IMG/VR virus record: IMGVR_UViG_3300031521_001337
Location: 62,001-126,000 of that record
Direction: 5' to 3' (one strand)
DNA length: 64,000 bases
Shown: in pieces, positions 1 to 64,000 of the stretch
Numbering within the stretch: the stretch's first letter is position 1
Layout: each line of letters begins with the position of its first letter
Translations under genes and position numbers: made by a program
The notes under the pieces: model-generated
Seen by the model: the letters and a program-made list of their open reading frames with translations, nothing else
What the model was told of the DNA's origin: nothing
Databases searched by the model: none

Positions 1-1
1 T

Positions 2-592
2 GACAAGGAATTTCTTGAACTTGTTTATAAAGGTAAGAGTCAGAAACGTAAGTTCGACTTAAATAAATTTAGTGGTAATTTGTCAATGTCTCATTATGCT
101 TCTAATTGTGATAAGATTTTTAAGAAATCTATGCCTGGAGCTAAAAAACAAACTCTTAATATGGCATTCCAAGTAGGTACCTTCGTTGGAGGTAACTATA
201 GTGGTTCGTTTACTAAGATTTTGAAAACCATTCTTATGTGTCAAGCAATGAACATAAGTGTTAACATTGATATGTTTGATTCAGATACACAAGCAATTGG
301 TAACAAAGCTTCTTACGTTATGGTAAATGTTGCTAAATCTTCTGAAAAATTAAACTTTCGGGAGATCTTAGCAGCATCTCATAGAGAATTCTTCAGAATG
401 ACATTATTCAATGGATATTCGGCATCTGGAGATCAAAGACGTATTGGAACATTCCTAGATCAAAGTAGAATTATCAGAGATTTAGGTACTATGTATGATG
501 TTATTGGTGGAAATATCTTGTTAGATCAAGCTGGACATCAAGAAGGATCACCTTTAGTAAGTAAAATATTAAAAATCGGCATGCTCCGTTAA
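2..592 (+). CDS. hypothetical protein, 5'-truncated by the window edge
   Basis: Frame of ORF 80..592 is open back to base 2 (DKEFLELVYKG...); no motif recognised. Confidence 0.7.
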   Translation, partial: DKEFLELVYKGKSQKRKFDLNKFSGNLSMSHYASNCDKIFKKSMPGAKKQTLNMAFQVGTFVGGNYSGSFTKILKTILMCQAMNISVNIDMFDSDTQAIGNKASYVMVNVAKSSEKLNFREILAASHREFFRMTLFNGYSASGDQRRIGTFLDQSRIIRDLGTMYDVIGGNILLDQAGHQEGSPLVSKILKIGMLR

Positions 593-604
593 CAAGTAAA
601 AATT

Positions 605-1030
605 ATGGAAGAAGAAGTTGTATATGACGCAGTTGAAACGTTTGATACGTTTCCTGCTGTCATAGTTCAAGATGATGGAATTGCTTTATCTGAAAGTGAA
701 GATGTTGTTGAAGAACAAGTAGAAGAAGTTATTGCTATTATCCCCCGTAAAATTACAATTACAAGAGACTATATTCATTTACCTGAGGAAGGAGACGGAC
801 AAGGTGATGGAGAAGGTGAAGGTACAGGTAAAGGTGGAGTTGGCGATATGTCAGAATTCTTGAGGAAAATTCAAGAAGCGCGTGAACAATTAGAAGGTCT
901 GAATGGGGGAGATCCTTATGACGACAGTAGTGAAGGTGATGCATCAGATAACACTGCTGCAGAAGCTCAACACACGTTAGCGTCTACTGATGGTGAACGT
1001 TTTAATGTGCGTAAAAAAGAACGTTTTTAA
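605..1030 (+). CDS. acidic, low-complexity hypothetical protein
   Basis: 141 aa, D/E-rich with GEGDGQGDGEGEG linker. Confidence 0.7.
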   Translation: MEEEVVYDAVETFDTFPAVIVQDDGIALSESEDVVEEQVEEVIAIIPRKITITRDYIHLPEEGDGQGDGEGEGTGKGGVGDMSEFLRKIQEAREQLEGLNGGDPYDDSSEGDASDNTAAEAQHTLASTDGERFNVRKKERF

Positions 1031-1043
1031 AATTTAAAAAGTT

Positions 1044-1391
1044 ATGGGAGTATTTATGTTATTTGGATTTCCGTTTATCGCACTTATTTATTTTATTTGG
1101 TACGTAAGAGTACCCAAAGTTGCAGATGATTTTGATTATTATAGTCCAGATGAATTTAAACCTATAGGTTTAAAAGTTTGGACATTAATGTTAATTGTAA
1201 GCATATCAATTATACCTTTTGCCAATGTTGCTTGTATATTCGTTTCATTAATTTGGTTGGCTGTACAAATATCATTAGAAGGTTGGAGTGAAGTATTTGG
1301 TAAATTTGATAAACCGACTATATTTACTCCTATTGGTAAGTTTTTAAACAAAGAACTCGTTAAACCAAAAAAGAATGATTCCCGTAAATGA
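1044..1391 (+). CDS. small membrane protein
   Basis: Hydrophobic segments; IPFAN and KFLNK motifs shared with 2479..2745. Confidence 0.7.
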   Translation: MGVFMLFGFPFIALIYFIWYVRVPKVADDFDYYSPDEFKPIGLKVWTLMLIVSISIIPFANVACIFVSLIWLAVQISLEGWSEVFGKFDKPTIFTPIGKFLNKELVKPKKNDSRK

Positions 1392-1701
1392 TCAAATAGC
1401 AATATTTGAAGAAGCTAAAGCTAGGTATTTAATCTATCAGAATGCTTTGAATTTCTGTAGTATGTGTTGGAGTTTGAATATCACTCTTAAAGATAAGGGT
1501 TATAAATCCTCAATTTTTGAGATAGATGATTTTCTTCCAACATTTACTTATGAAAACGTGTGTAAATTAGCATCACAGTATAATTTCGAAGAACCTAAGT
1601 GTCAGTTAATAACTATCACTTATTGGTGGGATGTACATAATGCTAAACCACGTATTAGTGCTTTTGATGCATTAGTGAATCAATTAAAAAGAGGGATATA
1701 G
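1375..1701 (+). CDS. hypothetical protein
   Basis: 108 aa ORF in the co-oriented gene run. Confidence 0.65.
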   Translation: MIPVNDQIAIFEEAKARYLIYQNALNFCSMCWSLNITLKDKGYKSSIFEIDDFLPTFTYENVCKLASQYNFEEPKCQLITITYWWDVHNAKPRISAFDALVNQLKRGI

Positions 1702-1752
1702 CTCAGCCGAAAAGAGCCTAGGGTCGGGAGTTTGAATCTCTCTATCCCTCCA
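1691..1752 (+). ncRNA. tRNA-like RNA lacking the anticodon arm
   Basis: Acceptor (G)AGGGATA/TATCCCT(C), D-arm GCTC-AGCCGAAAA-GAGC, only CTA then GGGTC variable loop, T-arm GGGAG-TTTGAAT-CTCTC. Confidence 0.75.
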
Positions 1753-1855
1753 TTTCATTTTGTTTTTGATTCCAATCCGTAGAAATACGGTGCGGAACAA
1801 AAATAATTAAAAAACACATAGATAAAGATGAAAAAAATATTAAAGAGCGTAATAC

Positions 1856-2468
1856 GTGTTAAACAGAATTAAATTAATTGATGTAATTTTAGATAATCAA
1901 TCAGCAACTGATAATGATTTAATTACAGCATTAGAAAATTTTATTGCAAACAGCAAGCCTTATAATCATGAAGAAGATAGTTCATTGAGAGGGTGTGGAG
2001 TTGAAAAACCATCACCTGATAAGTTTGCAAAATTAAAAGATATAGATTGTTCAACATTGTCAGAAGAAACAGAGTTGATTGAATCTATCTTTAACAAAAG
2101 AGAATTAGCATACTTAGTAGTTAGTTCTAAAAAACAATTAATTGAATTACAGAAAGTATTAAAAGAAATTTATAAAGTAATTAAAGAAAAAGATGACGAA
2201 TAACGATAACGGAAAGACAATATTGATGGTAGCATCAACTATGTCTGTAGAAAAAATTATTGAATTGCTTGATGGTGCTCTAAATGGGTATAAAACAGCA
2301 ACCGATAAAGCACAAGCTTATAAAAGATTAGAAGTAGTATGTTCATTAGTCATGGCTAAAAACATTGCACCTAATCCAGAAACTGCTGTATTAATGACTA
2401 AAAAGATTGATGATCTTAAACGTATGGACGATCTTATTAATCCAAACGGAACTTCAAATTCAAACTAA
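1856..2468 (+). CDS. two hypothetical proteins (1856..2203, 2193..2468)
   Basis: Overlapping + strand ORFs, no motif recognised. Confidence 0.6.
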
Positions 2469-2478
2469 ATTTAATTAT

Positions 2479-2745
2479 ATGTGGTTAATTTATTTTATTT
2501 CAATTCTTTTAATGATATATATAATGTATATCGTAAAAGTAAAACTTTATGAAGATCCTAATTATCTTGAAAAAGTTCAAGGTACAATAGGATTTTATGC
2601 ATTAGGAATGGTGATTACATTTATTCCTATTATAAATACTCTTGGAGTATGTTTTTTCATGTATATGCTGATAAGGTTATTACTTGATGAAGAAATCTAT
2701 TACAAGCCAGGTCGAATCCTTAAATTTTTAAACAAAAAATGGTAA
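2479..2745 (+). CDS. small membrane protein
   Basis: ATG at 2479 after previous stop; hydrophobic; resembles 1044..1391. Confidence 0.65.
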   Translation: MWLIYFISILLMIYIMYIVKVKLYEDPNYLEKVQGTIGFYALGMVITFIPIINTLGVCFFMYMLIRLLLDEEIYYKPGRILKFLNKKW

Positions 2746-2951
2746 AATTAATTTTTATTTTCGTAGCAAAAATTATAGGGTATCTCCTTATTTTATTTGC
2801 GTGGTTCGGCATTGTCGCACCTTTTCTTGTGAGTTATCCAAGCAATACTTTGGTAGCTGTCGGTTTTATCGGCACAATCGCAGTAATGTTTTTTTGGCTA
2901 TATTCTATTATCAGAACAATTCAAAAATTCTCTAAACAATTTCTTAATTAA
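2739..2951 (+). CDS. small two-TM membrane protein
   Basis: 70 aa hydrophobic ORF directly upstream of the SPFH gene. Confidence 0.7.
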   Translation: MVKLIFIFVAKIIGYLLILFAWFGIVAPFLVSYPSNTLVAVGFIGTIAVMFFWLYSIIRTIQKFSKQFLN

Positions 2952-2962
2952 AACAACAAAAA

Positions 2963-3838
2963 ATGAAAAACTTCAAGTTTTTAGCAATTTGCGTAATTGC
3001 TGTTCTCTCAATGTCTTTAACTTCTTGTATGCACACAACTGATCCGGGTTATGCCTCTGTAATTAATGAACGTTATGGTTCAGACAAAGGTGTTCAACCA
3101 GTTCCAGTAGGCCCCGGTACTTATTACTCTGGTTTTGGTCAGGATTATTTCGATTTTCCTACTTTCCAAGTAAACTGGACATTTACTCATGACAAATCTG
3201 AAGGCTCTGACACTAATGAAGAATTTACATTTCAAACCAAAGAAGGTATGGAATGTGGAGTAGATTTAGGTCTTGCTATGCACTTTGATATGGATAAATT
3301 GCCGAAAATGTATACAACTTATCGTAAAGGCGTAGAAGAAATTCGTGGTACTGTAGTTCGTAATGCCATTCGTGATGCTTTGAATAGAGTAGCTGGTAAT
3401 ATGCCGGTTGAATCTGTTTATGGTAACGGTAAAGGTTTACTAATTGACACAGTATCAAAACTTGTTAAAGCTCAACTCGCTCCTAATGGAATTGTAGTAG
3501 ATCGTCTATCTTTAATTGGATCAGTACGTATACCTCAATCTATTAAAGATGCGTTGAATTCTAAAGTTCAGATGACACAAGATGCGCAACGTGCGCAAAA
3601 TGAGGTTGTTAAAGCCGAAGCAGAAGCTAAAATTAAAGTAGCTAAAGCACAAGGTGATGCTGAAGCTATGCTTACTAATGCACGTGCAGAAGCTGAAGCT
3701 AATAAACTTAAGAATTCTACTTTAACTCCGTTGTTGGTTCAAATGCGTTGGATTGAAGCATGGCAAGAAGGTGGTTCACACGTTCCTACTTATGTTACTG
3801 GTGCTGCCGGTAATAGCTTCATGATGCAAATGAAGTAA
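2963..3838 (+). CDS. SPFH/band 7/prohibitin-domain lipoprotein
   Basis: Lipobox-like LTSC; SPFH core (IRDALNRVAG...SVYG); Ala/Glu coiled coil AEAEAKIKVAKAQGDAEA; WIEAW..G tail. Confidence 0.9.
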   Translation: MKNFKFLAICVIAVLSMSLTSCMHTTDPGYASVINERYGSDKGVQPVPVGPGTYYSGFGQDYFDFPTFQVNWTFTHDKSEGSDTNEEFTFQTKEGMECGVDLGLAMHFDMDKLPKMYTTYRKGVEEIRGTVVRNAIRDALNRVAGNMPVESVYGNGKGLLIDTVSKLVKAQLAPNGIVVDRLSLIGSVRIPQSIKDALNSKVQMTQDAQRAQNEVVKAEAEAKIKVAKAQGDAEAMLTNARAEAEANKLKNSTLTPLLVQMRWIEAWQEGGSHVPTYVTGAAGNSFMMQMK

Positions 3839-3858
3839 TAATAAATTGAAAAATTGTA

Positions 3859-3896
3859 AAGATCTGCTCTCCTATGTGTGAGAGCGGATCTTTTTT
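3859..3896 (+). terminator. intrinsic terminator
   Basis: AAGATCTGCTCTC/GAGAGCGGATCTT hairpin plus T run. Confidence 0.8.
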
Positions 3897-3929
3897 AAAT
3901 CAAAAACAAAAACAAATAAAATATTAGAT

Positions 3930-4949
3930 ATGCCAATTATTCAAAATAATAAAGTCTATACTATAGGCAATATTACTGGTTCTCACGATAAATTACCCGT
4001 TGGTAATTATGCCTTACAATTTAATGAAAGTAATGAACAATTTTTCCTTACTCAACAAATTGATTTTAAATTACCTTCAAAACTTTATGGTGATTTCAAC
4101 TTTATTGATCGTTGGATTAAATCTTACGAACACAATAGTGCTAAAAATCTTGGTATTTTATTATCTGGTACAAAAGGAACAGGTAAAACAGTAGCTGCTC
4201 AGTTATTCTGTCAAAGAATGAACAAACCTGTTATTTTTATCACTGAAGCATACAATGGTCCCGGTTTTGAAGCATTCATTTCTGATCCACACTTTTCTGA
4301 TTCTATTATCTTTATTGATGAATTTGAGAAAGTATATCGTCGTGATGAAGAATCAAATTCATTATTGACATTAATGGATGGTATGTATCATACTAAATTG
4401 ATTTTCTTATTAACTGCAAACGATCCTTCTTCAATTAATAACAAATTGAAAAATCGTTTGAATCGTGTTAAATATCACAAAATTTACAGTAAACTTGATG
4501 CCGCTACAGTTGCTGAAATTGTTGATGATTTACTTAAAAAACCTGCATATCGTGATTCAGTTGACAAATTTGTTGAAACTGTTGATATGTTGACAATGGA
4601 TGTACTTACATCTATTATCCGGGAAGTAAATTTATTTGATGAATCTGCTCTTGAATGCGCCAAGTTCCTTAACTTGACCGCTGAACCTGAATATTTCAAT
4701 ATTACAGTTACTTATAAAGGAACTGATTATAAATGTGATGGTCAATTTGTAAATTATCGTAAGAACCCTGTAATTATTGCATATTATCAATCTGGTTATC
4801 CAAAAGAATTGACAAAATTATTGCCGGATTATACCAGTGTTAAATTATTCGAACGACCATATTCTATTATTGATGGTGTGGTTGTTTGTAAATATGCTGA
4901 AGGTGTTGAAATTAAACTTTCAAAAAGTTCTTACGCATTATCATTCTAA
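3930..4949 (+). CDS. AAA+ ATPase
   Basis: Walker A GTKGTGKT, Walker B IIFIDEFEK, LLTAN sensor, NRLNR arginine finger. Confidence 0.9.
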   Translation: MPIIQNNKVYTIGNITGSHDKLPVGNYALQFNESNEQFFLTQQIDFKLPSKLYGDFNFIDRWIKSYEHNSAKNLGILLSGTKGTGKTVAAQLFCQRMNKPVIFITEAYNGPGFEAFISDPHFSDSIIFIDEFEKVYRRDEESNSLLTLMDGMYHTKLIFLLTANDPSSINNKLKNRLNRVKYHKIYSKLDAATVAEIVDDLLKKPAYRDSVDKFVETVDMLTMDVLTSIIREVNLFDESALECAKFLNLTAEPEYFNITVTYKGTDYKCDGQFVNYRKNPVIIAYYQSGYPKELTKLLPDYTSVKLFERPYSIIDGVVVCKYAEGVEIKLSKSSYALSF

Positions 4950-4968
4950 AAAATCAAAACAAAAAAAG

Positions 4969-6138
4969 ATGACTATTCAAGAAAAAGTAGCAGAAAAAAT
5001 TGCTGGAAGTAACGATACTATCTCAGCCGCAGTAATAGACAAAATGGCTAATACTGAAATTAACAAACGTGTTGATATTTTGTTTAAATCAATTGAAAAA
5101 CAAGATGCTGCTAAAGCCGCATTAAGTAAAATCAATTATGATGATATTACTGAATATGTTGATGGCGAGCCAAAGACTAAAATGTCAGAAGCTCGTTATA
5201 AAGAAATCAAAAAAGCTAAAGAAAGTTTGGAAAAACTTACTAAAGCTATTGAAATTGCTTTAGCAGCTAACACAGCTGACTCGTACAACAAACTTGCGGA
5301 AGCATCAAAGTAGTATGAAACTGGCGACTTTACAACGAAAAGTAGATGCTATCGTTAAAAAATCGTCACAAGAAATAATTGTGGGCGTCTATCTGAAAAT
5401 GATAGATGCTCACAATGAATTTTGCGACTGTGATTATTGTGAATTGTTGAAAAAATACGTTAAAGCAAAAATATACATATGTAAAATTAAACGTCAGTAT
5501 TATTGGGGTGATGGAGAATCCCAAGATCTTTGGGATAATATTCAACGTCATAAAGAATTAATCAAGACGTTAAAATTACAAAAGGATACACTTAAATTAA
5601 AACTTCATTAAAATGAAAATGGGAACAATTATTACAATTATTTTAGCAGTTGCAGCATTAGTATTAATGTCTGAATTAAAAATATCATTTAAACCTTTTA
5701 GTGTTTCTGCACCAAACTGGTTAAATGTAATCGGATGGATAGTACTTTCTATTGCACTAGCTATTTTAGGTGTTAATGAGAATCTTAAAGGATATAAAGA
5801 AGGTTACAAAAAAGGTTCCGATGATACTATTGAACTTGTAAAACAAGTAAATAAAGAGAAACCTATTGAAACTATTACCATATCCAAAGAACATGAGTAA
5901 AGAAATTATATTACTCGAAGGTGTAGCAACAGCTAGTACTGTTGGACCTTATAGTCTAGAAGATAGAGATCGTATGAATTGGATAACTAAAGCTGGTAAA
6001 AAAGTTAAAGTTCCTGATTTAGACGATAAACACGTTAGTAACATTATTGCAGCAATGCAACGTGGTGATATTAAATGTGATAAAAGTCTTCAAGATTTTT
6101 TTGAATTAGAATTAGCACATAGAGAGAACAACCGATAG
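4969..6138 (+). CDS. four hypothetical proteins (4969..5313, 5315..5611, 5613..5900 membrane, 5893..6138)
   Basis: Tightly packed ORFs; starts adjusted to the first ATG after the upstream stop. Confidence 0.6.
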
Positions 6139-6150
6139 GTTGTTCTTTTT
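6125..6150 (+). terminator. intrinsic terminator or processing hairpin upstream of tmRNA
   Basis: AGAACAACC-GATA-GGTTGTTCT plus T run. Confidence 0.65.
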
Positions 6151-6159
6151 AAAATACTC

Positions 6160-6566
<407 letters not shown>

Positions 6567-6581
6567 TTAAATTGAAATTAA

Positions 6582-6950
6582 ATGGAAATAGTAGAAAATT
6601 TTAAGATGAAAGTTAGTAATCCTGATCAAATAAAAACTGTTCAGAGAATATTAAGTAGTATGGGTTTATTAGAGAAATTTTTATCTTCATTTTATTATGA
6701 AGGAATTTGTTATAGATATCATTCAAAACAAATGACTGGTTTTGGAAATACTAATGTACATTTTGATGATCATGAGCATAAAGAAATTACTTATGATGAA
6801 TTTATTGAAAAATATGATATTTTTAATGTTTCAACTAAAAATGTTATAATTACTACTGATATCATGTTTAAATTCATTGAATATTACATGGATCACCTTA
6901 ATGATGAAAAAACGCCACAAGAACTATTTAAAGATTGGAAAAATGATTGA
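6582..6950 (+). CDS. paralog array 1, member 1
   Basis: ENFKM...VQRIL...EITYDEF.EKY...FIEYYMDHLNDE. Confidence 0.8.
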   Translation: MEIVENFKMKVSNPDQIKTVQRILSSMGLLEKFLSSFYYEGICYRYHSKQMTGFGNTNVHFDDHEHKEITYDEFIEKYDIFNVSTKNVIITTDIMFKFIEYYMDHLNDEKTPQELFKDWKND

Positions 6951-7338
6951 AAGTTTTAAAATTAAAATTGCAGATGAAAGAGAACATAAAATAGTTCAAG
7001 AAACTTTGTTTTCTAATGGAGCTAAATGGAGAGAAGGTCAAGAAACAGTTTTATTTGGACCTAATCCAAATATAAATTGGAATGGACTTGAATATAATTC
7101 TGTAACTAAAAAAATTGGAGGATTTACTGATATAACTTCTACATCATCGTTTAATAGACATGATAAAAATGAAATATCATTTGCAGATTTTTGTAGTAAA
7201 TATGTAACTGACTCTATTCATTCAGAAAAAAATAAATATGTTTTGTTTGTACAATATTGTATGAACCATTTAAATGATGAAAAAACATTTGAAGAATTAT
7301 ATGATGAATATATATTAAATCTGAAAAATGATAAATGA
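6943..7338 (+). CDS. paralog array 1, member 2
   Basis: MIESFKI...VQETLFSNGAKW...EISFADF...YCMNHLNDE; ATG at 6943. Confidence 0.8.
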   Translation: MIESFKIKIADEREHKIVQETLFSNGAKWREGQETVLFGPNPNINWNGLEYNSVTKKIGGFTDITSTSSFNRHDKNEISFADFCSKYVTDSIHSEKNKYVLFVQYCMNHLNDEKTFEELYDEYILNLKNDK

Positions 7339-7720
7339 GAATTTTAAAATAAGAGTAAATAATCCAGAAGAGTCCATATTTGTTCAAAAACTATTATTTC
7401 AAAATGGTTCAAAATGGAGAAATGGTAAATCAGAAGTTAATCTTGTTGATAGCCAAGGTAGTTCGTGGAAAGGGTTATATCATTATTTAAATAATACTAT
7501 AACTGGTGATGCAACTATTGGAGGATATTTTCATAATCATGATAATCCTGAAATAACATTAGAAGAATTTAAAATTAGATATTTTGGTAAAGGTGAAACA
7601 AGTAGACAAACTTGTATTGATTTTGCTAAATATTGTATGGATCATTTAAATGATGAATTAACAATAGAACAATTATTTGATAACTTTATAAAACCAAAAA
7701 ATGGAAATAAAACCTTTTAA
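7328..7720 (+). CDS. paralog array 1, member 3
   Basis: ENFKI...VQKLLFQNGSKW...EITLEEF...YCMDHLNDE. Confidence 0.8.
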   Translation: MINENFKIRVNNPEESIFVQKLLFQNGSKWRNGKSEVNLVDSQGSSWKGLYHYLNNTITGDATIGGYFHNHDNPEITLEEFKIRYFGKGETSRQTCIDFAKYCMDHLNDELTIEQLFDNFIKPKNGNKTF

Positions 7721-8072
7721 AATATATCATCTTGATAATGAACAATCTAAAATTGTTCAAAATATGGTATTTCGCGATGGTGGTGGATGGGGAAGCAGCT
7801 TAGATAAAGATTTAAGAATGTTTAGTCCTAGTAATACTATTACTTTATGTATGACATCTAAAGGTATGTTAAGATCCGGTGTAGTAGTTACCCAAAGTAC
7901 ATTTGATGGTCTTGAAGGAGAAGAATTAACATATGATCAATTTAAAGAAAAATATGCTAATACTTTACGTATATCTAGAGAGAAAATCCTTGCATTTGCT
8001 GAATATTACACTAACAATATAGTTGGCGCATCATCTCCAGATGATGTATTAACTGACTTCTTAAAATTATGA
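7701..8072 (+). CDS. paralog array 1, member 4
   Basis: KPFKI...VQNMVFRDGGGW...ELTYDQF...FAEYY. Confidence 0.8.
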   Translation: MEIKPFKIYHLDNEQSKIVQNMVFRDGGGWGSSLDKDLRMFSPSNTITLCMTSKGMLRSGVVVTQSTFDGLEGEELTYDQFKEKYANTLRISREKILAFAEYYTNNIVGASSPDDVLTDFLKL

Positions 8073-8437
8073 TAATCGAAAATTTTAAAATACATCATCT
8101 TACTAGGGATCAATTTAAATTTGTTCAAGAAATAATATTTAAAAATAATTGTTCATGGGTAGGATCACACACAACTAACATTAAAGAACATTCAGATAGT
8201 AATGATATTTCTATTGTAGTAAATAATCTTGAGGCGAGATCTGGATCAGATATTGTACAAGGTATATTTGATCAACTTAGAGGAGAAGAAATTACTTTTG
8301 AACAATTTAAAGAATTATATTTTATTAATATTCCTAAATTTACTAAACAACAAATGTTTGATTTTGCGGAATTTTATGCAAATAATTCAGACACAATATT
8401 AAATGATGAATTGCTAAAACAATTTTTAAATCCATAA
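8069..8437 (+). CDS. paralog array 1, member 5
   Basis: ENFKI...VQEIIFKNNCSW...EITFEQF...FAEFY. Confidence 0.8.
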   Translation: MIIENFKIHHLTRDQFKFVQEIIFKNNCSWVGSHTTNIKEHSDSNDISIVVNNLEARSGSDIVQGIFDQLRGEEITFEQFKELYFINIPKFTKQQMFDFAEFYANNSDTILNDELLKQFLNP

Positions 8438-9336
8438 TGAACGAAACTCAAACAGAAATTGGAGTTGTTATCGGGAGATTTCAGCTACACGAATTGCATA
8501 CTGAACATATCAAGTTAATTGAACATGTTCTTGCAAACCACGAAAAGGTAATTTTATTCTTAGGAACTACATCTGCAATGGGTACTCAAAGAAATCCATT
8601 GGATTTTATTACCCGTAAAGCTATGATCGAAGCACATTTTAGAAATAGAATATCTTCAATTGTACCACTTGCTGATTGTAAATCCAATGAAGTATGGTCT
8701 ACTCAAATTCGTACTAAAGTAAGAGATATTTTTCCATCTGGAACAGTTACTCTTTATGGAGGTAAAGATTCGTTTATTCCATATTATACTGGAAATTGGA
8801 AAACAACTGAACTTGAACCAGAAGTCTATATATCTGCAACAGATATTAGAAAGAAAGTTGCCGGACGTATATTAGCATCATCTGATTTCAGAGCTGGTAT
8901 AATTTATTCGGTTTTTTCACAATATCCCCGCTCATTTTCAACAGTTGATGTTGCAATCTTTAATGAAAAAGGTGAAATTCTATTAGGTCAAAAACCTGAT
9001 GAAAAAGAATGGTGTTTTGTTGGAGGATTTGTTGATGTTACTGATGAATCCGATGAAGCTGCTGCTCGTCGTGAAGGTAGAGAAGAAACAGGTCTTGAAC
9101 TTGCTGACTTTGAATTCGTTTGTTCAAAACGTGTAGAAGATTGGCGATATAAGAATTCACATGATGCTAAAATTATGACGCATTTATACAAATGTAAATA
9201 TACTTTTGGTAGTCCACAACCTCAAGATGATATTGCTGCCTTAAAATGGTTCCCATACGGTCCTGAGCTAGACAAAATCTTGGTTGGAGAACATAAAAAG
9301 TTATTAGTTGACTTATTAAAAAATACTGAAAAATGA
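8437..9336 (+). CDS. bifunctional NMN adenylyltransferase / Nudix ADP-ribose pyrophosphatase (NadM-Nudix)
   Basis: GRFQ...H..H nucleotidyltransferase motif, RNPLDF..R, ISATDIR; Nudix box GGFVD...AAARREGREETGL. Confidence 0.92.
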   Translation: MNETQTEIGVVIGRFQLHELHTEHIKLIEHVLANHEKVILFLGTTSAMGTQRNPLDFITRKAMIEAHFRNRISSIVPLADCKSNEVWSTQIRTKVRDIFPSGTVTLYGGKDSFIPYYTGNWKTTELEPEVYISATDIRKKVAGRILASSDFRAGIIYSVFSQYPRSFSTVDVAIFNEKGEILLGQKPDEKEWCFVGGFVDVTDESDEAAARREGREETGLELADFEFVCSKRVEDWRYKNSHDAKIMTHLYKCKYTFGSPQPQDDIAALKWFPYGPELDKILVGEHKKLLVDLLKNTEK

Positions 9337-9671
9337 AAAAATACTACAGAGTATGTAACATAAATACCCATCAAGGTTTATGGTATGATTATAAAGGTAT
9401 TTTTACAGGATTAATTCATAATGATTTTAATTTTTGTTTAAATTCAAAACTTGAAATGGATTTTGATCCTAAATTAGTAGGCTGGTTATCAGTTACTGAA
9501 TCATTAGAGGGTTTATATCAATGGTTTCCTAAAGCAGATATTATTAAACTTCAAAAATTTGGATGGTTTGTTCATGAATTTGAAGCAGTTGATATTAAAT
9601 TTTATGAAAGATTTCAACACGATGTTATTAAACAAGACACTTCAAAATTTATTAAATTAATAAAACTATAA
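9333..9671 (+). CDS. hypothetical protein
   Basis: 112 aa ORF with ATGA overlap. Confidence 0.65.
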   Translation: MKKYYRVCNINTHQGLWYDYKGIFTGLIHNDFNFCLNSKLEMDFDPKLVGWLSVTESLEGLYQWFPKADIIKLQKFGWFVHEFEAVDIKFYERFQHDVIKQDTSKFIKLIKL

Positions 9672-9799
9672 TGGAAACGTACTTTAACGCAATTACTACA
9701 ATGAATTTACAAGAAGGTATAATTTTTACAGGTATTTGTATCGTTGTAATAATTGTATTAGGTACATTCATTAAAAACATTAACGATCATATTTAAACA

Positions 9800-10246
9800 A
9801 TGGTAATTAAAGCTCCAAATAATATAAATCAACGAGATATACATAAACCTTCTATGTTTTTAGCAGGTAGTATTGAAATGGGTCAAGCTGAAAATTGGCA
9901 AGATACTATGACAAAATATTTTGAAAAAGATTTTAATATATTTAATCCTCGTAGAGATAATTGGGATAGTTCTTGGGTTCAATCTTTTGATAATCCTGAA
10001 TTTTTTCAACAAGTTTCTTGGGAATTACACGCATTAGATTTTTCTGATATAATTATTATGTATTTTGATCCTAAAACTATGTCTCCAATTAGTTTATTAG
10101 AATTAGGTTTATATGCAACTTCTAAAAAGTTACATGTAATTTGTCCTGAAGGATTTTGGAGAAAAGGTAATATAGAAATTGTATGTTCTAAATATAATAT
10201 TCCTTTATACAATAGTATTGAAGAATTTAAAAATAAATTTAAATAA
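9800..10246 (+). CDS. nucleoside 2-deoxyribosyltransferase-like protein
   Basis: FLAGSIEMG..NWQ, FNPRR..W, QVSWE..AL..SD, SPISLLELG, GN..IVC motifs. Confidence 0.85.
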   Translation: MVIKAPNNINQRDIHKPSMFLAGSIEMGQAENWQDTMTKYFEKDFNIFNPRRDNWDSSWVQSFDNPEFFQQVSWELHALDFSDIIIMYFDPKTMSPISLLELGLYATSKKLHVICPEGFWRKGNIEIVCSKYNIPLYNSIEEFKNKFK

Positions 10247-11677
10247 ATGCCAAAATTTCATCCAACAACCGCAACTGATGCATATAAATTTGTGCATTGG
10301 ACGCAACGTCCTTCGGGATTGACAAGACTTATGTCTTATGGAGAACCTCGTGTAGGAGGTCAACACTCTCATATTGTTTTCTATGGTATACAATATTTCA
10401 TAAAAGAATATTTTATGACTGTTGTCACTAATGAAGATATTGAACGTGGTGCTCGTAGAAGTTTAAATACTTTTGGTAACCCTGGTTATTTCCCTCAAGA
10501 AATTTGGGAAAAAGTTCGCGATTTAGGATATTATCCTTTAGAAATCAAAGCTGTAAAAGAAGGAACTGTTGTTCCAACTGGTAATGTTTGTTATACAATT
10601 GAAGCTACTGAAGAGTGGTTTGCACCAATGGTTAGTCACTTCGAACCTTGGTTAATGTGGAATTGGTATCCAGTTGCCGTTGCTACTCGTATGTATAATA
10701 TTCATAAAGGTATTACTCCATCATTCAAAATCTCTACTAACAACGCTATGTTGGATTATGTAGTTAATGATTTTGGATTAAGAGGTGCTCAAGGTCATGA
10801 AGCTGCTTGTTTAGGTGGTTCTGCTGCTTTAATCTTTTCTGATGGTTCTGATAATGTTCCAGCAATGGAATTTATTGAAGACTATTACGGAGATGCAACC
10901 GTAGGAAAATCTGTATGGGCAACTGAACACTCAGTAGCAACTGTATTTGGTCCTGGTCAGGGAGAATTTGATTATGTCAATGCTCAATTTGATCGCGCTG
11001 GTGACGATGCTATGGTATCAATTGTTATTGATTCTTATGATGATACTAATTTCATTAAAAATGTTATTGGTTCAGAAGCAATCAAACAACGTATTATCGC
11101 ACGTCCAGGTAGAACTATTTTACGTCCGGATTCTGGTGTTCCGTTAACAAATATGATTAAGTATTCTGAAATGCTTGGTAATATTTTTGGATATCACTTA
11201 AATGAAGTAGATTACAGAGTAATTAATCATAATGTAGGCTTAATTCAAGGAGATGGTATGAATGAAAATTCAATCGTTGATATTTATTCAGAATACATTA
11301 AAACTGGTTGGTCTTGTGAAAACTTTGCGGTTGGTTCAGGTGGTGGTTTGCTTGTTGAAGGATTGACCAGAGATACAGATCGTTGGGCAGTAAAATGCTG
11401 TTTCGCTGTAATTGATGGAGAATCAAAAGATATTCGTAAATCTCCTAAAGGAGATATGACTAAAGCTTCAAAAGCTGGTATTTTGAAACTTCATAAAGCC
11501 GGATCAGAATTCATTACTATCGAAAGTTCTAAAGAACAATATGGTATTAATAATGGATATGCTGATGAACTTGAAATAGTTTATCGTAATGGTAAATTAA
11601 TGAGAGATCAACATTGGACAGAAATTCGCACTATTGCTAAGAGTTATCTTGAAGCCGATTTAAAAACAAGTAAATAA
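10247..11677 (+). CDS. nadV: nicotinamide phosphoribosyltransferase (NAMPT)
   Basis: TDAYK.H, DFGLRG, ATEHSV, VIDSYD, RPDSG, IQGDG, GSGGGLL, RDT motifs. Confidence 0.95.
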   Translation: MPKFHPTTATDAYKFVHWTQRPSGLTRLMSYGEPRVGGQHSHIVFYGIQYFIKEYFMTVVTNEDIERGARRSLNTFGNPGYFPQEIWEKVRDLGYYPLEIKAVKEGTVVPTGNVCYTIEATEEWFAPMVSHFEPWLMWNWYPVAVATRMYNIHKGITPSFKISTNNAMLDYVVNDFGLRGAQGHEAACLGGSAALIFSDGSDNVPAMEFIEDYYGDATVGKSVWATEHSVATVFGPGQGEFDYVNAQFDRAGDDAMVSIVIDSYDDTNFIKNVIGSEAIKQRIIARPGRTILRPDSGVPLTNMIKYSEMLGNIFGYHLNEVDYRVINHNVGLIQGDGMNENSIVDIYSEYIKTGWSCENFAVGSGGGLLVEGLTRDTDRWAVKCCFAVIDGESKDIRKSPKGDMTKASKAGILKLHKAGSEFITIESSKEQYGINNGYADELEIVYRNGKLMRDQHWTEIRTIAKSYLEADLKTSK

Positions 11678-11679
11678 CT

Positions 11680-11715
11680 AAATTACACTGGGATTAATTT
11701 CCCAGTGTAATTTTT
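11680..11715 (+). terminator. intrinsic terminator ending the NAD operon
   Basis: AAATTACACTGGGA/TCCCAGTGTAATTT 14-bp hairpin plus T run. Confidence 0.85.
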
Positions 11716-11726
11716 ATACTAACATT

Positions 11727-11954
11727 ATGTTTATAACATTTTTAATCTGGTATTTTATCGGAGTAATATTATCAATATTCATGTTATCATTTGTTAATGA
11801 TTTGTGTGATCATGATTATGAAAAATGTGAAGTTGCCTGGGCTTTCATGAGTTGGATTGTTGTAATTTTTAGTATTTATTACATTATTACAATATCAAAA
11901 ATATTTAAATGGAAACCAAGTTTAAAAAACTTATGGAAAAAGAAAAAGCAGTAA
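11727..11954 (+). CDS. small membrane protein
   Basis: Two hydrophobic segments. Confidence 0.6.
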   Translation: MFITFLIWYFIGVILSIFMLSFVNDLCDHDYEKCEVAWAFMSWIVVIFSIYYIITISKIFKWKPSLKNLWKKKKQ

Positions 11955-12409
11955 TCTTTGATTTAGATCTTACTACTTTGTATCATACTAACAGAAGTCC
12001 TTTTGATTGGAGTGATTTATCAGGTGACGTGCTTATTAAAAGTGTTGGTGAACTAATGCAATCACTAGCTATGCAAGGATATATGATTTTACTTGTTACA
12101 GGGAGACCTGAACGAGTAAGACCTCAAACCGAAGCATGGTTAATTGAAAAACTAGAAGACGGAGGACTTCTGTATGATGATGAATATAAATTATTCATGA
12201 AACAAGGTATAGACTATACTAAATCATATTTATCGAAAGAAGCTACTTTAAAGAAGCTTCAAGAAGAGTATGACATTCTTATGGCATTTGATGATGATAA
12301 TCGTTGTGCTGAGATGTATGTAAGAAATGGTATTATAACAATGATGCCAATGAACTATAAAGTTCCACCAAAAAAAGTTCAACAAGAACTAGAATTCCCT
12401 AAAGAATAG
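11909..12409 (+). CDS. HAD-superfamily phosphatase, polynucleotide kinase 3'-phosphatase-like
   Basis: IFDLDLT motif I, LVTGRP motif II, K, AFDDD motif IV. Confidence 0.8.
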   Translation: METKFKKLMEKEKAVIFDLDLTTLYHTNRSPFDWSDLSGDVLIKSVGELMQSLAMQGYMILLVTGRPERVRPQTEAWLIEKLEDGGLLYDDEYKLFMKQGIDYTKSYLSKEATLKKLQEEYDILMAFDDDNRCAEMYVRNGIITMMPMNYKVPPKKVQQELEFPKE

Positions 12410-12413
12410 AATA

Positions 12414-12821
12414 ATGACTGATATTGAGAAATATATAATAGGAGCGTTGATTACGAATCCTAAGAATGATAAGGATGTTGGATTTAATTCCGCATTAATC
12501 ACATTACTTAAAGGTATGGCTGCAGGAATTCCATTGGATTTAACTGAAGCTAATAATGCTAATAACACAGAACCTGAAGTTGACGCAGGTCTTGATGCTG
12601 TATTATCTTTACGTATTACAAAACGTTCTGCATTAAGAAAAGAAATCACAAAAGTCAATACTGATTTTGGTTATAGTGTTGATAATAAAGAACTTGATAG
12701 AATAATAACAGAATTTGATGCTGGTTCTAAACTTGCAGCTGTAAAGATTCTTAAAGAAATATCACGTTTTGGTTTAAAAGAAGCTGCTGATTGTGTGAGT
12801 ATATTACAAACAATTCATTAA
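12414..12821 (+). CDS. ribosomal protein bL12 (L7/L12) C-terminal-domain-like protein
   Basis: C-terminal AGSKLAAVKILKEISRFGLKEAADCV matches bL12 K..V.K.VR..TGLGLKEAK..V. Confidence 0.7.
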   Translation: MTDIEKYIIGALITNPKNDKDVGFNSALITLLKGMAAGIPLDLTEANNANNTEPEVDAGLDAVLSLRITKRSALRKEITKVNTDFGYSVDNKELDRIITEFDAGSKLAAVKILKEISRFGLKEAADCVSILQTIH

Positions 12822-12834
12822 CAAATAAAATAAA

Positions 12835-13077
12835 ATGGTAAAAGCTGATTACGTATACACAAACGCCGATGGTATCATTAATATTGTCGACTTAAATTTA
12901 GGAAACATGTCTGTAACAAATGATGCAGAGAATGTTTTAACTGAAATAAATGATTCTGAGGAAATTACCGACATGCGTGTAGTTTACATAGACTCAGAAG
13001 AAGAGTTAAGTGAAATGATTCCTGTTTGGGAAAGTGGTAAATGTGTAAGCGTAACGTTTAAACCATTTGTACCATAA
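12835..13077 (+). CDS. small phage hypothetical protein
   Basis: 80 aa with IVDLNLG..SVTNDAENV motif. Confidence 0.7.
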   Translation: MVKADYVYTNADGIINIVDLNLGNMSVTNDAENVLTEINDSEEITDMRVVYIDSEEELSEMIPVWESGKCVSVTFKPFVP

Positions 13078-13474
13078 TAATCTTATGCGAATTCGAATAG
13101 TAAATAGAAAATATCTAATTGGTGGTAAATGGTTCAGATTTGAAAAAATGATGAATATACAGTGTATTGGATATAAGTTTGCGATTGGTAAATTTGAAAT
13201 AAGACTTTATATATAAAATATGGAAGAAGAACTTTTAAAAATCTTTCGCAAATATAAAATAATTGCGACCGGTTCTGATCAAGTTATTATTGCTGAAATT
13301 ATTGAAGTATTTAATAATCATACTGAACCATATGAATTTCTAGATTCTGAAAAATGATCTTTTGTGTGTTTGAGTGAACAATAGTAGCTCTAGATGAAAA
13401 CACATGTGCTTGACAGTATTAAGAACTGTAATTTGGCCACTAATTAAAATATCTCAAGGGCATGAGAAAACAAA

Positions 13475-14464
13475 ATGGGTTTAGGTGTATTATTAACCGT
13501 TAATCTTAAAGGAAACCTTATGGGTTTTCAAAAACATGTTGACAATCAAATTGTCACTGTTGACGTCTCAGAAGTTGGAGCAAAACATCCAAATTTCATT
13601 TCCAGAAAAATCAAACACTCTGATCGCTATCCTTCGGAATGCGTTCGTAAAGTGCGAATTTCTGAAGAAGTGGTAAATGAATGGAACAAACCGGACTGTC
13701 CACATTGGGAGAAACCTGCTCAATGGAAATCTATGTCGAAAGATCAAAGATTTAAATCTCATGTCAATCGATATGATGAAGGTTTCGGAGTTAAGTATGA
13801 CTTCGTTCAATAGTATTAACTTTTAAAAATTTAACAAAATGTTTAAATTTATTACAAACTTGTTCAAGTCAGTTGATTTTGGTGCTAAACGTGCTAAAAT
13901 TATGGGAACTTTTACAAAAGCATTATCTGATGCTCAAAAACTCGACGCTGAATTAAAAGCAAGTATTGATGAAAAAGAAGCCAAACGCGCTGCTATTCTG
14001 AAAGAAATTGATGATCATTCATCTATTCAGGCTCAAAACACTCGATTTATCGAAAATCTTACTAAATTAGTTGAGTAATGAAAAGAATCTTGGTAATTAT
14101 TGCCTTATTGATATCACTATGTTCAGCTTCAGCAGAAATTAAACGGTTTAAAACTGAATTATTTAATGCTAAAGTTTTAAATGGAGAATGGGGTGGATGG
14201 CAAAAATCTAATGTTGTTCTAGTATGGGATAATGTTAGAGACAAGATTACGATTTATTCTACTGATATTCAGTATATTAGTTATAACCAATTAGAAATAA
14301 AAAAGTTTAATGAAAGTACTATATTTAGTGGAAAATTTATAAATCACCACAAAGAAGTTGGACAACTGACTATTACTATTTTAAATAATGGTGATATTTA
14401 TATGTCATTAACTTACCAAGATGCACAACTACTTTATAAGATATACGATATCGATGTGAAGTAA
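13475..14464 (+). CDS. three hypothetical proteins (13475..13813, 13839..14078 coiled coil, 14078..14464 with signal peptide)
   Basis: Co-oriented ORFs; the last begins MKRILVIIALLISLCSASA. Confidence 0.65.
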
Positions 14465-14583
14465 AATTTATTGAAAGATATAACAATAAGAACAGTTAGA
14501 TCATTATTTTATCATAAATTGATAATTTATGGGTTTTTATTGTTCTTATTGTTGTACTTTTGTAGTCCCAATAAAAAATATAT

Positions 14584-14655
14584 GTTCGGGTCTTATAGCG
14601 GCTAGTAATCTGGGTTTTCATCCCAGCAAGCGGGGTTCGATTCCCCGTCCGAATA
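14584..14655 (+). tRNA. tRNA-Glu(TTC)
   Basis: Cloverleaf; CTGGG-TTTTCAT-CCCAG. Confidence 0.9.
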
Positions 14656-14676
14656 CAAAATATTGATAAATTAATT

Positions 14677-14895
14677 ATGATAGAAAAAAAATATTATTTA
14701 CTTAGAATAAGTAATCGTGAAACACCAAGACTTATTTTTAAGTCTTCAAGCATATCAGATCTTAATAAAGTTTCAAGATATTTAAAAGATGCTATAGAAG
14801 ATCATGAAATATTTTTTATTACTGAAAATGATAGTAAAGATGTAATTGAAGAATGGATTTCTGAAGAATTAATTTGTGAAATATTCAATAATTAA
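14677..14895 (+). CDS. hypothetical protein
   Basis: 72 aa ORF between tRNAs. Confidence 0.55.
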   Translation: MIEKKYYLLRISNRETPRLIFKSSSISDLNKVSRYLKDAIEDHEIFFITENDSKDVIEEWISEELICEIFNN

Positions 14896-14898
14896 AAT

Positions 14899-14971
14899 AT
14901 AGATGTGGCGCAGTTGGTAGCGTTCTTGCTTTGGGAGCAAGGGGTCGTGAGTTCGAGTCTCACCATCTATA
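14899..14971 (+). tRNA. tRNA-Pro(TGG)
   Basis: CTTGC-TTTGGGA-GCAAG. Confidence 0.93.
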
Positions 14972-14981
14972 CAAAATATAT

Positions 14982-15054
14982 CGCGAAGTGGTAGCAGTGG
15001 TAGCTCGCAAGGCTCATAACCTTGAGGTCGGGGGTTCAATTCCCTCCTTCGCAA
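14982..15054 (+). tRNA. initiator tRNA-fMet(CAT)
   Basis: C1:A72 mismatch; CAAGG-CTCATAA-CCTTG. Confidence 0.9.
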
Positions 15055-15060
15055 CTAAAT

Positions 15061-15149
15061 ATCCTCAACTCTGTGACCATAAATCGGCAATTGATAATGG
15101 TTCAAACAAAGCACAAGACAGCCGAAACTTGATTGCGGCAGAGAGGGAT
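15061..15149 (+). ncRNA. candidate three-way-junction RNA with kissing loops
   Basis: ATCCTC..CTCTG/CAGAG.AGGGAT closing stem; two hairpins with complementary loops GGC and GCC. Confidence 0.5.
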
Positions 15150-15157
15150 GTTAAAAT

Positions 15158-15236
15158 AAAGGGTGGTAGATAGCAATTATGTGTAATTCATAAACGTATA
15201 AGTTGATTAAAGTTCTACTATATACCCAACCCTTTT
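15158..15236 (+). ncRNA. candidate hairpin RNA or terminator
   Basis: AAAGGGT..GGTAGA/TCTACT..ACCCTTT pairing followed by T run. Confidence 0.35.
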
Positions 15237-15257
15237 TAAAACTTAAACAAATAGATA

Positions 15258-15473
15258 ATGGATTGGATTTTAATGATTTTAAACTTATACGCTTATTATT
15301 TGATAAGTAATAAGAGAATAATTGGCTTCATACTTGGAGCAATTGGAAGTATTCTTGGAATAATATTATTCTGGAATATGATTTCAATAGTTATAATGTA
15401 TTTAGCATTTACAGTTTTAAATATTAGAGGATTTTTAAAATGGAATAAAAAATTAAAAGAAGAAACAGTCTAG
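15258..15473 (+). CDS. small three-TM protein, possibly PnuC-like half-transporter
   Basis: W..L...Y.L...K..IGF..G...........Y......N..GF.KW pattern. Confidence 0.45.
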   Translation: MDWILMILNLYAYYLISNKRIIGFILGAIGSILGIILFWNMISIVIMYLAFTVLNIRGFLKWNKKLKEETV

Positions 15474-15474
15474 G

Positions 15475-15608
15475 TCCAGAGGGCTCTAATTGTATATGAG
15501 GGAAGTGACTCTGGAATTCCTCCGTATTTAAAGTATTGGTGAATGTTATATCTAGAATGGTAATTTATTATCGTCGATGATGTTTCTATAATATACAATC
15601 GCAATTAG
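15475..15608 (+). ncRNA. candidate pseudoknotted RNA
   Basis: TCCAGAG/CTCTGGA stem; loop ATTGTATAT is perfectly complementary to ATATACAAT at 15591. Confidence 0.45.
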
Positions 15609-15629
15609 TATATCTTTTTTAAAATATAA

Positions 15630-15792
15630 AATATTGAAATGTTGGCTTGGAAGCAGCAATCATCTAAAGAGTGGGACGAGACTACGTTGATAAACCAATT
15701 CAAGTTGGAATTTAATGTGGTAAGGTAAGTTGGAGGTCACCCCGTAACTGGTAAGGACTGAAATCCCTTTGGCGTAATAGCACATCAATATT
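15630..15792 (+). ncRNA. 23S rRNA H43-H44 (uL11-binding GTPase-associated centre) mimic with 99-nt insertion
   Basis: ATGTTGGCTTGGAAGCAGCAATCATCTAAAGAGT...GCGTAATAGCACA, closed by AATATTGA/TCAATATT. Confidence 0.75.
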
Positions 15793-15802
15793 TTTAAAAA
15801 TT

Positions 15803-15958
15803 AAATGAGTAACATCCGAGAATGGTCGGTGAGTCAGGTAAGAGGGGAACCCAATGCTGACTTAGAATGAGGAATTAAGTCCAGATATCCCTAACGAAAA
15901 GATGTAGGTGTAGTCCCGTGGATAACATGCGTGTAATTGTCCCTCCCGTTACTCATTT
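15803..15958 (+). ncRNA. candidate structured ncRNA (~156 nt)
   Basis: 11-bp closing stem AAATGAGTAAC/GTTACTCATTT; internal CCGA/TCGG and TGAGTCAG/CTGACTTA stems. Confidence 0.6.
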
Positions 15959-15965
15959 TTAAAAT

Positions 15966-16038
15966 GCTCCAGTAGCTCAGTGGATAGAGCATCGGTTTTC
16001 TAAACCGAGGGTCGCTGGTTCAAGTCCAGCTTGGAGTA
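15966..16038 (+). tRNA. tRNA-Arg(TCT)
   Basis: TCGGT-TTTCTAA-ACCGA. Confidence 0.95.
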
Positions 16039-16039
16039 C

Positions 16040-16525
16040 AACTAGGTTTATTTATTATTAGCTACGATAGAATAAACCATCAAAGATGGGGTTGTAGTCT
16101 TAACTTATAAAGTTATTGCCCATACCAATTAACAAAACTAACTAGGGTCGAGCTACATTTTGCCACTGTTAGTATTAGACTTAGAGATCAGAGGTAGCCG
16201 TGACTACTCTAAGTTGAACAAATAAAATCTCTTTAATTGAAGCAAAACGGTAACCAGGGGGAGACACCCAACCCAATAAGGGGTAAGGACGAAAGTTGAG
16301 TACGTAGGTTATAAACCATAGCAGTGGTTGAATGTTTTGGTAAATGTAGTTATGATATGGTTAGTGTTCGCAGAAAAGCCTTCGTTATGACCTAAGTCAA
16401 TATAATTATTCCACTCTGCTTAAAGTGAATAAAGAGATTTTTTATGCCTACTTATACCCTCAAGCTTATATCTTGTTGAAAGGTTATTTGGTGACAGCCT
16501 GGTTCAATCCCAGGAGTAGGTACAA
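16040..16525 (+). ncRNA. candidate large ornate ncRNA (~480 nt)
   Basis: Several long-range helices of 9-12 bp, some crossing; ends in a T-arm-like hairpin CCTGG-TTCAATC-CCAGG. Confidence 0.55.
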
Positions 16526-16526
16526 T

Positions 16527-17006
16527 ATGGAAAGAAGTAAAAATGAATTATTAGCAATTGAAAAAGGATATAAAATAACTATAAATGGTGATATTTTAAA
16601 TCCTAAAGAAAAAATTTTAACAGGAACTATTTATAATAAAAATTATAAAAAATTTAATATTAGATTAAATGAAAAACATATTCCAGTTAAAGTACATAGA
16701 TTACAAGCATATCAAAAATTTGGAGAAATTATTTTTAACGAAGATATAGTAGTTAGACATTTAGATGGTAACGGATTAAATAATTCTTGGGATAATATTG
16801 AAATTGGATCATATAGTGATAATATGATGGATAAACCTAAAGAAGAAAGAATTAGAATTGCATCTAATGCTAATAAAAAATATTCTGATGAATTAGTTTT
16901 AGAAATTAAAGCATACCGAAATTTAGGGCATACTTATAAAGAAATTATGGAAAAATATAATATTAGTAGTAAAGGAACCATTAGTAATATTATTAATAAT
17001 AGATAA
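16527..17006 (+). CDS. HNH homing endonuclease with C-terminal HTH
   Basis: KVHRL.AY...VVRHLDGNGLNN..DNIEIGSYSDN; ATG at 16527 preferred over GTG 16425, which overlaps structured RNA. Confidence 0.85.
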   Translation: MERSKNELLAIEKGYKITINGDILNPKEKILTGTIYNKNYKKFNIRLNEKHIPVKVHRLQAYQKFGEIIFNEDIVVRHLDGNGLNNSWDNIEIGSYSDNMMDKPKEERIRIASNANKKYSDELVLEIKAYRNLGHTYKEIMEKYNISSKGTISNIINNR

Positions 17007-17079
17007 GCCCGTATGGTGAAGTGGTTAACATTCGATTCTGCAAAAATCGCACGCCCAAGTTCGAATCTTGGTATGGGCT
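17007..17079 (+). tRNA. tRNA-Cys(GCA)
   Basis: CGATT-CTGCAAA-AATCG; U73. Confidence 0.92.
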
Positions 17080-17095
17080 CAAAATAAATAAAATT

Positions 17096-17311
17096 ATGAA
17101 ATCAGGAGATATAGTTAAAATGACTAAATCCTTTAAAAGAGGATTAATTGCAAATGATTGTAAAGATCATGTTGATGAATTTGGAAAGTGTATAGGTATA
17201 GTTGAAGATTTAGTATATCCTGATGGTGAAGGTGATGAATGGAATGTTAGATGGTTACCTTCTAAATTAAGATATGGTTATTCTCCAGAAGAACTTGAAA
17301 TAATTAAATAA
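17096..17311 (+). CDS. hypothetical protein (SH3/KOW-like)
   Basis: MKSGDIVKM...; start moved out of tRNA-Cys. Confidence 0.6.
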   Translation: MKSGDIVKMTKSFKRGLIANDCKDHVDEFGKCIGIVEDLVYPDGEGDEWNVRWLPSKLRYGYSPEELEIIK

Positions 17312-17476
17312 AACCAGTAGGAACAACTGAACGTAGATTGAGAAGGCCTAGGAACTTAATAACGAAAGTTTGATAGTTTATGCATACTTGTCTCGCGCAT
17401 CGTATTTGGCGCATGGGTATTATTAAGTTTTTACCAGTTTGGCATACAATCACCGTGGCACAAAAAACTTTAAATC

Positions 17477-17550
17477 GGGGTCTTAGCTCATTTGGCTAGA
17501 GCGATTGCTTTGCAAGCAATAGGTGGTGGGTTCGAAACCCACAGATTCCA
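17477..17550 (+). tRNA. tRNA-Ala(TGC)
   Basis: G3:U70; ATTGC-TTTGCAA-GCAAT. Confidence 0.95.
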
Positions 17551-17642
17551 CTCTTCGAAGAAGCTAATTGGTAAACAGCAATTAGTTATCATTGGAAAGC
17601 TATTAAGGATGTCGAAAGTCTAAGAATAGTTACTGTTTAACT

Positions 17643-17716
17643 GTTTGCGTAGCTCAGTTGGTTAGAGCACCAGCCTGATAAGTTGGGGGTCACAGGTTCA
17701 AGTCCTGTTGTGAACA
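17643..17716 (+). tRNA. tRNA-Ile(GAT)
   Basis: CCAGC-CTGATAA-GTTGG; GU-rich acceptor stem. Confidence 0.9.
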
Positions 17717-17774
17717 CAAAGTAGATATAAAATTAGTATTGGTTCTACAAGATAGTACTGTCTACAATACAACC

Positions 17775-17846
17775 GAGAGCATAGTTCAGTGGTGGAACGC
17801 TTCCCTTACATGGAAGATGTCGGGAGTTCAATTCTCTCTGCTCTTA
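17775..17846 (+). tRNA. tRNA-Val(TAC)
   Basis: CTTCC-CTTACAT-GGAAG. Confidence 0.92.
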
Positions 17847-17899
17847 CAAATAAATTAGGTAAAATTGGGATGATTACCCAAGTTAAATGAAGATGGAAA

Positions 17900-18469
17900 A
17901 TGATTTTAAAACAAGGAATGAAGGTTTTATTAAAACCTAAAGAATGGTATGATGAGAAAAAAGCAGATTTCTTGCCAATATTGACTAATGATATGGAACA
18001 ATATTTTGGTAAAGAACATATTATAAAATCTGTAAAAATTGGAGGATCTCAATTAAGAGGTGTTGAATTATTTAATATTGAAAGTGATTCTAAAGGTTGG
18101 TATTTCTCAATAGATATGGTTGATAAGTATTATGATATGCCAATTACAACTAATGGATATGATAGATTAGTAAGTATGTATAATACCATAGGATCTAGTT
18201 TAACTTCAGGTACTTCAAGTATGTCAAGTGCTTTAAGTATGTATGAACAACTTTCATTACAAGAATTGAGAGGTAGAATGAGAGGTACTACTGATTTTAG
18301 TGGATTATTAGGTTTTTCAAACAGTCTTTCAATTCACGTTAAAGCATTTATACAATATGTTGAGAAGTTTGTTCCATTTGCTTATGATGGAGTTGTAACT
18401 TATACAGATAATGAAAATAATTCATTTACTTTAACACAGTTATATGAGAGATTCACTACCAACAGTTAA
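17900..18469 (+). CDS. paralog array 2, member 1
   Basis: KQGMKVLLKPKEWY...DMEQYFGK...; C-terminal F..Y.EK...NNSFTL..LYE. Confidence 0.8.
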   Translation: MILKQGMKVLLKPKEWYDEKKADFLPILTNDMEQYFGKEHIIKSVKIGGSQLRGVELFNIESDSKGWYFSIDMVDKYYDMPITTNGYDRLVSMYNTIGSSLTSGTSSMSSALSMYEQLSLQELRGRMRGTTDFSGLLGFSNSLSIHVKAFIQYVEKFVPFAYDGVVTYTDNENNSFTLTQLYERFTTNS

Positions 18470-18902
18470 GTATAAAGTAGGACAATGTGTACATTTGAAA
18501 TCTAAAGATTGGTTTGATGTACATGACGATAGAGGTGATGTTAGATTAGGTTTAGCTAGTGATATGAGACCTTATTTTGGAACAATTCAAGTTATTACTC
18601 ATGTTGATACAAATTATTGTGGATATGTTTTAGCAGGTTGCAGTGGTGGTAGTGATAATGAATATACGTATACTGATCAAATGATTGATAATATAAAAAC
18701 TTCTGAATTAATACATAGACATGAAAATATAATTGATCCTGATCAATATTCATGGGATGTTATTACTCCAAATAAATTTCCTGAACATCTTGAAAAGAAT
18801 TATACTCCATTTCTTGATGGTGAAACTTTAACATTTACTGATAAAGATAATAATTCATTTACTTTAAAAGAAATATTTGATGAGTTCTTTAAAGAAGTAT
18901 AA
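18444..18902 (+). CDS. paralog array 2, member 2
   Basis: KYKVGQCVHLKSKDWF...DMRPYFG...EKNYTP...NNSFTLKEIF. Confidence 0.8.
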   Translation: MRDSLPTVKYKVGQCVHLKSKDWFDVHDDRGDVRLGLASDMRPYFGTIQVITHVDTNYCGYVLAGCSGGSDNEYTYTDQMIDNIKTSELIHRHENIIDPDQYSWDVITPNKFPEHLEKNYTPFLDGETLTFTDKDNNSFTLKEIFDEFFKEV

Positions 18903-19254
18903 AATTGGTGATGTTGTTAGACTAAAATCATTAGCTTGGTTTGATGAAATGATGGAAAATCATGTAGCTGTTGAAGGTGGATTAATTTATGATATGCGTC
19001 AGTTTTTTGGTAAAGAACAAGTAATTTCAAATAATGAAGCAGGTTATGCATATATACCTTTATATCACTTAGTAGATGATCCACGTCATTGGAATTTTAG
19101 TAATGATATGATTGAAGGAATAGCTTCATCTTTTCCTGAATATGTAGAAAAGAATTATACACCACTTATTGATGAAGGTGGATTGTATTTTATAAATGAT
19201 AATAATGATGCATATAGTTTAAAAGAAATATATGAGAGGTACAGAGCGATATAA
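18877..19254 (+). CDS. paralog array 2, member 3
   Basis: KYKIGDVVRLKSLAWF...DMRQFFGK...EKNYTP...NDAYSLKEIY. Confidence 0.8.
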   Translation: MMSSLKKYKIGDVVRLKSLAWFDEMMENHVAVEGGLIYDMRQFFGKEQVISNNEAGYAYIPLYHLVDDPRHWNFSNDMIEGIASSFPEYVEKNYTPLIDEGGLYFINDNNDAYSLKEIYERYRAI

Positions 19255-19768
19255 AGTAGGTGATAAAGTATTAATGCAGTCTTTAGAATGGTTTGAAGAT
19301 GCATTAAATGGACGAGGTCCAAGACCTCTTTTTGGAGTTGTTGAAAGCATGCGTAGATTGTTTGGAAAAGTTCAAACAATTACTATGAGTAGTCAATCTA
19401 TGAATGATGAGGATAAATATAAAATATCAGGAGCTAATGAATTTAATATCAGTAATGATATGATTAGAGGTTTACTTGAAGAATTTAGTCAAACAATAAC
19501 TCATGATGGTAGATCAGAATATGTTCATAATGATGTTCTTGCTAGTATGACACCATCGTCAGGAACTTATATCATTAATTATGGAGATGATCCAAGATTT
19601 GGGGGCACAGTAACAAGAACTAAATCATTTTTACAAGTATTAAAGGAGAATTACACTCCGACAATAATTGATGAAGAATTATTATTTGTTAATAAAGATA
19701 ATGAATCCTATACATTAGATGTTTTATATAATAAATTTCATAATACACCTTCAGGATTATTTGAATAA
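19232..19768 (+). CDS. paralog array 2, member 4
   Basis: RYKVGDKVLMQSLEWF...SMRRLFGK...KENYTP...NESYTLDVLY. Confidence 0.8.
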   Translation: MRGTERYKVGDKVLMQSLEWFEDALNGRGPRPLFGVVESMRRLFGKVQTITMSSQSMNDEDKYKISGANEFNISNDMIRGLLEEFSQTITHDGRSEYVHNDVLASMTPSSGTYIINYGDDPRFGGTVTRTKSFLQVLKENYTPTIIDEELLFVNKDNESYTLDVLYNKFHNTPSGLFE

Positions 19769-19788
19769 ACCACTTCGGTGGTTTCTTT
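19767..19788 (+). terminator. intrinsic terminator
   Basis: AAACCAC-TTCG-GTGGTTT then CTTT. Confidence 0.75.
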
Positions 19789-19818
19789 CTGCTATTAACA
19801 ATATTTAACTAAATATAT

Positions 19819-19849
19819 TTTGCACTTTCGAAAATTTTTTGTATCTTTG
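19819..19849 (+). promoter_or_regulatory. Bacteroidota sigmaA-type promoter
   Basis: TTTG-N19-TATCTTTG matches the -33/-7 consensus. Confidence 0.8.
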
Positions 19850-19874
19850 TACTATTAATATAATAGTTCAATTT

Positions 19875-20618
19875 ATGGAAAACAAATATTCAAAAGAAAA
19901 TTTAGAAAAAATTGTAAAAGAAAGTTATTCTTTTGCAGATGTGTGTAGATATTATGGGTTGCCTTTAACTGCTGGTAATTATGAAACAATTCAAACTAAG
20001 ATAAAAAAACATCAAATTAGCACAATTCATTTTAAAAGAAATTCTTCAAATGAAACTAAGAATGTGTACACTTTAGATACAATCTTTTGTAAAGATTCAG
20101 CATATACACAAACAAGTAAGTTAAGAGATAAATTATTAAAAAATAATCTAAAAGAACATAAATGTGAATGTTGTGATAATACTAAATGAATGGGAGAACC
20201 TATTCCATTAGAAACACACCACATAGATGGTATTAAAACTAATAATGAATTAAATAATCTTAAATTATTATGTCCAAACTGTCATGCTTTTACTGATAAT
20301 TATAAAGGTAAAAATGTTAAAGATAAAGTTATAGATGCATTATATTGTAATTCTTGTGGTAATACTATAACAAGTTCTTCTGTAAGTGGTTTATGTTTAA
20401 GTTGTTCTGCTAAACGAATAGCTAATGATTTTTACGATGAACTTGGTATAACTCGTGAATATTTAAAAACTTTAGTTCGCACAGAAACATTTATTAATAT
20501 TGGTAAATTATACAATAGATCAGATAATGCTATTAGAAAATGGTGTAAACATTTTAATATACCTTCTTCAAAGAAAGAAATAAATAGTTTGTCTGATGAT
20601 GAATGGGATAAAATATAA
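19875..20618 (+). CDS. HNH homing endonuclease with one in-frame TGA (20187..20189)
   Basis: ORFs 19839..20189 and 20190..20618 are one frame: CECCDNTK*MGEPIPLETHHIDG...N...NLKLLCPNCH. Confidence 0.8.
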
Positions 20619-20623
20619 TTTAA

Positions 20624-20696
20624 GGACTCTAAGCTAATCTGGTGAAAGCGTATGCCTGAAGAGCATGAGAGGTTGGATCAAAACCAACAGAGTCCA
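20624..20696 (+). tRNA. tRNA-Phe(GAA)
   Basis: TATGC-CTGAAGA-GCATG; atypical T-loop ATCAAAA. Confidence 0.88.
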
Positions 20697-20772
20697 CTTA
20701 CGGTTTAGGACCGTTGTTGTTTCGGCAACAAACCACTTGGTAGTGTCGCTACAACCAAGTGGTTATTTACAA

Positions 20773-20845
20773 GATCTGATAGCTCAACTGGTAGAGCATC
20801 GCCCTTTTAAGGCGGGGGTTCTGGGTTCAAATCCCAGTCAGATCA
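20773..20845 (+). tRNA. tRNA-Lys(TTT)
   Basis: TCGCC-CTTTTAA-GGCGG. Confidence 0.95.
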
Positions 20846-20861
20846 CAAAAAAAAAACAATC

Positions 20862-20950
20862 GGGGGTGTGGCGAAATTGGTAGCCGCAGCTAAATATAGG
20901 TTAGACCATAGCGGTCGTGAGACATGGGGGTTCGAAGCCCTCCGCCCCCA
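20862..20950 (+). ncRNA. tRNA-Leu-like RNA with a distorted, 7-nt-expanded anticodon arm
   Basis: Leu-type acceptor, D, variable and T arms; anticodon region GCTA-AATATAGGTTAGACCA-TAGC. Confidence 0.7.
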
Positions 20951-20956
20951 CTAAAT

Positions 20957-21035
20957 TCCCCAATGGCGTAATTGGCAGACGCGTATTCTTCGGAATATGT
21001 CGAGAGACATGTGGGTTCGAGTCCTCCTTGGGGGA
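20957..21035 (+). ncRNA. class II tRNA-like RNA with a UUCG tetraloop in place of the anticodon loop
   Basis: TATTC-TTCG-GAATA; D-arm GCG..CGC; variable arm GTC-GAGA-GAC; acceptor TCCCCAA/TTGGGGG. Confidence 0.7.
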
Positions 21036-21041
21036 GCAAAT

Positions 21042-21122
21042 ATGTCAGTATACAAGCGGTTAAAGTAGTTAGTCTCCAAAACTAATCCGAAAGGTTCGTG
21101 GGTTCAAATCCTACCTGATGTG
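21042..21122 (+). tRNA. tRNA-Trp(CCA) with long variable arm
   Basis: TTAGT-CTCCAAA-ACTAA; variable arm CC-GAAA-GG; G73. Confidence 0.85.
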
Positions 21123-21127
21123 CAAAT

Positions 21128-21210
21128 GCTTGAGTGGCGAAATGGTTAATACGCGTATGCCTTAGGAGCATATGTCGAAAGATGTGTCGGTTCGAGTCCG
21201 ACCTCGAGTA
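21128..21210 (+). tRNA. tRNA-Leu(TAG)
   Basis: TATGC-CTTAGGA-GCATA; class II. Confidence 0.95.
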
Positions 21211-21230
21211 CAAATATAAAAATAGATAAA

Positions 21231-21846
21231 ATGAAATGTTTAGATTATTTAAAAAGAATAGGAGTTAAATTAAATGGCCCTAATGTTCATAAAACTGCAA
21301 TGATTCAACTTTCAGTATGTGAAAGATATGACAAACGATGGAATAGTAAGAATTATTATAATCCTTACACTTTTCAATATGGTCGACGTAAAGAACATTC
21401 AGCTAAAAGTTGGAATCAGATTATAACTCCTCCGATTTTTCCTGATAAACCTAAATATAATTTTGAACGTAAAGAAATAGAAGTTGAAGGATTTAGATTT
21501 TTACAACCCGAGAGTTATATAGATGGTAAAACTTATTTTAAATATGAAGAAACTTCTTTTGTAAGAAAGAATTGGAGACATATTGAAAATGAATGTAAAT
21601 CATATTCTAAAAAATGTGAAGATTATTGGTATTTAAAAGGAATATTTGACGAAAATAACAATTAAGATGGCAGCTAAATGTGTAAAATTAGGATGTGTTC
21701 CTAGAATTAATAATTGGGGAATTAGTTGGTGTACCGAATGTGGTAAATTATTTCCTTTTAATCTAAATCACAAACCGATTAATAAGAATTTTCTTACAGA
21801 AGAATCTAAACTTATTTATGAGAATTATTTAAAATCAAATCAATAA
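21231..21846 (+). CDS. two hypothetical proteins (21231..21665, 21646..21846)
   Basis: ORFs between tRNA blocks. Confidence 0.6.
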
Positions 21847-21853
21847 ATTAAAT

Positions 21854-21943
21854 GGAAGAGTACTCAAGTGCTTTAAGAGGACGGTCTTGAAAATCGTTAG
21901 ATCGTGTAAAAGCGGTGCGTGGGTCGGAATCCCACTTCTTCCA
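21854..21943 (+). tRNA. tRNA-Ser(TGA)
   Basis: ACGGT-CTTGAAA-ATCGT; long variable arm; C19:G56 swap. Confidence 0.88.
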
Positions 21944-21956
21944 CAATAATTAAACT

Positions 21957-22042
21957 GGAAATAGTAACTTACGAGAAGTAAGGCTTGCCTGCTAAGCAAA
22001 GCGTTCGTTTAGGCGAATAGGAGTTGGAATCCTACATTTCCG
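21957..22042 (+). tRNA. tRNA-Ser(GCT), atypical D and T arms
   Basis: TTGC-CTGCTAA-GCAA; variable arm TTCG..CGAA; G73. Confidence 0.75.
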
Positions 22043-22061
22043 CAAATTAAAACATAAACAG

Positions 22062-23006
22062 ATGAAGATATTATTTATTGGTAATGGAATTTTTGGAGTT
22101 CCAGCATTAAAAAAATTACATGAAATTTATCAAGTTACAGTTATAACAACACCACCACGACGTTTCGGTAGAGTAGTACAAAATACACCTATTTATATTG
22201 CTGGTAAAGCTTTAGGTTGTTTAGTATATACTGCTAATGATATTAATGAACTTGAACATCGTATAATTAGTACTGATTTTGATTTAATTGTTGTTGCATC
22301 TTATGGACAAATAATTAAAATGAAAATACTTGATTCTGCTAAATATGGTGCAATTAATATTCATGGTTCATTATTACCGAAGTATAGAGGTGCTTCTTGT
22401 ATTCAAGCTGCTATTTTGAATAGAGATTCTGAAACAGGAGTTACATTTATTAAAATGAATGCTGCTGTAGATGCTGGAAGTATTATTACTCAACGTAAAA
22501 TGTATCTACCTGTAGGAATGGGATATATTATGCTTCTTGATCAATTATCAAACTTAGCTGCTGAAAATATTCTTCTAACAATCACTAAATATACTCGTGG
22601 AGTTATTTTAAGACCACAGATAGAAAGTGAAGCTACATATTGTTGTAAAATAACTAAAGATGATTGTTTACTTGATTTTAATAAAAATGTTGATGATGTA
22701 TATGCAAAAATGAAGGCATATGAATCGAATCACGGAGTATTCTTTTATTTACCAGATAACAATACTGAAGTTAAAATTAAAGATGCATGTATGTATACTG
22801 GACGTGTTAAAGGTGATTTCTTAGATGGAGAATTAATTTGTGTTGAAAATAATAAACTTTTTATAAATTGTAATAAAAGTAGTCTTCAGATTGTTTCATT
22901 ACAATTACCTAATAAAAAGGTTATGTCAGCTAGAGATTTTATTAATGGTCATAAGAAGTTAATCACACAATTTGCTGATTTACAAATAATTGTACATAAT
23001 GTATGA
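22062..23006 (+). CDS. fmt: methionyl-tRNA formyltransferase
   Basis: KILFIG...FG..AL..L, TTP.RR.GR, VASYG.I, INIHGSLLPKYRGA..IQ, ETGVT, VDAG.I; ~314 aa. Confidence 0.92.
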   Translation: MKILFIGNGIFGVPALKKLHEIYQVTVITTPPRRFGRVVQNTPIYIAGKALGCLVYTANDINELEHRIISTDFDLIVVASYGQIIKMKILDSAKYGAINIHGSLLPKYRGASCIQAAILNRDSETGVTFIKMNAAVDAGSIITQRKMYLPVGMGYIMLLDQLSNLAAENILLTITKYTRGVILRPQIESEATYCCKITKDDCLLDFNKNVDDVYAKMKAYESNHGVFFYLPDNNTEVKIKDACMYTGRVKGDFLDGELICVENNKLFINCNKSSLQIVSLQLPNKKVMSARDFINGHKKLITQFADLQIIVHNV

Positions 23007-23011
23007 AAAAT

Positions 23012-23095
23012 GGGATGTTATACCGTAGCTTATAGCGGGCCTGACTGTAACTTAGGTGTCTTCGGACTCGGGTGGTTTGACTCCACCACATCCCA
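23012..23095 (+). tRNA. tRNA-Tyr(GTA)
   Basis: CCTGA-CTGTAAC-TTAGG; variable arm GTC-TTCG-GAC. Confidence 0.88.
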
Positions 23096-23171
23096 CTAAA
23101 GTATTAGTCTTTAGACAATAAGCAAGATAAAAATAAGGAGTGGCACTTGCGTTCACCAATAATACTTTTCA

Positions 23172-23244
23172 CACGATGTAGCTCAGTTGGTAGAGTAGTC
23201 CTTTCATGCAGGACGGGTCAGGAGTTCAAATCTCTTCATCGTGA
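23172..23244 (+). tRNA. tRNA(CAT), elongator Met or lysidine Ile2
   Basis: GTCCT-TTCATGC-AGGAC; C1:G72 paired; unusual G37. Confidence 0.85.
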
Positions 23245-23262
23245 CAAACTAAACAAAATAAA

Positions 23263-23629
23263 ATGGATAAATTATTATTAGTACTTTCAATTCTTACATT
23301 ACCTGGAACATTGTTACTTATTACAGGTTTAGCAGATCTTTCTACTGTTAAAGAAGAGAAGGATAAAATAACGTATAATATTGCAGTATTTCTTAGATTT
23401 ACATCAATATTAACATTAGCATTAGCTATATTTGGAATTATTGCTTACATTTTAAATTAAAATTATGACTCTGTATAAAAAACTAAAGTGGACGTTCTTT
23501 GCAACACCACGACATGCAACTGAATGGGCTGAACAAAATGAAATGAGAATAACAGCTGCATTAGGAGTTGTTTTTGTAACATTTTTAATATTATTATTAT
23601 TTGGTCAACTTCCAACATGGGCTGGATAA
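23263..23629 (+). CDS. two small membrane proteins (23263..23460, 23465..23629)
   Basis: Hydrophobic ORFs; the second (54 aa) is below the ORF track cutoff. Confidence 0.55.
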
Positions 23630-23730
23630 ATGACGCTGCTCGATGAGTAGATGTCCTGGTGGGTCGCATTACCGAAATTGCGATAGTAGAACATGGGATA
23701 GCACTACTTAAAAAAGAGCCCTCCCACCAC

Positions 23731-23802
23731 GCCCGAGTAGCTCAGTGATAGAGCAATGGTATTGTAAACCATTTGTCGTCGGTTTGACCCCGACCTTGGG
23801 CT
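23731..23802 (+). tRNA. tRNA-Thr(TGT)
   Basis: ATGGT-ATTGTAA-ACCAT; A19:U56. Confidence 0.9.
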
Positions 23803-23819
23803 CTATTAAAAATAAAGAG

Positions 23820-24200
23820 ATGATTAAAAACATTATTAAAAGTTGGAAACATATTCCATATACATTGAAACATTATATAGCTTTTTTAAAACTTGAAAAG
23901 AAGTTATTAGGTTATTATAAGTATAAGTTTCATGATTTGGATAAAGTGTTAATGTATCTATTCATTCCTTTTATAGGAACACATCGAATTAAAATGATAC
24001 ATCGTAAGATTAATAGACATCATATTACATTTTATAAAACGAATTGTAATTATGAAGAAGCTATTATTGATTGGGAATGTTCAAGGTTTACAAAAGCTGA
24101 TAAACCTAGAACAGCAAGAGAAATTGTTAATGATAGACCTGATAAAAATTCAAGACACTATTATGAACTAGTAAGACAATTAAATAAATTTAATTTATAA
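23820..24200 (+). CDS. HD-like His-rich hypothetical protein
   Basis: HD..K, H...N.HH, E.IIDWECSR motifs; start moved out of tRNA-Thr. Confidence 0.6.
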   Translation: MIKNIIKSWKHIPYTLKHYIAFLKLEKKLLGYYKYKFHDLDKVLMYLFIPFIGTHRIKMIHRKINRHHITFYKTNCNYEEAIIDWECSRFTKADKPRTAREIVNDRPDKNSRHYYELVRQLNKFNL

Positions 24201-24202
24201 TT

Positions 24203-24765
24203 ATGGATAAAAATCAAAGTGATAATATTTGTCCTAATTGTGGGGCTATATTAAATGCAAATACAGCGTGTACAGATGGTACTAAAGCTGGACCTGGTGA
24301 TATTTCAATATGTTTGTATTGTCAATCAGTTAATATATTATCAGAACATATGACAACTCTTAAACTTTCACAAGAAGAATATGACGCTCTAGATGCTGAT
24401 ATAAGAGCTAAAATTGAAAAAGTCATAGAAGTAGCTAAGGCAATGAACATTAAATACAAAGAATAATGACAGTAAGAGAATTATATGAGTATTTAGGAGG
24501 ATTACCTTATAATAGTCAACATTGGGATGATGAAGTTGTTATTCCTTTAGACTATCCTTCTATGGGTAGTCGTATATCAGAACCTATTCTTCGAACTAAT
24601 TTTGGTTTTGATTGGGATTCTAGTAAATGTTTTATAGTAACAGAAGCCAAACTTGTAAAGAGTTTTAAAGCTCCTGGAACAGGTGAACCTTTAGAAGTAA
24701 TTGAATTAAAGAATTTGACTAAACCGTCGAATCCTAAAGATAAAAGTGTTGGAGAAACTTCGTAA
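24203..24765 (+). CDS. two hypothetical proteins (24203..24466 Zn-finger CPNC/CLYC, 24466..24765)
   Basis: Coupled ORFs. Confidence 0.6.
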
Positions 24766-24818
24766 GAAGACTGATCTAGTCTCGGTAGGCACGTGCACAG
24801 TGATCCTACCCGTACCAT

Positions 24819-24892
24819 GCAGTAATAGCTCAGTTGATCAGAGCACTCGCCTTCCAAGCCTGGGGTCGTGGGTTTGAACCCCACTTACTGCT
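24819..24892 (+). tRNA. tRNA-Gly(TCC)
   Basis: CTTCCAA loop; U73; anticodon stem has two mismatches. Confidence 0.8.
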
Positions 24893-24899
24893 CTTACAT

Positions 24900-24973
24900 G
24901 GTGACATTAGCTCAATTGGTAGAGCGCTGGTTTGTGGTGCCGGTCGTTGCGGGTTCGATCCCCGTGTGTCACA
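24900..24973 (+). tRNA. tRNA-His(GTG)
   Basis: CTGGT-TTGTGGT-GCCGG; encoded G-1, but A73. Confidence 0.88.
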
Positions 24974-24996
24974 CAAGAACAATTAAATTTTAAATT

Positions 24997-25362
24997 ATGT
25001 ATTACAAAGCAATTAAAAGAAATTCAGATGGTCGTGAATTGTATTCAGAAGTATTATGTCTTATTAAAGTAAAAGATTATGTGAAAGCAACACGTAATTA
25101 TACAGAAGTTATTCCAATTATTCCAGAAGTAATTGAAATTGTACCTGAAACAATGCGACAAATGGGTTGGAGGAGACAATCATTTTATTTAGATGATACT
25201 CAAGGAAATCAACACAATTTTTTCAATTGTGATAATTTTAGTCATTTAGCACAAATCTTTCGAGATAAAAAAGTTTTTGTGTATCATTCTCGTAGAGGTG
25301 GAGAAATCCGTCGCTCTATAGTTGGTACAATTGATGAAACCAATACAGAACATTGGTTTTAA
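24997..25362 (+). CDS. hypothetical protein
   Basis: 121 aa ORF. Confidence 0.65.
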   Translation: MYYKAIKRNSDGRELYSEVLCLIKVKDYVKATRNYTEVIPIIPEVIEIVPETMRQMGWRRQSFYLDDTQGNQHNFFNCDNFSHLAQIFRDKKVFVYHSRRGGEIRRSIVGTIDETNTEHWF

Positions 25363-25373
25363 CATGGTATAAA

Positions 25374-25394
25374 GGTTCGTAGCTCAGTGGTTAG
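25374..25394 (+). pseudogene. 5' fragment of a tRNA gene
   Basis: GGTTCGTAGCTCAGTGGTTAG with no anticodon or T arm following. Confidence 0.5.
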
Positions 25395-25417
25395 TAAACA
25401 AGTAAAAATTAGTAAAA

Positions 25418-25595
25418 ATGGATGAAATGAGAGTGTGTAAAACACATGGTGAAACAACATTTAGATCCAAATGAAAAAGATTTTGGAATATCAGCAAAAG
25501 GATATACTAGAGCATGAGAAAAAGTTAAAGAAGAATTAGATAAATGTATTATGGTCTGTGCTAATTGTCACAGAGAAATACATTCAGAAGAATAA
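25418..25595 (+). pseudogene. internally deleted HNH endonuclease remnant
   Basis: MDEMRVCKTHGETT joined out of frame to HLDPNEKDFGISAKGYTRA*EKVKEELDKCIMVCANCHREIH. Confidence 0.75.
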
Positions 25596-25596
25596 T

Positions 25597-25683
25597 GTAC
25601 ACGTTGCCTTAGTTGGTCGACAGGTCCAGGCTGTTAACCTGGTGAATAATATTCCACCGCAGGTTCGAATCCTGCCGTGTACG
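25597..25683 (+). tRNA. tRNA-Asn(GTT) with long variable arm
   Basis: CCAGG-CTGTTAA-CCTGG; GAAT-AAT-ATTC variable stem; G73. Confidence 0.85.
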
Positions 25684-25692
25684 CTTCTATAT

Positions 25693-25763
25693 TGACCGAT
25701 GGTGTAATGGTAGCACACATCCCTTTGACGGATGTCGCCCAGGTTCGAGTCCTGGTTGGTCAA
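25693..25763 (+). tRNA. tRNA-Gln(TTG)
   Basis: CATCC-CTTTGAC-GGATG; U1:A72. Confidence 0.93.
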
Positions 25764-25785
25764 CTAAATTATAAATTATAAAATA

Positions 25786-26064
25786 ATGAATGAATACGGT
25801 GAAGATTCAGAGTATAAATGGTATTTCTTTACAGGTTGTCTTATGGAATGTGCTAATGCAAGTTGTTGTCTTTATGGTGGTAATATTGGCTATGATAAAT
25901 TTAGTTTTAGTGATATGATAAAAGTAAATGGAACAAGAGGTTATCCTGGACAATGTTCAGCAACTGTTGGACTACTTATTATTGATGAACATTTAGATCA
26001 TCCTAAATTTATAGAATGGATGAATAACTTACCTGATGAAATAAGAAATAATTTACCTTTTTAA
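25786..26064 (+). CDS. Cys-containing hypothetical protein
   Basis: 92 aa; ends FIEW..LP.EIRNNLPF. Confidence 0.7.
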   Translation: MNEYGEDSEYKWYFFTGCLMECANASCCLYGGNIGYDKFSFSDMIKVNGTRGYPGQCSATVGLLIIDEHLDHPKFIEWMNNLPDEIRNNLPF

Positions 26065-26074
26065 AAATAGAATA

Positions 26075-26422
26075 ATGAGATTAGTAACAGTAAATTTAGA
26101 TATAGATCCTGAATCTGGACTTGAAGAAGAATTTGATGATGTACCACAATCAGAATGGTGATTTTGGACATGTTATTACAAAAGTGAACCCGATGGACTT
26201 TGTTGTGTATATGGTTATCAAGATCCAGATCAACCACATCAGTTAATATATAGTCAACAAATTGAAGTTTGTGGTCGATATGTTAGAGGTTTTGGTTCAT
26301 GTTGTTATGATCATGAATTATTTGCATTAACTAATAATACAGATAATTACGAATTTATATGTTGGTTTGAAAAACTAAGTTATGAAATTAGAAAAGAATT
26401 AATGATAATATTACCTTTTTAA
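26075..26422 (+). CDS. paralog of 25786..26064 with one in-frame TGA (26159..26161); absent from the ORF track
   Basis: MRLVTV...QSEW*FWTCYY...LCCVYG...FICWFEKLSYEIRKELMIILPF*. Confidence 0.7.
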
Positions 26423-26576
26423 TAAAAATATGATTAAAAAATTAATTAAATGGTTTAAGAAACCAAAGAAACAAAAGACTTGTTTTGCTGATGCAGATGG
26501 TATGTCACATGCAGGATGTGCTTCTATGCCTTCTTGTGATAAATGTTCTTGTTACAGATATAAACTGTAGTAAAAT

Positions 26577-26668
26577 GTCTAAGTGGCGAAGTTTGGCTGA
26601 AACGCATAAGACTTAAAATCTTATACCCTTTGTGGTGAACACCGTGGGTTCGATCCCCACCTTAGATA
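26577..26668 (+). tRNA. tRNA-Leu(TAA)
   Basis: TAAGA-CTTAAAA-TCTTA; class II. Confidence 0.92.
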
Positions 26669-26735
26669 CTTAAAAATACTAGTAAATCTTAATTTATTTA
26701 AGTTGGCTTCGTGGGTTAAAAGGAATCCACACTAT

Positions 26736-26809
26736 AGCTTGTTAGTTCAGTTGATTAGAATGCCGCCCTGTCACGGCGGAGGTCGCCGGTTTGAGCCCGG
26801 TACAAGCTG
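26736..26809 (+). tRNA. tRNA-Asp(GTC)
   Basis: CCGCC-CTGTCAC-GGCGG; G73; A19:U56. Confidence 0.93.
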
Positions 26810-26814
26810 CTTAG

Positions 26815-26841
26815 AAGGAGATCTATTAGGTCTCCTTTTTT
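26815..26841 (+). terminator. intrinsic terminator ending the tRNA island
   Basis: AAGGAGAT..GGTCTCCTT plus T run. Confidence 0.8.
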
Positions 26842-26856
26842 AATTTAAAAAATATT

Positions 26857-28920
26857 ATGAGGAAATTAAAACGGATATATTGGGAAATAGCTGAAGAAAA
26901 AGAAATTAAAGGTACTTATAAGATATCTGAAGATTATATTATCGAATATATAATTTTTGATAATAATTCTGTTCGTAAAATGAAAACTTTAATCGTATGT
27001 GAAAACAATAGATGTAATCATGTATCAGGTGATGAATCTATAAATAAACTTAGACAACATGCTGAACGAGATTTAGATCGTCGTATAAAACTTTATAATA
27101 TGAATGACGACTCACATGAAATCAATATATGGTTTCATGAATATAAACATAAACACAAATAAAATAGATTATGCAGAAAAAAACTTTAACACTTAAAGAT
27201 TTTGACGGTAAGGTATTAGTATCTTACTTAAAGGAAGATGATCGATTGCAATCAGCAATTGATTATAGATGCGAAGGTGGCCCAAAAGCTATCCTCGAAG
27301 TAGTAAAAGGTGAAAGAATCGGAGTAGTTGTTGCACTTGGTGCAGGAGTATTCGGATGGTCACTTTGTAACAAAAAGGATCAATTGGTTCCAGTTGCTGA
27401 AACATCTGGAGAAATTGTAGTTATTTCTGTACCTGGTGATACGTTTGACAAAGCAATTGGTTTAGACAAAGCACTTCAACGTGCAAAAATTGCTCAATCA
27501 TTGGATGCTGAAAACCGTGTGAGTTTCTACAAAAAAGTTCCGTACACTCTTTCAAACTTGTTTGAACAAATGACGGAGCGTGCTGAAATCTACTACGCAA
27601 ATAAGTAAGATGATTGTAATTAAAGGTAAAGAATTCGAAATGGTTCAGTCAAATACGACTGGACCATTTTTTGATTTAAGTTTACTTGTAAAAGTAAATG
27701 AGGGCAAGGACACTGAACGTACAGAAATGAAATTAGTAGCTCACGGATTACCTTTTGAAGTATGTATGCAGAAGATTGTAGGAATTAAAATGGCTGACAA
27801 AGATGGAGTTTATACTGTTGCTGAATTTATTGCAAAGTATAAAACTGTAGTTGATGAAGTTGCTAAATTAATTACTAATGAAGAGAAACCTAAAAAAGTA
27901 AAAGAAGATTCAGATGAATGATTCTATATTAATAATTAACGAAGAAGATCTATTACAAGATATTACTCTTGATCGTATAAATGATTGGATGGTTGAAGCA
28001 GGTGAAGATTTCCTAGATTATTGTGGAGATATAAATCATGAAAAATTTGCATATCAATTTATGGGTTTTGCTTTAGCAAGACACCCTGAATGGGGTCCAG
28101 AATTAATAGATTCTTGTAATGGAGATCATATTTATACACAATTAGTAGCACAAGTATATTATGATAAGTATGAACATTCTGGAGATGCTGGCGATTTATT
28201 TTATCAAGATTTATGTGATTTTATTAATCATACAACATATACTAAAAAGAAAGTTAATCAATTTTTAATTGAAGAAATAGATGGATAATATAACCTGGAA
28301 TAAATTAGGACAAGATGTTAATGCAAAACCAGTAGAAACTACTGAAGAAAAAAAAGTTGTATTAACACACGATGAAATTAAAATACAAGTTGGAAAACTT
28401 ATTGAACAATGCGATGCATTAGTAGCTTCGGCAAATACTTTATATAGTGAATTCATTAATAAAGAATTATATGATTCATTAGTAATGCTTGAATCAGGAC
28501 AGAAATCATTGAAAAAAGTATACATTAAAGAACCAATGGTCGATAAAGTATTAGAAAAAGCAGAAGCATGATAAAAATAATATTAATTGCATTAATTATT
28601 TTAATAGGATTATTTGCAATTTTAATTGATAAAGATTAATGGAAAATCCAGAATTAAGGTATTGGAAATGTATGATTGGTCCTATAGAAAAAGATTCATT
28701 TATGGGATTATCTGATGGAGCATTACGTGATTCAATAAAAGGTAGGTTCTTTTCATTGTTTAGTAAACATGCTGATAATTGTGTATCAAGTTGGGGTGTT
28801 GATGAAGAAAAGTTTGAACTCATTAGAGAAATCGAAAGATATTCAGTTGATGATTTAAGACATGTAATAACAGAATTAAAAATGATGAAAGATGCTGAAA
28901 GAGCAAATAATAGAGCATAG
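26857..28920 (+). CDS. run of hypothetical proteins (26857..27162, 27171..27608, 27610..27921, 27914..28288, 28281..28571, 28639..28920)
   Basis: Densely packed co-oriented ORFs, no motifs recognised. Confidence 0.6.
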
Positions 28921-29263
28921 GCTCACTAACCGAGAAACAAGAACACTTTTAGGAGTAGTTCTTGGAGAAATTGAAAGAATTGAAAAAGGTCCTAAGAAAG
29001 TAGCAGGTTACATTGCTACAGACGAGGAAGTTGTTTCAGTTCTTAAGAAGATGATAGCTAGTAACATTGAATGTAATACTAACTTAGAAGAAAATGTTAT
29101 ACTTGAACAATTCTTACCACAACAATTAAATGATTTAGATATTAAAGATATTCTAAATGAATATAAATTTAATTCAGTTGGAGAATGTATGAAACATTTT
29201 AAACAATATCACGCTGGTTTATATGATGGTAAACAAGTAAGTAAATTATTCACAAATAAATAG
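28892..29263 (+). CDS. GatB/YqeY-domain protein
   Basis: L..VLGEI...EK...DEEV..VLKKM...N...E..ILEQFLPQQL...MK. Confidence 0.8.
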   Translation: MLKEQIIEHRLTNRETRTLLGVVLGEIERIEKGPKKVAGYIATDEEVVSVLKKMIASNIECNTNLEENVILEQFLPQQLNDLDIKDILNEYKFNSVGECMKHFKQYHAGLYDGKQVSKLFTNK

Positions 29264-29271
29264 AAATAAAG

Positions 29272-30382
29272 ATGAAATTATCAAATGCGCAAGTAGGTGC
29301 TTTAGCATCAAAGATTAAAAAAGAATTAAAAGAAAAGTATCAAGATCCAATTTATGCTGCAAATGCTGCAATTAGAGAATCGGATGAATACAAAAATTTC
29401 TTCGAACTTAATGAAGATTGTATTATGTTACAAACGATTTCTGATAAATGGAAGGTTCGTTCATATCGTACAAACGATACTATGAATGAAATTCGTTCTG
29501 CATATTTTGAAACTATTCTTAAAGATGCTCCTAGTTTTAGTACAGAGGATATCGAAAATGAAATTCACTTGGCTACGATTGATGTTCAGAATATAGATGA
29601 ACTTATCAAAAAGGTTGCAAATAAATTTGCAGTCTAAAAAATTCAGAGAGAGCTTAGGCTCTCTCTATTTTAACTAACTATGATTATAGAAGAAAAGGAT
29701 TTTAAAATAGTACATGAAGGTGGAAATTTTGTTTTGTATTCAACAACAGGATCAGAAACCAACAAATCAAAACCCGTAGGTTACTACTTACAATTAGAGA
29801 GTGCTCTAAGAGCAATAGTAACTATAAGAAAAGATAAAAAATATACTGGGGGTGAATCGTATACCCAGCTATCTCACGATTTAAGATCTTATACTAAAGC
29901 AAAGAGTGATTTTAATGCTGTAGTTTATTCAATTTATAATCCGATTTCAGACCTTAAAAAACAAGTCATAACTTATTAAACTTAAAATAATGACACATGC
30001 TGAATATTTAGAGCAACAAGAATTAATAGAATATAGAAAACATACTCAAGCTAGTGCAAGAGATATGAATCTAGATTGTATTATTGGTGAAGACATCAAT
30101 ACAATTAATGATGAAGTAGGTGGACAAGATGGAATGTATAGTAACTTTCCAATTAGTAGAGTCTATAGAAATGCCGAATCTATTAGAGTTTATTGTTTAA
30201 CATCACAAGGTGGAGTTGCAATAATTCAAATAGACGGACGTCCTCAAGTAGTAACATTAGGTGAAGATGATGGATATTTCTTTCTTAATTCAGCTAGTTT
30301 ATATTGTGGTTTCTACGGAAATAAAACTAGTTTTGTTTGGGCTCTTTCTGAAGCGTTGTCATTATTCAATAATATAACTTAA
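29272..30382 (+). CDS. three hypothetical proteins (29272..29637, 29680..29979, 29990..30382)
   Basis: ORF track. Confidence 0.6.
29645..29671 (+). terminator. intrinsic terminator
   Basis: AGAGAGAGC..GCTCTCTCT then ATTTT. Confidence 0.7.
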
Positions 30383-30383
30383 T

Positions 30384-30770
30384 ATGATTAACATAATCGT
30401 TATTTACTTTATTCTTATTCTTCATTGGTTAGCAGATTTTGTTTTTCAAACTGATTATCAAGCAAAAAATAAGCATAAAAGTTTTAAAGCTTTATTAGCA
30501 CATGCAGCTATTTATTCGCTGATATTATATGTGCCTATGCAAATCCTACAAGAAGTAGGTTACTTCGGTGCACAGTATTGGTATACATCATTATTATTTG
30601 CTTTAATTCAGTTTGTAACGCATACTGCAATTGATGCAATAACTAGTAGAATTAACTCAATTCTATGGAATAACAAACAAGTACATGACTTCTTTGTAAG
30701 TATTGGATTTGATCAGTTTTTACATTTAAGTATTTTATTTGGAAGTTTTAATTTAGTTTATTATGGATAA
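30384..30770 (+). CDS. DUF3307-like membrane protein
   Basis: H.LADFVFQT...K...L..H...H..ID...FDQ.LH. Confidence 0.8.
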   Translation: MINIIVIYFILILHWLADFVFQTDYQAKNKHKSFKALLAHAAIYSLILYVPMQILQEVGYFGAQYWYTSLLFALIQFVTHTAIDAITSRINSILWNNKQVHDFFVSIGFDQFLHLSILFGSFNLVYYG

Positions 30771-32206
30771 TTTAAATTTTGATGAAACAGGTTGGCCTAT
30801 TTCAAATATTCCAGAATATACTGAAGAAGATAGACTTATTGAAGAAGCTGCATTTAAAAAATGTTGTGGTTCTTGTGAAAATTTTATAAATTATCATGGT
30901 GAAGCTGGATTTTGTAAGAATTCAAAACTTAAACCATGTGACCCGAAAGCTATGATTGATATGTTTAAACCTAAATGTAGAAAATGGAAAAACAATTTGT
31001 AACATATGAGATTGCTAAGCAATTAAAAAGATTAGGATTTGATGAAGAATGTTTAGGAATTTATTGTCCAGAACTTGATATTCATAATGTAGGAGTGAAT
31101 TGGAATACTAATAATATTAATGATATTAAAAAAGAATGGTATTCAGCACCTCTTTGGCAACAAGTAATTGATTGGTTAATTGAAAAACTTTTATTAAATG
31201 ATGATTATTTTGAATTAGAATTAAGATATTTTTCAGATTATTCTGGAGGAATTTATTTAAAGGATAAAGAAATAATTGATTTTGATAATAAGGAAATGTT
31301 AATCGAATCATTAATTCAATTATTAAACAAATAGAATTATGTCAGAAAGAAAAATAAATTTACAAAACATATTATCCGAAAAATTAGGTGATGAAAAATT
31401 ATCTATTAATGAAGTTGTAATTGAAGCAATGAAAGAAGTATGTAAACAACTCCTTGAATTAGCTGCTGAAAATGCTTATATAGAACGATATGAAACCGGT
31501 TTTGGTGGTTCACATTATAATGAATGTAAATCTAAAACATTTGAAGTTGGACAAGAAGAATTTGTATCAATTGACAAACAATCAATTTTAGACACAATTA
31601 ATCAAGTAGAATAATGCCACCTTGTAGAGTAAGATCGTGTCATTGTGAACAATGTCGATATTCAAAAAATAAACATAGTAAACGTAGACTTAAAAAAGTT
31701 ATAAAACGATTACTAAATAAGAGAAGAAGAAATCCGCAATTTGACGGAACAGTGTTTAACCATTATTGGGCTTAATATGAAAACACCAGAAGAATTAGAA
31801 GAACATTATATGAATTCTAATAAAGGTAAAGGAAATTATTTACCATTTACAGACTTTATAAAACAAATTCAAGATGATGCATATTTACAAGGTCTTAAAG
31901 ATGCTGAAATGGGATTTAGATTTATGAGTGACATGAGTACTAAAACTCAAGGATTTCATAATTTACAAGAACGAATTAAAAAATTAGAAGATGATAAATC
32001 CGGAGAAGTATGTTTTGACGAAAATAGTGAAATCGACTAAAGATTACACTTATAATGATTATGTAAAAGCAATTGAAGAAATTCAAAAAGATGCATATAA
32101 TCAAGCAATTGAAGATGCTGTTAATGATGCTGAATGTTATGATCCTCCTCATGAAGATAAACAATATGCACTTGATAGACAATCAATTTTAAAATTAAAG
32201 AAATGA
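30763..32206 (+). CDS. run of hypothetical proteins (30763..31002 Cys-rich, 30984..31334, 31339..31614, 31777..32040, 31991..32206)
   Basis: ORF track; some share IQ.DAY and QSIL motifs. Confidence 0.55.
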
Positions 32207-32940
32207 AATTAAAAGTAATGGCGATGAGTGATTTGCATGGTAATTTACCAGAAGTCATAGAATCCGCAAACATAGCAATAATTGCAGGAGATATATCACC
32301 ATTAGAAATTCAATTTAATAAACCTGCTATGAAAGTATGGTTAGAAACTGAATTTGCAGGATGGGTGAAATCTTTACCTGTTGATAGAGTATTTTTGGTT
32401 GCTGGTAACCATGATGCTTATTTTGAAAGTGCCAGTAGAGCTAATATATTAGCATTCACTCAAGCATGTGGTAAACTCACATACTTAAAAAATGAAACCA
32501 CTCATTATTATGATGATTGGGGTCAATTATGGTCTATATTTGGAACACCTTATTGTCATATATTTGGTACTTGGCCATTTATGAGAACAGAAGAATTTAT
32601 GACCGATAAATTTAAAGAAATACCTGATAAAGTTGATATTATTATAACACATGATCCAGCATTTGGAGTAGGTGATACTGATGTTATTTTAGAAGGTCCT
32701 ATACATCGTTCACAACGAATGTTTCAACACTTAGGTAATGAACCGTTAAGAGCACGAATAACTGATGTAGAATATAAATTATTAATTTGTGGACACATTC
32801 ACGGTGGTGATCATATTTATAATGAAGGATGGAAAGCAGTAAATGTAAGTCATTTAAATGAATTTTACAAACCTGTTTATACGCCATTTTATATTGAATT
32901 AGAACACGATAGTGTAACAGAACCAGAAACCGAAGCCTAA
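32203..32940 (+). CDS. calcineurin-like metallophosphoesterase
   Basis: SDLHG, AGD, AGNHD, ITHDP, CGHIH. Confidence 0.9.
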   Translation: MKLKVMAMSDLHGNLPEVIESANIAIIAGDISPLEIQFNKPAMKVWLETEFAGWVKSLPVDRVFLVAGNHDAYFESASRANILAFTQACGKLTYLKNETTHYYDDWGQLWSIFGTPYCHIFGTWPFMRTEEFMTDKFKEIPDKVDIIITHDPAFGVGDTDVILEGPIHRSQRMFQHLGNEPLRARITDVEYKLLICGHIHGGDHIYNEGWKAVNVSHLNEFYKPVYTPFYIELEHDSVTEPETEA

Positions 32941-33522
32941 TGGAAGAAGACAAAGAATTACAAGACATCATTGAAATGGAATTTGAGTATAAAAAATCTT
33001 GTGAATTACATGAACAGTTTACAAGTAAAGTAATACATAGAAGATTGGCGTTTCAAAATAGTTGTTCACATGTTGAAACTTATATAAAGGATTATATTAA
33101 TCCATTAAATAGTAAAGCATTTCATACATATTACTGTAAACGTTGTAATAAATATTTATATAAAAAGAGAAATAATGAAAGTAATAAATCCAATATTATT
33201 AAATAAAGAGAAATTTATTGAGATTATGAGTATAATTTATGAACAATTTGAACATGATCGAAAAGTAAATAAATTACTTGAAGAAATATTTGAAGATGGT
33301 CAAGGATATCCTAAAAATAATGGCATAATCTGCGCATTAACAGATTTATTAAAAATTTTATTATTTGATGAAGAAGATATTGAGTATTTTATGTATGATT
33401 TAGATTTCGGAAAAGAGTGGCAGCCTGGAATGATTAAGTGTTTGAATAAAGATACTGGAGAAGAAGATGATATTAATTTATCTACCGCAGAAAAATTGTA
33501 CGATTATTTAATTAGTAAATAA
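32940..33522 (+). CDS. two hypothetical proteins (32940..33206, 33175..33522)
   Basis: ORF track. Confidence 0.6.
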
Positions 33523-33532
33523 AAGAAATAAG

Positions 33533-34219
33533 ATGATTTGGTTTACAAGCGATACACATGCGTATCATAAGAATATAACAAAAGGTGTCTCTACTTGGGA
33601 CGATAAAGACATTAGTTGTCGTGATTTTCCAACACTTGAAGAAATGACGGATGCCGTAGTTAACTCAATTAACAAATATGTTATGGAGGATGATGAATTG
33701 TATCACGATGGTGATGTAAGTTTTGGAGGAATTGAAAACATTTGGAATTTTCGTAAGAGAATCAAATGTAAAAATTTTCATTTAATTCTCGGAAATCACG
33801 ATGACCATATCAAGAAAAATAAAATTCTTCCTAATTGTCATTGGGTTACTAAAGTTGTAAAAATAGATGGGTGTGATACTATACAAAATGATTATATTGA
33901 AGATGCAACTTTTATAGATCCACTTAATCCTGTTAGAGCTCAAGATTTATTTACTTCTGTAGATAAATATCTTGAATTAAAAATTGAAAAGAAAACTATA
34001 ATCTTATCCCACTATGCTTTTGAAGAATGGTATGAGATGGATCTTACAGGATCATATCATTTACATGGTCACAATCATCATAGATTTGATGATAAAGAAT
34101 TAAATACTAAATATCGTAGAATGGATATTGGTATAGATTGGGAAGAATTTCGTCCATATTCTTGGGATGAAATCAAAGAGATAATGAAAAATAGAAAAAT
34201 TAAAAAACACAATTCATAA
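33533..34219 (+). CDS. calcineurin-like metallophosphoesterase
   Basis: WFTSDTH..H, HDGD, LGNHD, LSHY, HLHGH.H. Confidence 0.9.
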   Translation: MIWFTSDTHAYHKNITKGVSTWDDKDISCRDFPTLEEMTDAVVNSINKYVMEDDELYHDGDVSFGGIENIWNFRKRIKCKNFHLILGNHDDHIKKNKILPNCHWVTKVVKIDGCDTIQNDYIEDATFIDPLNPVRAQDLFTSVDKYLELKIEKKTIILSHYAFEEWYEMDLTGSYHLHGHNHHRFDDKELNTKYRRMDIGIDWEEFRPYSWDEIKEIMKNRKIKKHNS

Positions 34220-34220
34220 A

Positions 34221-34310
34221 ATGAAAAACTTTAAACTAAACATAGAAAATCCAAATACTGATACCGATATTGATCCAAATCCAGTACCTCCAATAACTCC
34301 TGTTAATTAA
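34221..34310 (+). CDS. 29-aa Pro-rich peptide MKNFKLNIENPNTDTDIDPNPVPPITPVN
   Basis: ATG 2 nt after the previous stop; its TAA overlaps the next ATG (TAATG). Confidence 0.55.
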   Translation: MKNFKLNIENPNTDTDIDPNPVPPITPVN

Positions 34311-34684
34311 TGGATAATAAATTTAAGTTTTGTATTAATTTAGTAAGATGTATTCCAATTCTTTCAACATTTTGTATAATAATTTCACTCATTTTTGCAT
34401 TATTTGAAATTAATATAGTAAAAATATTTTATCCATTTTCAAGTTCTATCATTACGGGAATTTTATTATATTCTCTTTCAAAGATATTTAAATTTTGTTT
34501 ATGGCATAGAGTATTAATAATTAACTTATTATTGGTTGCAAGTTTTACTTGGATTAATACTTTATTTAAATTAACATCAAATTTAATGACAATACGGATG
34601 ATGTTACTAATTACTAGTTTATCATCTATATTAGCATTAATAATTTTTATAAAAAATGGGAGTATTAGAAAAACTTCTTGTTGA
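34310..34684 (+). CDS. four-TM membrane protein
   Basis: Hydrophobic throughout; S..FKFC.WHR motif. Confidence 0.75.
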   Translation: MDNKFKFCINLVRCIPILSTFCIIISLIFALFEINIVKIFYPFSSSIITGILLYSLSKIFKFCLWHRVLIINLLLVASFTWINTLFKLTSNLMTIRMMLLITSLSSILALIIFIKNGSIRKTSC

Positions 34685-34958
34685 AGCATTAACCATGTGT
34701 AGAAGTGGTAATTGTGATAACATAACACCACAAGAATTGGAAATGTTATCTGAAATGATTCATAAACCTGAAACTGTTGGACGAGAAGATGCAGCAAAAT
34801 TTTTAGGAGTGTCACTAACTAAATTTCATGAATTAAAAGATTCTGGAGTAATTAAAGAACCAAGAAAGCGAAAAGGTTTTAAAGAAAAAGAATACTATTT
34901 ATCAGATTTACGTAAGTCATTGGAAATCATCAAGTTAAATGATGAAAAAATTCATTAA
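34656..34958 (+). CDS. HTH DNA-binding protein (excisionase/MerR-like)
   Basis: GREDAAKFLGVSLTKFHELKDSG.I..P. Confidence 0.75.
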   Translation: MGVLEKLLVEALTMCRSGNCDNITPQELEMLSEMIHKPETVGREDAAKFLGVSLTKFHELKDSGVIKEPRKRKGFKEKEYYLSDLRKSLEIIKLNDEKIH

Positions 34959-34978
34959 TATTTATCATTAAAAAATAT

Positions 34979-34986
34979 TATTTTTG
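34979..34986 (+). promoter_or_regulatory. putative Bacteroidota -7 promoter element
   Basis: TATTTTTG ~55 nt upstream of the Gly-rich gene; -33 element not clear. Confidence 0.4.
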
Positions 34987-35040
34987 TATTGAAGTTCTAG
35001 CTAGATTTCAGTTTTACAAACAATTTAATATTTTTTTATT

Positions 35041-35826
35041 ATGGCACTTACATTAGATGGCACAACTCCGATGCCTAATTTCGGAGGAGGATCTGGCGCA
35101 GGTTTAGGCGTTGGAGGTGGAGTTCTTGGTGGACTTTTAGCTGGTGGTCTTGGTGGAGCATTAGCAGGTGGTTTATTCGGCAATCGTGGTGGTTGGGGTG
35201 GTAATGGATACGGAGCAGCTCCTGCAGCAACAGCTGTAGCAACTGACGTTGTTCTTAATCCTGCTTTTCAATCATTACAAACACAAATTACTAATTTAGG
35301 ATCTCAAGTTGCTTCTGGTGACTTAAATAGTATCTTGAATAGTGAATTTCGTAGAGTTAACAGCGCTATAGATAATAGTTCTGCTGACATTTTAAATTCG
35401 GTAGCTAATCTTTCTACAGCACAAGCTACATCAGCATTTACTACTTTGCAAGGAATTAACGATTTAGGTCGTGATATTACTGCACAAAGTAATCAAGGTC
35501 AGTTACAACAATTAAATTCATTTAATAATTTAACAACTACAACATTACAAGGTTTTAATGGAGCAGCAATGCAAAATCAAAACGCTACAAATCAAATTAT
35601 ATCACAAGGTACAGCTAATGCAATGGCAATGGCTCAATGCTGTTGTGAAATAAAATCAGCAATTGCTGCTGATGGTGGAGCAACTCGTGCATTAATTAAT
35701 GATTTGAATGTTCAAAGTTTACGTGATCAACTTGCTACTGCAAACGGTAAAGTAAGTAATAACGAACAAAATCAATATCTATTAAGTACGATTTTAGCTC
35801 ACTTTACTCCTACTGCTGTTGTTTAA
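35041..35826 (+). CDS. Gly-zipper / Gln-Asn-rich coiled-coil protein with CCC motif
   Basis: GGVLGGLLAGGLGGALAGGLFG, NRGGWGG, AQCCCEIK...TRALI. Confidence 0.85.
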   Translation: MALTLDGTTPMPNFGGGSGAGLGVGGGVLGGLLAGGLGGALAGGLFGNRGGWGGNGYGAAPAATAVATDVVLNPAFQSLQTQITNLGSQVASGDLNSILNSEFRRVNSAIDNSSADILNSVANLSTAQATSAFTTLQGINDLGRDITAQSNQGQLQQLNSFNNLTTTTLQGFNGAAMQNQNATNQIISQGTANAMAMAQCCCEIKSAIAADGGATRALINDLNVQSLRDQLATANGKVSNNEQNQYLLSTILAHFTPTAVV

Positions 35827-35851
35827 AATAATTTTAAAAAAAATTAAAATT

Positions 35852-36329
35852 ATGGCAAGCCCAATTACAATAGGAACTACTGCTACAATTGTAGTCGAAA
35901 AAAATAGAAAAAGAGTTAATGTTAGATTTCAAAATACCAGTCCGAATATAATTTATTTGAAGAAAATTCCTTTAAAAGGAGCTTATTCTATTGTATCTCC
36001 AACTGATTATGAAGTTCAATTATTTCCAGCATCATCATCTCAAGAAGGTGGTGAAGCTTTTGAAACAAACTCTATTTCATCTTTTATGGCAATTTCAGCT
36101 GCAGCAGGAAGTACGTTAGCAATTTATGAAACGTATAAAATTTAATAATATGACTGAAGACTATGTAAAAATTCCTTTAGTAAAAGTTATTGAATTAATA
36201 CTTATGGAAGAACGAAATAAAATAAGAAAACATTATCTCGAAACTTTAGGTAAGCCTACAAGTGATGTGATGGATACTTATGTTATTGAAGACTGTGAGA
36301 TTTTAAAAATCTTGAAATGTGAAAATTAA
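35852..36329 (+). CDS. two hypothetical proteins (35852..36145 beta-rich, 36150..36329)
   Basis: Follow the CCC gene up to a terminator. Confidence 0.6.
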
Positions 36330-36338
36330 AAATTATTT

Positions 36339-36367
36339 AAGGAAGGGGTAATACTCCTTCCTTTTTT
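36339..36367 (+). terminator. intrinsic terminator
   Basis: AAGGAAGGG..CTCCTTCCTT plus T run. Confidence 0.8.
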
Positions 36368-36378
36368 ATTAAAAAATT

Positions 36379-36681
36379 ATGGATGAGAATACAAATATAA
36401 ATACAGACGGGATTCAATTACCCGTTGCAAAAATACCTGCATCAGAAGCAATTCAAGGTACAGGAACTTTAAAACCTATAACATATCCTATGGTTGAAGA
36501 GTTAACTTTTAGAGCAGTTATTAAAAGTGAAGCAGAAGGATATGCTTTATTACGAGCAGTTCAAATAATTGTAAATGAATTTGGAGCAGAATCTTTAATA
36601 ACCGTAATGGCTACTATGGAAAAGAAACCTGAATTATTACAAAAAGCAAAACAATATTTACCTTATATAAATATATTATAA
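36379..36681 (+). CDS. hypothetical protein
   Basis: 100 aa ORF. Confidence 0.65.
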   Translation: MDENTNINTDGIQLPVAKIPASEAIQGTGTLKPITYPMVEELTFRAVIKSEAEGYALLRAVQIIVNEFGAESLITVMATMEKKPELLQKAKQYLPYINIL

Positions 36682-37164
36682 ATGTTTGAAATAAAAATAC
36701 ACAGTGCAGTTGATCTTATTACTAATTCATCAACTACAATATATACATTTCATGATGGATGTATTGGACCTTTGAAAGAATTAATAAATGAGATGTTATC
36801 AGTACTTAATCATGGTGAAAAATTTGATGATATAATGATTGCCGGAGTCTTTTTAGATTCTTACAGATATATTGATACTTTTGAAGATCATAATGAAATA
36901 GGTGAATTTACTTATGAGGAATGTATAAATATTCCTAGAGGTACATTGACTCCTTATGATTATGTAAAAGCTATCATTGAAGATATATTACATAATCGAG
37001 TTGATAAACCTGAATGGATGACTAGAGTTGAAGAATATGTTAGAGATGATAGTTATGCTGATTCTAACTTATATATTGTGGCTAAAGATCCTATTTACCA
37101 ACCATTGTGTGATAAATTATTACGTTTTTTAAACAGTTCTGAATCAGCTGAACATTATGATTAA
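36682..37164 (+). CDS. hypothetical protein with N-terminal DLITNSST motif
   Basis: HSAVDLITNSSTTIY; overlaps the radical SAM gene. Confidence 0.75.
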   Translation: MFEIKIHSAVDLITNSSTTIYTFHDGCIGPLKELINEMLSVLNHGEKFDDIMIAGVFLDSYRYIDTFEDHNEIGEFTYEECINIPRGTLTPYDYVKAIIEDILHNRVDKPEWMTRVEEYVRDDSYADSNLYIVAKDPIYQPLCDKLLRFLNSSESAEHYD

Positions 37165-38017
37165 AAGAAGAAAAGAAGAAGATGCTAATTATAGAGCTAT
37201 TTGGTGTAATGGTAAAACAATTCGTTTTGCAATTGATCCAAGTAAACCTATTACTGAGTTGAAGTATCCAGAATTTTATGATGTAAAAGTTACTGGAAAT
37301 TGTGAGGGTGAATGTCCGTGGTGTTATATGGATAGTAAGAAAGAAACTCATTATGAGAATATTGTTGATAAATTTAAAACTTTCTTCAGTAATGTTTCAA
37401 AAGAACAATTACCTTTTCAAATAGCATTTGGTGGTGGAGAACCAACTTCACATCCTGATTTTGTTGAATTGATGAGAGTTTGTAAGGAAGAGTTTGATAT
37501 TACTCCAAATTATACTACTAATGGTATGTGGTATCATTTAGATGAATTTAATCCTCAAGAACAAGCAAATTTATTAAATGCTACAAAACAATATTGTGGA
37601 GGAGTTGCTATAAGTTGTCATCCACATTTGAAAAAATATTGGGATAATGCAGCAAAACTTTATGTGGGAAATGGAATTAAACTTAATTTTCATCATATAA
37701 TTTCTGATAAACAATCAATTGATGATTTTGTTAAAATTTATAATGAGTGGAAAGATAAAGTTGATTACTTTGTACTTCTTCCTTATGGTAATGTAGGACG
37801 TGCTCCTCATAAAGAAATTGATTGGGATTATCTTGTAACTCAGTTACCAGAAGACGCGAGTAAAATAGCATTTGGTGCAAATTTCTATCCTTATCTTAAA
37901 GATGGTGATCACAATATAAAGATAAGTTTATATGAACCCGAAATTATGAGTAAATTCTTAGATCTTAAAGATATGAGTATTTATCCAAGTAGTTTCAGTA
38001 ATGAAAAAATTAATTAA
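37157..38017 (+). CDS. radical SAM protein
   Basis: CEGECPWC (CxxxCxxC), FGGGEP, YTTNG. Confidence 0.92.
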   Translation: MIKRRKEEDANYRAIWCNGKTIRFAIDPSKPITELKYPEFYDVKVTGNCEGECPWCYMDSKKETHYENIVDKFKTFFSNVSKEQLPFQIAFGGGEPTSHPDFVELMRVCKEEFDITPNYTTNGMWYHLDEFNPQEQANLLNATKQYCGGVAISCHPHLKKYWDNAAKLYVGNGIKLNFHHIISDKQSIDDFVKIYNEWKDKVDYFVLLPYGNVGRAPHKEIDWDYLVTQLPEDASKIAFGANFYPYLKDGDHNIKISLYEPEIMSKFLDLKDMSIYPSSFSNEKIN

Positions 38018-38107
38018 TATGGGATTATTACTAACATTTATAGGTGGAGTATTCACAGGAGTTATTTTAGGACTTGTGTGGTTACTTTCACAAGCTGACA
38101 GATAGTT

Positions 38108-38816
38108 ATGGAAGATGAAGAATTTTTAATGGAAGAAGAGCCAATAAGTTTTGAAACTGCTGTATTGGCTAAAGAAAAAGGATTTTTTGATCCATATCAT
38201 CCTACATTAGTGTATGATGATGCACCTCAATCTCTTTTACAAAGATGGTTAAGAGAAAAACATAAAATACATATTACAATTTATTCTTGTTCTCAAGAAT
38301 CTTGGATGTATAATATAACAACACCTCACCAACAATTACCTGATGGTATATATGGAGAAGACTTTGAAGATTATGAAGATGCATTAGAAGATGCTTTACA
38401 AGAATCTTTAAAAACAATTTAGCATGTTAAGATACGAAACAAAGAAAATAATTAATTCATATGATCTTGATAGATTAATTAGAGAAACTTACGGAAAACC
38501 TTATATGTTTCAACAACAAGATGGTTGTAAAAGTAGAGGAGTAGATTATATAACAATACCTGTAAGAGAACCCGATTATTATGAAAATACTTCATTAGAA
38601 TTTGAAATAAATGGTGATGAAATGGGTGTTTCTTTTGATACTTGGTTAAATACTACAGTTGAAGAAATAAATGAACTTCATCCTGAATCTTATAAAGGTC
38701 AAAATGATTTATGGTGGGAAAGAAACTTTTATCCACATATTGAAACAATTGTAAACGATCTTTATGAAAGAGGGTTAATTGAAGCGGGTGAGTATATGAT
38801 TAATATTGATTGGTAA
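38108..38816 (+). CDS. two hypothetical proteins (38108..38422, 38424..38816)
   Basis: The first resembles 30984..31334 (A..LK..GF...AP....WL). Confidence 0.6.
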
Positions 38817-39227
38817 TTGATGAGTAAAATATTGGTATATGCTGACGGAGCTTATTCTTCTGCAAGAAATCAAGGAGGATGGGCATTTGTTGTTGTAAAA
38901 GACGAAATTAAAATTCATTCAGCATTTTTTCCTATAACAGGAGGAACTAATAATGTTGCTGAAATAATGGCTGCATTAGAAGCTTGTTTATGGTGTAAAA
39001 GTGTTGGATATACTGAAATAACTATGTTATGTGATTCTATGTATGTTATCGGTGCTATTAGTTTAGGTAATAAACGAAATAAAAACAAAGAACTATTAGC
39101 AGAATTGGATAAAGCTGTTGAAGGAATGAATATTACATGGTCCCATGTTAAAGGGCACGAAGGAAATAAATATAATGAACTTTGTGATGTACTCGCTGTA
39201 GAGGCATCACATTTTAAAGAAGATTAG
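38817..39227 (+). CDS. rnhA: ribonuclease HI
   Basis: YADGA, TNN.AE, CDS.YV, HVKGH.GN.YNE.CD.LA. Confidence 0.92.
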   Translation: MMSKILVYADGAYSSARNQGGWAFVVVKDEIKIHSAFFPITGGTNNVAEIMAALEACLWCKSVGYTEITMLCDSMYVIGAISLGNKRNKNKELLAELDKAVEGMNITWSHVKGHEGNKYNELCDVLAVEASHFKED

Positions 39228-39232
39228 AAAAA

Positions 39233-39805
39233 ATGAGAGGAAGTGGGATTAGAACAATTGTAGAGGAAAGACCTAAGAACGTAGCAGTAATGGATGTATT
39301 TTCAAAATTGGTACAAGAAAGAATTATTTTTATTGATGGGGTTATTGATGAAGACTTAGCAAATGGCATTATTGCTCAAATGTTATACCTTGATTCATTA
39401 GACAAGGTAAAACCAATTAATATTTATATTAATACTTATGGTGGAAGTGTATATGATGGATTAGGTATATATGATATTGCTGAAAAAATTTCAGCTCCTA
39501 TTAGAACTGTAGCTATGGGTAAATGTTGTTCTATGGGAGTTCCATTAGTACTTATGGGTACAGAACGTTGTGCTACTAAACGTACAAGATTTATGATTCA
39601 TCAACCATCTGGTGGTGCTGATGGTCAAGTATCTGATATCAAAATTACACTTGAAGAAATGTTATTACTTAAGACAGAATTATATAATATTATTTCTGAA
39701 AGAACGGGACAAACTTACGAACAAGTTGAAAAAGATTGTGATCGTGACAAATGGATGAGTGCTGAAGAAGCACTAGCATACGGAATTATCACAAAAATTC
39801 TTTAA
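39233..39805 (+). CDS. clpP: ATP-dependent Clp protease proteolytic subunit
   Basis: DVFSKL..ERIIF, INT.GG, CSMG catalytic Ser, MIHQP, DRD.WM.AEEA..YG. Confidence 0.95.
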   Translation: MRGSGIRTIVEERPKNVAVMDVFSKLVQERIIFIDGVIDEDLANGIIAQMLYLDSLDKVKPINIYINTYGGSVYDGLGIYDIAEKISAPIRTVAMGKCCSMGVPLVLMGTERCATKRTRFMIHQPSGGADGQVSDIKITLEEMLLLKTELYNIISERTGQTYEQVEKDCDRDKWMSAEEALAYGIITKIL

Positions 39806-40149
39806 TGAAAAAGTCTATTGAATATGTAACTTATATAAAGGATGATTTAACTATTTTGGTTGAACCATCTGGGTTATTTGTTTATGAATCAAGTGTATAT
39901 CTTTATCATAAAGATTACTTTGCACTTTGTAATCAAAAATATTTCTCTAACCCTAGAGAAATTAATGGAGTAGTTGAATCTTTTTGGAAGACTCCACATA
40001 TTCAAATTTGTTCGGAACTATTTGCGGCTCCTGAACAATGGCTAATAGATAATGGTTTTACAAGATATACCAAACCTAAAAAAGATGAGAAAGTTACAAA
40101 CAATGTAAAGGTTAAAGGTAATGCCAAACAGAAAACTAAGTCTGATTAG
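39805..40149 (+). CDS. hypothetical protein
   Basis: 114 aa ORF. Confidence 0.6.
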   Translation: MKKSIEYVTYIKDDLTILVEPSGLFVYESSVYLYHKDYFALCNQKYFSNPREINGVVESFWKTPHIQICSELFAAPEQWLIDNGFTRYTKPKKDEKVTNNVKVKGNAKQKTKSD

Positions 40150-40624
40150 CGATACCCTCGGTACATTATTAATAAAGCAAGTAGCTCATGAATTGAAAAA
40201 TTTCAATTTATATATGAGTTTTGCTAATTATTTTAGTGTAGAAGGTGTTACTGATTTAGAAGAATATTATAGAAAACGTGCAGCTGAAGAAAAAAATCAC
40301 CACCAATGGATAATGGATTATCTGTCAGAAGCTGATTATAAATTCACATATCCTGCTGTAGAACTAAACACTGAGAAATTTGAATCTTATGAAGTACCAT
40401 TTTCACAAACTGTTGATAGAGAAATCTTGACTACACAACTGATTTATGCTATTTATGAAGCTGCGTTAGCTGAAAAAGATTTTATGACTGCTTCATGGTT
40501 ATATGATAAATTGATCAAAGAACAAATTGAAGAAGAAAACGTTTCAAGAATGGCTAAAACCATTATTGAAGAAAAAGCCGATATCTACGTCCGTGCTGAG
40601 AAGATTCTTGAACTTTTAGATTAA
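40121..40624 (+). CDS. non-heme ferritin
   Basis: Q..HE.....Y, EE..H, E, EQ.EEE ferroxidase ligands. Confidence 0.88.
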   Translation: MPNRKLSLISDTLGTLLIKQVAHELKNFNLYMSFANYFSVEGVTDLEEYYRKRAAEEKNHHQWIMDYLSEADYKFTYPAVELNTEKFESYEVPFSQTVDREILTTQLIYAIYEAALAEKDFMTASWLYDKLIKEQIEEENVSRMAKTIIEEKADIYVRAEKILELLD

Positions 40625-40799
40625 ATATGAACTATTTAGTATTAAATGAAGAAGAGGAACTACTCGATGTACTTAATTTTAATTCTGATAAAGAATTAAA
40701 TGACTATAAAACTGCAAACCCTACTCACATTATTAAAGAAGAAAAAGATCTAATTATTGATGAAGATGACTTTTTTTACGATGATGATGATGAAGCAGT

Positions 40800-42439
40800 G
40801 TGGTAGAACAAGTAAAGTATGTTGAATTAGTAGCAGTTAGAGAGGGTACATATACAACATATGTTTTTAAAGATTTTAAATCTCATGAATATATTATGTG
40901 TGCAAAACCCCCTAACTGGCAAGTTCCAGAAATAAGTGTTGGGGATAAAGGCTTTGTTAATTATCAAGTTGTTGAGGCGGGTGATGAATATGTTACTCCG
41001 GAAGGAGAACGAATGGTTTATAAATACTCCAGTATTTATTTCTTGAATTTTGTAAATAAAACAGATGTTTTAAAAAATAAAGAAATAATATTGTAAGATA
41101 TGAGTACATTGATAGAAGAAAAAATGAAAGAAGCGATTGGTAAAAAACAAGTAGACATTAATACGTTTATTTGGAAAGGTAATAAAGTTCTTGATGAACA
41201 GGGAAAATACAAACAAACCGAAAAGAAATTAACGGCTATGATTGAATATGAACTGAATGAATGTTATGACCATTGTAAAACTATGCTATTTAACAAGGAT
41301 ATTCAAAATCCTGGTAGATATGTAGTTTTAGAAACAATTGCAGACCAGAAAGATAAGTGTGGAGCTGAACTGTTTTTGAGATATGTTGATCAAAAAAATA
41401 ATTTAAGTCGTTTTACACTATTAGGATCAATAAATGAATTCCTAAAAAACAACAAAGAAGCCTTTAAGAATTACAAACCTGTGGTAGGCGATGTATTTTC
41501 GGGTGTACCTAATGAATTTACAAAAATTCCATTGAGTATGATTATAGACGGATGTCTTGATCGATTAGGTACTTTTAATAAAAAACACATAACTAGAACA
41601 TTCATCCTTAAACAAGGAATCTGGTTGACTCCCTCTGAATCTAAAGAACTTGCAGAATCTGAAGCTGGTGAAACTAGAGATCGATTAGAAGTTATTAGAG
41701 AACGTTTGAATATTAAAGACATTGAGAAATTGTATATTAACTCTAAAGGTTTGAACTATACACAAATGCGAGCAATGCTTAATATTAAACCTAATAAAAA
41801 ATATATGGATCTAACAACTCATCAATTGGAAACTTTAAGATATAGAATCTTATTTAGCCTTGAAGAAACTGTTAAAGATCATATTTCAGCATGGGAAAAA
41901 AGAATGGAGGAAATCGAATCAGTAGCTGAGTTTAAAGGATTTAAATTATAAAAAATGGAAAGAGCAATTGTATTACCAGAAGCAACTAATAGTCATATTT
42001 ATCCAAATCTTATTGAACCTGGACCTAATAAAATGATTATTGTATATCTTGATAATAACATGGTTGGATTTATTGAATATATAGATTGTGATTGGTCTTT
42101 AATAATTGGAACAGAATGGAAAGATTCTGATTCTAGTTTAGAAACTCTTATTAGAGATAATCCTCAATATACTTATAGACTAATTGAATCATGACAAGTA
42201 GAATCATAACTAAAGAGTTAGTGGATGATGTTCAAAAAGGAGAGTTCTACGGAATTCTCCTTATTTTGAATGAAAGCAATGACGTTATAGGATTTGTTTA
42301 CCACTATGAAGAAAAAGAAGTTTGGGTTATTGAAACTGTAGATTTTTTATCTGATGATTTCGGTACATTTAATGAATTATGGGATTATTGGGAAGTTAGC
42401 CCAGATTTCGATGATTTTAAAATGATTGTGAGAGAATGA
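40800..42439 (+). CDS. four hypothetical proteins (40800..41096, 41100..41951, 41955..42194, 42191..42439)
   Basis: ORF track, directly upstream of the polymerase. Confidence 0.65.
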
Positions 42440-44355
42440 TAAGTGAAGTGTATGATATCGAATGTTTAAGTAATTTATTTACTTATACAGGTTACTGTAG
42501 ACAAACAAAAGATTATCATCAATTCGTAATTCATAGTTCTCGTAATGATTACATTGCTTTTATAGCACATCTTCGTCGTGAGAAAGATATGATAATGATT
42601 GGATTTAATAACGATAGTTATGATTATCCAATTCTTCATCATCTCATTAATCACTACGATGAGTATCAATTTTTAAGTGGTTATGAATTATCTCAAAAGA
42701 TATATACAAAATCACAAGAAATAATTGCTACTCAATTTTCAGCTGTAGCTGAATGGAATAAACATATCAAACAAATTGATTTGTTTAAAATATGGCATTT
42801 TGATAATGTCGCCAAAGCAACTTCACTGAAAAATCTTGAAGTAGCTATGAATTTACCCTTAGTCGCCGATATGCCATTTGAACATACTGAATGGATTGAT
42901 GCAAGTCAAATTGCAGCAGTTCTAGAGTATAATAAAAATGACGTGTATGCGACTAACGTATTTTTGGACATAACTCAAGGAGATACTGAACTTAGTAACT
43001 ATAAAGGAAAAAATAAATTGTATCTAAGATATTTGATTAAACACAAATATGGAATTGATTGTATTAATTACAACGATATTAAATTAGGTACTGAATTAAT
43101 TTTAAAACTTTATTGTGATAAATTTGGTTTCAATATGAAAGAAGTTCGAAAAGCTAGAAGTTACAGACCTCTAATTAAATTAGATGATTGTATTCCAGCT
43201 TGGTGTGACCTACGAACTAAACCTTTCTTAGGATTGGTTGAAAAGTTTCGATCAACACATATTCATGATGCTATTTTAAAAGGTGTATTTGCACATAGTG
43301 TCATATATAATCAAACAAAAATAGATTTTGGTGCAGGAGGAGCTCATGCTTCAATTAAAGCTGGAGTTTATAATGCAGATGATTATTATATGATACTTGA
43401 TGTAGATGTTGATGCAATGTATCCAATGTTAGGTATTTCACAAAGAGTATTTCCTGAGCATTTAGGATCTGAATTTGTGGATATCTACGATGGAGAAATC
43501 GTTTCTAAACGTTTAGCTGAAAAGAAGAAACCGAAAAAGGAACGAGATTTTGTAATTGTTGAAGGATTTAAACTTGCTGCCAATGGAAGTTACGGTAAAA
43601 CTAATTCTGAAGACAGTTGGTTATATGATCCGTTGTATACCTTAACAACGACCATTAGTGGTCAAATATTCATCTCAATGTGGATGGAGAAAGTATGTGA
43701 AAAATTTGATGATGTTACAATTATTCAAGTAAATACTGATGGTTGGACTATGCGTATTCCAAGAAAACATCATGAAGGTATTTTGCAGTTGTCTACTGAA
43801 TTATGTGAATCTGTAGGATTAAGTTATGAAGCTAACTATTATAATAAAATGGTAATTAGAGATGTTAACAACTATTCTGCTAGATATATTGATGGAAAAA
43901 TTAAAGCTAAAGGCGATTTTGAAATTGATAGAGAATTACATAAAGATCCATCAATGAAAGTTGTACGTATTGCATTAGAGAAGTATTTCTTTGATGGAAT
44001 ACCTGTAGAAACTACTATTAGAAGTCACACCAATATTTATGATTTTGGAATGAGATTAAGAACTAATAGAGATTCTACTGCACAGTATAAATATATTGAT
44101 GAAGAAGCTCAACAAATAAAAGTAATGGATTTAAGTAGAACTACCCGATATTATATCTCCAATCACGGAGGATCATTAAGAAAGAATTTTAATAATGGTA
44201 AGATATCTGGAGTGAATATAGGATTTATAGTTACGATATTCAACACCTATGTTGAAAAACCTATGGGTGAATATGATATAAATTATGATTTCTATATACT
44301 TGAAGCCAAGAAAATTATTAATCAAATTGAATCAACTCAGTTATCATTATTCTAA
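42436..44355 (+). CDS. family B DNA polymerase with 3'-5' exonuclease
   Basis: YDIE, GFN..SYD, YN.ND; motif A DVDAMYP, motif B KLAANGSYGK, motif C NTDG. Confidence 0.93.
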   Translation: MISEVYDIECLSNLFTYTGYCRQTKDYHQFVIHSSRNDYIAFIAHLRREKDMIMIGFNNDSYDYPILHHLINHYDEYQFLSGYELSQKIYTKSQEIIATQFSAVAEWNKHIKQIDLFKIWHFDNVAKATSLKNLEVAMNLPLVADMPFEHTEWIDASQIAAVLEYNKNDVYATNVFLDITQGDTELSNYKGKNKLYLRYLIKHKYGIDCINYNDIKLGTELILKLYCDKFGFNMKEVRKARSYRPLIKLDDCIPAWCDLRTKPFLGLVEKFRSTHIHDAILKGVFAHSVIYNQTKIDFGAGGAHASIKAGVYNADDYYMILDVDVDAMYPMLGISQRVFPEHLGSEFVDIYDGEIVSKRLAEKKKPKKERDFVIVEGFKLAANGSYGKTNSEDSWLYDPLYTLTTTISGQIFISMWMEKVCEKFDDVTIIQVNTDGWTMRIPRKHHEGILQLSTELCESVGLSYEANYYNKMVIRDVNNYSARYIDGKIKAKGDFEIDRELHKDPSMKVVRIALEKYFFDGIPVETTIRSHTNIYDFGMRLRTNRDSTAQYKYIDEEAQQIKVMDLSRTTRYYISNHGGSLRKNFNNGKISGVNIGFIVTIFNTYVEKPMGEYDINYDFYILEAKKIINQIESTQLSLF

Positions 44356-44371
44356 ATATATGTTAATTTAG

Positions 44372-44402
44372 TTGTATATGTCAAGATTTTTTTGTATCTT
44401 TG
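44372..44402 (+). promoter_or_regulatory. Bacteroidota sigmaA-type promoter
   Basis: TTG-N20-TATCTTTG upstream of the helicase. Confidence 0.7.
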
Positions 44403-44458
44403 TGTAGATAAATTTTTAATCAACCAAGTACTTAAAAGTATGATAATAAATTTTTTAA

Positions 44459-45691
44459 ATGACACTTGATAGAACCGAGCGTCAAAAAGAAGGAGTTAGA
44501 AAGTGGATGGCGAATGGCTGTAGAGGTAGTTGGATGTATTGTACCGGATTCGGGAAAACATTTAGTGCCATTATGGCTATCAAAGCATTTCTAACTAAAA
44601 ACAAAGATCGAGTTATTGTGGTTGTTGTACCTACTGAACATTTAAAAATTCAGTGGATTCAAGAACTATCGAAACACAATCTTCTTTATGCAGTATCTGT
44701 TGAGATAATTAATACTGCTGCAAAAATAAAATCCGAAGTTGATTTTATTTTATTAGATGAATGTCATAGATATGCATCTGATACTTTTTATAATATATTT
44801 CAAAATAGACAACCGAAAATAGTATTAGGTTTGTCAGCAACTTTTAGTAGACTTGATGGTAGACACGAATTACTTGAGCGTTATTGCCCAGTATGTGATA
44901 CAGTTACTGTTAAAGAAGCTATTGAAAACAAATGGTTATCCCCTTACGTTGAGTATAAGATAATTATTGAACCTGATGATATTGAAATATATAAAAAGGC
45001 AAATAGAGAATTCAATGAAGCGTTCGCTGTATTTGATTTCGACTTTAAGTTAGCTATGGATTGTATGACTAACATAATTGCCCGTAGAATATATGGAAAG
45101 AAAATGGGTATGGCTGTTGCAGAATTAGATGCAGTTGTTTTTACTTGGGGAAGAGCTTTACGTGCTCGTAAGAAATACGTAATGGAACATCCTAAGAAAA
45201 TAGAAATTGCTCGTAAAATTTTAGCTGCCAGACCAAATGAAAAGGCAATTACGTTTTCGTCAACAATAGCACAAGCTGAAAAGATTGGTGGAGGATTTGT
45301 TGTCCATTCTGGTAACACTAAAAAGAAGAACAGAATAACAATGGAAGATTTCGCTAAACTATCAACAGGTGTTGTACATACTGCGAAAAGTTTGGATGAA
45401 GGTGCTGATGTTAAAGGTTTAAGTGTTGCAGTTGTATTATCTAATACATCCTCACAAACTCAGAAAACTCAACGAGTTGGAAGAGTTATACGGTATGAAG
45501 AAGGTAAGAAAGCTGAAATATTTACACTTGTTATCAAGGGAACTATGGAAGAGGGATGGTTTAGTACATCATCAGCAGGTAAAAGTTATATAGAAATAAC
45601 TGAAGCTGAATTAGATGAAATACTAGACTTCAATGAGTCTGAAAATTTGGTTCATGAAGCCAAAGAAGTAGGTCAAATGTTTAGATTTTAG
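44459..45691 (+). CDS. superfamily 2 (DExH) helicase
   Basis: TGFGKT, DECH, LSAT, LDEG.D, QRVGRVIR. Confidence 0.93.
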   Translation: MTLDRTERQKEGVRKWMANGCRGSWMYCTGFGKTFSAIMAIKAFLTKNKDRVIVVVVPTEHLKIQWIQELSKHNLLYAVSVEIINTAAKIKSEVDFILLDECHRYASDTFYNIFQNRQPKIVLGLSATFSRLDGRHELLERYCPVCDTVTVKEAIENKWLSPYVEYKIIIEPDDIEIYKKANREFNEAFAVFDFDFKLAMDCMTNIIARRIYGKKMGMAVAELDAVVFTWGRALRARKKYVMEHPKKIEIARKILAARPNEKAITFSSTIAQAEKIGGGFVVHSGNTKKKNRITMEDFAKLSTGVVHTAKSLDEGADVKGLSVAVVLSNTSSQTQKTQRVGRVIRYEEGKKAEIFTLVIKGTMEEGWFSTSSAGKSYIEITEAELDEILDFNESENLVHEAKEVGQMFRF

Positions 45692-45694
45692 AAT

Positions 45695-46691
45695 ATGAAT
45701 GGAATGTATATTTTAGACGGAAAAACACCTGTTAAATGTGATGATTTAACAGAGTGGTCGATACAGATGTCAACAATGAACAGAATAGTCGCAAAGACTG
45801 TTATTGGTTGTGCTGAAGTTTCAACAGTATTTTTAGCTATAGATCATCAATTTGGTGACGGTGTTCCGTTATTATTTGAAACAATGATCTTTGGTGGAGA
45901 ATACGATATGTATCAAGATCGATATTCAACATGGGAAGAAGCCTTAATTGGTCATGACTGTGCTTGTGATATGATTAGATAAGTTTTTTATAAACCCACA
46001 ACTTACCAAAAACCCATTATTACAATCCCTTAAAGGATATTACAGGAAAGGAAAGCGTAGTTTTAAACTACAATTAATGCAACAATTTGAACTTTCTTCG
46101 AAAGAAGAAATCAATATTTATATAAATAGCGGGTTAACACCTACAGAACTATTTATATTACGATTACTATTTTTAGCAATTGATGGTGACTCTAGCCAAT
46201 TAATAAATTATTTGTCAAACGTTCAAGACGGAAAACAATTATTTAGACAGGTTTTAGTTTCACTAAAAGAGAAGAAAGTAATACTATCAACATTTAAAGT
46301 ACCCTGTGAAGGAGAATCGTTGAACTATCAAAATATACCTTTTAATAAGAATTTTATTAAAATGTATGCTCGAGAATCTAATGAGATTGGAAAAGAGTTA
46401 TTTGATGCTTACCCACCTTTTATCAATATTAATGGTAAAATGTGTAGCATTAAAAACTTTACCAAAGCTGGTTTGTACTCGTTTGATGAGTTTTGTTTAT
46501 ATTATTCGAAGGCGATAAAGGCTGCTGGAGTAACTCATGAAAGAGTTATGAATGCCCTTGAATATGGAAAAGAGCATAATTTAATTGCTTATTCTATCAT
46601 TGAATACATCGCATCTCATAAATGGGTTGAGATTGAATATATAAGAGATAGTGGTAATGTGAATGGCTACAATAATTCAGAACTATTGTAA
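45695..46691 (+). CDS. two hypothetical proteins (45695..45982; 46077..46691, possible replication/helicase-loader factor)
   Basis: The second is coupled to the DnaB-like helicase. Confidence 0.6.
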
Positions 46692-47761
46692 TGGGTGTAG
46701 CTAAATTATATAAAAACGTAAAGAGGGGTCAACAAGGTAAAAATATTGGAATTTCAACTGGAATTCCTAAATTGGATAAAGTAATTTATGGAATCCAAAA
46801 GAAATATCTTTATACCATTGGGGCTGATACCTCGGGAGGTAAGACATCATTCGCGCTTGATGTCTTTATTTATAATCTTATTAAGAATGCAGGAAATACT
46901 CCCATTTCCATTTTATACTATTCTTTTGAAATGGCTGCCGATGTGCTATATGCCAAATTGTTATCGCGTCATATATGGGATGCATATGGAGAAATTGTAA
47001 CCTATGAGGATATTTTATCTCTTACATCACCAATATCTGACCGTCACATGGAGCTTGTGCGCAGGTCCGAAGGATGGTTATTAGGATTAGAGAAACATCT
47101 TGTTATCTATGACAAAGCATTAACACCTAATGGAATTTATGTAACTTGTAGAAATTGGCTAAGTCAATTCGGCGAATTCATTCAAGTTGATGAACACACT
47201 GAGGACTATAAGGATAGTGATCCTAGTCGTTATAAGGTTGTTCTCATAGATCACGTTGGTCTTATAAGTGGTACTGACTCTAAAAAAGTTAGGATTGATA
47301 CAGTAGTTGATACTATGATTTATTTAAGAAATAAATGTGGTTTAACTGGCGTATTTGTTCAACAATTAAATAGAGGTGCTAAGTCAATGGAGAGAAAAAA
47401 CTCCGGTTATGAACTTATCCAATTGGATGATTTCAAAGACACTTCTGGAACTACTGATGGTTCTGAGGTTGTTATAGGTCTATACTTCCCTCATAGAGAA
47501 AAAATTGCTAGATGCGAGGGTTATCCAATACAAAACATACTAAAGAAACGCTTTAGGTTATGTCAGATTCTTAAGAATCGTTATGGACAGTCTGATGTTA
47601 ATTTAGGATTAGGTTTTTATGGAGAAATAGGAATGTTTAGAGAATTACCTAAACCAGAGGAAATTGGCGATTATGAGCCATACTTAACGTTAAATCATAG
47701 TACACAGATAAATACGAAACCAGATGAAGAAATTGATGAAAAAAACGTATTTAAATTTTAA
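46691..47761 (+). CDS. DnaB-like replicative helicase
   Basis: STGIPKLD, GADTSGGKT, YSFEM, VLIDHVG, QQLNR, KNRYG. Confidence 0.9.
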   Translation: MGVAKLYKNVKRGQQGKNIGISTGIPKLDKVIYGIQKKYLYTIGADTSGGKTSFALDVFIYNLIKNAGNTPISILYYSFEMAADVLYAKLLSRHIWDAYGEIVTYEDILSLTSPISDRHMELVRRSEGWLLGLEKHLVIYDKALTPNGIYVTCRNWLSQFGEFIQVDEHTEDYKDSDPSRYKVVLIDHVGLISGTDSKKVRIDTVVDTMIYLRNKCGLTGVFVQQLNRGAKSMERKNSGYELIQLDDFKDTSGTTDGSEVVIGLYFPHREKIARCEGYPIQNILKKRFRLCQILKNRYGQSDVNLGLGFYGEIGMFRELPKPEEIGDYEPYLTLNHSTQINTKPDEEIDEKNVFKF

Positions 47762-47763
47762 AA

Positions 47764-48462
47764 ATGGCAGAATTAGGCGCAATCGTTGGAGGTAGTGGTT
47801 CAGGAAAATCAACCTCTCTTAGAAACTTAGACCCAACAAAAACATTTGTGATAAATGTAGCAAACAAACCCCTTCCGATCAGAGGGTTTAGAAAGAATTA
47901 TAAAGCATTAACCCCAGCTCCTGATGGACGTGGTTATGTTGGAAATCTTTATAACACGTCAAGTGTTGAAAAAATCGGACAAATTTTAAAAGTGATAAAC
48001 ATGACAATGCCACACATTGAACAAGTTATTATTGACGATAGTCAATATTTAATGAGTTTTGAAGCGATGGATAGAGCCTCTGAAAAGGGGTTTGACAAGT
48101 TTACACAAATTGCTCAGCACTTTTATTCGGTATTAAAAGAAGGTATGAATATGAGGGATGATTTAAAAGTATTTATACTTACTCATTCTGAAAATATTGG
48201 TGATGCTTTGAATCCTAGTTTCAAGATTAAAACTATGGGTAAAATGATTGACAACATGATTACTGTTGAAGGTTTATTTACTTATGTAATTTTTACTTGT
48301 AATACTAAAGATGATGAAGGTAACATGCAGTATAAATTTATGACTCAAACAGATGGAACAACTACAGCCAAAACTCCTATGGGATGTTTTGATGAATTGT
48401 ATATCGACAACGATTTACAACTTGTATTTGATAAAATCAACGAATATAATAACGCAGAGTAA
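47764..48462 (+). CDS. AAA_24/Sak4-like P-loop NTPase
   Basis: GGSGSGKST, VIIDDSQY, FIL.H, KTP.G. Confidence 0.8.
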   Translation: MAELGAIVGGSGSGKSTSLRNLDPTKTFVINVANKPLPIRGFRKNYKALTPAPDGRGYVGNLYNTSSVEKIGQILKVINMTMPHIEQVIIDDSQYLMSFEAMDRASEKGFDKFTQIAQHFYSVLKEGMNMRDDLKVFILTHSENIGDALNPSFKIKTMGKMIDNMITVEGLFTYVIFTCNTKDDEGNMQYKFMTQTDGTTTAKTPMGCFDELYIDNDLQLVFDKINEYNNAE

Positions 48463-49031
48463 TGATCAAACAAATTGCAATAACATTTGATTTTAATACA
48501 GAGACTGAAGAAGTTACGAATATTAAAACCGTAGGTAGTGAAGTAAAAGCTAAAAAAACTACTACCACTAAGAAATTAAAAGAAGCTGTCGAAGAAATGG
48601 CAAGCGAGTCCTTAATCACCCTAGAATCTAATAAATTAGTATTCAATAATAAAGCTGTTGCCGATATGGAACTAGAATACGAACAGCGTATTGTGATTGA
48701 ATATAAAAAATCAGGTAGAGTAATGTCCCCTATTATTCGTAAAGATGAAGAAGCTGGTAACAAAGTAACTAAATCTAATACGGTAACATATAAAGGTAAG
48801 GCAAATACAGTATTAGCTGAATTTGGTTCTGAATTTACTTTGGAACCATTATCCGAAGGTGTATGGAAATTAGTTTCCAAAACACCTAAAAAAGAAGTGA
48901 GCAACGAGCAATCGCCAACTCCTTCGTTCTCATTAGAGGACGTTATCTCACAAGCAGAGGCTACTGAGCCTGACTTGTTAGTTGAATCAGATGAAACTAC
49001 CCAAATAGATGAATTCACATTTAAATTGTAA
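48462..49031 (+). CDS. hypothetical protein
   Basis: 189 aa, acidic tail. Confidence 0.65.
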   Translation: MIKQIAITFDFNTETEEVTNIKTVGSEVKAKKTTTTKKLKEAVEEMASESLITLESNKLVFNNKAVADMELEYEQRIVIEYKKSGRVMSPIIRKDEEAGNKVTKSNTVTYKGKANTVLAEFGSEFTLEPLSEGVWKLVSKTPKKEVSNEQSPTPSFSLEDVISQAEATEPDLLVESDETTQIDEFTFKL

Positions 49032-49043
49032 TTATAATAAATA

Positions 49044-49760
49044 ATGAGTGCATTTTCATTTAATACAACAGCAGGTGCTTCACAAAGTGCTGCAAAATCG
49101 AGATTAACAGGTAATGATATCTATACTGTAAAATTTGACGGTTGTGAAATCGTTGATATCAAAGGTGTTAAAGATCCATCTATGACGTATAAAGTTTTGA
49201 AATTGAAATTTTCTAACGAAGATGGAACTTTTGAACATACTATTTTTGAACCAAAGCAAGCGGATTTTAGCAGAACAGAGACTGAGTTCACTAAAGACGG
49301 TAAGACTGAAAAAATTCCACAAGCATCTGGAGTAGAAAATATGATGTTATTGTTTAAACATGCGATTGATGCTATTGCACCAAAAGTAGGTAAACAAATC
49401 GATGATGGTTCTAAAAACCTTGGAGCACCAGATTGGAATGGATTGAGACTTTTAGTTTCACAAATTCTTGATTCAGGTAAAGGTACTGAAACTAAAATCA
49501 AATTAATGATTAATAATAAAGGAGAAGCACAGTTTCCAGGATTCTTCTCAGGCGTGAGTAGAGAAGGTAAAGCGTATATCAGAAATAACTTCATGGGTGA
49601 AAAACTAGCGTTTAGTACTTATGAACTTACTCGTATTAATAACGCAGCTACCGCAAGACCAACTCCAATGGCTAATACGGCACGTACTAATACTCCAATT
49701 AATATAACAACAACCCAGAGCGATCCTTTAGATTTCTCATTTGAAATGCCAAATTTGTAA
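49044..49760 (+). CDS. probable single-stranded DNA-binding protein
   Basis: Position between Sak4-like NTPase and primase; beta-rich core with flexible tail ending in D/F residues (inference). Confidence 0.5.
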   Translation: MSAFSFNTTAGASQSAAKSRLTGNDIYTVKFDGCEIVDIKGVKDPSMTYKVLKLKFSNEDGTFEHTIFEPKQADFSRTETEFTKDGKTEKIPQASGVENMMLLFKHAIDAIAPKVGKQIDDGSKNLGAPDWNGLRLLVSQILDSGKGTETKIKLMINNKGEAQFPGFFSGVSREGKAYIRNNFMGEKLAFSTYELTRINNAATARPTPMANTARTNTPINITTTQSDPLDFSFEMPNL

Positions 49761-49771
49761 AAACTTTTGAT

Positions 49772-49779
49772 TATCTTTG
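49772..49779 (+). promoter_or_regulatory. putative -7 promoter element
   Basis: TATCTTTG 21 nt upstream of primase; -33 spacing not canonical. Confidence 0.45.
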
Positions 49780-49799
49780 TGACTTAAACAATTAATACT

Positions 49800-50813
49800 A
49801 TGTACGAATTAGATATAGCACCAAAGATAACTAAAGAACTTTTACTCACAAAATACTCCCAAGAAACGTTCATGGAACATTACTTGGGAGTATCTATTAA
49901 AAAAGGACTATTCAAGAGTCCACCCACTTTGAGGGTTGATCATACACCAACATGTAGCTTTTATAAGGATAAAAAAGGTACTCTATTTTTTAAAGACTTT
50001 GCTGGACCAAGTTTCGACTTTCTCGGCGCAGTAATGCATATTTTTCAATGTAATTATTATAAAGCTTTAAGAATTATTGCTAATGATTTTGGAATTATAA
50101 AAGTAGATAATATGCAAATGAATCCTCCACTTATACCATATTCAGGTTCAATCTTACAGGAAACTGAAAAGGCGAACATTCAAGTTGAAGTCAAGGACTT
50201 TAGCCGAAAAGAATTGGATTGGTGGAATTCATTTGGTGTATCAATCGTAACCCTTAAAAAGTATAAGGTGTTTTCTATAAAATCTGTTTTCTTAAATGGA
50301 GTTTATTTTTCATCTTCTACAGAATCTTGTCCTATTTATGGATATTATGGTGGAAATACTTCAGATGGTGATGAGTTGTGGCGATTATATATGCCAACTA
50401 AAAGAAACTATAGGTTTCTTAGCAATTGGAAATCAACGATGATTCAAGGTGCCAAACAACTATCAAAATCTGGAGATTTCATTGTAATAACTAAATCACT
50501 TAAAGACGTAATGGCTTTAGATGAATTTGGTATAACAGCAGTAGCCCCTAATAGTGAAAATATATTCTTAACTCAAGCTCAGTATGAAAAATTACAGCTT
50601 AAATTTAAAGATATTTATTTGTTATACGATAGGGATCTACCGGGTGTTAAAGCTGCCAATAAAATTAGGAAAGCCTTTCCAGGTGTAAAAGTACTCTTAG
50701 TTCCAAAAGTAAAAGACTTTACTGATTATGTCAAAAAGTATGGAACATTAAAAACATTTAATTTAATAGAAGAATGGCTAGAAAAAAGAAAGACGAATCT
50801 ACCACTTGAGTAG
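49800..50813 (+). CDS. DNA primase (TOPRIM)
   Basis: D..P.CSFY, FKDF, IQG, ITKS.KD, YDRD..G, KDFTDY. Confidence 0.8.
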   Translation: MYELDIAPKITKELLLTKYSQETFMEHYLGVSIKKGLFKSPPTLRVDHTPTCSFYKDKKGTLFFKDFAGPSFDFLGAVMHIFQCNYYKALRIIANDFGIIKVDNMQMNPPLIPYSGSILQETEKANIQVEVKDFSRKELDWWNSFGVSIVTLKKYKVFSIKSVFLNGVYFSSSTESCPIYGYYGGNTSDGDELWRLYMPTKRNYRFLSNWKSTMIQGAKQLSKSGDFIVITKSLKDVMALDEFGITAVAPNSENIFLTQAQYEKLQLKFKDIYLLYDRDLPGVKAANKIRKAFPGVKVLLVPKVKDFTDYVKKYGTLKTFNLIEEWLEKRKTNLPLE

Positions 50814-50821
50814 AAGGAGAG

Positions 50822-51223
50822 GTGACGGTTGAAAAACCGAAGAAGAAAAGGAGTTCGGGTTATTCCAAACAAAAAGGTAATACTTACGAAAGACAAATTG
50901 TAAATGAGCTAAAAGAATTAACAGGTAATGAGAACATATGTACTGCACGAAGTGAATCTAAGAAATTAGATGATATGAAAATTGATATTTCAGATCCCGA
51001 CAATGCTATTCCTTGTTATATTCAGACTAAGAAAACACAAAGTACCCCAAGCGTTAAGAAAATTAATGCAGAAGTTGGACTAAAGGATAAACCTTTGTGT
51101 ATTATATGGAATATACAGGAAAAGAAAGAAGGAAATACAAATATTACTTCAAACGGTGAGTACGCTATTATTCCAAAAGAATTTTTTTATGAATTATTAA
51201 AAAGTCATAATGATAAAAGGTAA
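50822..51223 (+). CDS. Holliday junction resolvase-like PD-(D/E)XK nuclease
   Basis: KG..YER.I..EL, D..KIDI, IQ.K. Confidence 0.75.
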   Translation: MTVEKPKKKRSSGYSKQKGNTYERQIVNELKELTGNENICTARSESKKLDDMKIDISDPDNAIPCYIQTKKTQSTPSVKKINAEVGLKDKPLCIIWNIQEKKEGNTNITSNGEYAIIPKEFFYELLKSHNDKR

Positions 51224-51419
51224 GCTTTACAAATTAGGTACAGTTGTAATATTCTGTACTAAAACTGATATAAATCCAGATCGTAAATGTTACGAAGGAT
51301 TTATTATTAAAACAGAGGATTATTCAACTTTAGGATATTTTTCTACAGGTTGGAATAAAGAATCTTCTGAAGAATATATTGGTCAATTAAGTTTGAACAA
51401 TGTGTTGATAGAAAAATAG
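51210..51419 (+). CDS. hypothetical protein
   Basis: 69 aa ORF. Confidence 0.55.
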   Translation: MIKGKLYKLGTVVIFCTKTDINPDRKCYEGFIIKTEDYSTLGYFSTGWNKESSEEYIGQLSLNNVLIEK

Positions 51420-51436
51420 ATAAATTAAAAAATAAA

Positions 51437-51943
51437 ATGAAGAATATGAATGTATATTTAGATATTGATGACGTTATTTTTGATTGGCATCGTGATTATG
51501 CTAAACGCTTTAATTGTGCGGTTCCTAGTAAATGGGATAAGACTAAGCGAATGGGTAAACGATTAAAAATTCTTTCTGATGAAAAGGATTTTTGGATGAA
51601 TTTGACAATTAAAAACAAACCGAACTTTATCCCAAGAGGTTTCGTAAGTGCACGAGGTATTAATAAAGATTGGACGATAGCGTCCTTGAGGAAACATAAT
51701 ATACCCGGAAGAAGCAATGTACACCAAGTACACTGGGGTCAGAGTAAAGTGGAGTTGTTGAAGAGTTTAGATTGTGACTTATTTATTGATGATAAATATG
51801 AAACATTTAAAGAATGTAATAAGAGCGGAATTTTCTGTTTACTTATGGATGCTCCTCACAATCAACACATAAACACTGAATATCGAATCTATACATTAGA
51901 TATCGAAACTATATTAAGTTTATGGCGCAAATTGCGGAAATAA
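51437..51943 (+). CDS. HAD-family 5'(3')-deoxyribonucleotidase-like phosphatase
   Basis: YLDIDDV, VSAR, K, FIDDK, DAPHN. Confidence 0.82.
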   Translation: MKNMNVYLDIDDVIFDWHRDYAKRFNCAVPSKWDKTKRMGKRLKILSDEKDFWMNLTIKNKPNFIPRGFVSARGINKDWTIASLRKHNIPGRSNVHQVHWGQSKVELLKSLDCDLFIDDKYETFKECNKSGIFCLLMDAPHNQHINTEYRIYTLDIETILSLWRKLRK

Positions 51944-52944
51944 AAATAATTCCAGGCACTTTTACATTAATTAAAATTAGTGATGAAGAATATTTCAGTG
52001 CTGAATATAAAGACTATATTTCTAATTCTAGACTATCATTGATAGACCCTAGTGAAGGAGGATCTATGGAGAATTATATTAACGGATATTCAGGTGGATT
52101 TTCAAGTTCTTATGAACTAGGATCTGCTGTTCATGCTAGTGTATTACAACCAGAATTTTATACGATTTCTAATTTAGCTAAACCAAGTGGTAAACTTGGC
52201 TTATTTACTGAGGAAGTATATAAATTTCGAAAAGAAGGATACAGTATTAAAGATTCAATGAAGTTAGCTTCTGTATCGGCGGATTATTATTCTAGTCAAT
52301 TTACACAAACTAGAATCAGTACAGCTTTAAAAACTGCACTTCCTTTTTATATCAATCGTTTAAGAGCTAAAGAAATAATTGGAACACAAACATTATACTT
52401 ATCTCAAGCAACGCAAGATAAACATGATTTATGTATGAATGGTATTGCAGCTAATCCTGCAATTAAAAAAGTATTATATCCTGAAGGATTATTACAAACT
52501 CCTGAAGTTTTTAATGAATATGCAATATTTGTAGAAGTTGATGTAACAGTTGACGGAATTACTAAACGAGCTAAATTAAAAGCCAAACTTGATAATTTTA
52601 CAGTTAATCATGAAACTAAAGAACTTACACTAAATGATCTTAAAACAACAGGTAAACCAGTGAATTTCTTTATGGGAGGAAAATCTGTAAATGCAGAAGG
52701 AGATACTATTCAACACGAAGGATCTTTTCAAAAATTTCACTATTATAGACAAATGGCAATGTATGGTTGGTTAATGAGTTGCTTAATGCAATCATCAGGA
52801 ATCGATTATCAATGTAAAATGAATATGGTAGTTGTTGAAACTATTCCTACATATAAATCTAAAGTAATTCCTGTTACAAATGGTCACATTAAACAAGGTC
52901 TTGCTGAATTCAAAAAATTATTAATATTAGTTACACATGGATAG
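51922..52944 (+). CDS. RecE/ExoVIII-like PD-(D/E)XK exonuclease
   Basis: Y.....ISNS, GSAVH...L.PE, KAKLD, NDLKT, YYRQ.A.Y. Confidence 0.82.
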   Translation: MAQIAEIKIIPGTFTLIKISDEEYFSAEYKDYISNSRLSLIDPSEGGSMENYINGYSGGFSSSYELGSAVHASVLQPEFYTISNLAKPSGKLGLFTEEVYKFRKEGYSIKDSMKLASVSADYYSSQFTQTRISTALKTALPFYINRLRAKEIIGTQTLYLSQATQDKHDLCMNGIAANPAIKKVLYPEGLLQTPEVFNEYAIFVEVDVTVDGITKRAKLKAKLDNFTVNHETKELTLNDLKTTGKPVNFFMGGKSVNAEGDTIQHEGSFQKFHYYRQMAMYGWLMSCLMQSSGIDYQCKMNMVVVETIPTYKSKVIPVTNGHIKQGLAEFKKLLILVTHG

Positions 52945-53323
52945 ACATTCAGTAGAATCTACTGTTATTACTTTAAATGGGTTAGTTTGTGATGATAAAA
53001 GAAGTGTTTACCATAAAGTTTTTTCATTAGGCAATTTTGAGTCTGGTGATATGAATGATAAGTTGATGCTAATTTCATTAGTTGCTTTAGCCTATAGAAA
53101 GATGAAAGAAAAAGATGTGGAAATGACACCTTTAAAACTGCTGATGAAACTTACAAGAGAAGAAAAGAGTAATTCTGGTTTTTATCAGTTCTTAGAAGCT
53201 CTTGCAATTCTTGTTGAAGATTTATCCTATGGGTGCACAAAGATTGACACTTGTGGTATGAAAACCTCACAAGAGATTATTAACAAAATTAAAGAAATTT
53301 TATCACAATGGCTTCCATTTTAG
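52937..53323 (+). CDS. hypothetical protein
   Basis: 128 aa ORF. Confidence 0.65.
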   Translation: MDRHSVESTVITLNGLVCDDKRSVYHKVFSLGNFESGDMNDKLMLISLVALAYRKMKEKDVEMTPLKLLMKLTREEKSNSGFYQFLEALAILVEDLSYGCTKIDTCGMKTSQEIINKIKEILSQWLPF

Positions 53324-54255
53324 ACCCAGACGTACCACAATTATTTGTATTAGAAGATTTTATAGAAATGCATAGAGAAAATAGTAGAGAAGAAGATGAC
53401 GAAGAAAACAAAGTATCAATATGGGTTAAAACCGGAGATATTATTCGTGCGTCAATTGATGAAGAAAAATTTGAAAAACTAGAACCAGGTGTTTATACAG
53501 TTGATTATTCTAGAGAAGCAGGTTTATTTATAAAACAAATGGATGTAAAGTCTGATGAATTATTTGTATTTAGTGATTCAATTACAACAAAACTAATGGA
53601 AGAAATTAACATGTTTTGGGATAAAGCGGATCGTTATAAAGAAAACAAATTAATTCACAAACGTGGTATTCTTTTAGAAGGATATCCTGGAACTGGTAAA
53701 AGTTCAATCATTTCAATCTTATCGAAAGAAATTATGAACAGAGGTGGTGTTGTATTTAAAATTACAGGTTATCGTAATTTAGATCATTATGTAGAATTTC
53801 TACGTACATGTTTTAGAAAAGTACAACCAGATACTCCGGTTATAACAATTCTTGAAGATTTGGATCAGTATGAAGATGTTGAGATGGAATTATTAGATTT
53901 TTTAGATGGTAAAACCCATTTAGATCATCATGTTGTTATTGCAACAACAAATAATACTCAAGTAATTCCTGATACTTTCTTAAGACCAAGTCGTATAGAC
54001 TTAAAAATAGAAATACCTTTACCTTGTGAAAACACACGTAAAGAATATTTTGAACATAAAAATGTTCCTAGTGCTGATATTGCCGAGCTTGTAGAAAAGT
54101 CGGATAAGTTTTCATTAGCTGATCTGAAAGAATTATATATTAGTATATATCTATTGGATTACTCTGTGGATGAAGCAATTGCAAAAATTGATTCTCCGAG
54201 AGATAAAAAAAGTTATATGGAATCTCCTATACACAAAACAGTATTGGGAATTTAA
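53308..54255 (+). CDS. AAA+ ATPase
   Basis: RGILL.GYPGTGKS, ILEDLD, ATTN, LRPSRID. Confidence 0.9.
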   Translation: MASILDPDVPQLFVLEDFIEMHRENSREEDDEENKVSIWVKTGDIIRASIDEEKFEKLEPGVYTVDYSREAGLFIKQMDVKSDELFVFSDSITTKLMEEINMFWDKADRYKENKLIHKRGILLEGYPGTGKSSIISILSKEIMNRGGVVFKITGYRNLDHYVEFLRTCFRKVQPDTPVITILEDLDQYEDVEMELLDFLDGKTHLDHHVVIATTNNTQVIPDTFLRPSRIDLKIEIPLPCENTRKEYFEHKNVPSADIAELVEKSDKFSLADLKELYISIYLLDYSVDEAIAKIDSPRDKKSYMESPIHKTVLGI

Positions 54256-54299
54256 CATTTTTTAACAAGGTGTATAGCTTTTATTCCAAATAAAAGCAT

Positions 54300-54307
54300 T
54301 ATCTTTG
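54300..54307 (+). promoter_or_regulatory. putative -7 promoter element
   Basis: TATCTTTG in the intergenic gap, preceded by a GCTTTTATT/AATAAAAGC hairpin. Confidence 0.5.
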
Positions 54308-54374
54308 TATTGTAATTAGATGAGGAAAACGCATAGATGAAAATTAAATTATTACAAAAAATGTAAAAGGACTT

Positions 54375-55061
54375 ATGAAAACAGTAGAAGTACAAGGGTA
54401 CAACAAACAAGCAGCTTTAGAAGCAACAGGATTAGACGTGAAATTAGAAATGTTGAAAAACGCTACACAAGCATGGAAAAAAGAAGGATCTCCAGTAAAT
54501 ACAAAAGATCTTAATCGTTTCATGGCTGATTATATCAAGAAAAATAAAGCAGTTGGTGCTTATTTAGTAGTTGATGCAGCGTCTGATGATACTCGTTTAC
54601 GTCCATATAGTGTGATTAATGAAACAACTATTGGAAAACGTAAAACTATCACAGTATACCAAATCAAAGAAGCTGAACTAGCAGTTAAATTTCATACTGA
54701 AAAGAAAACAGTAATTGATCCAGAAACAAAAGAAGAAAAAGAAGTAGAATTCCAATCTCCTTATCGTAAAGAAACAATTACAGTAGAATTCAAAAATGAG
54801 GATGGTGAATTAGAAACCAAAACTAAAGAAGTTGAAATTCCTGAAGTTAAAGTTATCGCTACCGGTGCTGTTGAAGCTCGTGCTGATAAAAAAGATTTAG
54901 CTCTTAAAATCATGAAAGAGTTGATCGAAGCAAACAAAAAAGACTACGTTATTGAAATCGTAAAAGAAGTAACTGACGGTCAAAAATATGCAGGTTATGG
55001 ACAATATACTCCATCAAAATCTGCAAAATTAGGTAAATTCTTGTTTTTCGTACAAGAGTAA
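54375..55061 (+). CDS. hypothetical protein
   Basis: 228 aa with its own putative promoter and terminator. Confidence 0.75.
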   Translation: MKTVEVQGYNKQAALEATGLDVKLEMLKNATQAWKKEGSPVNTKDLNRFMADYIKKNKAVGAYLVVDAASDDTRLRPYSVINETTIGKRKTITVYQIKEAELAVKFHTEKKTVIDPETKEEKEVEFQSPYRKETITVEFKNEDGELETKTKEVEIPEVKVIATGAVEARADKKDLALKIMKELIEANKKDYVIEIVKEVTDGQKYAGYGQYTPSKSAKLGKFLFFVQE

Positions 55062-55111
55062 TCACTAGGGAATTAGCAACCCAGTCTTTAGACAAATAGC
55101 TAATATTTTTA

Positions 55112-55145
55112 AAAGGTCGATAGATTAATTTCTATCGGCCTTTTT
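55112..55145 (+). terminator. intrinsic terminator
   Basis: AAAGGTCGATAGA/TCTATCGGCCTTT plus T run. Confidence 0.8.
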
Positions 55146-55188
55146 CATTTTATAAACATAACGGCGTAACAGCACATACAAAAAATAA

Positions 55189-56571
55189 ATGGATAAAAAG
55201 AAAGTAGTAAAAAGCGATGCTTCAGTAGATGCCGCATTTGATGGAAGAACACTGATTTCAGTTGATAGAGATAATTCGCAATCAATTAAGATTGGTTCAG
55301 AAACAGTTGGCAAGATATCTGGATATAAGTTTAAGATCTTAGTTCGTAATAAACCAGCCATTGAAGGTGAATTTACCCGCGAAGAAGTTGACTTAATGTA
55401 CAGATTGTATTCTGCCGAAGGATCAAATTTAACTCAACGCACAATATCAAGATATTTCCCGAACTATACATTTCAGGATTTCAAAAAGATATTAAAAGCC
55501 TTTGGTGTTACCAAAGCCGCTTCTCCTATAGCACCGCATGTTATTGAGGAGAAATCAACAGATGAGTTAATCACATTAACTCTACAAAACAAAGAAAACG
55601 ATTTTCTAAGAAAATTAGAACAAGATAGAACTCGGTTAACTGAAACCAAACTAAGAGAAATGACTGGTAAGTATTATGACTTGAAACAACAAGTCGCAAA
55701 CTTTTCAGAATTTATTAGTTCATTAAACATCACTGGAACAGCTGTAGTAAATACTCCACTAGTAAAAAATGATGTTACACTTATGGTATATCTAAGTGAT
55801 ATGCATATTGGTGCCGAAGTTTCAGATTATTCTATATATGGAAACCGTTTTGATTATGATGTAGCAACAGAACGCTTATTCAAAATCTATGAAAAAGCAC
55901 GTTCATTAGCATTAGTAACCGGAGCTACAAATATAATTGTTTGTAATAATGGTGATGCCTTAGATGGTTATAATGCTGAAACAACTCGTGGAGGTCATAC
56001 TTTACCTCAAAATATGAATAATAAAGATCAATTTAAGAATTATGTAAAAATGATGACTAAATTTTTCTCTAATCTTTCTTCTTGTGGTCAATTCTCTAAC
56101 ATTAAATATGTTAGTGTTGAAGGTGGAAACCATGATGGAGATTTTGGATTTGTTGCAAATAAAGCTTTAGAAGCTGTATTAGAAGTAATCAATCCTAATA
56201 TTGAAGTTGAAATTTTTGAAAAATATATTCAACACTTTACAGTTGGTAATCATACTTTTGTATTATGTCATGGTAAAGATGCAAAGGATGTATTTAGAAA
56301 TATGCCACTTGTAATCAACGATAAGACCGAAAATCAAATCAGAGAATACTTGGATTATAATGAAATTACTGGTAAAAATGTTCACTTTATAAAAGGTGAT
56401 TTACATCAATCTGCAACTACTTATGCTAAAAAGTTCAGATATAAAGCAGTAGCTTCATTCTTTGGTTCTAGTGAATGGATTCATAAAAACTTTGGTAATA
56501 CACCAGCAGCTTGTGATTTCGATATTGTAGATGGTGATAGTATTTTAGAAACTCGTTTAGTATTAAGTTAA
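55189..56571 (+). CDS. Mre11/SbcD-like metallophosphoesterase with N-terminal extension
   Basis: LSDMHIG, NGDALDG, GNHD, HGKD, GDLHQ. Confidence 0.85.
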   Translation: MDKKKVVKSDASVDAAFDGRTLISVDRDNSQSIKIGSETVGKISGYKFKILVRNKPAIEGEFTREEVDLMYRLYSAEGSNLTQRTISRYFPNYTFQDFKKILKAFGVTKAASPIAPHVIEEKSTDELITLTLQNKENDFLRKLEQDRTRLTETKLREMTGKYYDLKQQVANFSEFISSLNITGTAVVNTPLVKNDVTLMVYLSDMHIGAEVSDYSIYGNRFDYDVATERLFKIYEKARSLALVTGATNIIVCNNGDALDGYNAETTRGGHTLPQNMNNKDQFKNYVKMMTKFFSNLSSCGQFSNIKYVSVEGGNHDGDFGFVANKALEAVLEVINPNIEVEIFEKYIQHFTVGNHTFVLCHGKDAKDVFRNMPLVINDKTENQIREYLDYNEITGKNVHFIKGDLHQSATTYAKKFRYKAVASFFGSSEWIHKNFGNTPAACDFDIVDGDSILETRLVLS

Positions 56572-56572
56572 T

Positions 56573-57862
56573 ATGGAAGAAGAAAAAATATATCAACCTC
56601 ATGAATTGTATTTTTCAATTTATAAAGATCCAGAAGAAGATTCATCTGATTATTGGGCTGTAGGTTGGACAGTTTGTTTTACTACAATTGAATGGTTTAA
56701 TGAAGAACACTGTCAATCTGATGATTTAGGTGGACATAATGTAAATAACGAAGCTTTAATTAAAGCTGGATTATGTGATACTGAATTATTAGAATCAGTA
56801 TTTGAAGTAGAAATAGGTGATACAAAAGAAGAAATTCATCAAAATTTATTAGATGCTGGATTTATTTTTAATGTCGAATTTGATAATTTTATGAATCAAT
56901 ACAGTTAATATGAAAAGACTTCCTAGTGATTTTACAAAAGAATTATGGGGAAAGCAAATGTTAGAAGATTTCAGGCCTGCTTCGGCAGAACCTGAAATCG
57001 AAGACATTTACAAACATAATTATATGGTAGTGTCTAATATGAGAATGAAAACTCTTAAAAAGACTATACCATTTTCTAAATGTGCAACAGATGGATTGAT
57101 TGAATTTTCTTATGGAGGTAAAACTTTTATGGGAATTCAAGAAGTTAAGTTTAAAAAAGCTTATACAGATTGGCAATTAAAACAACAATTAGTTCAAGCT
57201 TTAATGTATGAATGGATGTTTGAACAAGCCGAAGTTGAATATAAACTTAGTGTTTTTATATTAAATAGCGAATCATATTTTGCTTATGTGTATAATGATG
57301 AAATTCAACAACTTAAAAAAACTTTGTGGTCAATTTTTCCTGAAATAACCGAAACTCCTTGTAAAGCCTATAAAAATAAGCTTATTCAGGATGTTATCCG
57401 AAAGAAAGTTATTCCAATTAATAAATCACAAATTACAGATAATTATTCAATGCACGGAACAATCCGTGATATATGTAAACACTGTTTATAATGAAGTATT
57501 ATTTAATTAAAGAAACAACGTGGTTTTACGATCCCCACGGTACTCCAGATTTTGGAGGAGAAACAAAAGAAGTTATTGAGGATGATGAAGAATCAGGTAT
57601 AACAATTGATGGAACATATATTAGTGGATATCGTTATAATGATTATTTGGATTGTAAAGATGAAGAAATGGATTTATATTTTGATGATGATGATGAAACT
57701 GATTTTGAATATTATCTTAAACCTGATGATTATGACAAAGTTATGAAACTATCTGGTCAAGATGGTTATAATTGTGAAGAAACTGATTTTGAAATTAAAG
57801 AAATCTCCGAAGAACAATATAATAGATACAAAGAAATTATCAATGAATACAGTAAAATATAA
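56573..57862 (+). CDS. three hypothetical proteins (56573..56908 acidic; 56910..57491 with possible PD-(D/E)XK EVK motif; 57491..57862 very acidic)
   Basis: ORF track and composition. Confidence 0.6.
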
Positions 57863-58626
57863 TGGATATTAGTGTATCGGAATTGTTGAAAGGAAAAGCA
57901 ACAATTATAAAAAATAAAGAATTTTTCCAAACTAAAAATTATGCAGAGCCTTTTTTGGAAAGAATGTCTGCATTTACAGATGATTTTCGTATTCAGGTTA
58001 AAATGCCTGATCAAATGACAGGTAGCAAAGATGCAACTGATTTAACTTATAATAGAGTTCTTATTCAAGCAGTGATGCCGAGAGAACATTCAATTGATGA
58101 CCATGATGAAGTTATCGGTTTTTTATATGGTATTGATGTTAAGAAACCTGTTGCTAAAATATATAGAGGGTATTTAAACCAAGCATGTACTAACTTGACA
58201 GTATTCAATCCTCAGTGGATGGATGTGCAAGAAATGACTCCTGGTGATCCCTTAAATTACAATGCTGTTAAACAATTGATGGAACAAACCAACGATTTTC
58301 AAACAACATTAAAGAAATTAAAAGCCACAACTATTAGTAGAAATTTGAGAAAACAATACTTAGGTGAGTGGGTTGACTATTCAATGCGTGAAAGTCAAGA
58401 CTATGGATATGGTAAAGTAAAAATTGCAGTATCCACCCCGATTGATGCTTATAAGCAATTATTCATTGATCAAGACAGTGCTTATTACATTCCAGAAGGA
58501 GTAGATCCGAATATGTTTGATGTATATAATGCATTTACTCAAATTATTACCGATGATAAAAAGGATATTGTTAATAAATTCGAAAAGTCAATTATAATAG
58601 GAAAAATGCTTGGAGTTGTATCCTAA
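57862..58626 (+). CDS. DUF932-like protein
   Basis: G...ACTNL motif; YNAFTQ..T C-terminus. Confidence 0.6.
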   Translation: MDISVSELLKGKATIIKNKEFFQTKNYAEPFLERMSAFTDDFRIQVKMPDQMTGSKDATDLTYNRVLIQAVMPREHSIDDHDEVIGFLYGIDVKKPVAKIYRGYLNQACTNLTVFNPQWMDVQEMTPGDPLNYNAVKQLMEQTNDFQTTLKKLKATTISRNLRKQYLGEWVDYSMRESQDYGYGKVKIAVSTPIDAYKQLFIDQDSAYYIPEGVDPNMFDVYNAFTQIITDDKKDIVNKFEKSIIIGKMLGVVS

Positions 58627-58711
58627 TCATTATATTTTATAGTTTTTACATAATATAGTTTTTTCATAAAATTATTTTATTATTTTTGTATAAACTAAAA
58701 AATTATAAAAT

Positions 58712-59602
58712 ATGGGTAAAACATTAACAACACAAGAATTTATTGAGAAAGCAAAATTAGTTCATAATGAAAAATACGATTATTCTAAAGTTGATTATAA
58801 AAAATCATCTAAGAAAGTAATAATTGTATGTAAAGAACATGGTGAATTTGAACAAACTCCGAATATTCATTTAGATAATCATGGGTGTCCAGCTTGTTCT
58901 AAATTAAAAAAGCGAAACGATATTTCAAAAATTCCAAATATAAAATTATCTAATTATATTGTTTCAAATCCGATTGAACTTTCAGGAAAATTAGAAATAA
59001 TAGGATCTATTTATTTATTTATAAATCCTATAAATAATAAAAAATATATTGGAAAAACAATTATGAAATTAAGTAGTAGATTTTCTGCACATTTAAATAA
59101 ATCAAAACATTCTGATTACTATTTTTATAGATCCATCCGTAAATATGGATGAAATGTATTTGAAAAACATGTATTATATCAAACAGAAATAGTTGATAAC
59201 AATAAAGAAAATAAAAAATTAATAGATTCTATTATTTGTGGAAAAGAAATAGAATTTATTAATTTATTTGAATCAAATAATCCTAAATTTGGATATAATG
59301 AAACAAATGGAGGTGAAGGAACAGCTGGATGTAAATTTTCTAATAAAGTTAAAGAAAAAATGAGTAATGCTAGAAAAGGTAAAGGAAATTCAATGTATGG
59401 AAAAACATTAGATAAAAATCCTAGATCTATTCCAATTTTACAATTAGATTCTAATAATAATATAATAAAAAGATGGAGCTGTGCTGTTGAAATACATCAA
59501 GAATTAGGATACTCTATTAGTAGAATTAGAGATTGTTACAATAATAAATGTGAGATATATAAAAAATATAAATGGATAAAAGAAGAAAATTATGGAAAAT
59601 AA
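58712..59602 (+). CDS. GIY-YIG homing endonuclease (Zn-ribbon N-terminus, NUMOD3/HTH-like tail) with one in-frame TGA (59150..59152)
   Basis: CKEHG...GCPAC; SIY..IN..NNKKYIGKT; SIRKYG*NVFEK...E..FI...GYN...GG; frame continues into 59360..59602. Confidence 0.82.
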
Positions 59603-59909
59603 AATAAGATGTCCAAAATGTAGTTCAGATAAATTAACAGCAAACAAGAAAGGATTTAGTGGAGGAAAAGCTGTAATAGGTGGATTATTAACTGGTGGTA
59701 TTGGATTAACTGCTGGTTTTATTGGTAGTAATAAGATACAAATAACATGTATAAATTGTGGTCATATGTTTAAACCTGGACAAGGTATTTCTGAAAATGA
59801 ATTAACTGATGAAGAAATATTATCATCTAATTCATCTAATCAAGGATGTATGTATACTATGATTGGTATATTTGCATTAATTGTATTTATAACAATATTA
59901 TTTTTATAA
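59592..59909 (+). CDS. Zn-ribbon / Gly-zipper membrane protein
   Basis: CPKC...GKAVIGGLLTGGIGL.AG...CINCG; C-terminal TM segment. Confidence 0.7.
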   Translation: MENKIRCPKCSSDKLTANKKGFSGGKAVIGGLLTGGIGLTAGFIGSNKIQITCINCGHMFKPGQGISENELTDEEILSSNSSNQGCMYTMIGIFALIVFITILFL

Positions 59910-60082
59910 AATATGGAACCAGAAGAATTAAAAACAGTTGATATTACAGTAATGTTGACAATGAGTGTAGAAGTACCTATTGATACAACTGATGATATAT
60001 TAAGAGAAGAAACTATGACTATATTAACTAGAGATTTACGTCATACAGATTTTGAAATTGAAGAAATATTAATTGAAGATTA

Positions 60083-60352
60083 ATGAAAGTAATTAAAGTA
60101 ATTTATAATAATGAGTGTGAATTCATTATGAAAATTGTTGCTGAAGTAACTGAACCTCATATCTTAGAGGAATATAACATCAGTTATCGTCAAGATAGAA
60201 AAAAAGCTCGTGAAATAATGGAAAGACACGGAACAAAAAAACTTCCGTTAATAGTATTGGAGGATGAGAATCTTGAAGAATACACTGCTATTTGGAGTGA
60301 ACAAAACCCAGATTGGAAAGTAGAATTAATTAAGAAAATGAGTGATGAGTAA
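60083..60352 (+). CDS. glutaredoxin/thioredoxin-fold-like protein lacking CxxC
   Basis: HG..KLPLIV cis-Pro-like motif. Confidence 0.45.
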   Translation: MKVIKVIYNNECEFIMKIVAEVTEPHILEEYNISYRQDRKKAREIMERHGTKKLPLIVLEDENLEEYTAIWSEQNPDWKVELIKKMSDE

Positions 60353-60515
60353 ATATAGAATATATGTAGACAATAATAATTTAGATAAAACGATTGAAAT
60401 AGAAGCACATGATGTATATGCACATTATCAAGCAGGTATAAACTTACTTAGAGATAAGAATAATAATACAATTGCATCTATTCCACTAGGTTTAATTATT
60501 ACTAAAATTGACTAA

Positions 60516-61001
60516 ATGAAAGTAAACGTAATAAATAAAAGTACAAATAAACTTCCTGAATATGCTAAACCAGGTGATGCTGGTATGGATTTAAGAGCTG
60601 ATTTCTCACGAGGAATTAGTGATGAATATATGTATGGTGCTGTTTATGATGAAGTAAGAGAAGTTGTATTAGTATACCCAGGTGGTAGATACTTAGTTCC
60701 TACTGGTCTATTTACTTCATTTCCACCAGGATATGAATTTCAAGTTAGACCTAGAAGTGGATTAGCTCTTAAAGAAGGTATAACTGTTCTAAATACTCCA
60801 GGAACAATAGATGCAGGTTATCGTAACGAATGGGGAGTAATCCTTATGAATTTAGGTGATGATGTATTTGAAATTCAACATGGTGATAGAATTGCACAAG
60901 GTGTACTTGGGAAAGTATGTTTGTGTGAATGGAATGAAGTTGAAACATTGGATGAATCAGATAGAGGAAAAACAGGATTTGGAGCAAGTGGGGTAAAATA
61001 A
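60516..61001 (+). CDS. dut: dUTPase
   Basis: AGMDL, RPRSGLA, NTPGTIDAGYR, RIAQ, RG..GFG.SG. Confidence 0.97.
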   Translation: MKVNVINKSTNKLPEYAKPGDAGMDLRADFSRGISDEYMYGAVYDEVREVVLVYPGGRYLVPTGLFTSFPPGYEFQVRPRSGLALKEGITVLNTPGTIDAGYRNEWGVILMNLGDDVFEIQHGDRIAQGVLGKVCLCEWNEVETLDESDRGKTGFGASGVK

Positions 61002-61279
61002 TGAGTAAACTACAAACAATGAAAATTTTGGATGTCCAATGGGGTACTCCAAAAATGCCTGATGATGTTAGGAGATTCTTTTTTGATTATTATGACAATA
61101 TTGGTAATGATGTATGGGTTGATTATACCGTTGGAGATTCATCAGAATATGAATATAAAGAAGATGAAGATGGAAATGAAATCTGTGATATTAGCGAACT
61201 TAGTATTTTAGATAACTGGTTATGCTCTGAATGTGAGTTAGAACTAGGAGAAGAACTATTATTAAAACATTGGTGGTAA
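61001..61279 (+). CDS. acidic hypothetical protein
   Basis: 92 aa ORF. Confidence 0.6.
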   Translation: MSKLQTMKILDVQWGTPKMPDDVRRFFFDYYDNIGNDVWVDYTVGDSSEYEYKEDEDGNEICDISELSILDNWLCSECELELGEELLLKHWW

Positions 61280-61432
61280 TGAAAATTAGAGTAACATACG
61301 ATCAAATATTTTATACAGAAGAACTAGGAATTATCAGTGATGATATGGAAGTTATTCAAGAAGCTATTAGAGATAGACTTTTTGAAGATGCAGATGAAGT
61401 AGTTTCGTTTTTACAATTGGAAAAATTAGAAG

Positions 61433-62629
61433 ATGATAGTAAGTAAAATACATTTAGTAACAAGAAATGCAAGGGATAAAGTTCAAGTTGTAGTTGCTGA
61501 ATTAGAACAAAATGGTAATAGCTTTACTATTAAAAGGTCAACCGGACAATATCAAGGTAAAATGACAGAACAACCAGAAGTTACTATTGAAAGAGGTAAA
61601 GCTAAGAGGTCTGTTATTGAACAAGCTAATTTAGAGTTTAACAGTAAAATCAATAAATATCTTGATAAAGGATATAAACGATTAGACAGTTTAACAACTA
61701 AAAAGTTTGAGGAATTATCTGAGTCCGAAATCAATGATATTGTTCCAACACTTCGTTCTGATACTAATGGTAATCTTAAACCAATGCTTGCTAAAAAATC
61801 AGAAGACTGTCAAAATTCTGTGTTTAATAAACCACTTTATTGTTCAAGAAAACTTGATGGAGTAAGGTGTATGATTAAAATCAAATGGGATGAAGAACTT
61901 CAAAAAGTAGTTACAGTTTCAAGAGGTGGTAAAGACTATGATATAGCTGCTAGTAAAATTATGGCTCAACTTGAATCATTTTTAAAAGAACATCCAACTT
62001 ATGTATTTGATGGTGAATTATATCATCATGGAACACATTTACAAACTATATCAGGTGTTGCTCGACTTAAAACTTGGGAAGATCGTTGTGATATGTTAGA
62101 ATTTTGGATTTATGATTTAGCTATTCCTGATATGATATTTACGGATAGACTTTCAATTTTAGAAGAATTTGCATTTGAATGTGAAAAACCTGAATTTGAT
62201 AAAATTAAAGTAATTGAACATGTTTTAAGTTCTAGTTGGGATGATATTCAACGATTACATGATCGTTGGGTACTTGAAGGATTTGAAGGATTAGTTGCGC
62301 GTAAGCCTGATAAAATGTATGAATTTGGTAAACGTGGTTCAACTATGATTAAAGTTAAACAATATAAAGATGATGAATTTTTAATTGTTGATTATCAAGA
62401 TGGATTGAGACCAGAAGACTTCTGTTTTATTTGTGAAACTAAAGATGGTAAACCGTTTGCTGCGAAGCCAATTGGTGATAGAGAGTTGAAAGCTTGGTAT
62501 TTAGAAAATATTAATGATATTATTGGACATAAAGGTAAAGTTAAATACTTTAACTATTCTATTGATGGAATTCCTATCCAAACTATATTTCAAGCTGTTA
62601 GATATGATGAGGATATTGATAAAAAATAA
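61433..62629 (+). CDS. ATP-dependent DNA ligase
   Basis: KPMLA, RKLDGVRC adenylation motif, FDGELY, EG...RK, KVK, OB-fold G...TIF. Confidence 0.93.
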   Translation: MIVSKIHLVTRNARDKVQVVVAELEQNGNSFTIKRSTGQYQGKMTEQPEVTIERGKAKRSVIEQANLEFNSKINKYLDKGYKRLDSLTTKKFEELSESEINDIVPTLRSDTNGNLKPMLAKKSEDCQNSVFNKPLYCSRKLDGVRCMIKIKWDEELQKVVTVSRGGKDYDIAASKIMAQLESFLKEHPTYVFDGELYHHGTHLQTISGVARLKTWEDRCDMLEFWIYDLAIPDMIFTDRLSILEEFAFECEKPEFDKIKVIEHVLSSSWDDIQRLHDRWVLEGFEGLVARKPDKMYEFGKRGSTMIKVKQYKDDEFLIVDYQDGLRPEDFCFICETKDGKPFAAKPIGDRELKAWYLENINDIIGHKGKVKYFNYSIDGIPIQTIFQAVRYDEDIDKK

Positions 62630-62632
62630 ACG

Positions 62633-62887
62633 ATGCGAAAACTAATTAAATTCGGAGCCGATTGGTGTGTTCCATGTAAAACTGTCGATAAAATTCTTAT
62701 CGAATTGAGAAAAGAAACTGATATTGTTATTGAACACATCGACATTGATGAAGACGATAATAATCTAGTAGGATATTACAATGTACGTAATATTCCAACA
62801 ATCATCTATTTTGTAGATGATCAACAAGTGGGTAAAACTGTAGGTTCAGTATCTAAAGAAAAGATACTAGAATCTTTTAATGTTTAA
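62633..62887 (+). CDS. thioredoxin
   Basis: WCVPC, VRNIPT. Confidence 0.93.
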   Translation: MRKLIKFGADWCVPCKTVDKILIELRKETDIVIEHIDIDEDDNNLVGYYNVRNIPTIIYFVDDQQVGKTVGSVSKEKILESFNV

Positions 62888-62898
62888 AAAATAAAATT

Positions 62899-63551
62899 AT
62901 GTATGCATTATATAAAGTAGAAGTGTGGATTAAAGCTGATTTAGAATCAAGAACTCCATTAGCTGAAATACTGCAACAAGCTGAAAATATTCCATCTGGT
63001 CAAGTTAACTTTATCGAAGATGAAAATTACAAAACAGCAACAGAGAAATTCATCACCCCAGTAGAGGGTGGTGAAGCTACTCTAAAAATATTCTCTGATA
63101 AAGGAGAAGAGTTATACACAAATGAAAAACGATAAAAGTAATTTAAAAAATAAAATATTATCCGATTTTAAAAAATTTATAAAAAATTCATCTTTTCATA
63201 AAATGAATTTTAATAATAAAATGGTTAATAAGAAAGTATCTGAATATATATATTTATATTTTAGTGATATAATTATAAAAAATGATTATGTATTAATTTG
63301 GAGTGATAATACATCACTACTTTCTGCAAAATCATTAGGAATTAAAGGATATTCGAATAAATATAAAAATTTTACTTATAGAGTAATAAATAAAATCAAT
63401 TAAAATGGCTACAACAGTAAAACAATGTAACTGCACAGGACCTGCTGCAGAATTTCAAGACAAAACTTATGGTAAAGGAATGCGTTTGCATAACGAAAAA
63501 CTTGTAGGTAAAGGTGCTAAATGCACTGTGTGTGGAACAATTAAAAAATAG
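62899..63551 (+). CDS. three small hypothetical proteins (62899..63135, 63122..63403, 63405..63551 with CNC/CTVC)
   Basis: ORF track plus a 48-aa ORF read by eye. Confidence 0.55.
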
Positions 63552-63553
63552 TA

Positions 63554-64000
63554 ATGATAGTTGATAATTTTGAACAAATTAAACAACTTTTAACTTTCAA
63601 ATCTGAGGATGAGTTTTATCATCTTCAGATTCTGAAAAGAAAGAAAGATTGTCCAGAGCATGAACGAGCTCGTAATAACAATGCTCGTTGTGTTAAGACC
63701 TACTATATAAAAAATATTGAGTATTTAGAGTCGAAGAAATCCGAAATTATTGGATTGTGTGAAATGTTTAATGCTCGTGCATACATAAATCTTAATACCA
63801 AAAGCTTTGAGAAAGCGGCTTTACAATTAACTAAAGAAACAGTTAATCGAATTATATTCAAACAATATGAGCATGTATATCGTGCTTATGAAACTGTAGT
63901 AGGTGCTAAAGAATCTAATGTTGGTGATAAACGATGGATTATTGATGTTGATGAAAAAAATATGGAACTTGTATCTAAAACAATTTATGAAATTACTAAA
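63554..64000 (+). CDS. hypothetical protein, 3'-truncated by the window edge
   Basis: MIVDNFEQIK...FY.LQI.KRKKD...RWIIDVD; open to the end of the window. Confidence 0.7.
   Translation, partial: MIVDNFEQIKQLLTFKSEDEFYHLQILKRKKDCPEHERARNNNARCVKTYYIKNIEYLESKKSEIIGLCEMFNARAYINLNTKSFEKAALQLTKETVNRIIFKQYEHVYRAYETVVGAKESNVGDKRWIIDVDEKNMELVSKTIYEITK

What the first reader, a model, noticed from the sequence alone, without database searches (positions are those of the whole stretch)
34221..34958. Peptide - four-TM protein - HTH regulator, translationally coupled
An unannotated 29-aa Pro-rich peptide overlaps (TAATG) a membrane protein with a FKFC.WHR motif, which overlaps an HTH protein, directly upstream of a separately promoted Gly-rich gene. 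Peptide plus membrane processor or sensor plus DNA-binding regulator is the layout of peptide communication systems, so this could be a phage signalling or decision module in a Bacteroidota phage (inference).
Basis: partly seen in the sequence, partly recalled or inferred. Interest (0 to 1): 0.6.

Follow-up and report, generated by a model that had tools for sequence, protein, structure and literature searches.

The report
Phage membrane-tethered DNA-binding module with micro-protein
The peptide, membrane-protein and HTH genes are a real three-gene unit conserved in hundreds of Bacteroidota-type phages (including crAss-like gut phages), but it looks like a cytoplasm-facing, lysis-associated membrane complex with a tethered DNA-binding protein, not a secreted-peptide communication system.

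Summary
All ORFs and overlaps exist as described. The trio is a conserved, virus-only module. The 4-TM protein (FxFCxWH[RK] loop) has 196 loci in IMG/VR and 495 cluster representatives. A partner gene almost always overlaps its 3' end, and a 16-55-aa micro-ORF abuts its start in 16/21 lineages versus 16/137 control genes. The micro-ORF is under purifying selection. The partner is an N-terminal helical hairpin (GxCDN[IL]T) plus a MerR/excisionase-type winged HTH. Natural TM-HTH fusions (cr3_1, L082), micro-tail-TM fusions (P0067, P0160) and N-in/C-in topology place all three parts on the cytoplasmic side. The micro-protein has no signal sequence, and the module is almost absent from bacterial genomes (3 short MAG contigs). 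In at least five lineages the TM gene sits in lysis cassettes beside five unrelated lysin types, often with a hairpin-only partner. Best reading: a new holin-like membrane protein with a detachable cytoplasmic tail and a tethered DNA-binding partner. In this phage the partner may act on a palindrome at the next gene's promoter. The communication reading is not supported, and the 'small terminase' annotation in Crassvirales is doubtful. Function remains inferred.

The parts
34221..34310 (+). Micro-ORF (29 aa), hydrophilic with a Pro-rich C-terminal motif. Its stop overlaps the TM start (TAATG).
   Evidence: Relatives keep a D-P-P-x-P-I-P-P-I-I-P tail abutting the TM start. pN/pS is 0.08-0.33 in better-sampled subfamilies. 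A micro-ORF abuts the TM start in 16/21 lineages versus 16/137 control genes. No signal-like segment.
34310..34684 (+). 4-TM membrane protein of a new virus-only family. It is N-in/C-in, with a conserved cytoplasmic loop S..F[KR]FCxWH[RK] and a charged C-tail. Holin-like by context in relatives.
   Evidence: AF2 model. Positive-inside counts. Invariant P16, S57, F62, C63, W65, H66, G117. 196 IMG/VR loci and 495 representatives. No Pfam, PHROG or PADLOC hit. No fold match. Lysis-cassette context in relatives.
34656..34958 (+). Partner protein: N-terminal helical hairpin (res 2-36, motif GNCDNIT), a MerR/excisionase-type winged HTH (res ~40-81) and a C-terminal helix. It overlaps the TM gene by 29 nt.
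   Evidence: AF2. Foldseek matches to RdfS, GlnR, MtaN, BldC and Xis. Alignments A1 and A4. The overlap of 20-59 nt is conserved across lineages. Natural TM-HTH fusions. Hairpin-only homologues next to TM.
34979..34986 (+). TATTTTTG, matching the Bacteroidota -7 promoter consensus TAnnTTTG, conserved in relatives upstream of the Gly-rich gene.
   Evidence: Intergenic alignment of 15 relatives and genome scan.
34996..35005 (.). Perfect 10-bp palindrome TCTAGCTAGA just downstream of the -7 box. It is a candidate operator for the wHTH (inferred).
   Evidence: Unique in the 213-kb genome. Relatives have lineage-specific palindromes or inverted repeats at the same place. cr3_1 and cr271_1 show a -7 box plus palindrome ahead of the gene that follows the HTH.
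35014..35021 (+). TTACAAAC, a conserved element between the palindrome and the start codon.
   Evidence: conserved in most window-clade relatives. Role unknown.
35041..35826 (+). Gly-rich protein (261 aa): N-terminal glycine-zipper-like hydrophobic segment, Q/N-rich helical region and a CCCEIK motif. It is the conserved downstream neighbour of the HTH gene in this clade.
   Evidence: phrog_8119 (unknown function), E=1e-10. Follows the HTH gene in window-clade relatives with or without TM. Phage-only hypothetical clusters. Homology to the crAss Gly-rich neighbours is not established.

Best explanation
The three ORFs encode one translationally coupled, virus-specific membrane module whose parts all face the cytoplasm. 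(1) The 124-aa protein is a four-helix, N-in/C-in inner-membrane protein of a new family. In other phages it belongs to the lysis cassette, so it is most likely holin-like, or at least lysis-associated. (2) The 100-aa protein is its cytoplasmic partner. The N-terminal helical hairpin (GxCDN[IL]T) is the part that goes with the membrane protein, and the C-terminal half is a MerR/excisionase-type winged HTH that binds DNA. (3) The 29-aa micro-protein is a detachable cytoplasmic N-terminal tail of the membrane protein, made in step with it by termination-reinitiation at the overlapping stop and start. Inferred mechanism in this phage: the wHTH acts on the palindrome that overlaps the start region of the promoter of the next gene (the Gly-rich membrane protein). 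The share of wHTH free to do so depends on how much is held at the membrane by the TM protein. This would be a membrane-titration switch linking accumulation or state of the holin-like protein to expression of the neighbouring membrane protein. Shown: conservation, coupling, folds, topology, fusions and lysis-cassette context in relatives. Inferred: physical binding, DNA target, holin activity and direction of regulation.
For: Conservation and coupling: the TM family has 196 IMG/VR loci, and the HTH homologue overlaps the TM 3' end by 20-59 nt in nearly all of 56 distinct proteins. The trio also occurs in Crassvirales cr106_1, cr3_1 and cr271_1 (hhalign 96.5% and 95.3%) and in 9 annotated crAss-type phages. 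Physical link: a natural TM-wHTH fusion in cr3_1 (233 aa) and an indel fusion in L082. Hairpin-only partners (59 aa) overlap the TM gene in L078 and L138 (hhalign 96.7%). Every HTH with a TM in the genome keeps the hairpin Cys. The complete genome G002, whose HTH has Phe there, has no TM, while G001, G003 and G004 (Cys) have TM elsewhere. Topology: K+R per sequence is 2.6, 3.0 and 3.7 on the N-tail, loop 2 and C-tail versus 0.2-0.3 on loops 1 and 3. Micro-protein: positional census 16/21 versus 16/137, pN/pS 0.08-0.33, frame-preserving indels, and in-frame fusion to TM in P0067 (PPPRTGGG motif) and P0160. Lysis context: L138 GH24 endolysin (phrog_7, 3e-38). L078 spanin-like protein plus endolysin (phrog_315, 2e-41). 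L134 endolysin (phrog_181, 1e-58). cr106_1 lysis cassette with L,D-carboxypeptidase. L140 Peptidase_M15_3 plus a u-spanin-like lipoprotein. Fold: wHTH matches MerR/Xis structures. Operator candidate: -7 box plus palindrome in the window clade and in cr3_1 and cr271_1.
Against: In the window's own genome the module is not next to a lysin. The two detectable lysins lie about 84 kb and 92 kb away in the TGA-recoded late blocks, whereas the module lies in the standard-code block with replication genes. The complex prediction gave no verdict, which is not evidence either way. No experimental or RNA data exist. The TM fold matches no known holin or any named family. TM+micro-ORF occurs without HTH (L039, L046, L054) and HTH without TM (G002), so the parts can work alone. 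Palindromes near promoters are common and could be RNA 5' hairpins in some lineages. Micro-protein sequence classes differ strongly between lineages (net charge -2 to +13), so a single biochemical role is uncertain.
Confidence: 0.45

Rival explanations
1. Secreted-peptide communication (arbitrium-like) module. The 29-aa peptide is exported or processed by the membrane protein, accumulates outside, and controls the HTH regulator to set a phage decision.
For: Gene order peptide, membrane protein, HTH. The peptide is conserved with a variable N-terminus and a conserved C-terminal motif, which superficially resembles pro-peptides whose C-terminus is the mature signal.
Against: Short forms have no signal or hydrophobic segment. 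The micro-protein is fused as a cytoplasmic N-tail of TM in P0067 and P0160. The HTH protein has no peptide-binding domain. The motif is conserved rather than diversified between distant phages. The module is almost absent from bacterial genomes or prophages and occurs in Crassvirales, which are regarded as non-lysogenic (PMC10136315). It has lysis-cassette context.
Confidence: 0.04
2. The 100-aa protein is the small terminase subunit (TerS), as annotated in several Crassvirales records. The membrane protein and micro-ORF are unrelated neighbours.
For: Depositors' annotation 'Excisionase, terminase small subunit' in cr106_1, cr112_1, cr116_1, cr111_1 and IAS virus. A weak phrog_57 hit at E=0.05. 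TerS N-terminal domains share this wHTH fold (Foldseek rows 6hn7 and 7lw0).
Against: In cr106_1 the gene lies about 14 kb downstream of TerL and portal, at the lysis end of the late operon, while two other small ORFs sit directly upstream of TerL. At 94-131 aa it is too small for the usual TerS oligomerisation and TerL-binding domains, and the HTH is C-terminal to a hairpin. It is fused to a 4-TM protein in cr3_1. Hairpin-only versions lack the HTH altogether. In the window it sits among standard-code early/middle genes.
Confidence: 0.07
3. Membrane anchoring of DNA without a lysis role. The TM protein tethers the wHTH so that phage DNA is organised at the membrane (replication or packaging site, as with phi29 p16.7), or incoming foreign DNA is blocked (superinfection exclusion).
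For: A cytoplasmic wHTH is tethered or fused to a membrane protein. In the window the module lies in the block with replication genes. The wing is basic (RKRKGFKEK). Many micro-proteins are very basic (+8 to +13).
Against: Repeated association with lysis cassettes and hairpin-only partners that cannot bind DNA. TM+micro-ORF exists without any HTH. No direct evidence for either role.
Confidence: 0.15
4. The micro-ORF is mainly a regulatory leader, not a functional protein. Its Pro-rich end (DPP, PPI; EF-P-dependent motifs by established knowledge) slows ribosomes just before the overlapping TM start and throttles coupled translation of the membrane protein. This is compatible with the main model for the other two genes.
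For: The conserved part is the C-terminal approximately 11 residues next to the stop, and the N-terminus varies in short forms. The stop overlaps or abuts the TM start in 16/21 lineages. In csAssE-type phages a G+C-rich hairpin lies between the micro-ORF and TM.
Against: Other subfamilies have no poly-Pro (KPRTGGG-type or basic types). Long forms conserve an N-terminal amphipathic segment with pN/pS 0.23-0.6. In-frame fusions to TM indicate the peptide works as part of the protein.
Confidence: 0.2

Closest known systems
Holin/antiholin pairs of phage lysis cassettes (lambda S105/S107, T4 T with RI/RIII, P1 LydA/LydB)
   Same: A small membrane protein with TM helices and a charged cytoplasmic C-tail. 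It is encoded beside non-homologous endolysins and spanin-like genes in several lineages. A small cytoplasm-facing partner gene is tightly coupled to it.
   Different: No sequence or fold similarity to any known holin family. The partner often carries a DNA-binding winged HTH. There is a separate conserved micro-ORF. In the window's phage it is not next to a lysin. Hole formation is untested.
Membrane sequestration of transcription factors (Mlc held by PtsG) and membrane-bound one-component regulators (ToxR, CadC)
   Same: A DNA-binding domain held at, or fused to, an inner-membrane protein on the cytoplasmic side. A candidate operator lies at an adjacent promoter.
   Different: MerR/Xis-type wHTH rather than ROK or OmpR types. 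There is no periplasmic sensor domain (loops are 4-10 residues). It is phage-encoded, and the signal is unknown.
Arbitrium (AimP/AimR/AimX) and other phage or Gram-positive peptide signalling systems
   Same: A small ORF next to an HTH protein. The conserved C-terminal part of the peptide.
   Different: No signal peptide, no TPR receptor, not in temperate phages or prophages, the peptide is cytoplasmic (fused to the TM N-tail in relatives), and a membrane protein sits between them.
HTH_17 / MerR-excisionase winged helix proteins, including TerS N-terminal domains (lambda gpNu1 type)
   Same: The fold of residues ~40-81 plus the following helix, and the basic wing.
   Different: Below Pfam threshold by sequence. 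It has an extra N-terminal hairpin domain tied to a membrane protein. It is not adjacent to an integrase or TerL.
phi29 p16.7, a membrane-anchored DNA-binding protein
   Same: A phage protein that links DNA binding to the membrane.
   Different: p16.7 has one TM helix with a different DNA-binding fold in a single chain, and no micro-ORF or lysis context.

Membership tests
Arbitrium-like peptide communication | Pro-peptide with an N-terminal secretion signal | tested here: not met
   Maximum 11-residue Kyte-Doolittle score is -0.23 for the window peptide and below 1 for all short forms.
Arbitrium-like peptide communication | Receptor with a peptide-binding (TPR-like) domain plus HTH | tested here: not met
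   The 100-aa protein is a two-helix hairpin plus wHTH plus one helix. No TPR family hit.
Arbitrium-like peptide communication | Carried by temperate phages or prophages | tested here: not met
   3 hits on short MAG contigs in about 185,000 species genomes versus 196 viral loci. Present in Crassvirales.
Arbitrium-like peptide communication | Extracellular accumulation of the mature peptide | not testable with these tools
   Needs peptidomics of lysates or supernatants.
Holin | Small protein (<~150 aa) with at least one TM helix and a hydrophilic charged C-terminus | tested here: met
   124 aa with four helices. The C-tail has 3.7 K+R and 1.7 D+E per sequence.
Holin | Gene adjacent to endolysin or spanin genes | tested here: inconclusive
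   Met in relatives: L138, L078, L134, cr106_1 and L140. Not met in the window's genome, where the lysins are at G000 180.7 kb and 4.5 kb and the module is at 96.2 kb.
Holin | Membrane permeabilisation at a programmed time, triggerable by energy poisons | not testable with these tools
   Needs expression or complementation assays.
HTH_17 / MerR-excisionase winged HTH | Sequence match above the Pfam gathering score | tested here: not met
   PF12728 scores 12.7 bits against a cut-off of 27. Two relatives carry a precomputed PF12728 hit.
HTH_17 / MerR-excisionase winged HTH | Three-dimensional fold | tested here: met
   Foldseek probability 0.89-0.99, rmsd 2.5-3 A over about 58 residues to RdfS, GlnR, MtaN, HiNmlR and BldC. 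E-values are only 0.07-0.6.
Small terminase (TerS) | Gene next to TerL, with an oligomerisation and TerL-binding region | tested here: not met
   About 14 kb from TerL in cr106_1. The protein is 94-131 aa. It is fused to a membrane protein in cr3_1. TerL in the window's genome was not located.
Ribosome-arrest or leader peptide | Conserved C-terminal arrest motif adjacent to the regulated start, with sequence otherwise free | tested here: inconclusive
   Fits the short poly-Pro forms. Does not fit the GGG or basic forms, or the long forms with a conserved N-terminus.

The most novel reading that the evidence does not exclude
The module is a DNA-gated lysis clock. A new holin family of Bacteroidota phages, including crAss-like phages (for which the review read here names spanins and lysins but no holin), is held in check by a partner whose winged HTH binds cytoplasmic phage DNA or a specific operator. 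Hole formation, or expression of the next lysis-related membrane protein, is released only when that DNA is packaged or the partner is titrated. The co-translated Pro/Gly-rich micro-protein sets the dose or acts as a third, antiholin-like subunit.
Probability: 0.12. Interest if true: 0.85.

Novelty: new variant of a known kind. Interest (0 to 1): 0.55.

Why it matters
If correct, this defines a large family that I found undescribed in Pfam, PHROGs, PADLOC, the PDB and the papers searched. It has 495 representative clusters and spans peat jumbo phages to human-gut Crassvirales. It would supply a candidate for the holin that the Crassvirales review read here does not name. It corrects a probable mis-annotation ('small terminase'). 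It gives a clear example of a conserved, selected phage micro-protein that gene callers mostly miss. A DNA-binding domain wired to a lysis-cassette membrane protein would be an unusual way to time lysis or late gene expression. The proteins are small enough for direct tests.

Tried and rejected
- **Complex prediction.** TM plus HTH with my own alignments gave no answer (score 0.00). This is not evidence for or against binding.
- **Fold searches of the TM model.** PDB and ESM Atlas returned only generic helical bundles.
- **Family scans.** PADLOC gave nothing. Pfam and PHROGs gave nothing for TM or the micro-ORF. The feature search in the Atlas returned only phage hypothetical clusters.
- **Sequence search of solved structures.** Only designed helical hairpins matched, for the N-domain.
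- **DNA-level search.** No match for the region in phage records.
- **Reads.** 24 peat DNA runs and no RNA run. Laid contigs show the module is invariant (0 differences over 33785-34886), so there is no population test and no transcript ends.
- **TerL hunt.** PF03237 and two PHROG batches on large ORFs found nothing. The likely reason is that the late block is TGA-recoded.
- **Lysin hunt.** PF05838, PF01510, phrog_181 and phrog_315 found nothing in the own genome.
- **Gly-rich homology.** Homology between the window's Gly-rich protein and the crAss neighbours is not supported. Only short motif resemblances remain.
- **Regulon idea.** TTAGCTAA occurs 20 times, but all copies are inside coding sequence (Leu-Ala-Lys/Asn), so I rejected it.
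- **Zn or disulfide clasp.** I considered a clasp between TM C63/H66/C118 and the hairpin Cys. C118 is variable, and cr106_1 and cr3_1 lack the hairpin Cys, so it is not supported as a general feature.
- **Programmed frameshift fusing TM and HTH.** HTH is in the +1 frame of TM in the overlapping lineages I computed by hand. I saw no shift-prone site by eye in the window's overlap and ran no systematic scan. Read-through of the TM gene's TGA adds only 6 residues. Not supported.
- **Micro-ORF/TM frame relation.** It is not constant across lineages, so no recoding link.
- I repeated it reading all sequences by coordinates.

Full report
**Observation.**
- A 29-aa ORF lies at 34221-34310. Its TAA stop overlaps the ATG of the next gene (TAATG).
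- A 124-aa ORF lies at 34310-34684, with FKFCLWHR at residues 60-67.
- A 100-aa ORF lies at 34656-34958 and overlaps the previous one by 29 nt.
- An 82-nt spacer follows, then the Gly-rich gene at 35041-35826.

The window is bases 62001-126000 of a 213-kb, 29.6% G+C virus record found in peat metagenomes. The module lies in a plus-strand block with NAMPT and two phosphoesterases upstream, and DNA polymerase, helicases, primase and ligase downstream.

**The proteins.** No Pfam, PHROG or PADLOC family matches the micro-ORF or the membrane protein. The third protein has only sub-threshold HTH_17, excisionase and TerS hits.

With an alignment of 22 relatives, AlphaFold2 models the membrane protein as four helices: 3-31, 37-59, 64-86 and 91-117 (pLDDT 79.8). 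Across the family, basic residues sit on the N-tail, loop 2 and the C-tail (2.6, 3.0 and 3.7 per sequence) and hardly at all on loops 1 and 3 (0.2-0.3). The protein is therefore N-in/C-in, and the invariant S..F[KR]FCxWH[RK] loop faces the cytoplasm.

The third protein (pLDDT 88.6) is a two-helix hairpin, then a winged HTH, then a long helix. Foldseek matches the HTH part to MerR/excisionase-type domains (RdfS, GlnR, MtaN, HiNmlR, BldC, Xis) with probability up to 0.99 but E-values of only 0.07-0.6.

**Conservation of the pair.**
- The HTH protein has 28 word-search relatives.
- The membrane protein has 196 loci in IMG/VR and 495 representative clusters in the exhaustive profile search.
- In nearly all of 56 distinct membrane proteins examined, an HTH homologue starts 20-59 nt inside the 3' end of the membrane gene.
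- The pair also occurs in phage csAssE-Sib.
- It occurs in Crassvirales of two families. These are cr106_1 (hhalign 96.5% for TM and 95.3% for HTH), cr3_1, cr271_1 and six further records.
- In cr3_1 the two are one 233-aa protein. In one member of the csAssE population an indel fuses them (L082).
- In L078 and L138 the overlapping partner is only the 59-aa hairpin domain, without the HTH (hhalign 96.7%).

Every HTH protein from a genome with the membrane gene keeps a Cys in the hairpin motif GxC. Three phages whose HTH gene lacks an adjacent membrane gene, but keeps the Cys, carry the membrane gene elsewhere. The one complete genome whose HTH has Phe at that position has no membrane gene. Together these points indicate that the hairpin is the membrane-protein-associated domain and that the HTH works at the inner face of the membrane. 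A complex prediction gave no verdict.

**The micro-ORF.** It is real.
- An independent ATG-started ORF of 14-60 aa ends at the membrane gene's start in 16 of 21 lineages, against 16 of 137 other genes in the same loci. Within 70 nt the figures are 19/21 against 32/137.
- Close relatives of the window share the tail D-P-P-x-P-I-P-P-I-I-P behind a variable N-terminus.
- Longer forms (48-55 aa) also conserve an N-terminal amphipathic segment.
- Other lineages have K-P-[RK]-T-G-G-G-type or very basic forms, including the Crassvirales ones.
- pN/pS is 0.08-0.33 where divergence is not saturated, and indels keep the frame.
- The window's own subgroup is saturated (pN/pS 0.45-0.96), so for it the evidence is motif conservation.
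- Short forms have no hydrophobic segment.
- In P0067 the PPPRTGGG-type peptide, and in P0160 a basic peptide, are fused in frame to the N-terminus of the membrane protein.

Because that N-terminus is cytoplasmic, the micro-protein is best read as a detachable cytoplasmic tail or subunit. It would be made with the membrane protein through the overlapping stop and start. A leader-peptide role (Pro-dependent throttling) remains possible for the poly-Pro forms.

**Context.** In at least five divergent lineages the membrane gene lies in a lysis cassette, each time beside a different lysin type.

| Lineage | Gene order or neighbour |
|---|---|
| L138 (G001) | micro-tail, TM, hairpin-only, protein with N-terminal TM helix plus coiled coil, GH24 endolysin (phrog_7, 3e-38) |
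| L078 | same order, with a phrog_315 endolysin (2e-41) |
| L134 | phrog_181 endolysin (1e-58) |
| cr106_1 | trio directly before the annotated lysis genes and an L,D-carboxypeptidase, at the far end of the late operon, about 14 kb from TerL |
| L140 | Peptidase_M15_3, a lipoprotein with a C-terminal TM helix (u-spanin architecture), KilA-N, TM, HTH |

A review states that Crassvirales late structural and lysis genes form one unit and names spanins and lysins but no holin (PMC10136315). Small size, TM helices, a charged C-tail and adjacency to unrelated lysins are the usual genomic criteria for a holin, so I rate the family as holin-like.

In the window's own genome this criterion is not met. 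The only lysins I could find are at about 180.7 kb and 4.5 kb, both in the late blocks.

**The next gene.** In the window clade the HTH gene is always followed by the Gly-rich gene, whether or not the membrane gene is present. The spacer has three conserved features.
- A TAnnTTTG box at 34979-34986.
- A lineage-specific palindrome directly downstream. In the window this is TCTAGCTAGA at 34996-35005, unique in the genome.
- TTACAAAC at 35014-35021.

cr3_1 and cr271_1 show a -7 box with an adjacent or overlapping palindrome before the Gly-rich gene that follows their HTH. This makes the palindrome a reasonable candidate operator, but that is inference. Homology of the Gly-rich proteins between the window and Crassvirales is not established.

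**Rival readings.**
- *Communication model.* It fails four of its defining features (see the membership table). The module is also nearly absent from bacterial genomes.
- *Small terminase label.* It rests on the shared HTH fold. Position, size, the fusion to a membrane protein and the hairpin-only forms all speak against it.
- *DNA anchoring or superinfection exclusion without a lysis role.* This cannot be excluded.

**Verdict.** Its central idea, peptide signalling or a decision module, is not supported.

The best-supported reading is a new, widespread phage module. It consists of a holin-like four-helix membrane protein, a co-translated cytoplasmic micro-protein, and a hairpin-plus-winged-HTH partner held at the membrane. 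In this phage the partner probably acts on the neighbouring promoter. All functional steps are inferred and need the experiments listed.

Noticed in passing
outside the window: G000:C1:1-31000 and 130000-213486 (loci L123-L130); tRNA at L124:10014-10087 (-): The minus-strand late blocks look TGA-recoded. Reading TGA through raises coverage by ORFs of >=100 aa from 0.56 to 0.86 and from 0.66 to 0.89 (in the larger block, 130-213 kb, median ORF 188 to 332 aa, longest 2984 aa), while the plus block with the module is unchanged. Two lysins carry two in-frame TGA each. The genome encodes a tRNA with anticodon TCA. Which residue TGA encodes was not determined.
   Followed up: partly
window 6160-26810: A tmRNA gene (6160-6566) and 24 tRNA genes lie in a loose array. 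They include a tRNA-Tyr called with anticodon ATA (20862-20951) and one with an unreadable anticodon (20956-21037).
   Followed up: no
outside the window: G000:C1:4856-8111 and 210162-213417: The two ends of the record carry the same ORFs (344 and 739 aa; tail-fibre-like, phrog_5668). The record is therefore probably a circularly overlapping assembly of about 205 kb, matching a 205,452-bp metagenome contig.
   Followed up: partly
outside the window: G000:C1:203813-205534 (-): A large serine recombinase or integrase (573 aa; phrog_95, 1.6e-69) sits in a phage whose TM/HTH module family is otherwise not found in prophages. The genome also encodes a GroEL-like chaperonin (22081-23529) and a ribonucleotide reductase.
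   Followed up: no
L047:3382-4527; L008:4503-5267, L009:4291-4806 and L039:3500-3982: Mobile genes have landed in or next to the module. An IS605/TnpB-like ORF sits between TM and HTH in L047. HNH/AP2-type endonuclease ORFs sit right after the HTH or TM gene in L008, L009 and L039.
   Followed up: no
L077:3001-3417 and L051:3001-3420: In the csAssE-like gut population some contigs have an in-frame stop codon (TAG, by my reading of the upstream sequence printed) inside the membrane gene, at positions that are Leu or Trp in relatives. This could be a nonsense variant, a sequencing error or recoding.
   Followed up: no
L133:1057-1983; proteins P0084, P0085 and about 7 more: The membrane protein occurs as tandem paralogues (L133), and as single proteins of about 260-290 aa with two copies of the domain.
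   Followed up: no
window 32203-32940 and 33533-34219: Two calcineurin-like metallophosphoesterase genes lie just upstream. The second ends 1 nt before the micro-ORF start, and its stop overlaps the micro-ORF start in L099, so the micro-ORF may be coupled to it as well.
   Followed up: no
L001:3910-3940 (csAssE-Sib) and the same place in about 40 gut contigs: A G+C-rich hairpin (GGGGAAGGTG-N5-CACCTTCCCC) followed by a T-run lies between the micro-ORF and the membrane gene. It looks like a terminator or attenuator.
   Followed up: no

What the first reader, a model, noticed from the sequence alone, without database searches (positions are those of the whole stretch)
58712..59602. GIY-YIG endonuclease split by TGA in the KYGW motif
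ORFs 58712..59152 and 59360..59602 are one reading frame. The TGA sits at SIRKYG*NVF, where GIY-YIG homing endonucleases commonly read KYGW..F, and the catalytic Glu and GYN..GG motifs lie downstream of it. Readthrough would therefore switch on an otherwise inactive nuclease, 32 kb from the tRNA island examples.
Basis: partly seen in the sequence, partly recalled or inferred. Interest (0 to 1): 0.6.

Follow-up and report, generated by a model that had tools for sequence, protein, structure and literature searches.

The report
Homing nuclease gene using TGA as tryptophan
The "split" nuclease is one intact homing-endonuclease gene in a peat phage that reads TGA as tryptophan with its own suppressor tRNA, a known kind of phage code switch that probably delays nuclease production.

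Summary
Window 58712..59602 is one frame, broken only by TGA at 59150-59152 in SIRKYG*NVF. That column is Trp in all 8 close homologs.

The cause is not a local readthrough device. The window lies in a 213-kb phage contig from peat metagenomes that reassigns TGA to Trp. Its minus-strand structural and packaging genes carry about 180 in-frame TGAs, which align with TGG-encoded Trp in standard-code terminases. The genome also encodes a canonical Trp-like tRNA with anticodon UCA.

The plus-strand early block holding the window uses TGG for Trp and still uses TGA as a true stop. The exceptions are a handful of genes, including two homing endonucleases: this GIY-YIG gene and an HNH gene at 19875..20618.

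The gene is intact:
- dN/dS after the TGA is 0.21-0.54, about the same as before it.
- The catalytic Arg, Glu and Asn are present.
- The predicted fold matches I-TevI.

It is also mobile, because a close relative lacks exactly 58629..~59907.

Relatives encode the same Trp with TGA in three lineages and TGG in two. Full-length nuclease therefore needs the suppressor tRNA. Late gating is an inference, and Borges et al. already proposed it for an intron endonuclease in Agate phages. This is a new member of a known kind.

The parts
58712..59602 (+). Complete GIY-YIG homing-endonuclease gene: 296 aa when TGA is read as Trp, with a TAA stop
   Evidence: Pfam gives GIY-YIG, NUMOD3 and a weak DUF4379 match; PHROG hits are homing endonucleases. 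Full-length homologs are 51-66% identical.
59150..59152 (+). In-frame TGA (codon 147) decoded as Trp. Under the standard code the product stops here at 146 aa
   Evidence: W147 is invariant in A1. The codon is TGA in the window, L001, L002 and L005, and TGG in L003 and L006.
58718..58918 (+). N-terminal DUF723/DUF4379-type treble-clef zinc-finger domain (aa 3-69). Homologs carry two copies; this gene has one
59003..59311 (+). GIY-YIG catalytic domain (aa 98-200) with Y101, Y112, R123, H127, E179 and N196
   Evidence: Pfam match. The columns are invariant in A1 and A3. The AlphaFold model's best PDB match is the I-TevI catalytic domain 1mk0 (TM 0.74).
59333..59599 (+). NUMOD3 motif (aa 208-233) plus a C-terminal strand-helix-helix DNA-binding module (aa 241-296)
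   Evidence: Pfam NUMOD3 E=1.4e-7. Model secondary structure and weaker fold matches to I-HmuI and the I-TevI DNA-binding domain.
58629..59907 (+). 1.28-kb cassette (the nuclease gene plus the next small ORF) that is missing from a close relative
   Evidence: L016 (88-98% nt identity in the flanks) joins window 58628 directly to about 59908. L018-L023 also lack the gene.
59592..59909 (+). 105-aa zinc-ribbon/hydrophobic ORF overlapping the nuclease gene's 3' end and inserted together with it
   Evidence: only weak zinc-ribbon matches.
19875..20618 (+). Second early-block homing endonuclease (HNH) with one in-frame TGA (20187-20189, codon 105) at an invariant Trp, between the CxxC and HH motifs
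   Evidence: W105 is invariant in 17 homologs (A2).
21042..21123 (+). Phage tRNA-Trp(CCA) in the tRNA island. The tRNA(UCA) suppressor itself lies outside the window, at genome 30014-30087 on the minus strand
   Evidence: ARAGORN. Rfam tRNA scores 43.5 bits here and 62.9 bits for the UCA tRNA.

Best explanation
The two ORFs are one intact, free-standing, mobile GIY-YIG homing-endonuclease gene of the I-TevI type. It sits in a phage contig of about 213 kb from peat that has reassigned TGA from stop to tryptophan. The phage encodes a canonical 74-nt tRNA with anticodon UCA and bacterial Trp identity features (A1-U72, G73, anticodon loop CU-UCA-AA). This tRNA, presumably charged by the host TrpRS, inserts Trp at codon 147 and at about 180 in-frame TGAs in the structural and packaging genes.

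The plus-strand early block around the gene is written in the standard code: Trp is TGG, and TGA is used as a real stop. Early in infection, host RF2 would therefore terminate at codon 147. The resulting 146-aa fragment has the zinc finger and half of the GIY-YIG domain but lacks the catalytic Glu179 and Asn196. Full-length, active nuclease appears only once the suppressor tRNA is available.

Shown: gene integrity, Trp at the TGA, the genome-wide recoding, the suppressor tRNA gene, and the presence/absence polymorphism. Inferred: charging of the tRNA with Trp, the timing of its expression, that the truncated product is inactive, and that the delay is selected rather than incidental.
For: - Genome-wide recoding: coding density rises from 0.44-0.85 to 0.89-1.0 in genome 1-30 kb and 130-200 kb when TGA is read through, and is unchanged in the window's block.
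- Codon counts: late minus-strand ORFs have 182 TGA vs 144 TGG. In the early block, 368 TGG, and TGA falls almost only at ORF ends.
- TGA means Trp: terminase TGA columns 275 and 396 are TGG-Trp in 5 of 5 standard-code homologs, column 269 in 3 of 5, and column 441 in the closest relative.
- Suppressor tRNA(UCA); Rfam 62.9 bits.
- W147 is invariant in homologs. TGA and TGG interchange at that column across lineages.
- Purifying selection after the TGA (dN/dS 0.21-0.54) is about the same as before it (0.23-0.55).
- Catalytic residues are conserved and the fold matches I-TevI.
- Empty site in L016.
- TGA is a true stop in early genes: paralogs end at homologous positions with TGA or TAA, and there are ATGA stop/start overlaps.
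- TGA is enriched in homing endonucleases. In this genome's early block, 2 TGA:6 TGG vs at most 6:360 (p=0.01). In L005, two endonucleases have 10:0 vs 0:7 in their neighbours (p=5e-5).
- Published precedent.
Against: - There are no expression, proteomic or tRNA-charging data. Every run that holds the stretch is a DNA run, so no RNA evidence is available.
- The phage has no RF1 or TrpRS gene, so it must rely on host factors.
- The host and its genetic code are unknown.
- One early-block HNH_3 gene (16527..17006) has no TGA, and relatives L003 and L006 use TGG throughout. The TGA is therefore not obligatory for this nuclease family.
- With only three Trp codons in the gene, a TGA at the first of them could be neutral drift in an AT-rich genome that tolerates TGA.
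Confidence: 0.8

Rival explanations
1. Neutral consequence of recoding, not a regulatory device. The phage tolerates TGA as Trp once its suppressor is made, and AT mutational pressure drives TGG to TGA. Dispensable selfish genes such as homing endonucleases therefore accumulate TGA by drift or bring it in by transfer from recoded regions. The resulting delay in expression is incidental.
For: The same Trp is TGG in L003 and L006 and TGA in others, while L005 has all four Trp codons as TGA. The gene is dispensable: there is an empty site in L016 and a 28-bp frameshifting deletion in L001. The genome is 29.6% GC. Endonuclease genes inside the late blocks also carry TGA.
Against: The window and L002 (64% aa identity) both keep TGA at the first Trp, upstream of the catalytic Glu, and TGG at the two later Trp codons. 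In L005 the contrast of 10:0 in endonucleases vs 0:7 in adjacent genes is sharp. Borges et al. found a significant TGA preference in an Agate intron endonuclease.
Confidence: 0.35
2. Leaky readthrough without the suppressor. Host tRNA-Trp(CCA), or the phage's own tRNA-Trp(CCA) at 21042..21123, misreads UGA at a low level and gives a trickle of nuclease throughout infection. This is.
For: From general knowledge, not tested here: UGA is the leakiest stop and is near-cognate to tRNA-Trp. The TGA is followed by A.
Against: A dedicated tRNA(UCA) exists, and about 180 late-gene TGAs must be decoded efficiently. No conserved stimulatory structure is present: the hairpin at 59134-59151 is absent from homologs.
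Confidence: 0.1
3. Decaying pseudogene: a nonsense mutation has killed the nuclease.
For: Homing endonuclease genes often decay. Variant L001 carries a truncating 28-bp deletion (window 59379-59406). The window's copy has lost one of the two N-terminal DUF723 repeats.
Against: The TGA is shared by lineages only 61-64% identical. The downstream half is at least as conserved as the upstream half, with dN/dS 0.21-0.54. All catalytic residues are intact. The same codon is sense in about 53 other genes of this genome.
Confidence: 0.04
4. Selenocysteine codon, since ARAGORN labels the tRNA 'SeC'; or the host is a TGA=Trp organism, so there is no switch at all.
For: ARAGORN labels the tRNA as tRNA-SeC(tca). 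The host is unknown.
Against: The tRNA is 74 nt with an ordinary cloverleaf and no long variable arm. TGA columns align with Trp, not with Cys or Sec. About 150 early ORFs avoid in-frame TGA and at least 10 terminate with it. A TGA=Trp host would not impose that pattern.
Confidence: 0.03

Closest known systems
TGA-to-Trp (code 4) stop-codon-recoded phages with suppressor tRNAs: the Agate, Jade and Sapphire clades of Borges et al. (bioRxiv 10.1101/2021.08.26.457843)
   Same: Late structural and packaging genes are written with in-frame TGA, and the replication/early block is in the standard code. The phage encodes a tRNA(UCA). The genome is about 200 kb, like Jade and Sapphire. TGA aligns with Trp in the terminase.
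   Different: It comes from peat metagenomes, not animal or human gut. It has no RF1 or TrpRS 'code-change module'. Clade membership was not tested, because their sequences were not on hand. The nearest terminases are unnamed human-faecal phage contigs at 75-81% aa identity.
Agate-phage group I intron endonuclease that prefers TGA over TGG (Borges et al.)
   Same: It is a homing endonuclease located among standard-code early genes and carries in-frame TGA. The same logic applies: no full-length nuclease until the code switch.
   Different: Here the genes are free-standing (intergenic), and Rfam finds no group I intron in the window. Two different nuclease families are involved (GIY-YIG and HNH). 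Each has a single TGA at an invariant Trp upstream of catalytic residues.
I-TevI, the GIY-YIG homing endonuclease of the phage T4 td intron
   Same: The catalytic-domain fold is the best PDB match (1mk0, TM 0.74, 29% identity). The GIY/YIG/Arg/Glu/Asn residues are present. A linker and C-terminal DNA-binding modules follow (NUMOD3, helix-turn-helix-like). From general knowledge, I-TevI synthesis is also held back until late infection, by mRNA structure and autorepression.
   Different: This gene has an extra N-terminal DUF723 zinc-finger domain. It is free-standing rather than intron-encoded. The delay would come from a reassigned stop codon, not from RBS sequestration. There is no sequence-level PDB hit.

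Membership tests
GIY-YIG homing endonuclease (I-TevI-like) | GIY-YIG catalytic domain detected by a family profile | tested here: met
   Pfam PF01541 scores 25.5 bits against a cut-off of 22.6. The match ends at the TGA region (aa 98-150). PHROG homing-endonuclease families match at E=2.8e-19 and 9.9e-15.
GIY-YIG homing endonuclease (I-TevI-like) | Catalytic residues: Tyr of GIY, Tyr of YIG, Arg, Glu, Asn | tested here: met
   Y101, Y112, R123, E179 and N196 are invariant in A1 and in the alignment with cultured-phage homologs, A3. The first motif reads SIY rather than GIY.
GIY-YIG homing endonuclease (I-TevI-like) | Alpha/beta GIY-YIG fold | tested here: met
   The AlphaFold model has mean pLDDT 75, and 80-90 in the catalytic domain. 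Its top Foldseek hits are the I-TevI catalytic domain 1mk0 and 1ln0 (probability 1.0, TM 0.69-0.77).
GIY-YIG homing endonuclease (I-TevI-like) | Mobility: presence/absence at a fixed site among close relatives | tested here: met
   L016 lacks exactly 58629..~59907. The gene is syntenic in L002, L003 and L005, and absent in L018-L023.
GIY-YIG homing endonuclease (I-TevI-like) | Site-specific DNA cleavage of the nuclease-less allele | not testable with these tools
   This needs a biochemical assay on the L016-type junction.
Stop-codon-recoded (TGA=Trp) phage | Many in-frame TGAs in otherwise intact genes, with coding density restored when TGA is read through | tested here: met
Stop-codon-recoded (TGA=Trp) phage | TGA columns align with Trp in standard-code homologs | tested here: met
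   Terminase, GIY-YIG and HNH.
Stop-codon-recoded (TGA=Trp) phage | Phage-encoded suppressor tRNA for the reassigned codon | tested here: met
   tRNA(UCA) at genome 30014-30087 on the minus strand, with A1-U72 and G73. Rfam scores it 62.9 bits.
Stop-codon-recoded (TGA=Trp) phage | Early/replication genes compatible with the standard code, and a host that uses the standard code | tested here: inconclusive
   Early-block compatibility is shown. The host was not identified; a Bacteroidota-type promoter motif was not clearly enriched.
Stop-codon-recoded (TGA=Trp) phage | Trp actually incorporated at TGA (protein-level evidence) | not testable with these tools
   No proteomic data and no RNA runs that hold the locus.

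The most novel reading that the evidence does not exclude
Homing endonucleases embedded in the standard-code early block of TGA-recoded phages may be selectively kept with a single 'gate' TGA. The gate sits at an invariant Trp upstream of their catalytic residues. It is seen in a GIY-YIG and an HNH enzyme here, and is conserved at the same Trp in a 64%-identical relative. Under this reading the phage's code switch acts as a translational timer or dose limiter, protecting replicating phage DNA from its own selfish nucleases until late infection. That would be a general, testable rule outside the gut and beyond intron-encoded enzymes.
Probability: 0.35. Interest if true: 0.55.

Novelty: new member of a known kind. 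Interest (0 to 1): 0.4.

Why it matters
The finding shows that an apparent broken nuclease gene is intact once the genome's own genetic code is recognised. Annotating this contig with table 11 would split or lose about 50 late genes and these endonucleases.

It extends TGA-to-Trp phage recoding to a peat phage of about 200 kb. It also independently replicates the published idea that selfish nucleases sitting among early genes are held back by recoded stop codons, now for free-standing GIY-YIG and HNH genes.

The locus offers a compact experimental system: one TGA, a known empty-site target allele, and one tRNA. This system could test whether a code switch works as a translational timer.

Tried and rejected
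- **Local readthrough signal.** A 7-bp hairpin at 59134-59151 ends in the TGA. It is absent from homologs L002 and L005, which also use TGA, so I rejected it as coincidental.
- **Sequence search of solved structures.** A search with the family profile found nothing. The fold search was needed to reach I-TevI.
- **Promoter clues.** Sigma-70-like sites are not above the shuffled expectation (28 vs 25.9). No 7- or 8-mers are enriched upstream of late vs early genes. The Bacteroidota -7 motif TAnnTTTG occurs upstream of both endonuclease genes, but it is only about 1.7-fold enriched in intergenic DNA and shows no strand bias. No conclusion on host or timing follows.
- **Code-change accessory genes.** RF1 (PF00472) and TrpRS (PF00579) are absent.
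- **LAGLIDADG_3.** Absent from this genome.
- **RNA evidence.** No RNA run holds the locus. Four wastewater cDNA runs share only 6-11% of the sampled words and I did not pursue them.
- **+4 nucleotide context.** The base after TGA does not obviously differ between sense and stop TGAs in this AT-rich genome.
- **Selenocysteine, assembly error and pseudogene readings.** All rejected; see the rival explanations.
- **Unused searches.** I did not use the large representative-protein search, the complex predictor or the Atlas searches, because the family scans and word search had already settled the identity.

Full report
**1. The observation**

Window 58712..59602 (+) is one reading frame of 296 sense codons. 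It is interrupted only by TGA at 59150-59152 (codon 147), in the context SIRKYG*NVFEK. Read with TGA as Trp, the protein (P0001) has these parts:
- a weak DUF4379/DUF723 treble-clef zinc finger (aa 3-69);
- a GIY-YIG domain (Pfam match 98-150, cut short at the TGA region);
- a NUMOD3 motif (aa 208-233).

PHROG profiles call it a homing endonuclease.

The TGA is real. Contigs from four independent peat-metagenome runs cover it without a single difference. Three IMG/VR contigs carry the identical gene.

**2. Is the TGA at a Trp?**

The word search returned seven full-length homologs (51-66% identity) and one fragment. Trp is invariant at this column, as are Y101, Y112, R123, H127, E179 and G194-Y195-N196 (A1).

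I fetched the DNA of the homologs to see which codon encodes that Trp:
- TGA in the window;
- TGA in the 98.7%-identical contig L001;
- TGA in L002 (64% aa identity), where the two later Trp codons are TGG, exactly as in the window;
- TGA in L005, where all four Trp codons are TGA;
- TGG in L003 and L006.

TGA and TGG are thus used interchangeably for an invariant Trp.

In more distant homologs from cultured standard-code phages, the column is W in Lactobacillus phage Ld17, Bacillus phage Izhevsk and Clostridium phage FA67. It is K, V or F in three others (A3).

The half of the gene after the TGA is at least as conserved as the half before it: 61-72% vs 52-68% identity, and dN/dS 0.21-0.54 vs 0.23-0.55. 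So the downstream half is translated in frame.

**3. Why TGA is read as Trp: the genome**

The window is bases 62001-126000 of a single 213,486-bp virus contig with 29.6% GC. CheckV estimates the contig to be complete.

Reading TGA through raises ORF coverage from 0.44-0.85 to 0.89-1.0 in genome 1-30 kb and 130-200 kb. It changes nothing in the window's block.

The genome has two kinds of territory:

| Territory | Location | TGA vs TGG |
|---|---|---|
| Minus-strand ORFs: very large structural genes, terminase, portal | 1.6-34 kb and 130-207 kb | 80 ORFs, 182 TGA vs 144 TGG, 53 ORFs with at least one TGA |
| Plus-strand block | 34.7-130.4 kb | 153 ORFs, 368 TGG; TGA almost only at the extreme ends of read-through frames |

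The TGAs at ORF ends in the plus-strand block are true stops or lie upstream of true starts.

The plus-strand block encodes a helicase, DNA ligase, dUTPase, NAD-salvage enzymes, a formyltransferase, 24 tRNAs and a tmRNA.

True-stop use of TGA in the early block is clear:
- paralogous genes at 6582-8437 end at homologous positions with TGA or TAA;
- three TGA stops overlap the next ATG.

In the terminase large subunit, TGA columns 275 and 396 are TGG-Trp in five of five standard-code homologs. Column 269 is Trp in three of five, and column 441 is Trp in the closest relative.

ARAGORN finds a 74-nt tRNA with anticodon UCA at genome 30014-30087 on the minus strand. It sits at the head of the leftward recoded block, after about 4 kb of TGA-free genes. 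Its features are:
- an ordinary cloverleaf (Rfam tRNA, 62.9 bits);
- A1-U72, discriminator G73 and an anticodon loop CU-UCA-AA.

From general knowledge, these are the bacterial tRNA-Trp identity set with C34 changed to U.

The genome has no RF1 or TrpRS gene.

**4. What the gene is**

The AlphaFold model (mean pLDDT 75; catalytic domain 80-90) has the I-TevI catalytic domain as its best PDB match (1mk0, TM 0.74, probability 1.0). Weaker matches are to I-HmuI and the I-TevI DNA-binding domain. W147 lies between helix 137-145 and strand 151-157.

The gene is free-standing. Rfam finds no group I intron in the window.

The gene is also mobile:
- In L016, a relative 88-98% identical in the flanks, window 58628 is joined directly to about 59908 (…CCTAATC|TTAAAAATATGG…). 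The nuclease gene and the overlapping 105-aa zinc-ribbon ORF are therefore a 1.28-kb insertion.
- Six further relatives lack the gene.
- L002, L003 and L005 have it at the same place.
- One population variant (L001) has a 28-bp deletion (window 59379-59406) that truncates the DNA-binding part.

This is the usual life cycle of a selfish homing endonuclease gene.

**5. How it most likely works**

Under the host's presumed standard code, RF2 stops translation at codon 147. The fragment has the zinc finger and the GIY, YIG and Arg elements but lacks Glu179 and Asn196. Once the phage tRNA(UCA) is made and charged, presumably by host TrpRS, the full 296-aa enzyme is produced.

The same holds for the HNH gene at 19875..20618. 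Its single TGA (codon 105) is at a Trp invariant in 17 homologs, and it lies between the CxxC motif and the catalytic HH motif.

Homing endonucleases are over-represented among the few early-block genes with an internal TGA:
- in this genome, 2 TGA:6 TGG in three endonuclease genes vs at most 6:360 elsewhere (Fisher p=0.01);
- in L005, two endonucleases use TGA 10:0 while four neighbouring genes use TGG 0:7 (p=5e-5);
- in L002, whose late gene is also recoded (12 TGA:6 TGG), a LAGLIDADG-like gene and the GIY-YIG gene each carry a TGA;
- L003 shows no internal TGA in 26 genes, and its copy of the nuclease uses TGG.

The timing of suppressor expression, its charging, and whether the delay is adaptive remain inferences.

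**6. Comparison with what is known**

Borges et al. (bioRxiv 10.1101/2021.08.26.457843) describe phages that recode TGA to Trp or TAG to Gln. These phages have suppressor tRNAs, late genes in the alternative code and early genes in the standard code.

For Agate phages they state that a group I intron endonuclease inserted in an early gene prefers TGA over TGG. [quoted passage not shown]

The present locus is therefore a further example of a described phenomenon. The differences are:
- a peat habitat, with at least 20 runs from different studies holding the stretch;
- free-standing rather than intron-encoded nucleases;
- two nuclease families;
- one TGA at an invariant Trp upstream of the catalytic residues;
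- no RF1 or TrpRS gene.

The nearest terminases in the phage collection are unnamed human-faecal phage contigs (75-81% aa identity); all others are about 35%.

**7. Rivals**

- **Neutral drift or transfer.** This remains a serious alternative to adaptive gating, since the TGA is not obligatory in the family.
- **Leaky readthrough by tRNA-Trp(CCA).** This is unnecessary given the suppressor, and no conserved stimulatory structure exists.
- **Pseudogene, selenocysteine, assembly error, code-4 host.** Each is contradicted by the data cited above.

**8. Verdict**

I rate it a new member of a known kind, of moderate interest.

Noticed in passing
window 19875-20618: HNH homing endonuclease with a single in-frame TGA (20187-20189) at a Trp invariant in 17 homologs, between the CxxC and HH motifs. 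It is the same pattern as the GIY-YIG gene.
   Followed up: yes
window 6160-6568: Phage-encoded tmRNA (Rfam 107 bits; ARAGORN tag peptide GNKTISFARTAFMAAA). This is notable in a phage that deliberately suppresses a stop codon.
   Followed up: partly
window 20862-21123: A run of odd long-variable-arm tRNA-like genes. 20862-20951 is called 'Tyr-ATA' by ARAGORN and has no Rfam hit. 20956-21037 has a UUCG-type 6- or 8-nt loop where the anticodon loop should be and also has no Rfam hit. 21042-21123 is tRNA-Trp(CCA) with A1-U72/G73 but a long variable arm (Rfam 43.5 bits).
   Followed up: partly
window 26075-26422: A 115-aa ORF in the tRNA island with an internal TGA at codon 29 (…PQSEW*FWTC…). It has no family match and may be another recoded early-block gene.
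   Followed up: partly
window 50774-51223: PDDEXK_15-like phage endonuclease ORF (weak Pfam match, below the family's curated cut-off). If it starts at ATG 50774 it has a TGA at codon 12; otherwise it starts at GTG 50810 just after the TGA. The start is ambiguous.
   Followed up: partly
window 22062-23006, 8437-9336, 10247-11677: A methionyl-tRNA-formyltransferase-like gene inside the tRNA island, and an NAD-salvage pair (NUDIX-domain protein, NAMPT-like).
   Followed up: partly
window 56573-56909: The 111-aa ORF 56573..56908 is also absent from the close relative L016 (window 56572 joins 56910). This is a second clean indel near the nuclease cassette.
   Followed up: no
genome C1 1592-8180 and 206898-213486 (outside the window): A 6.6-kb direct repeat at 99.9% identity near the two contig ends. 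The first 1.6 kb of the contig is not repeated, so this is not a simple circular overlap. The true genome length is therefore uncertain (about 205-213 kb).
   Followed up: partly
L002 11398-12186: In the relative L002 the dUTPase gene is called in two pieces about 300 bp apart. This may be an intron or insertion, or a recoding or gene-calling artefact.
   Followed up: no
genome C1 18779-21414, 171090-171380, 176808-177059, 199367-200050, 206565-206693 (outside the window): Many further GIY-YIG and HNH endonuclease genes lie inside the late blocks, several with in-frame TGA. This phage is unusually rich in homing endonucleases.
   Followed up: partly
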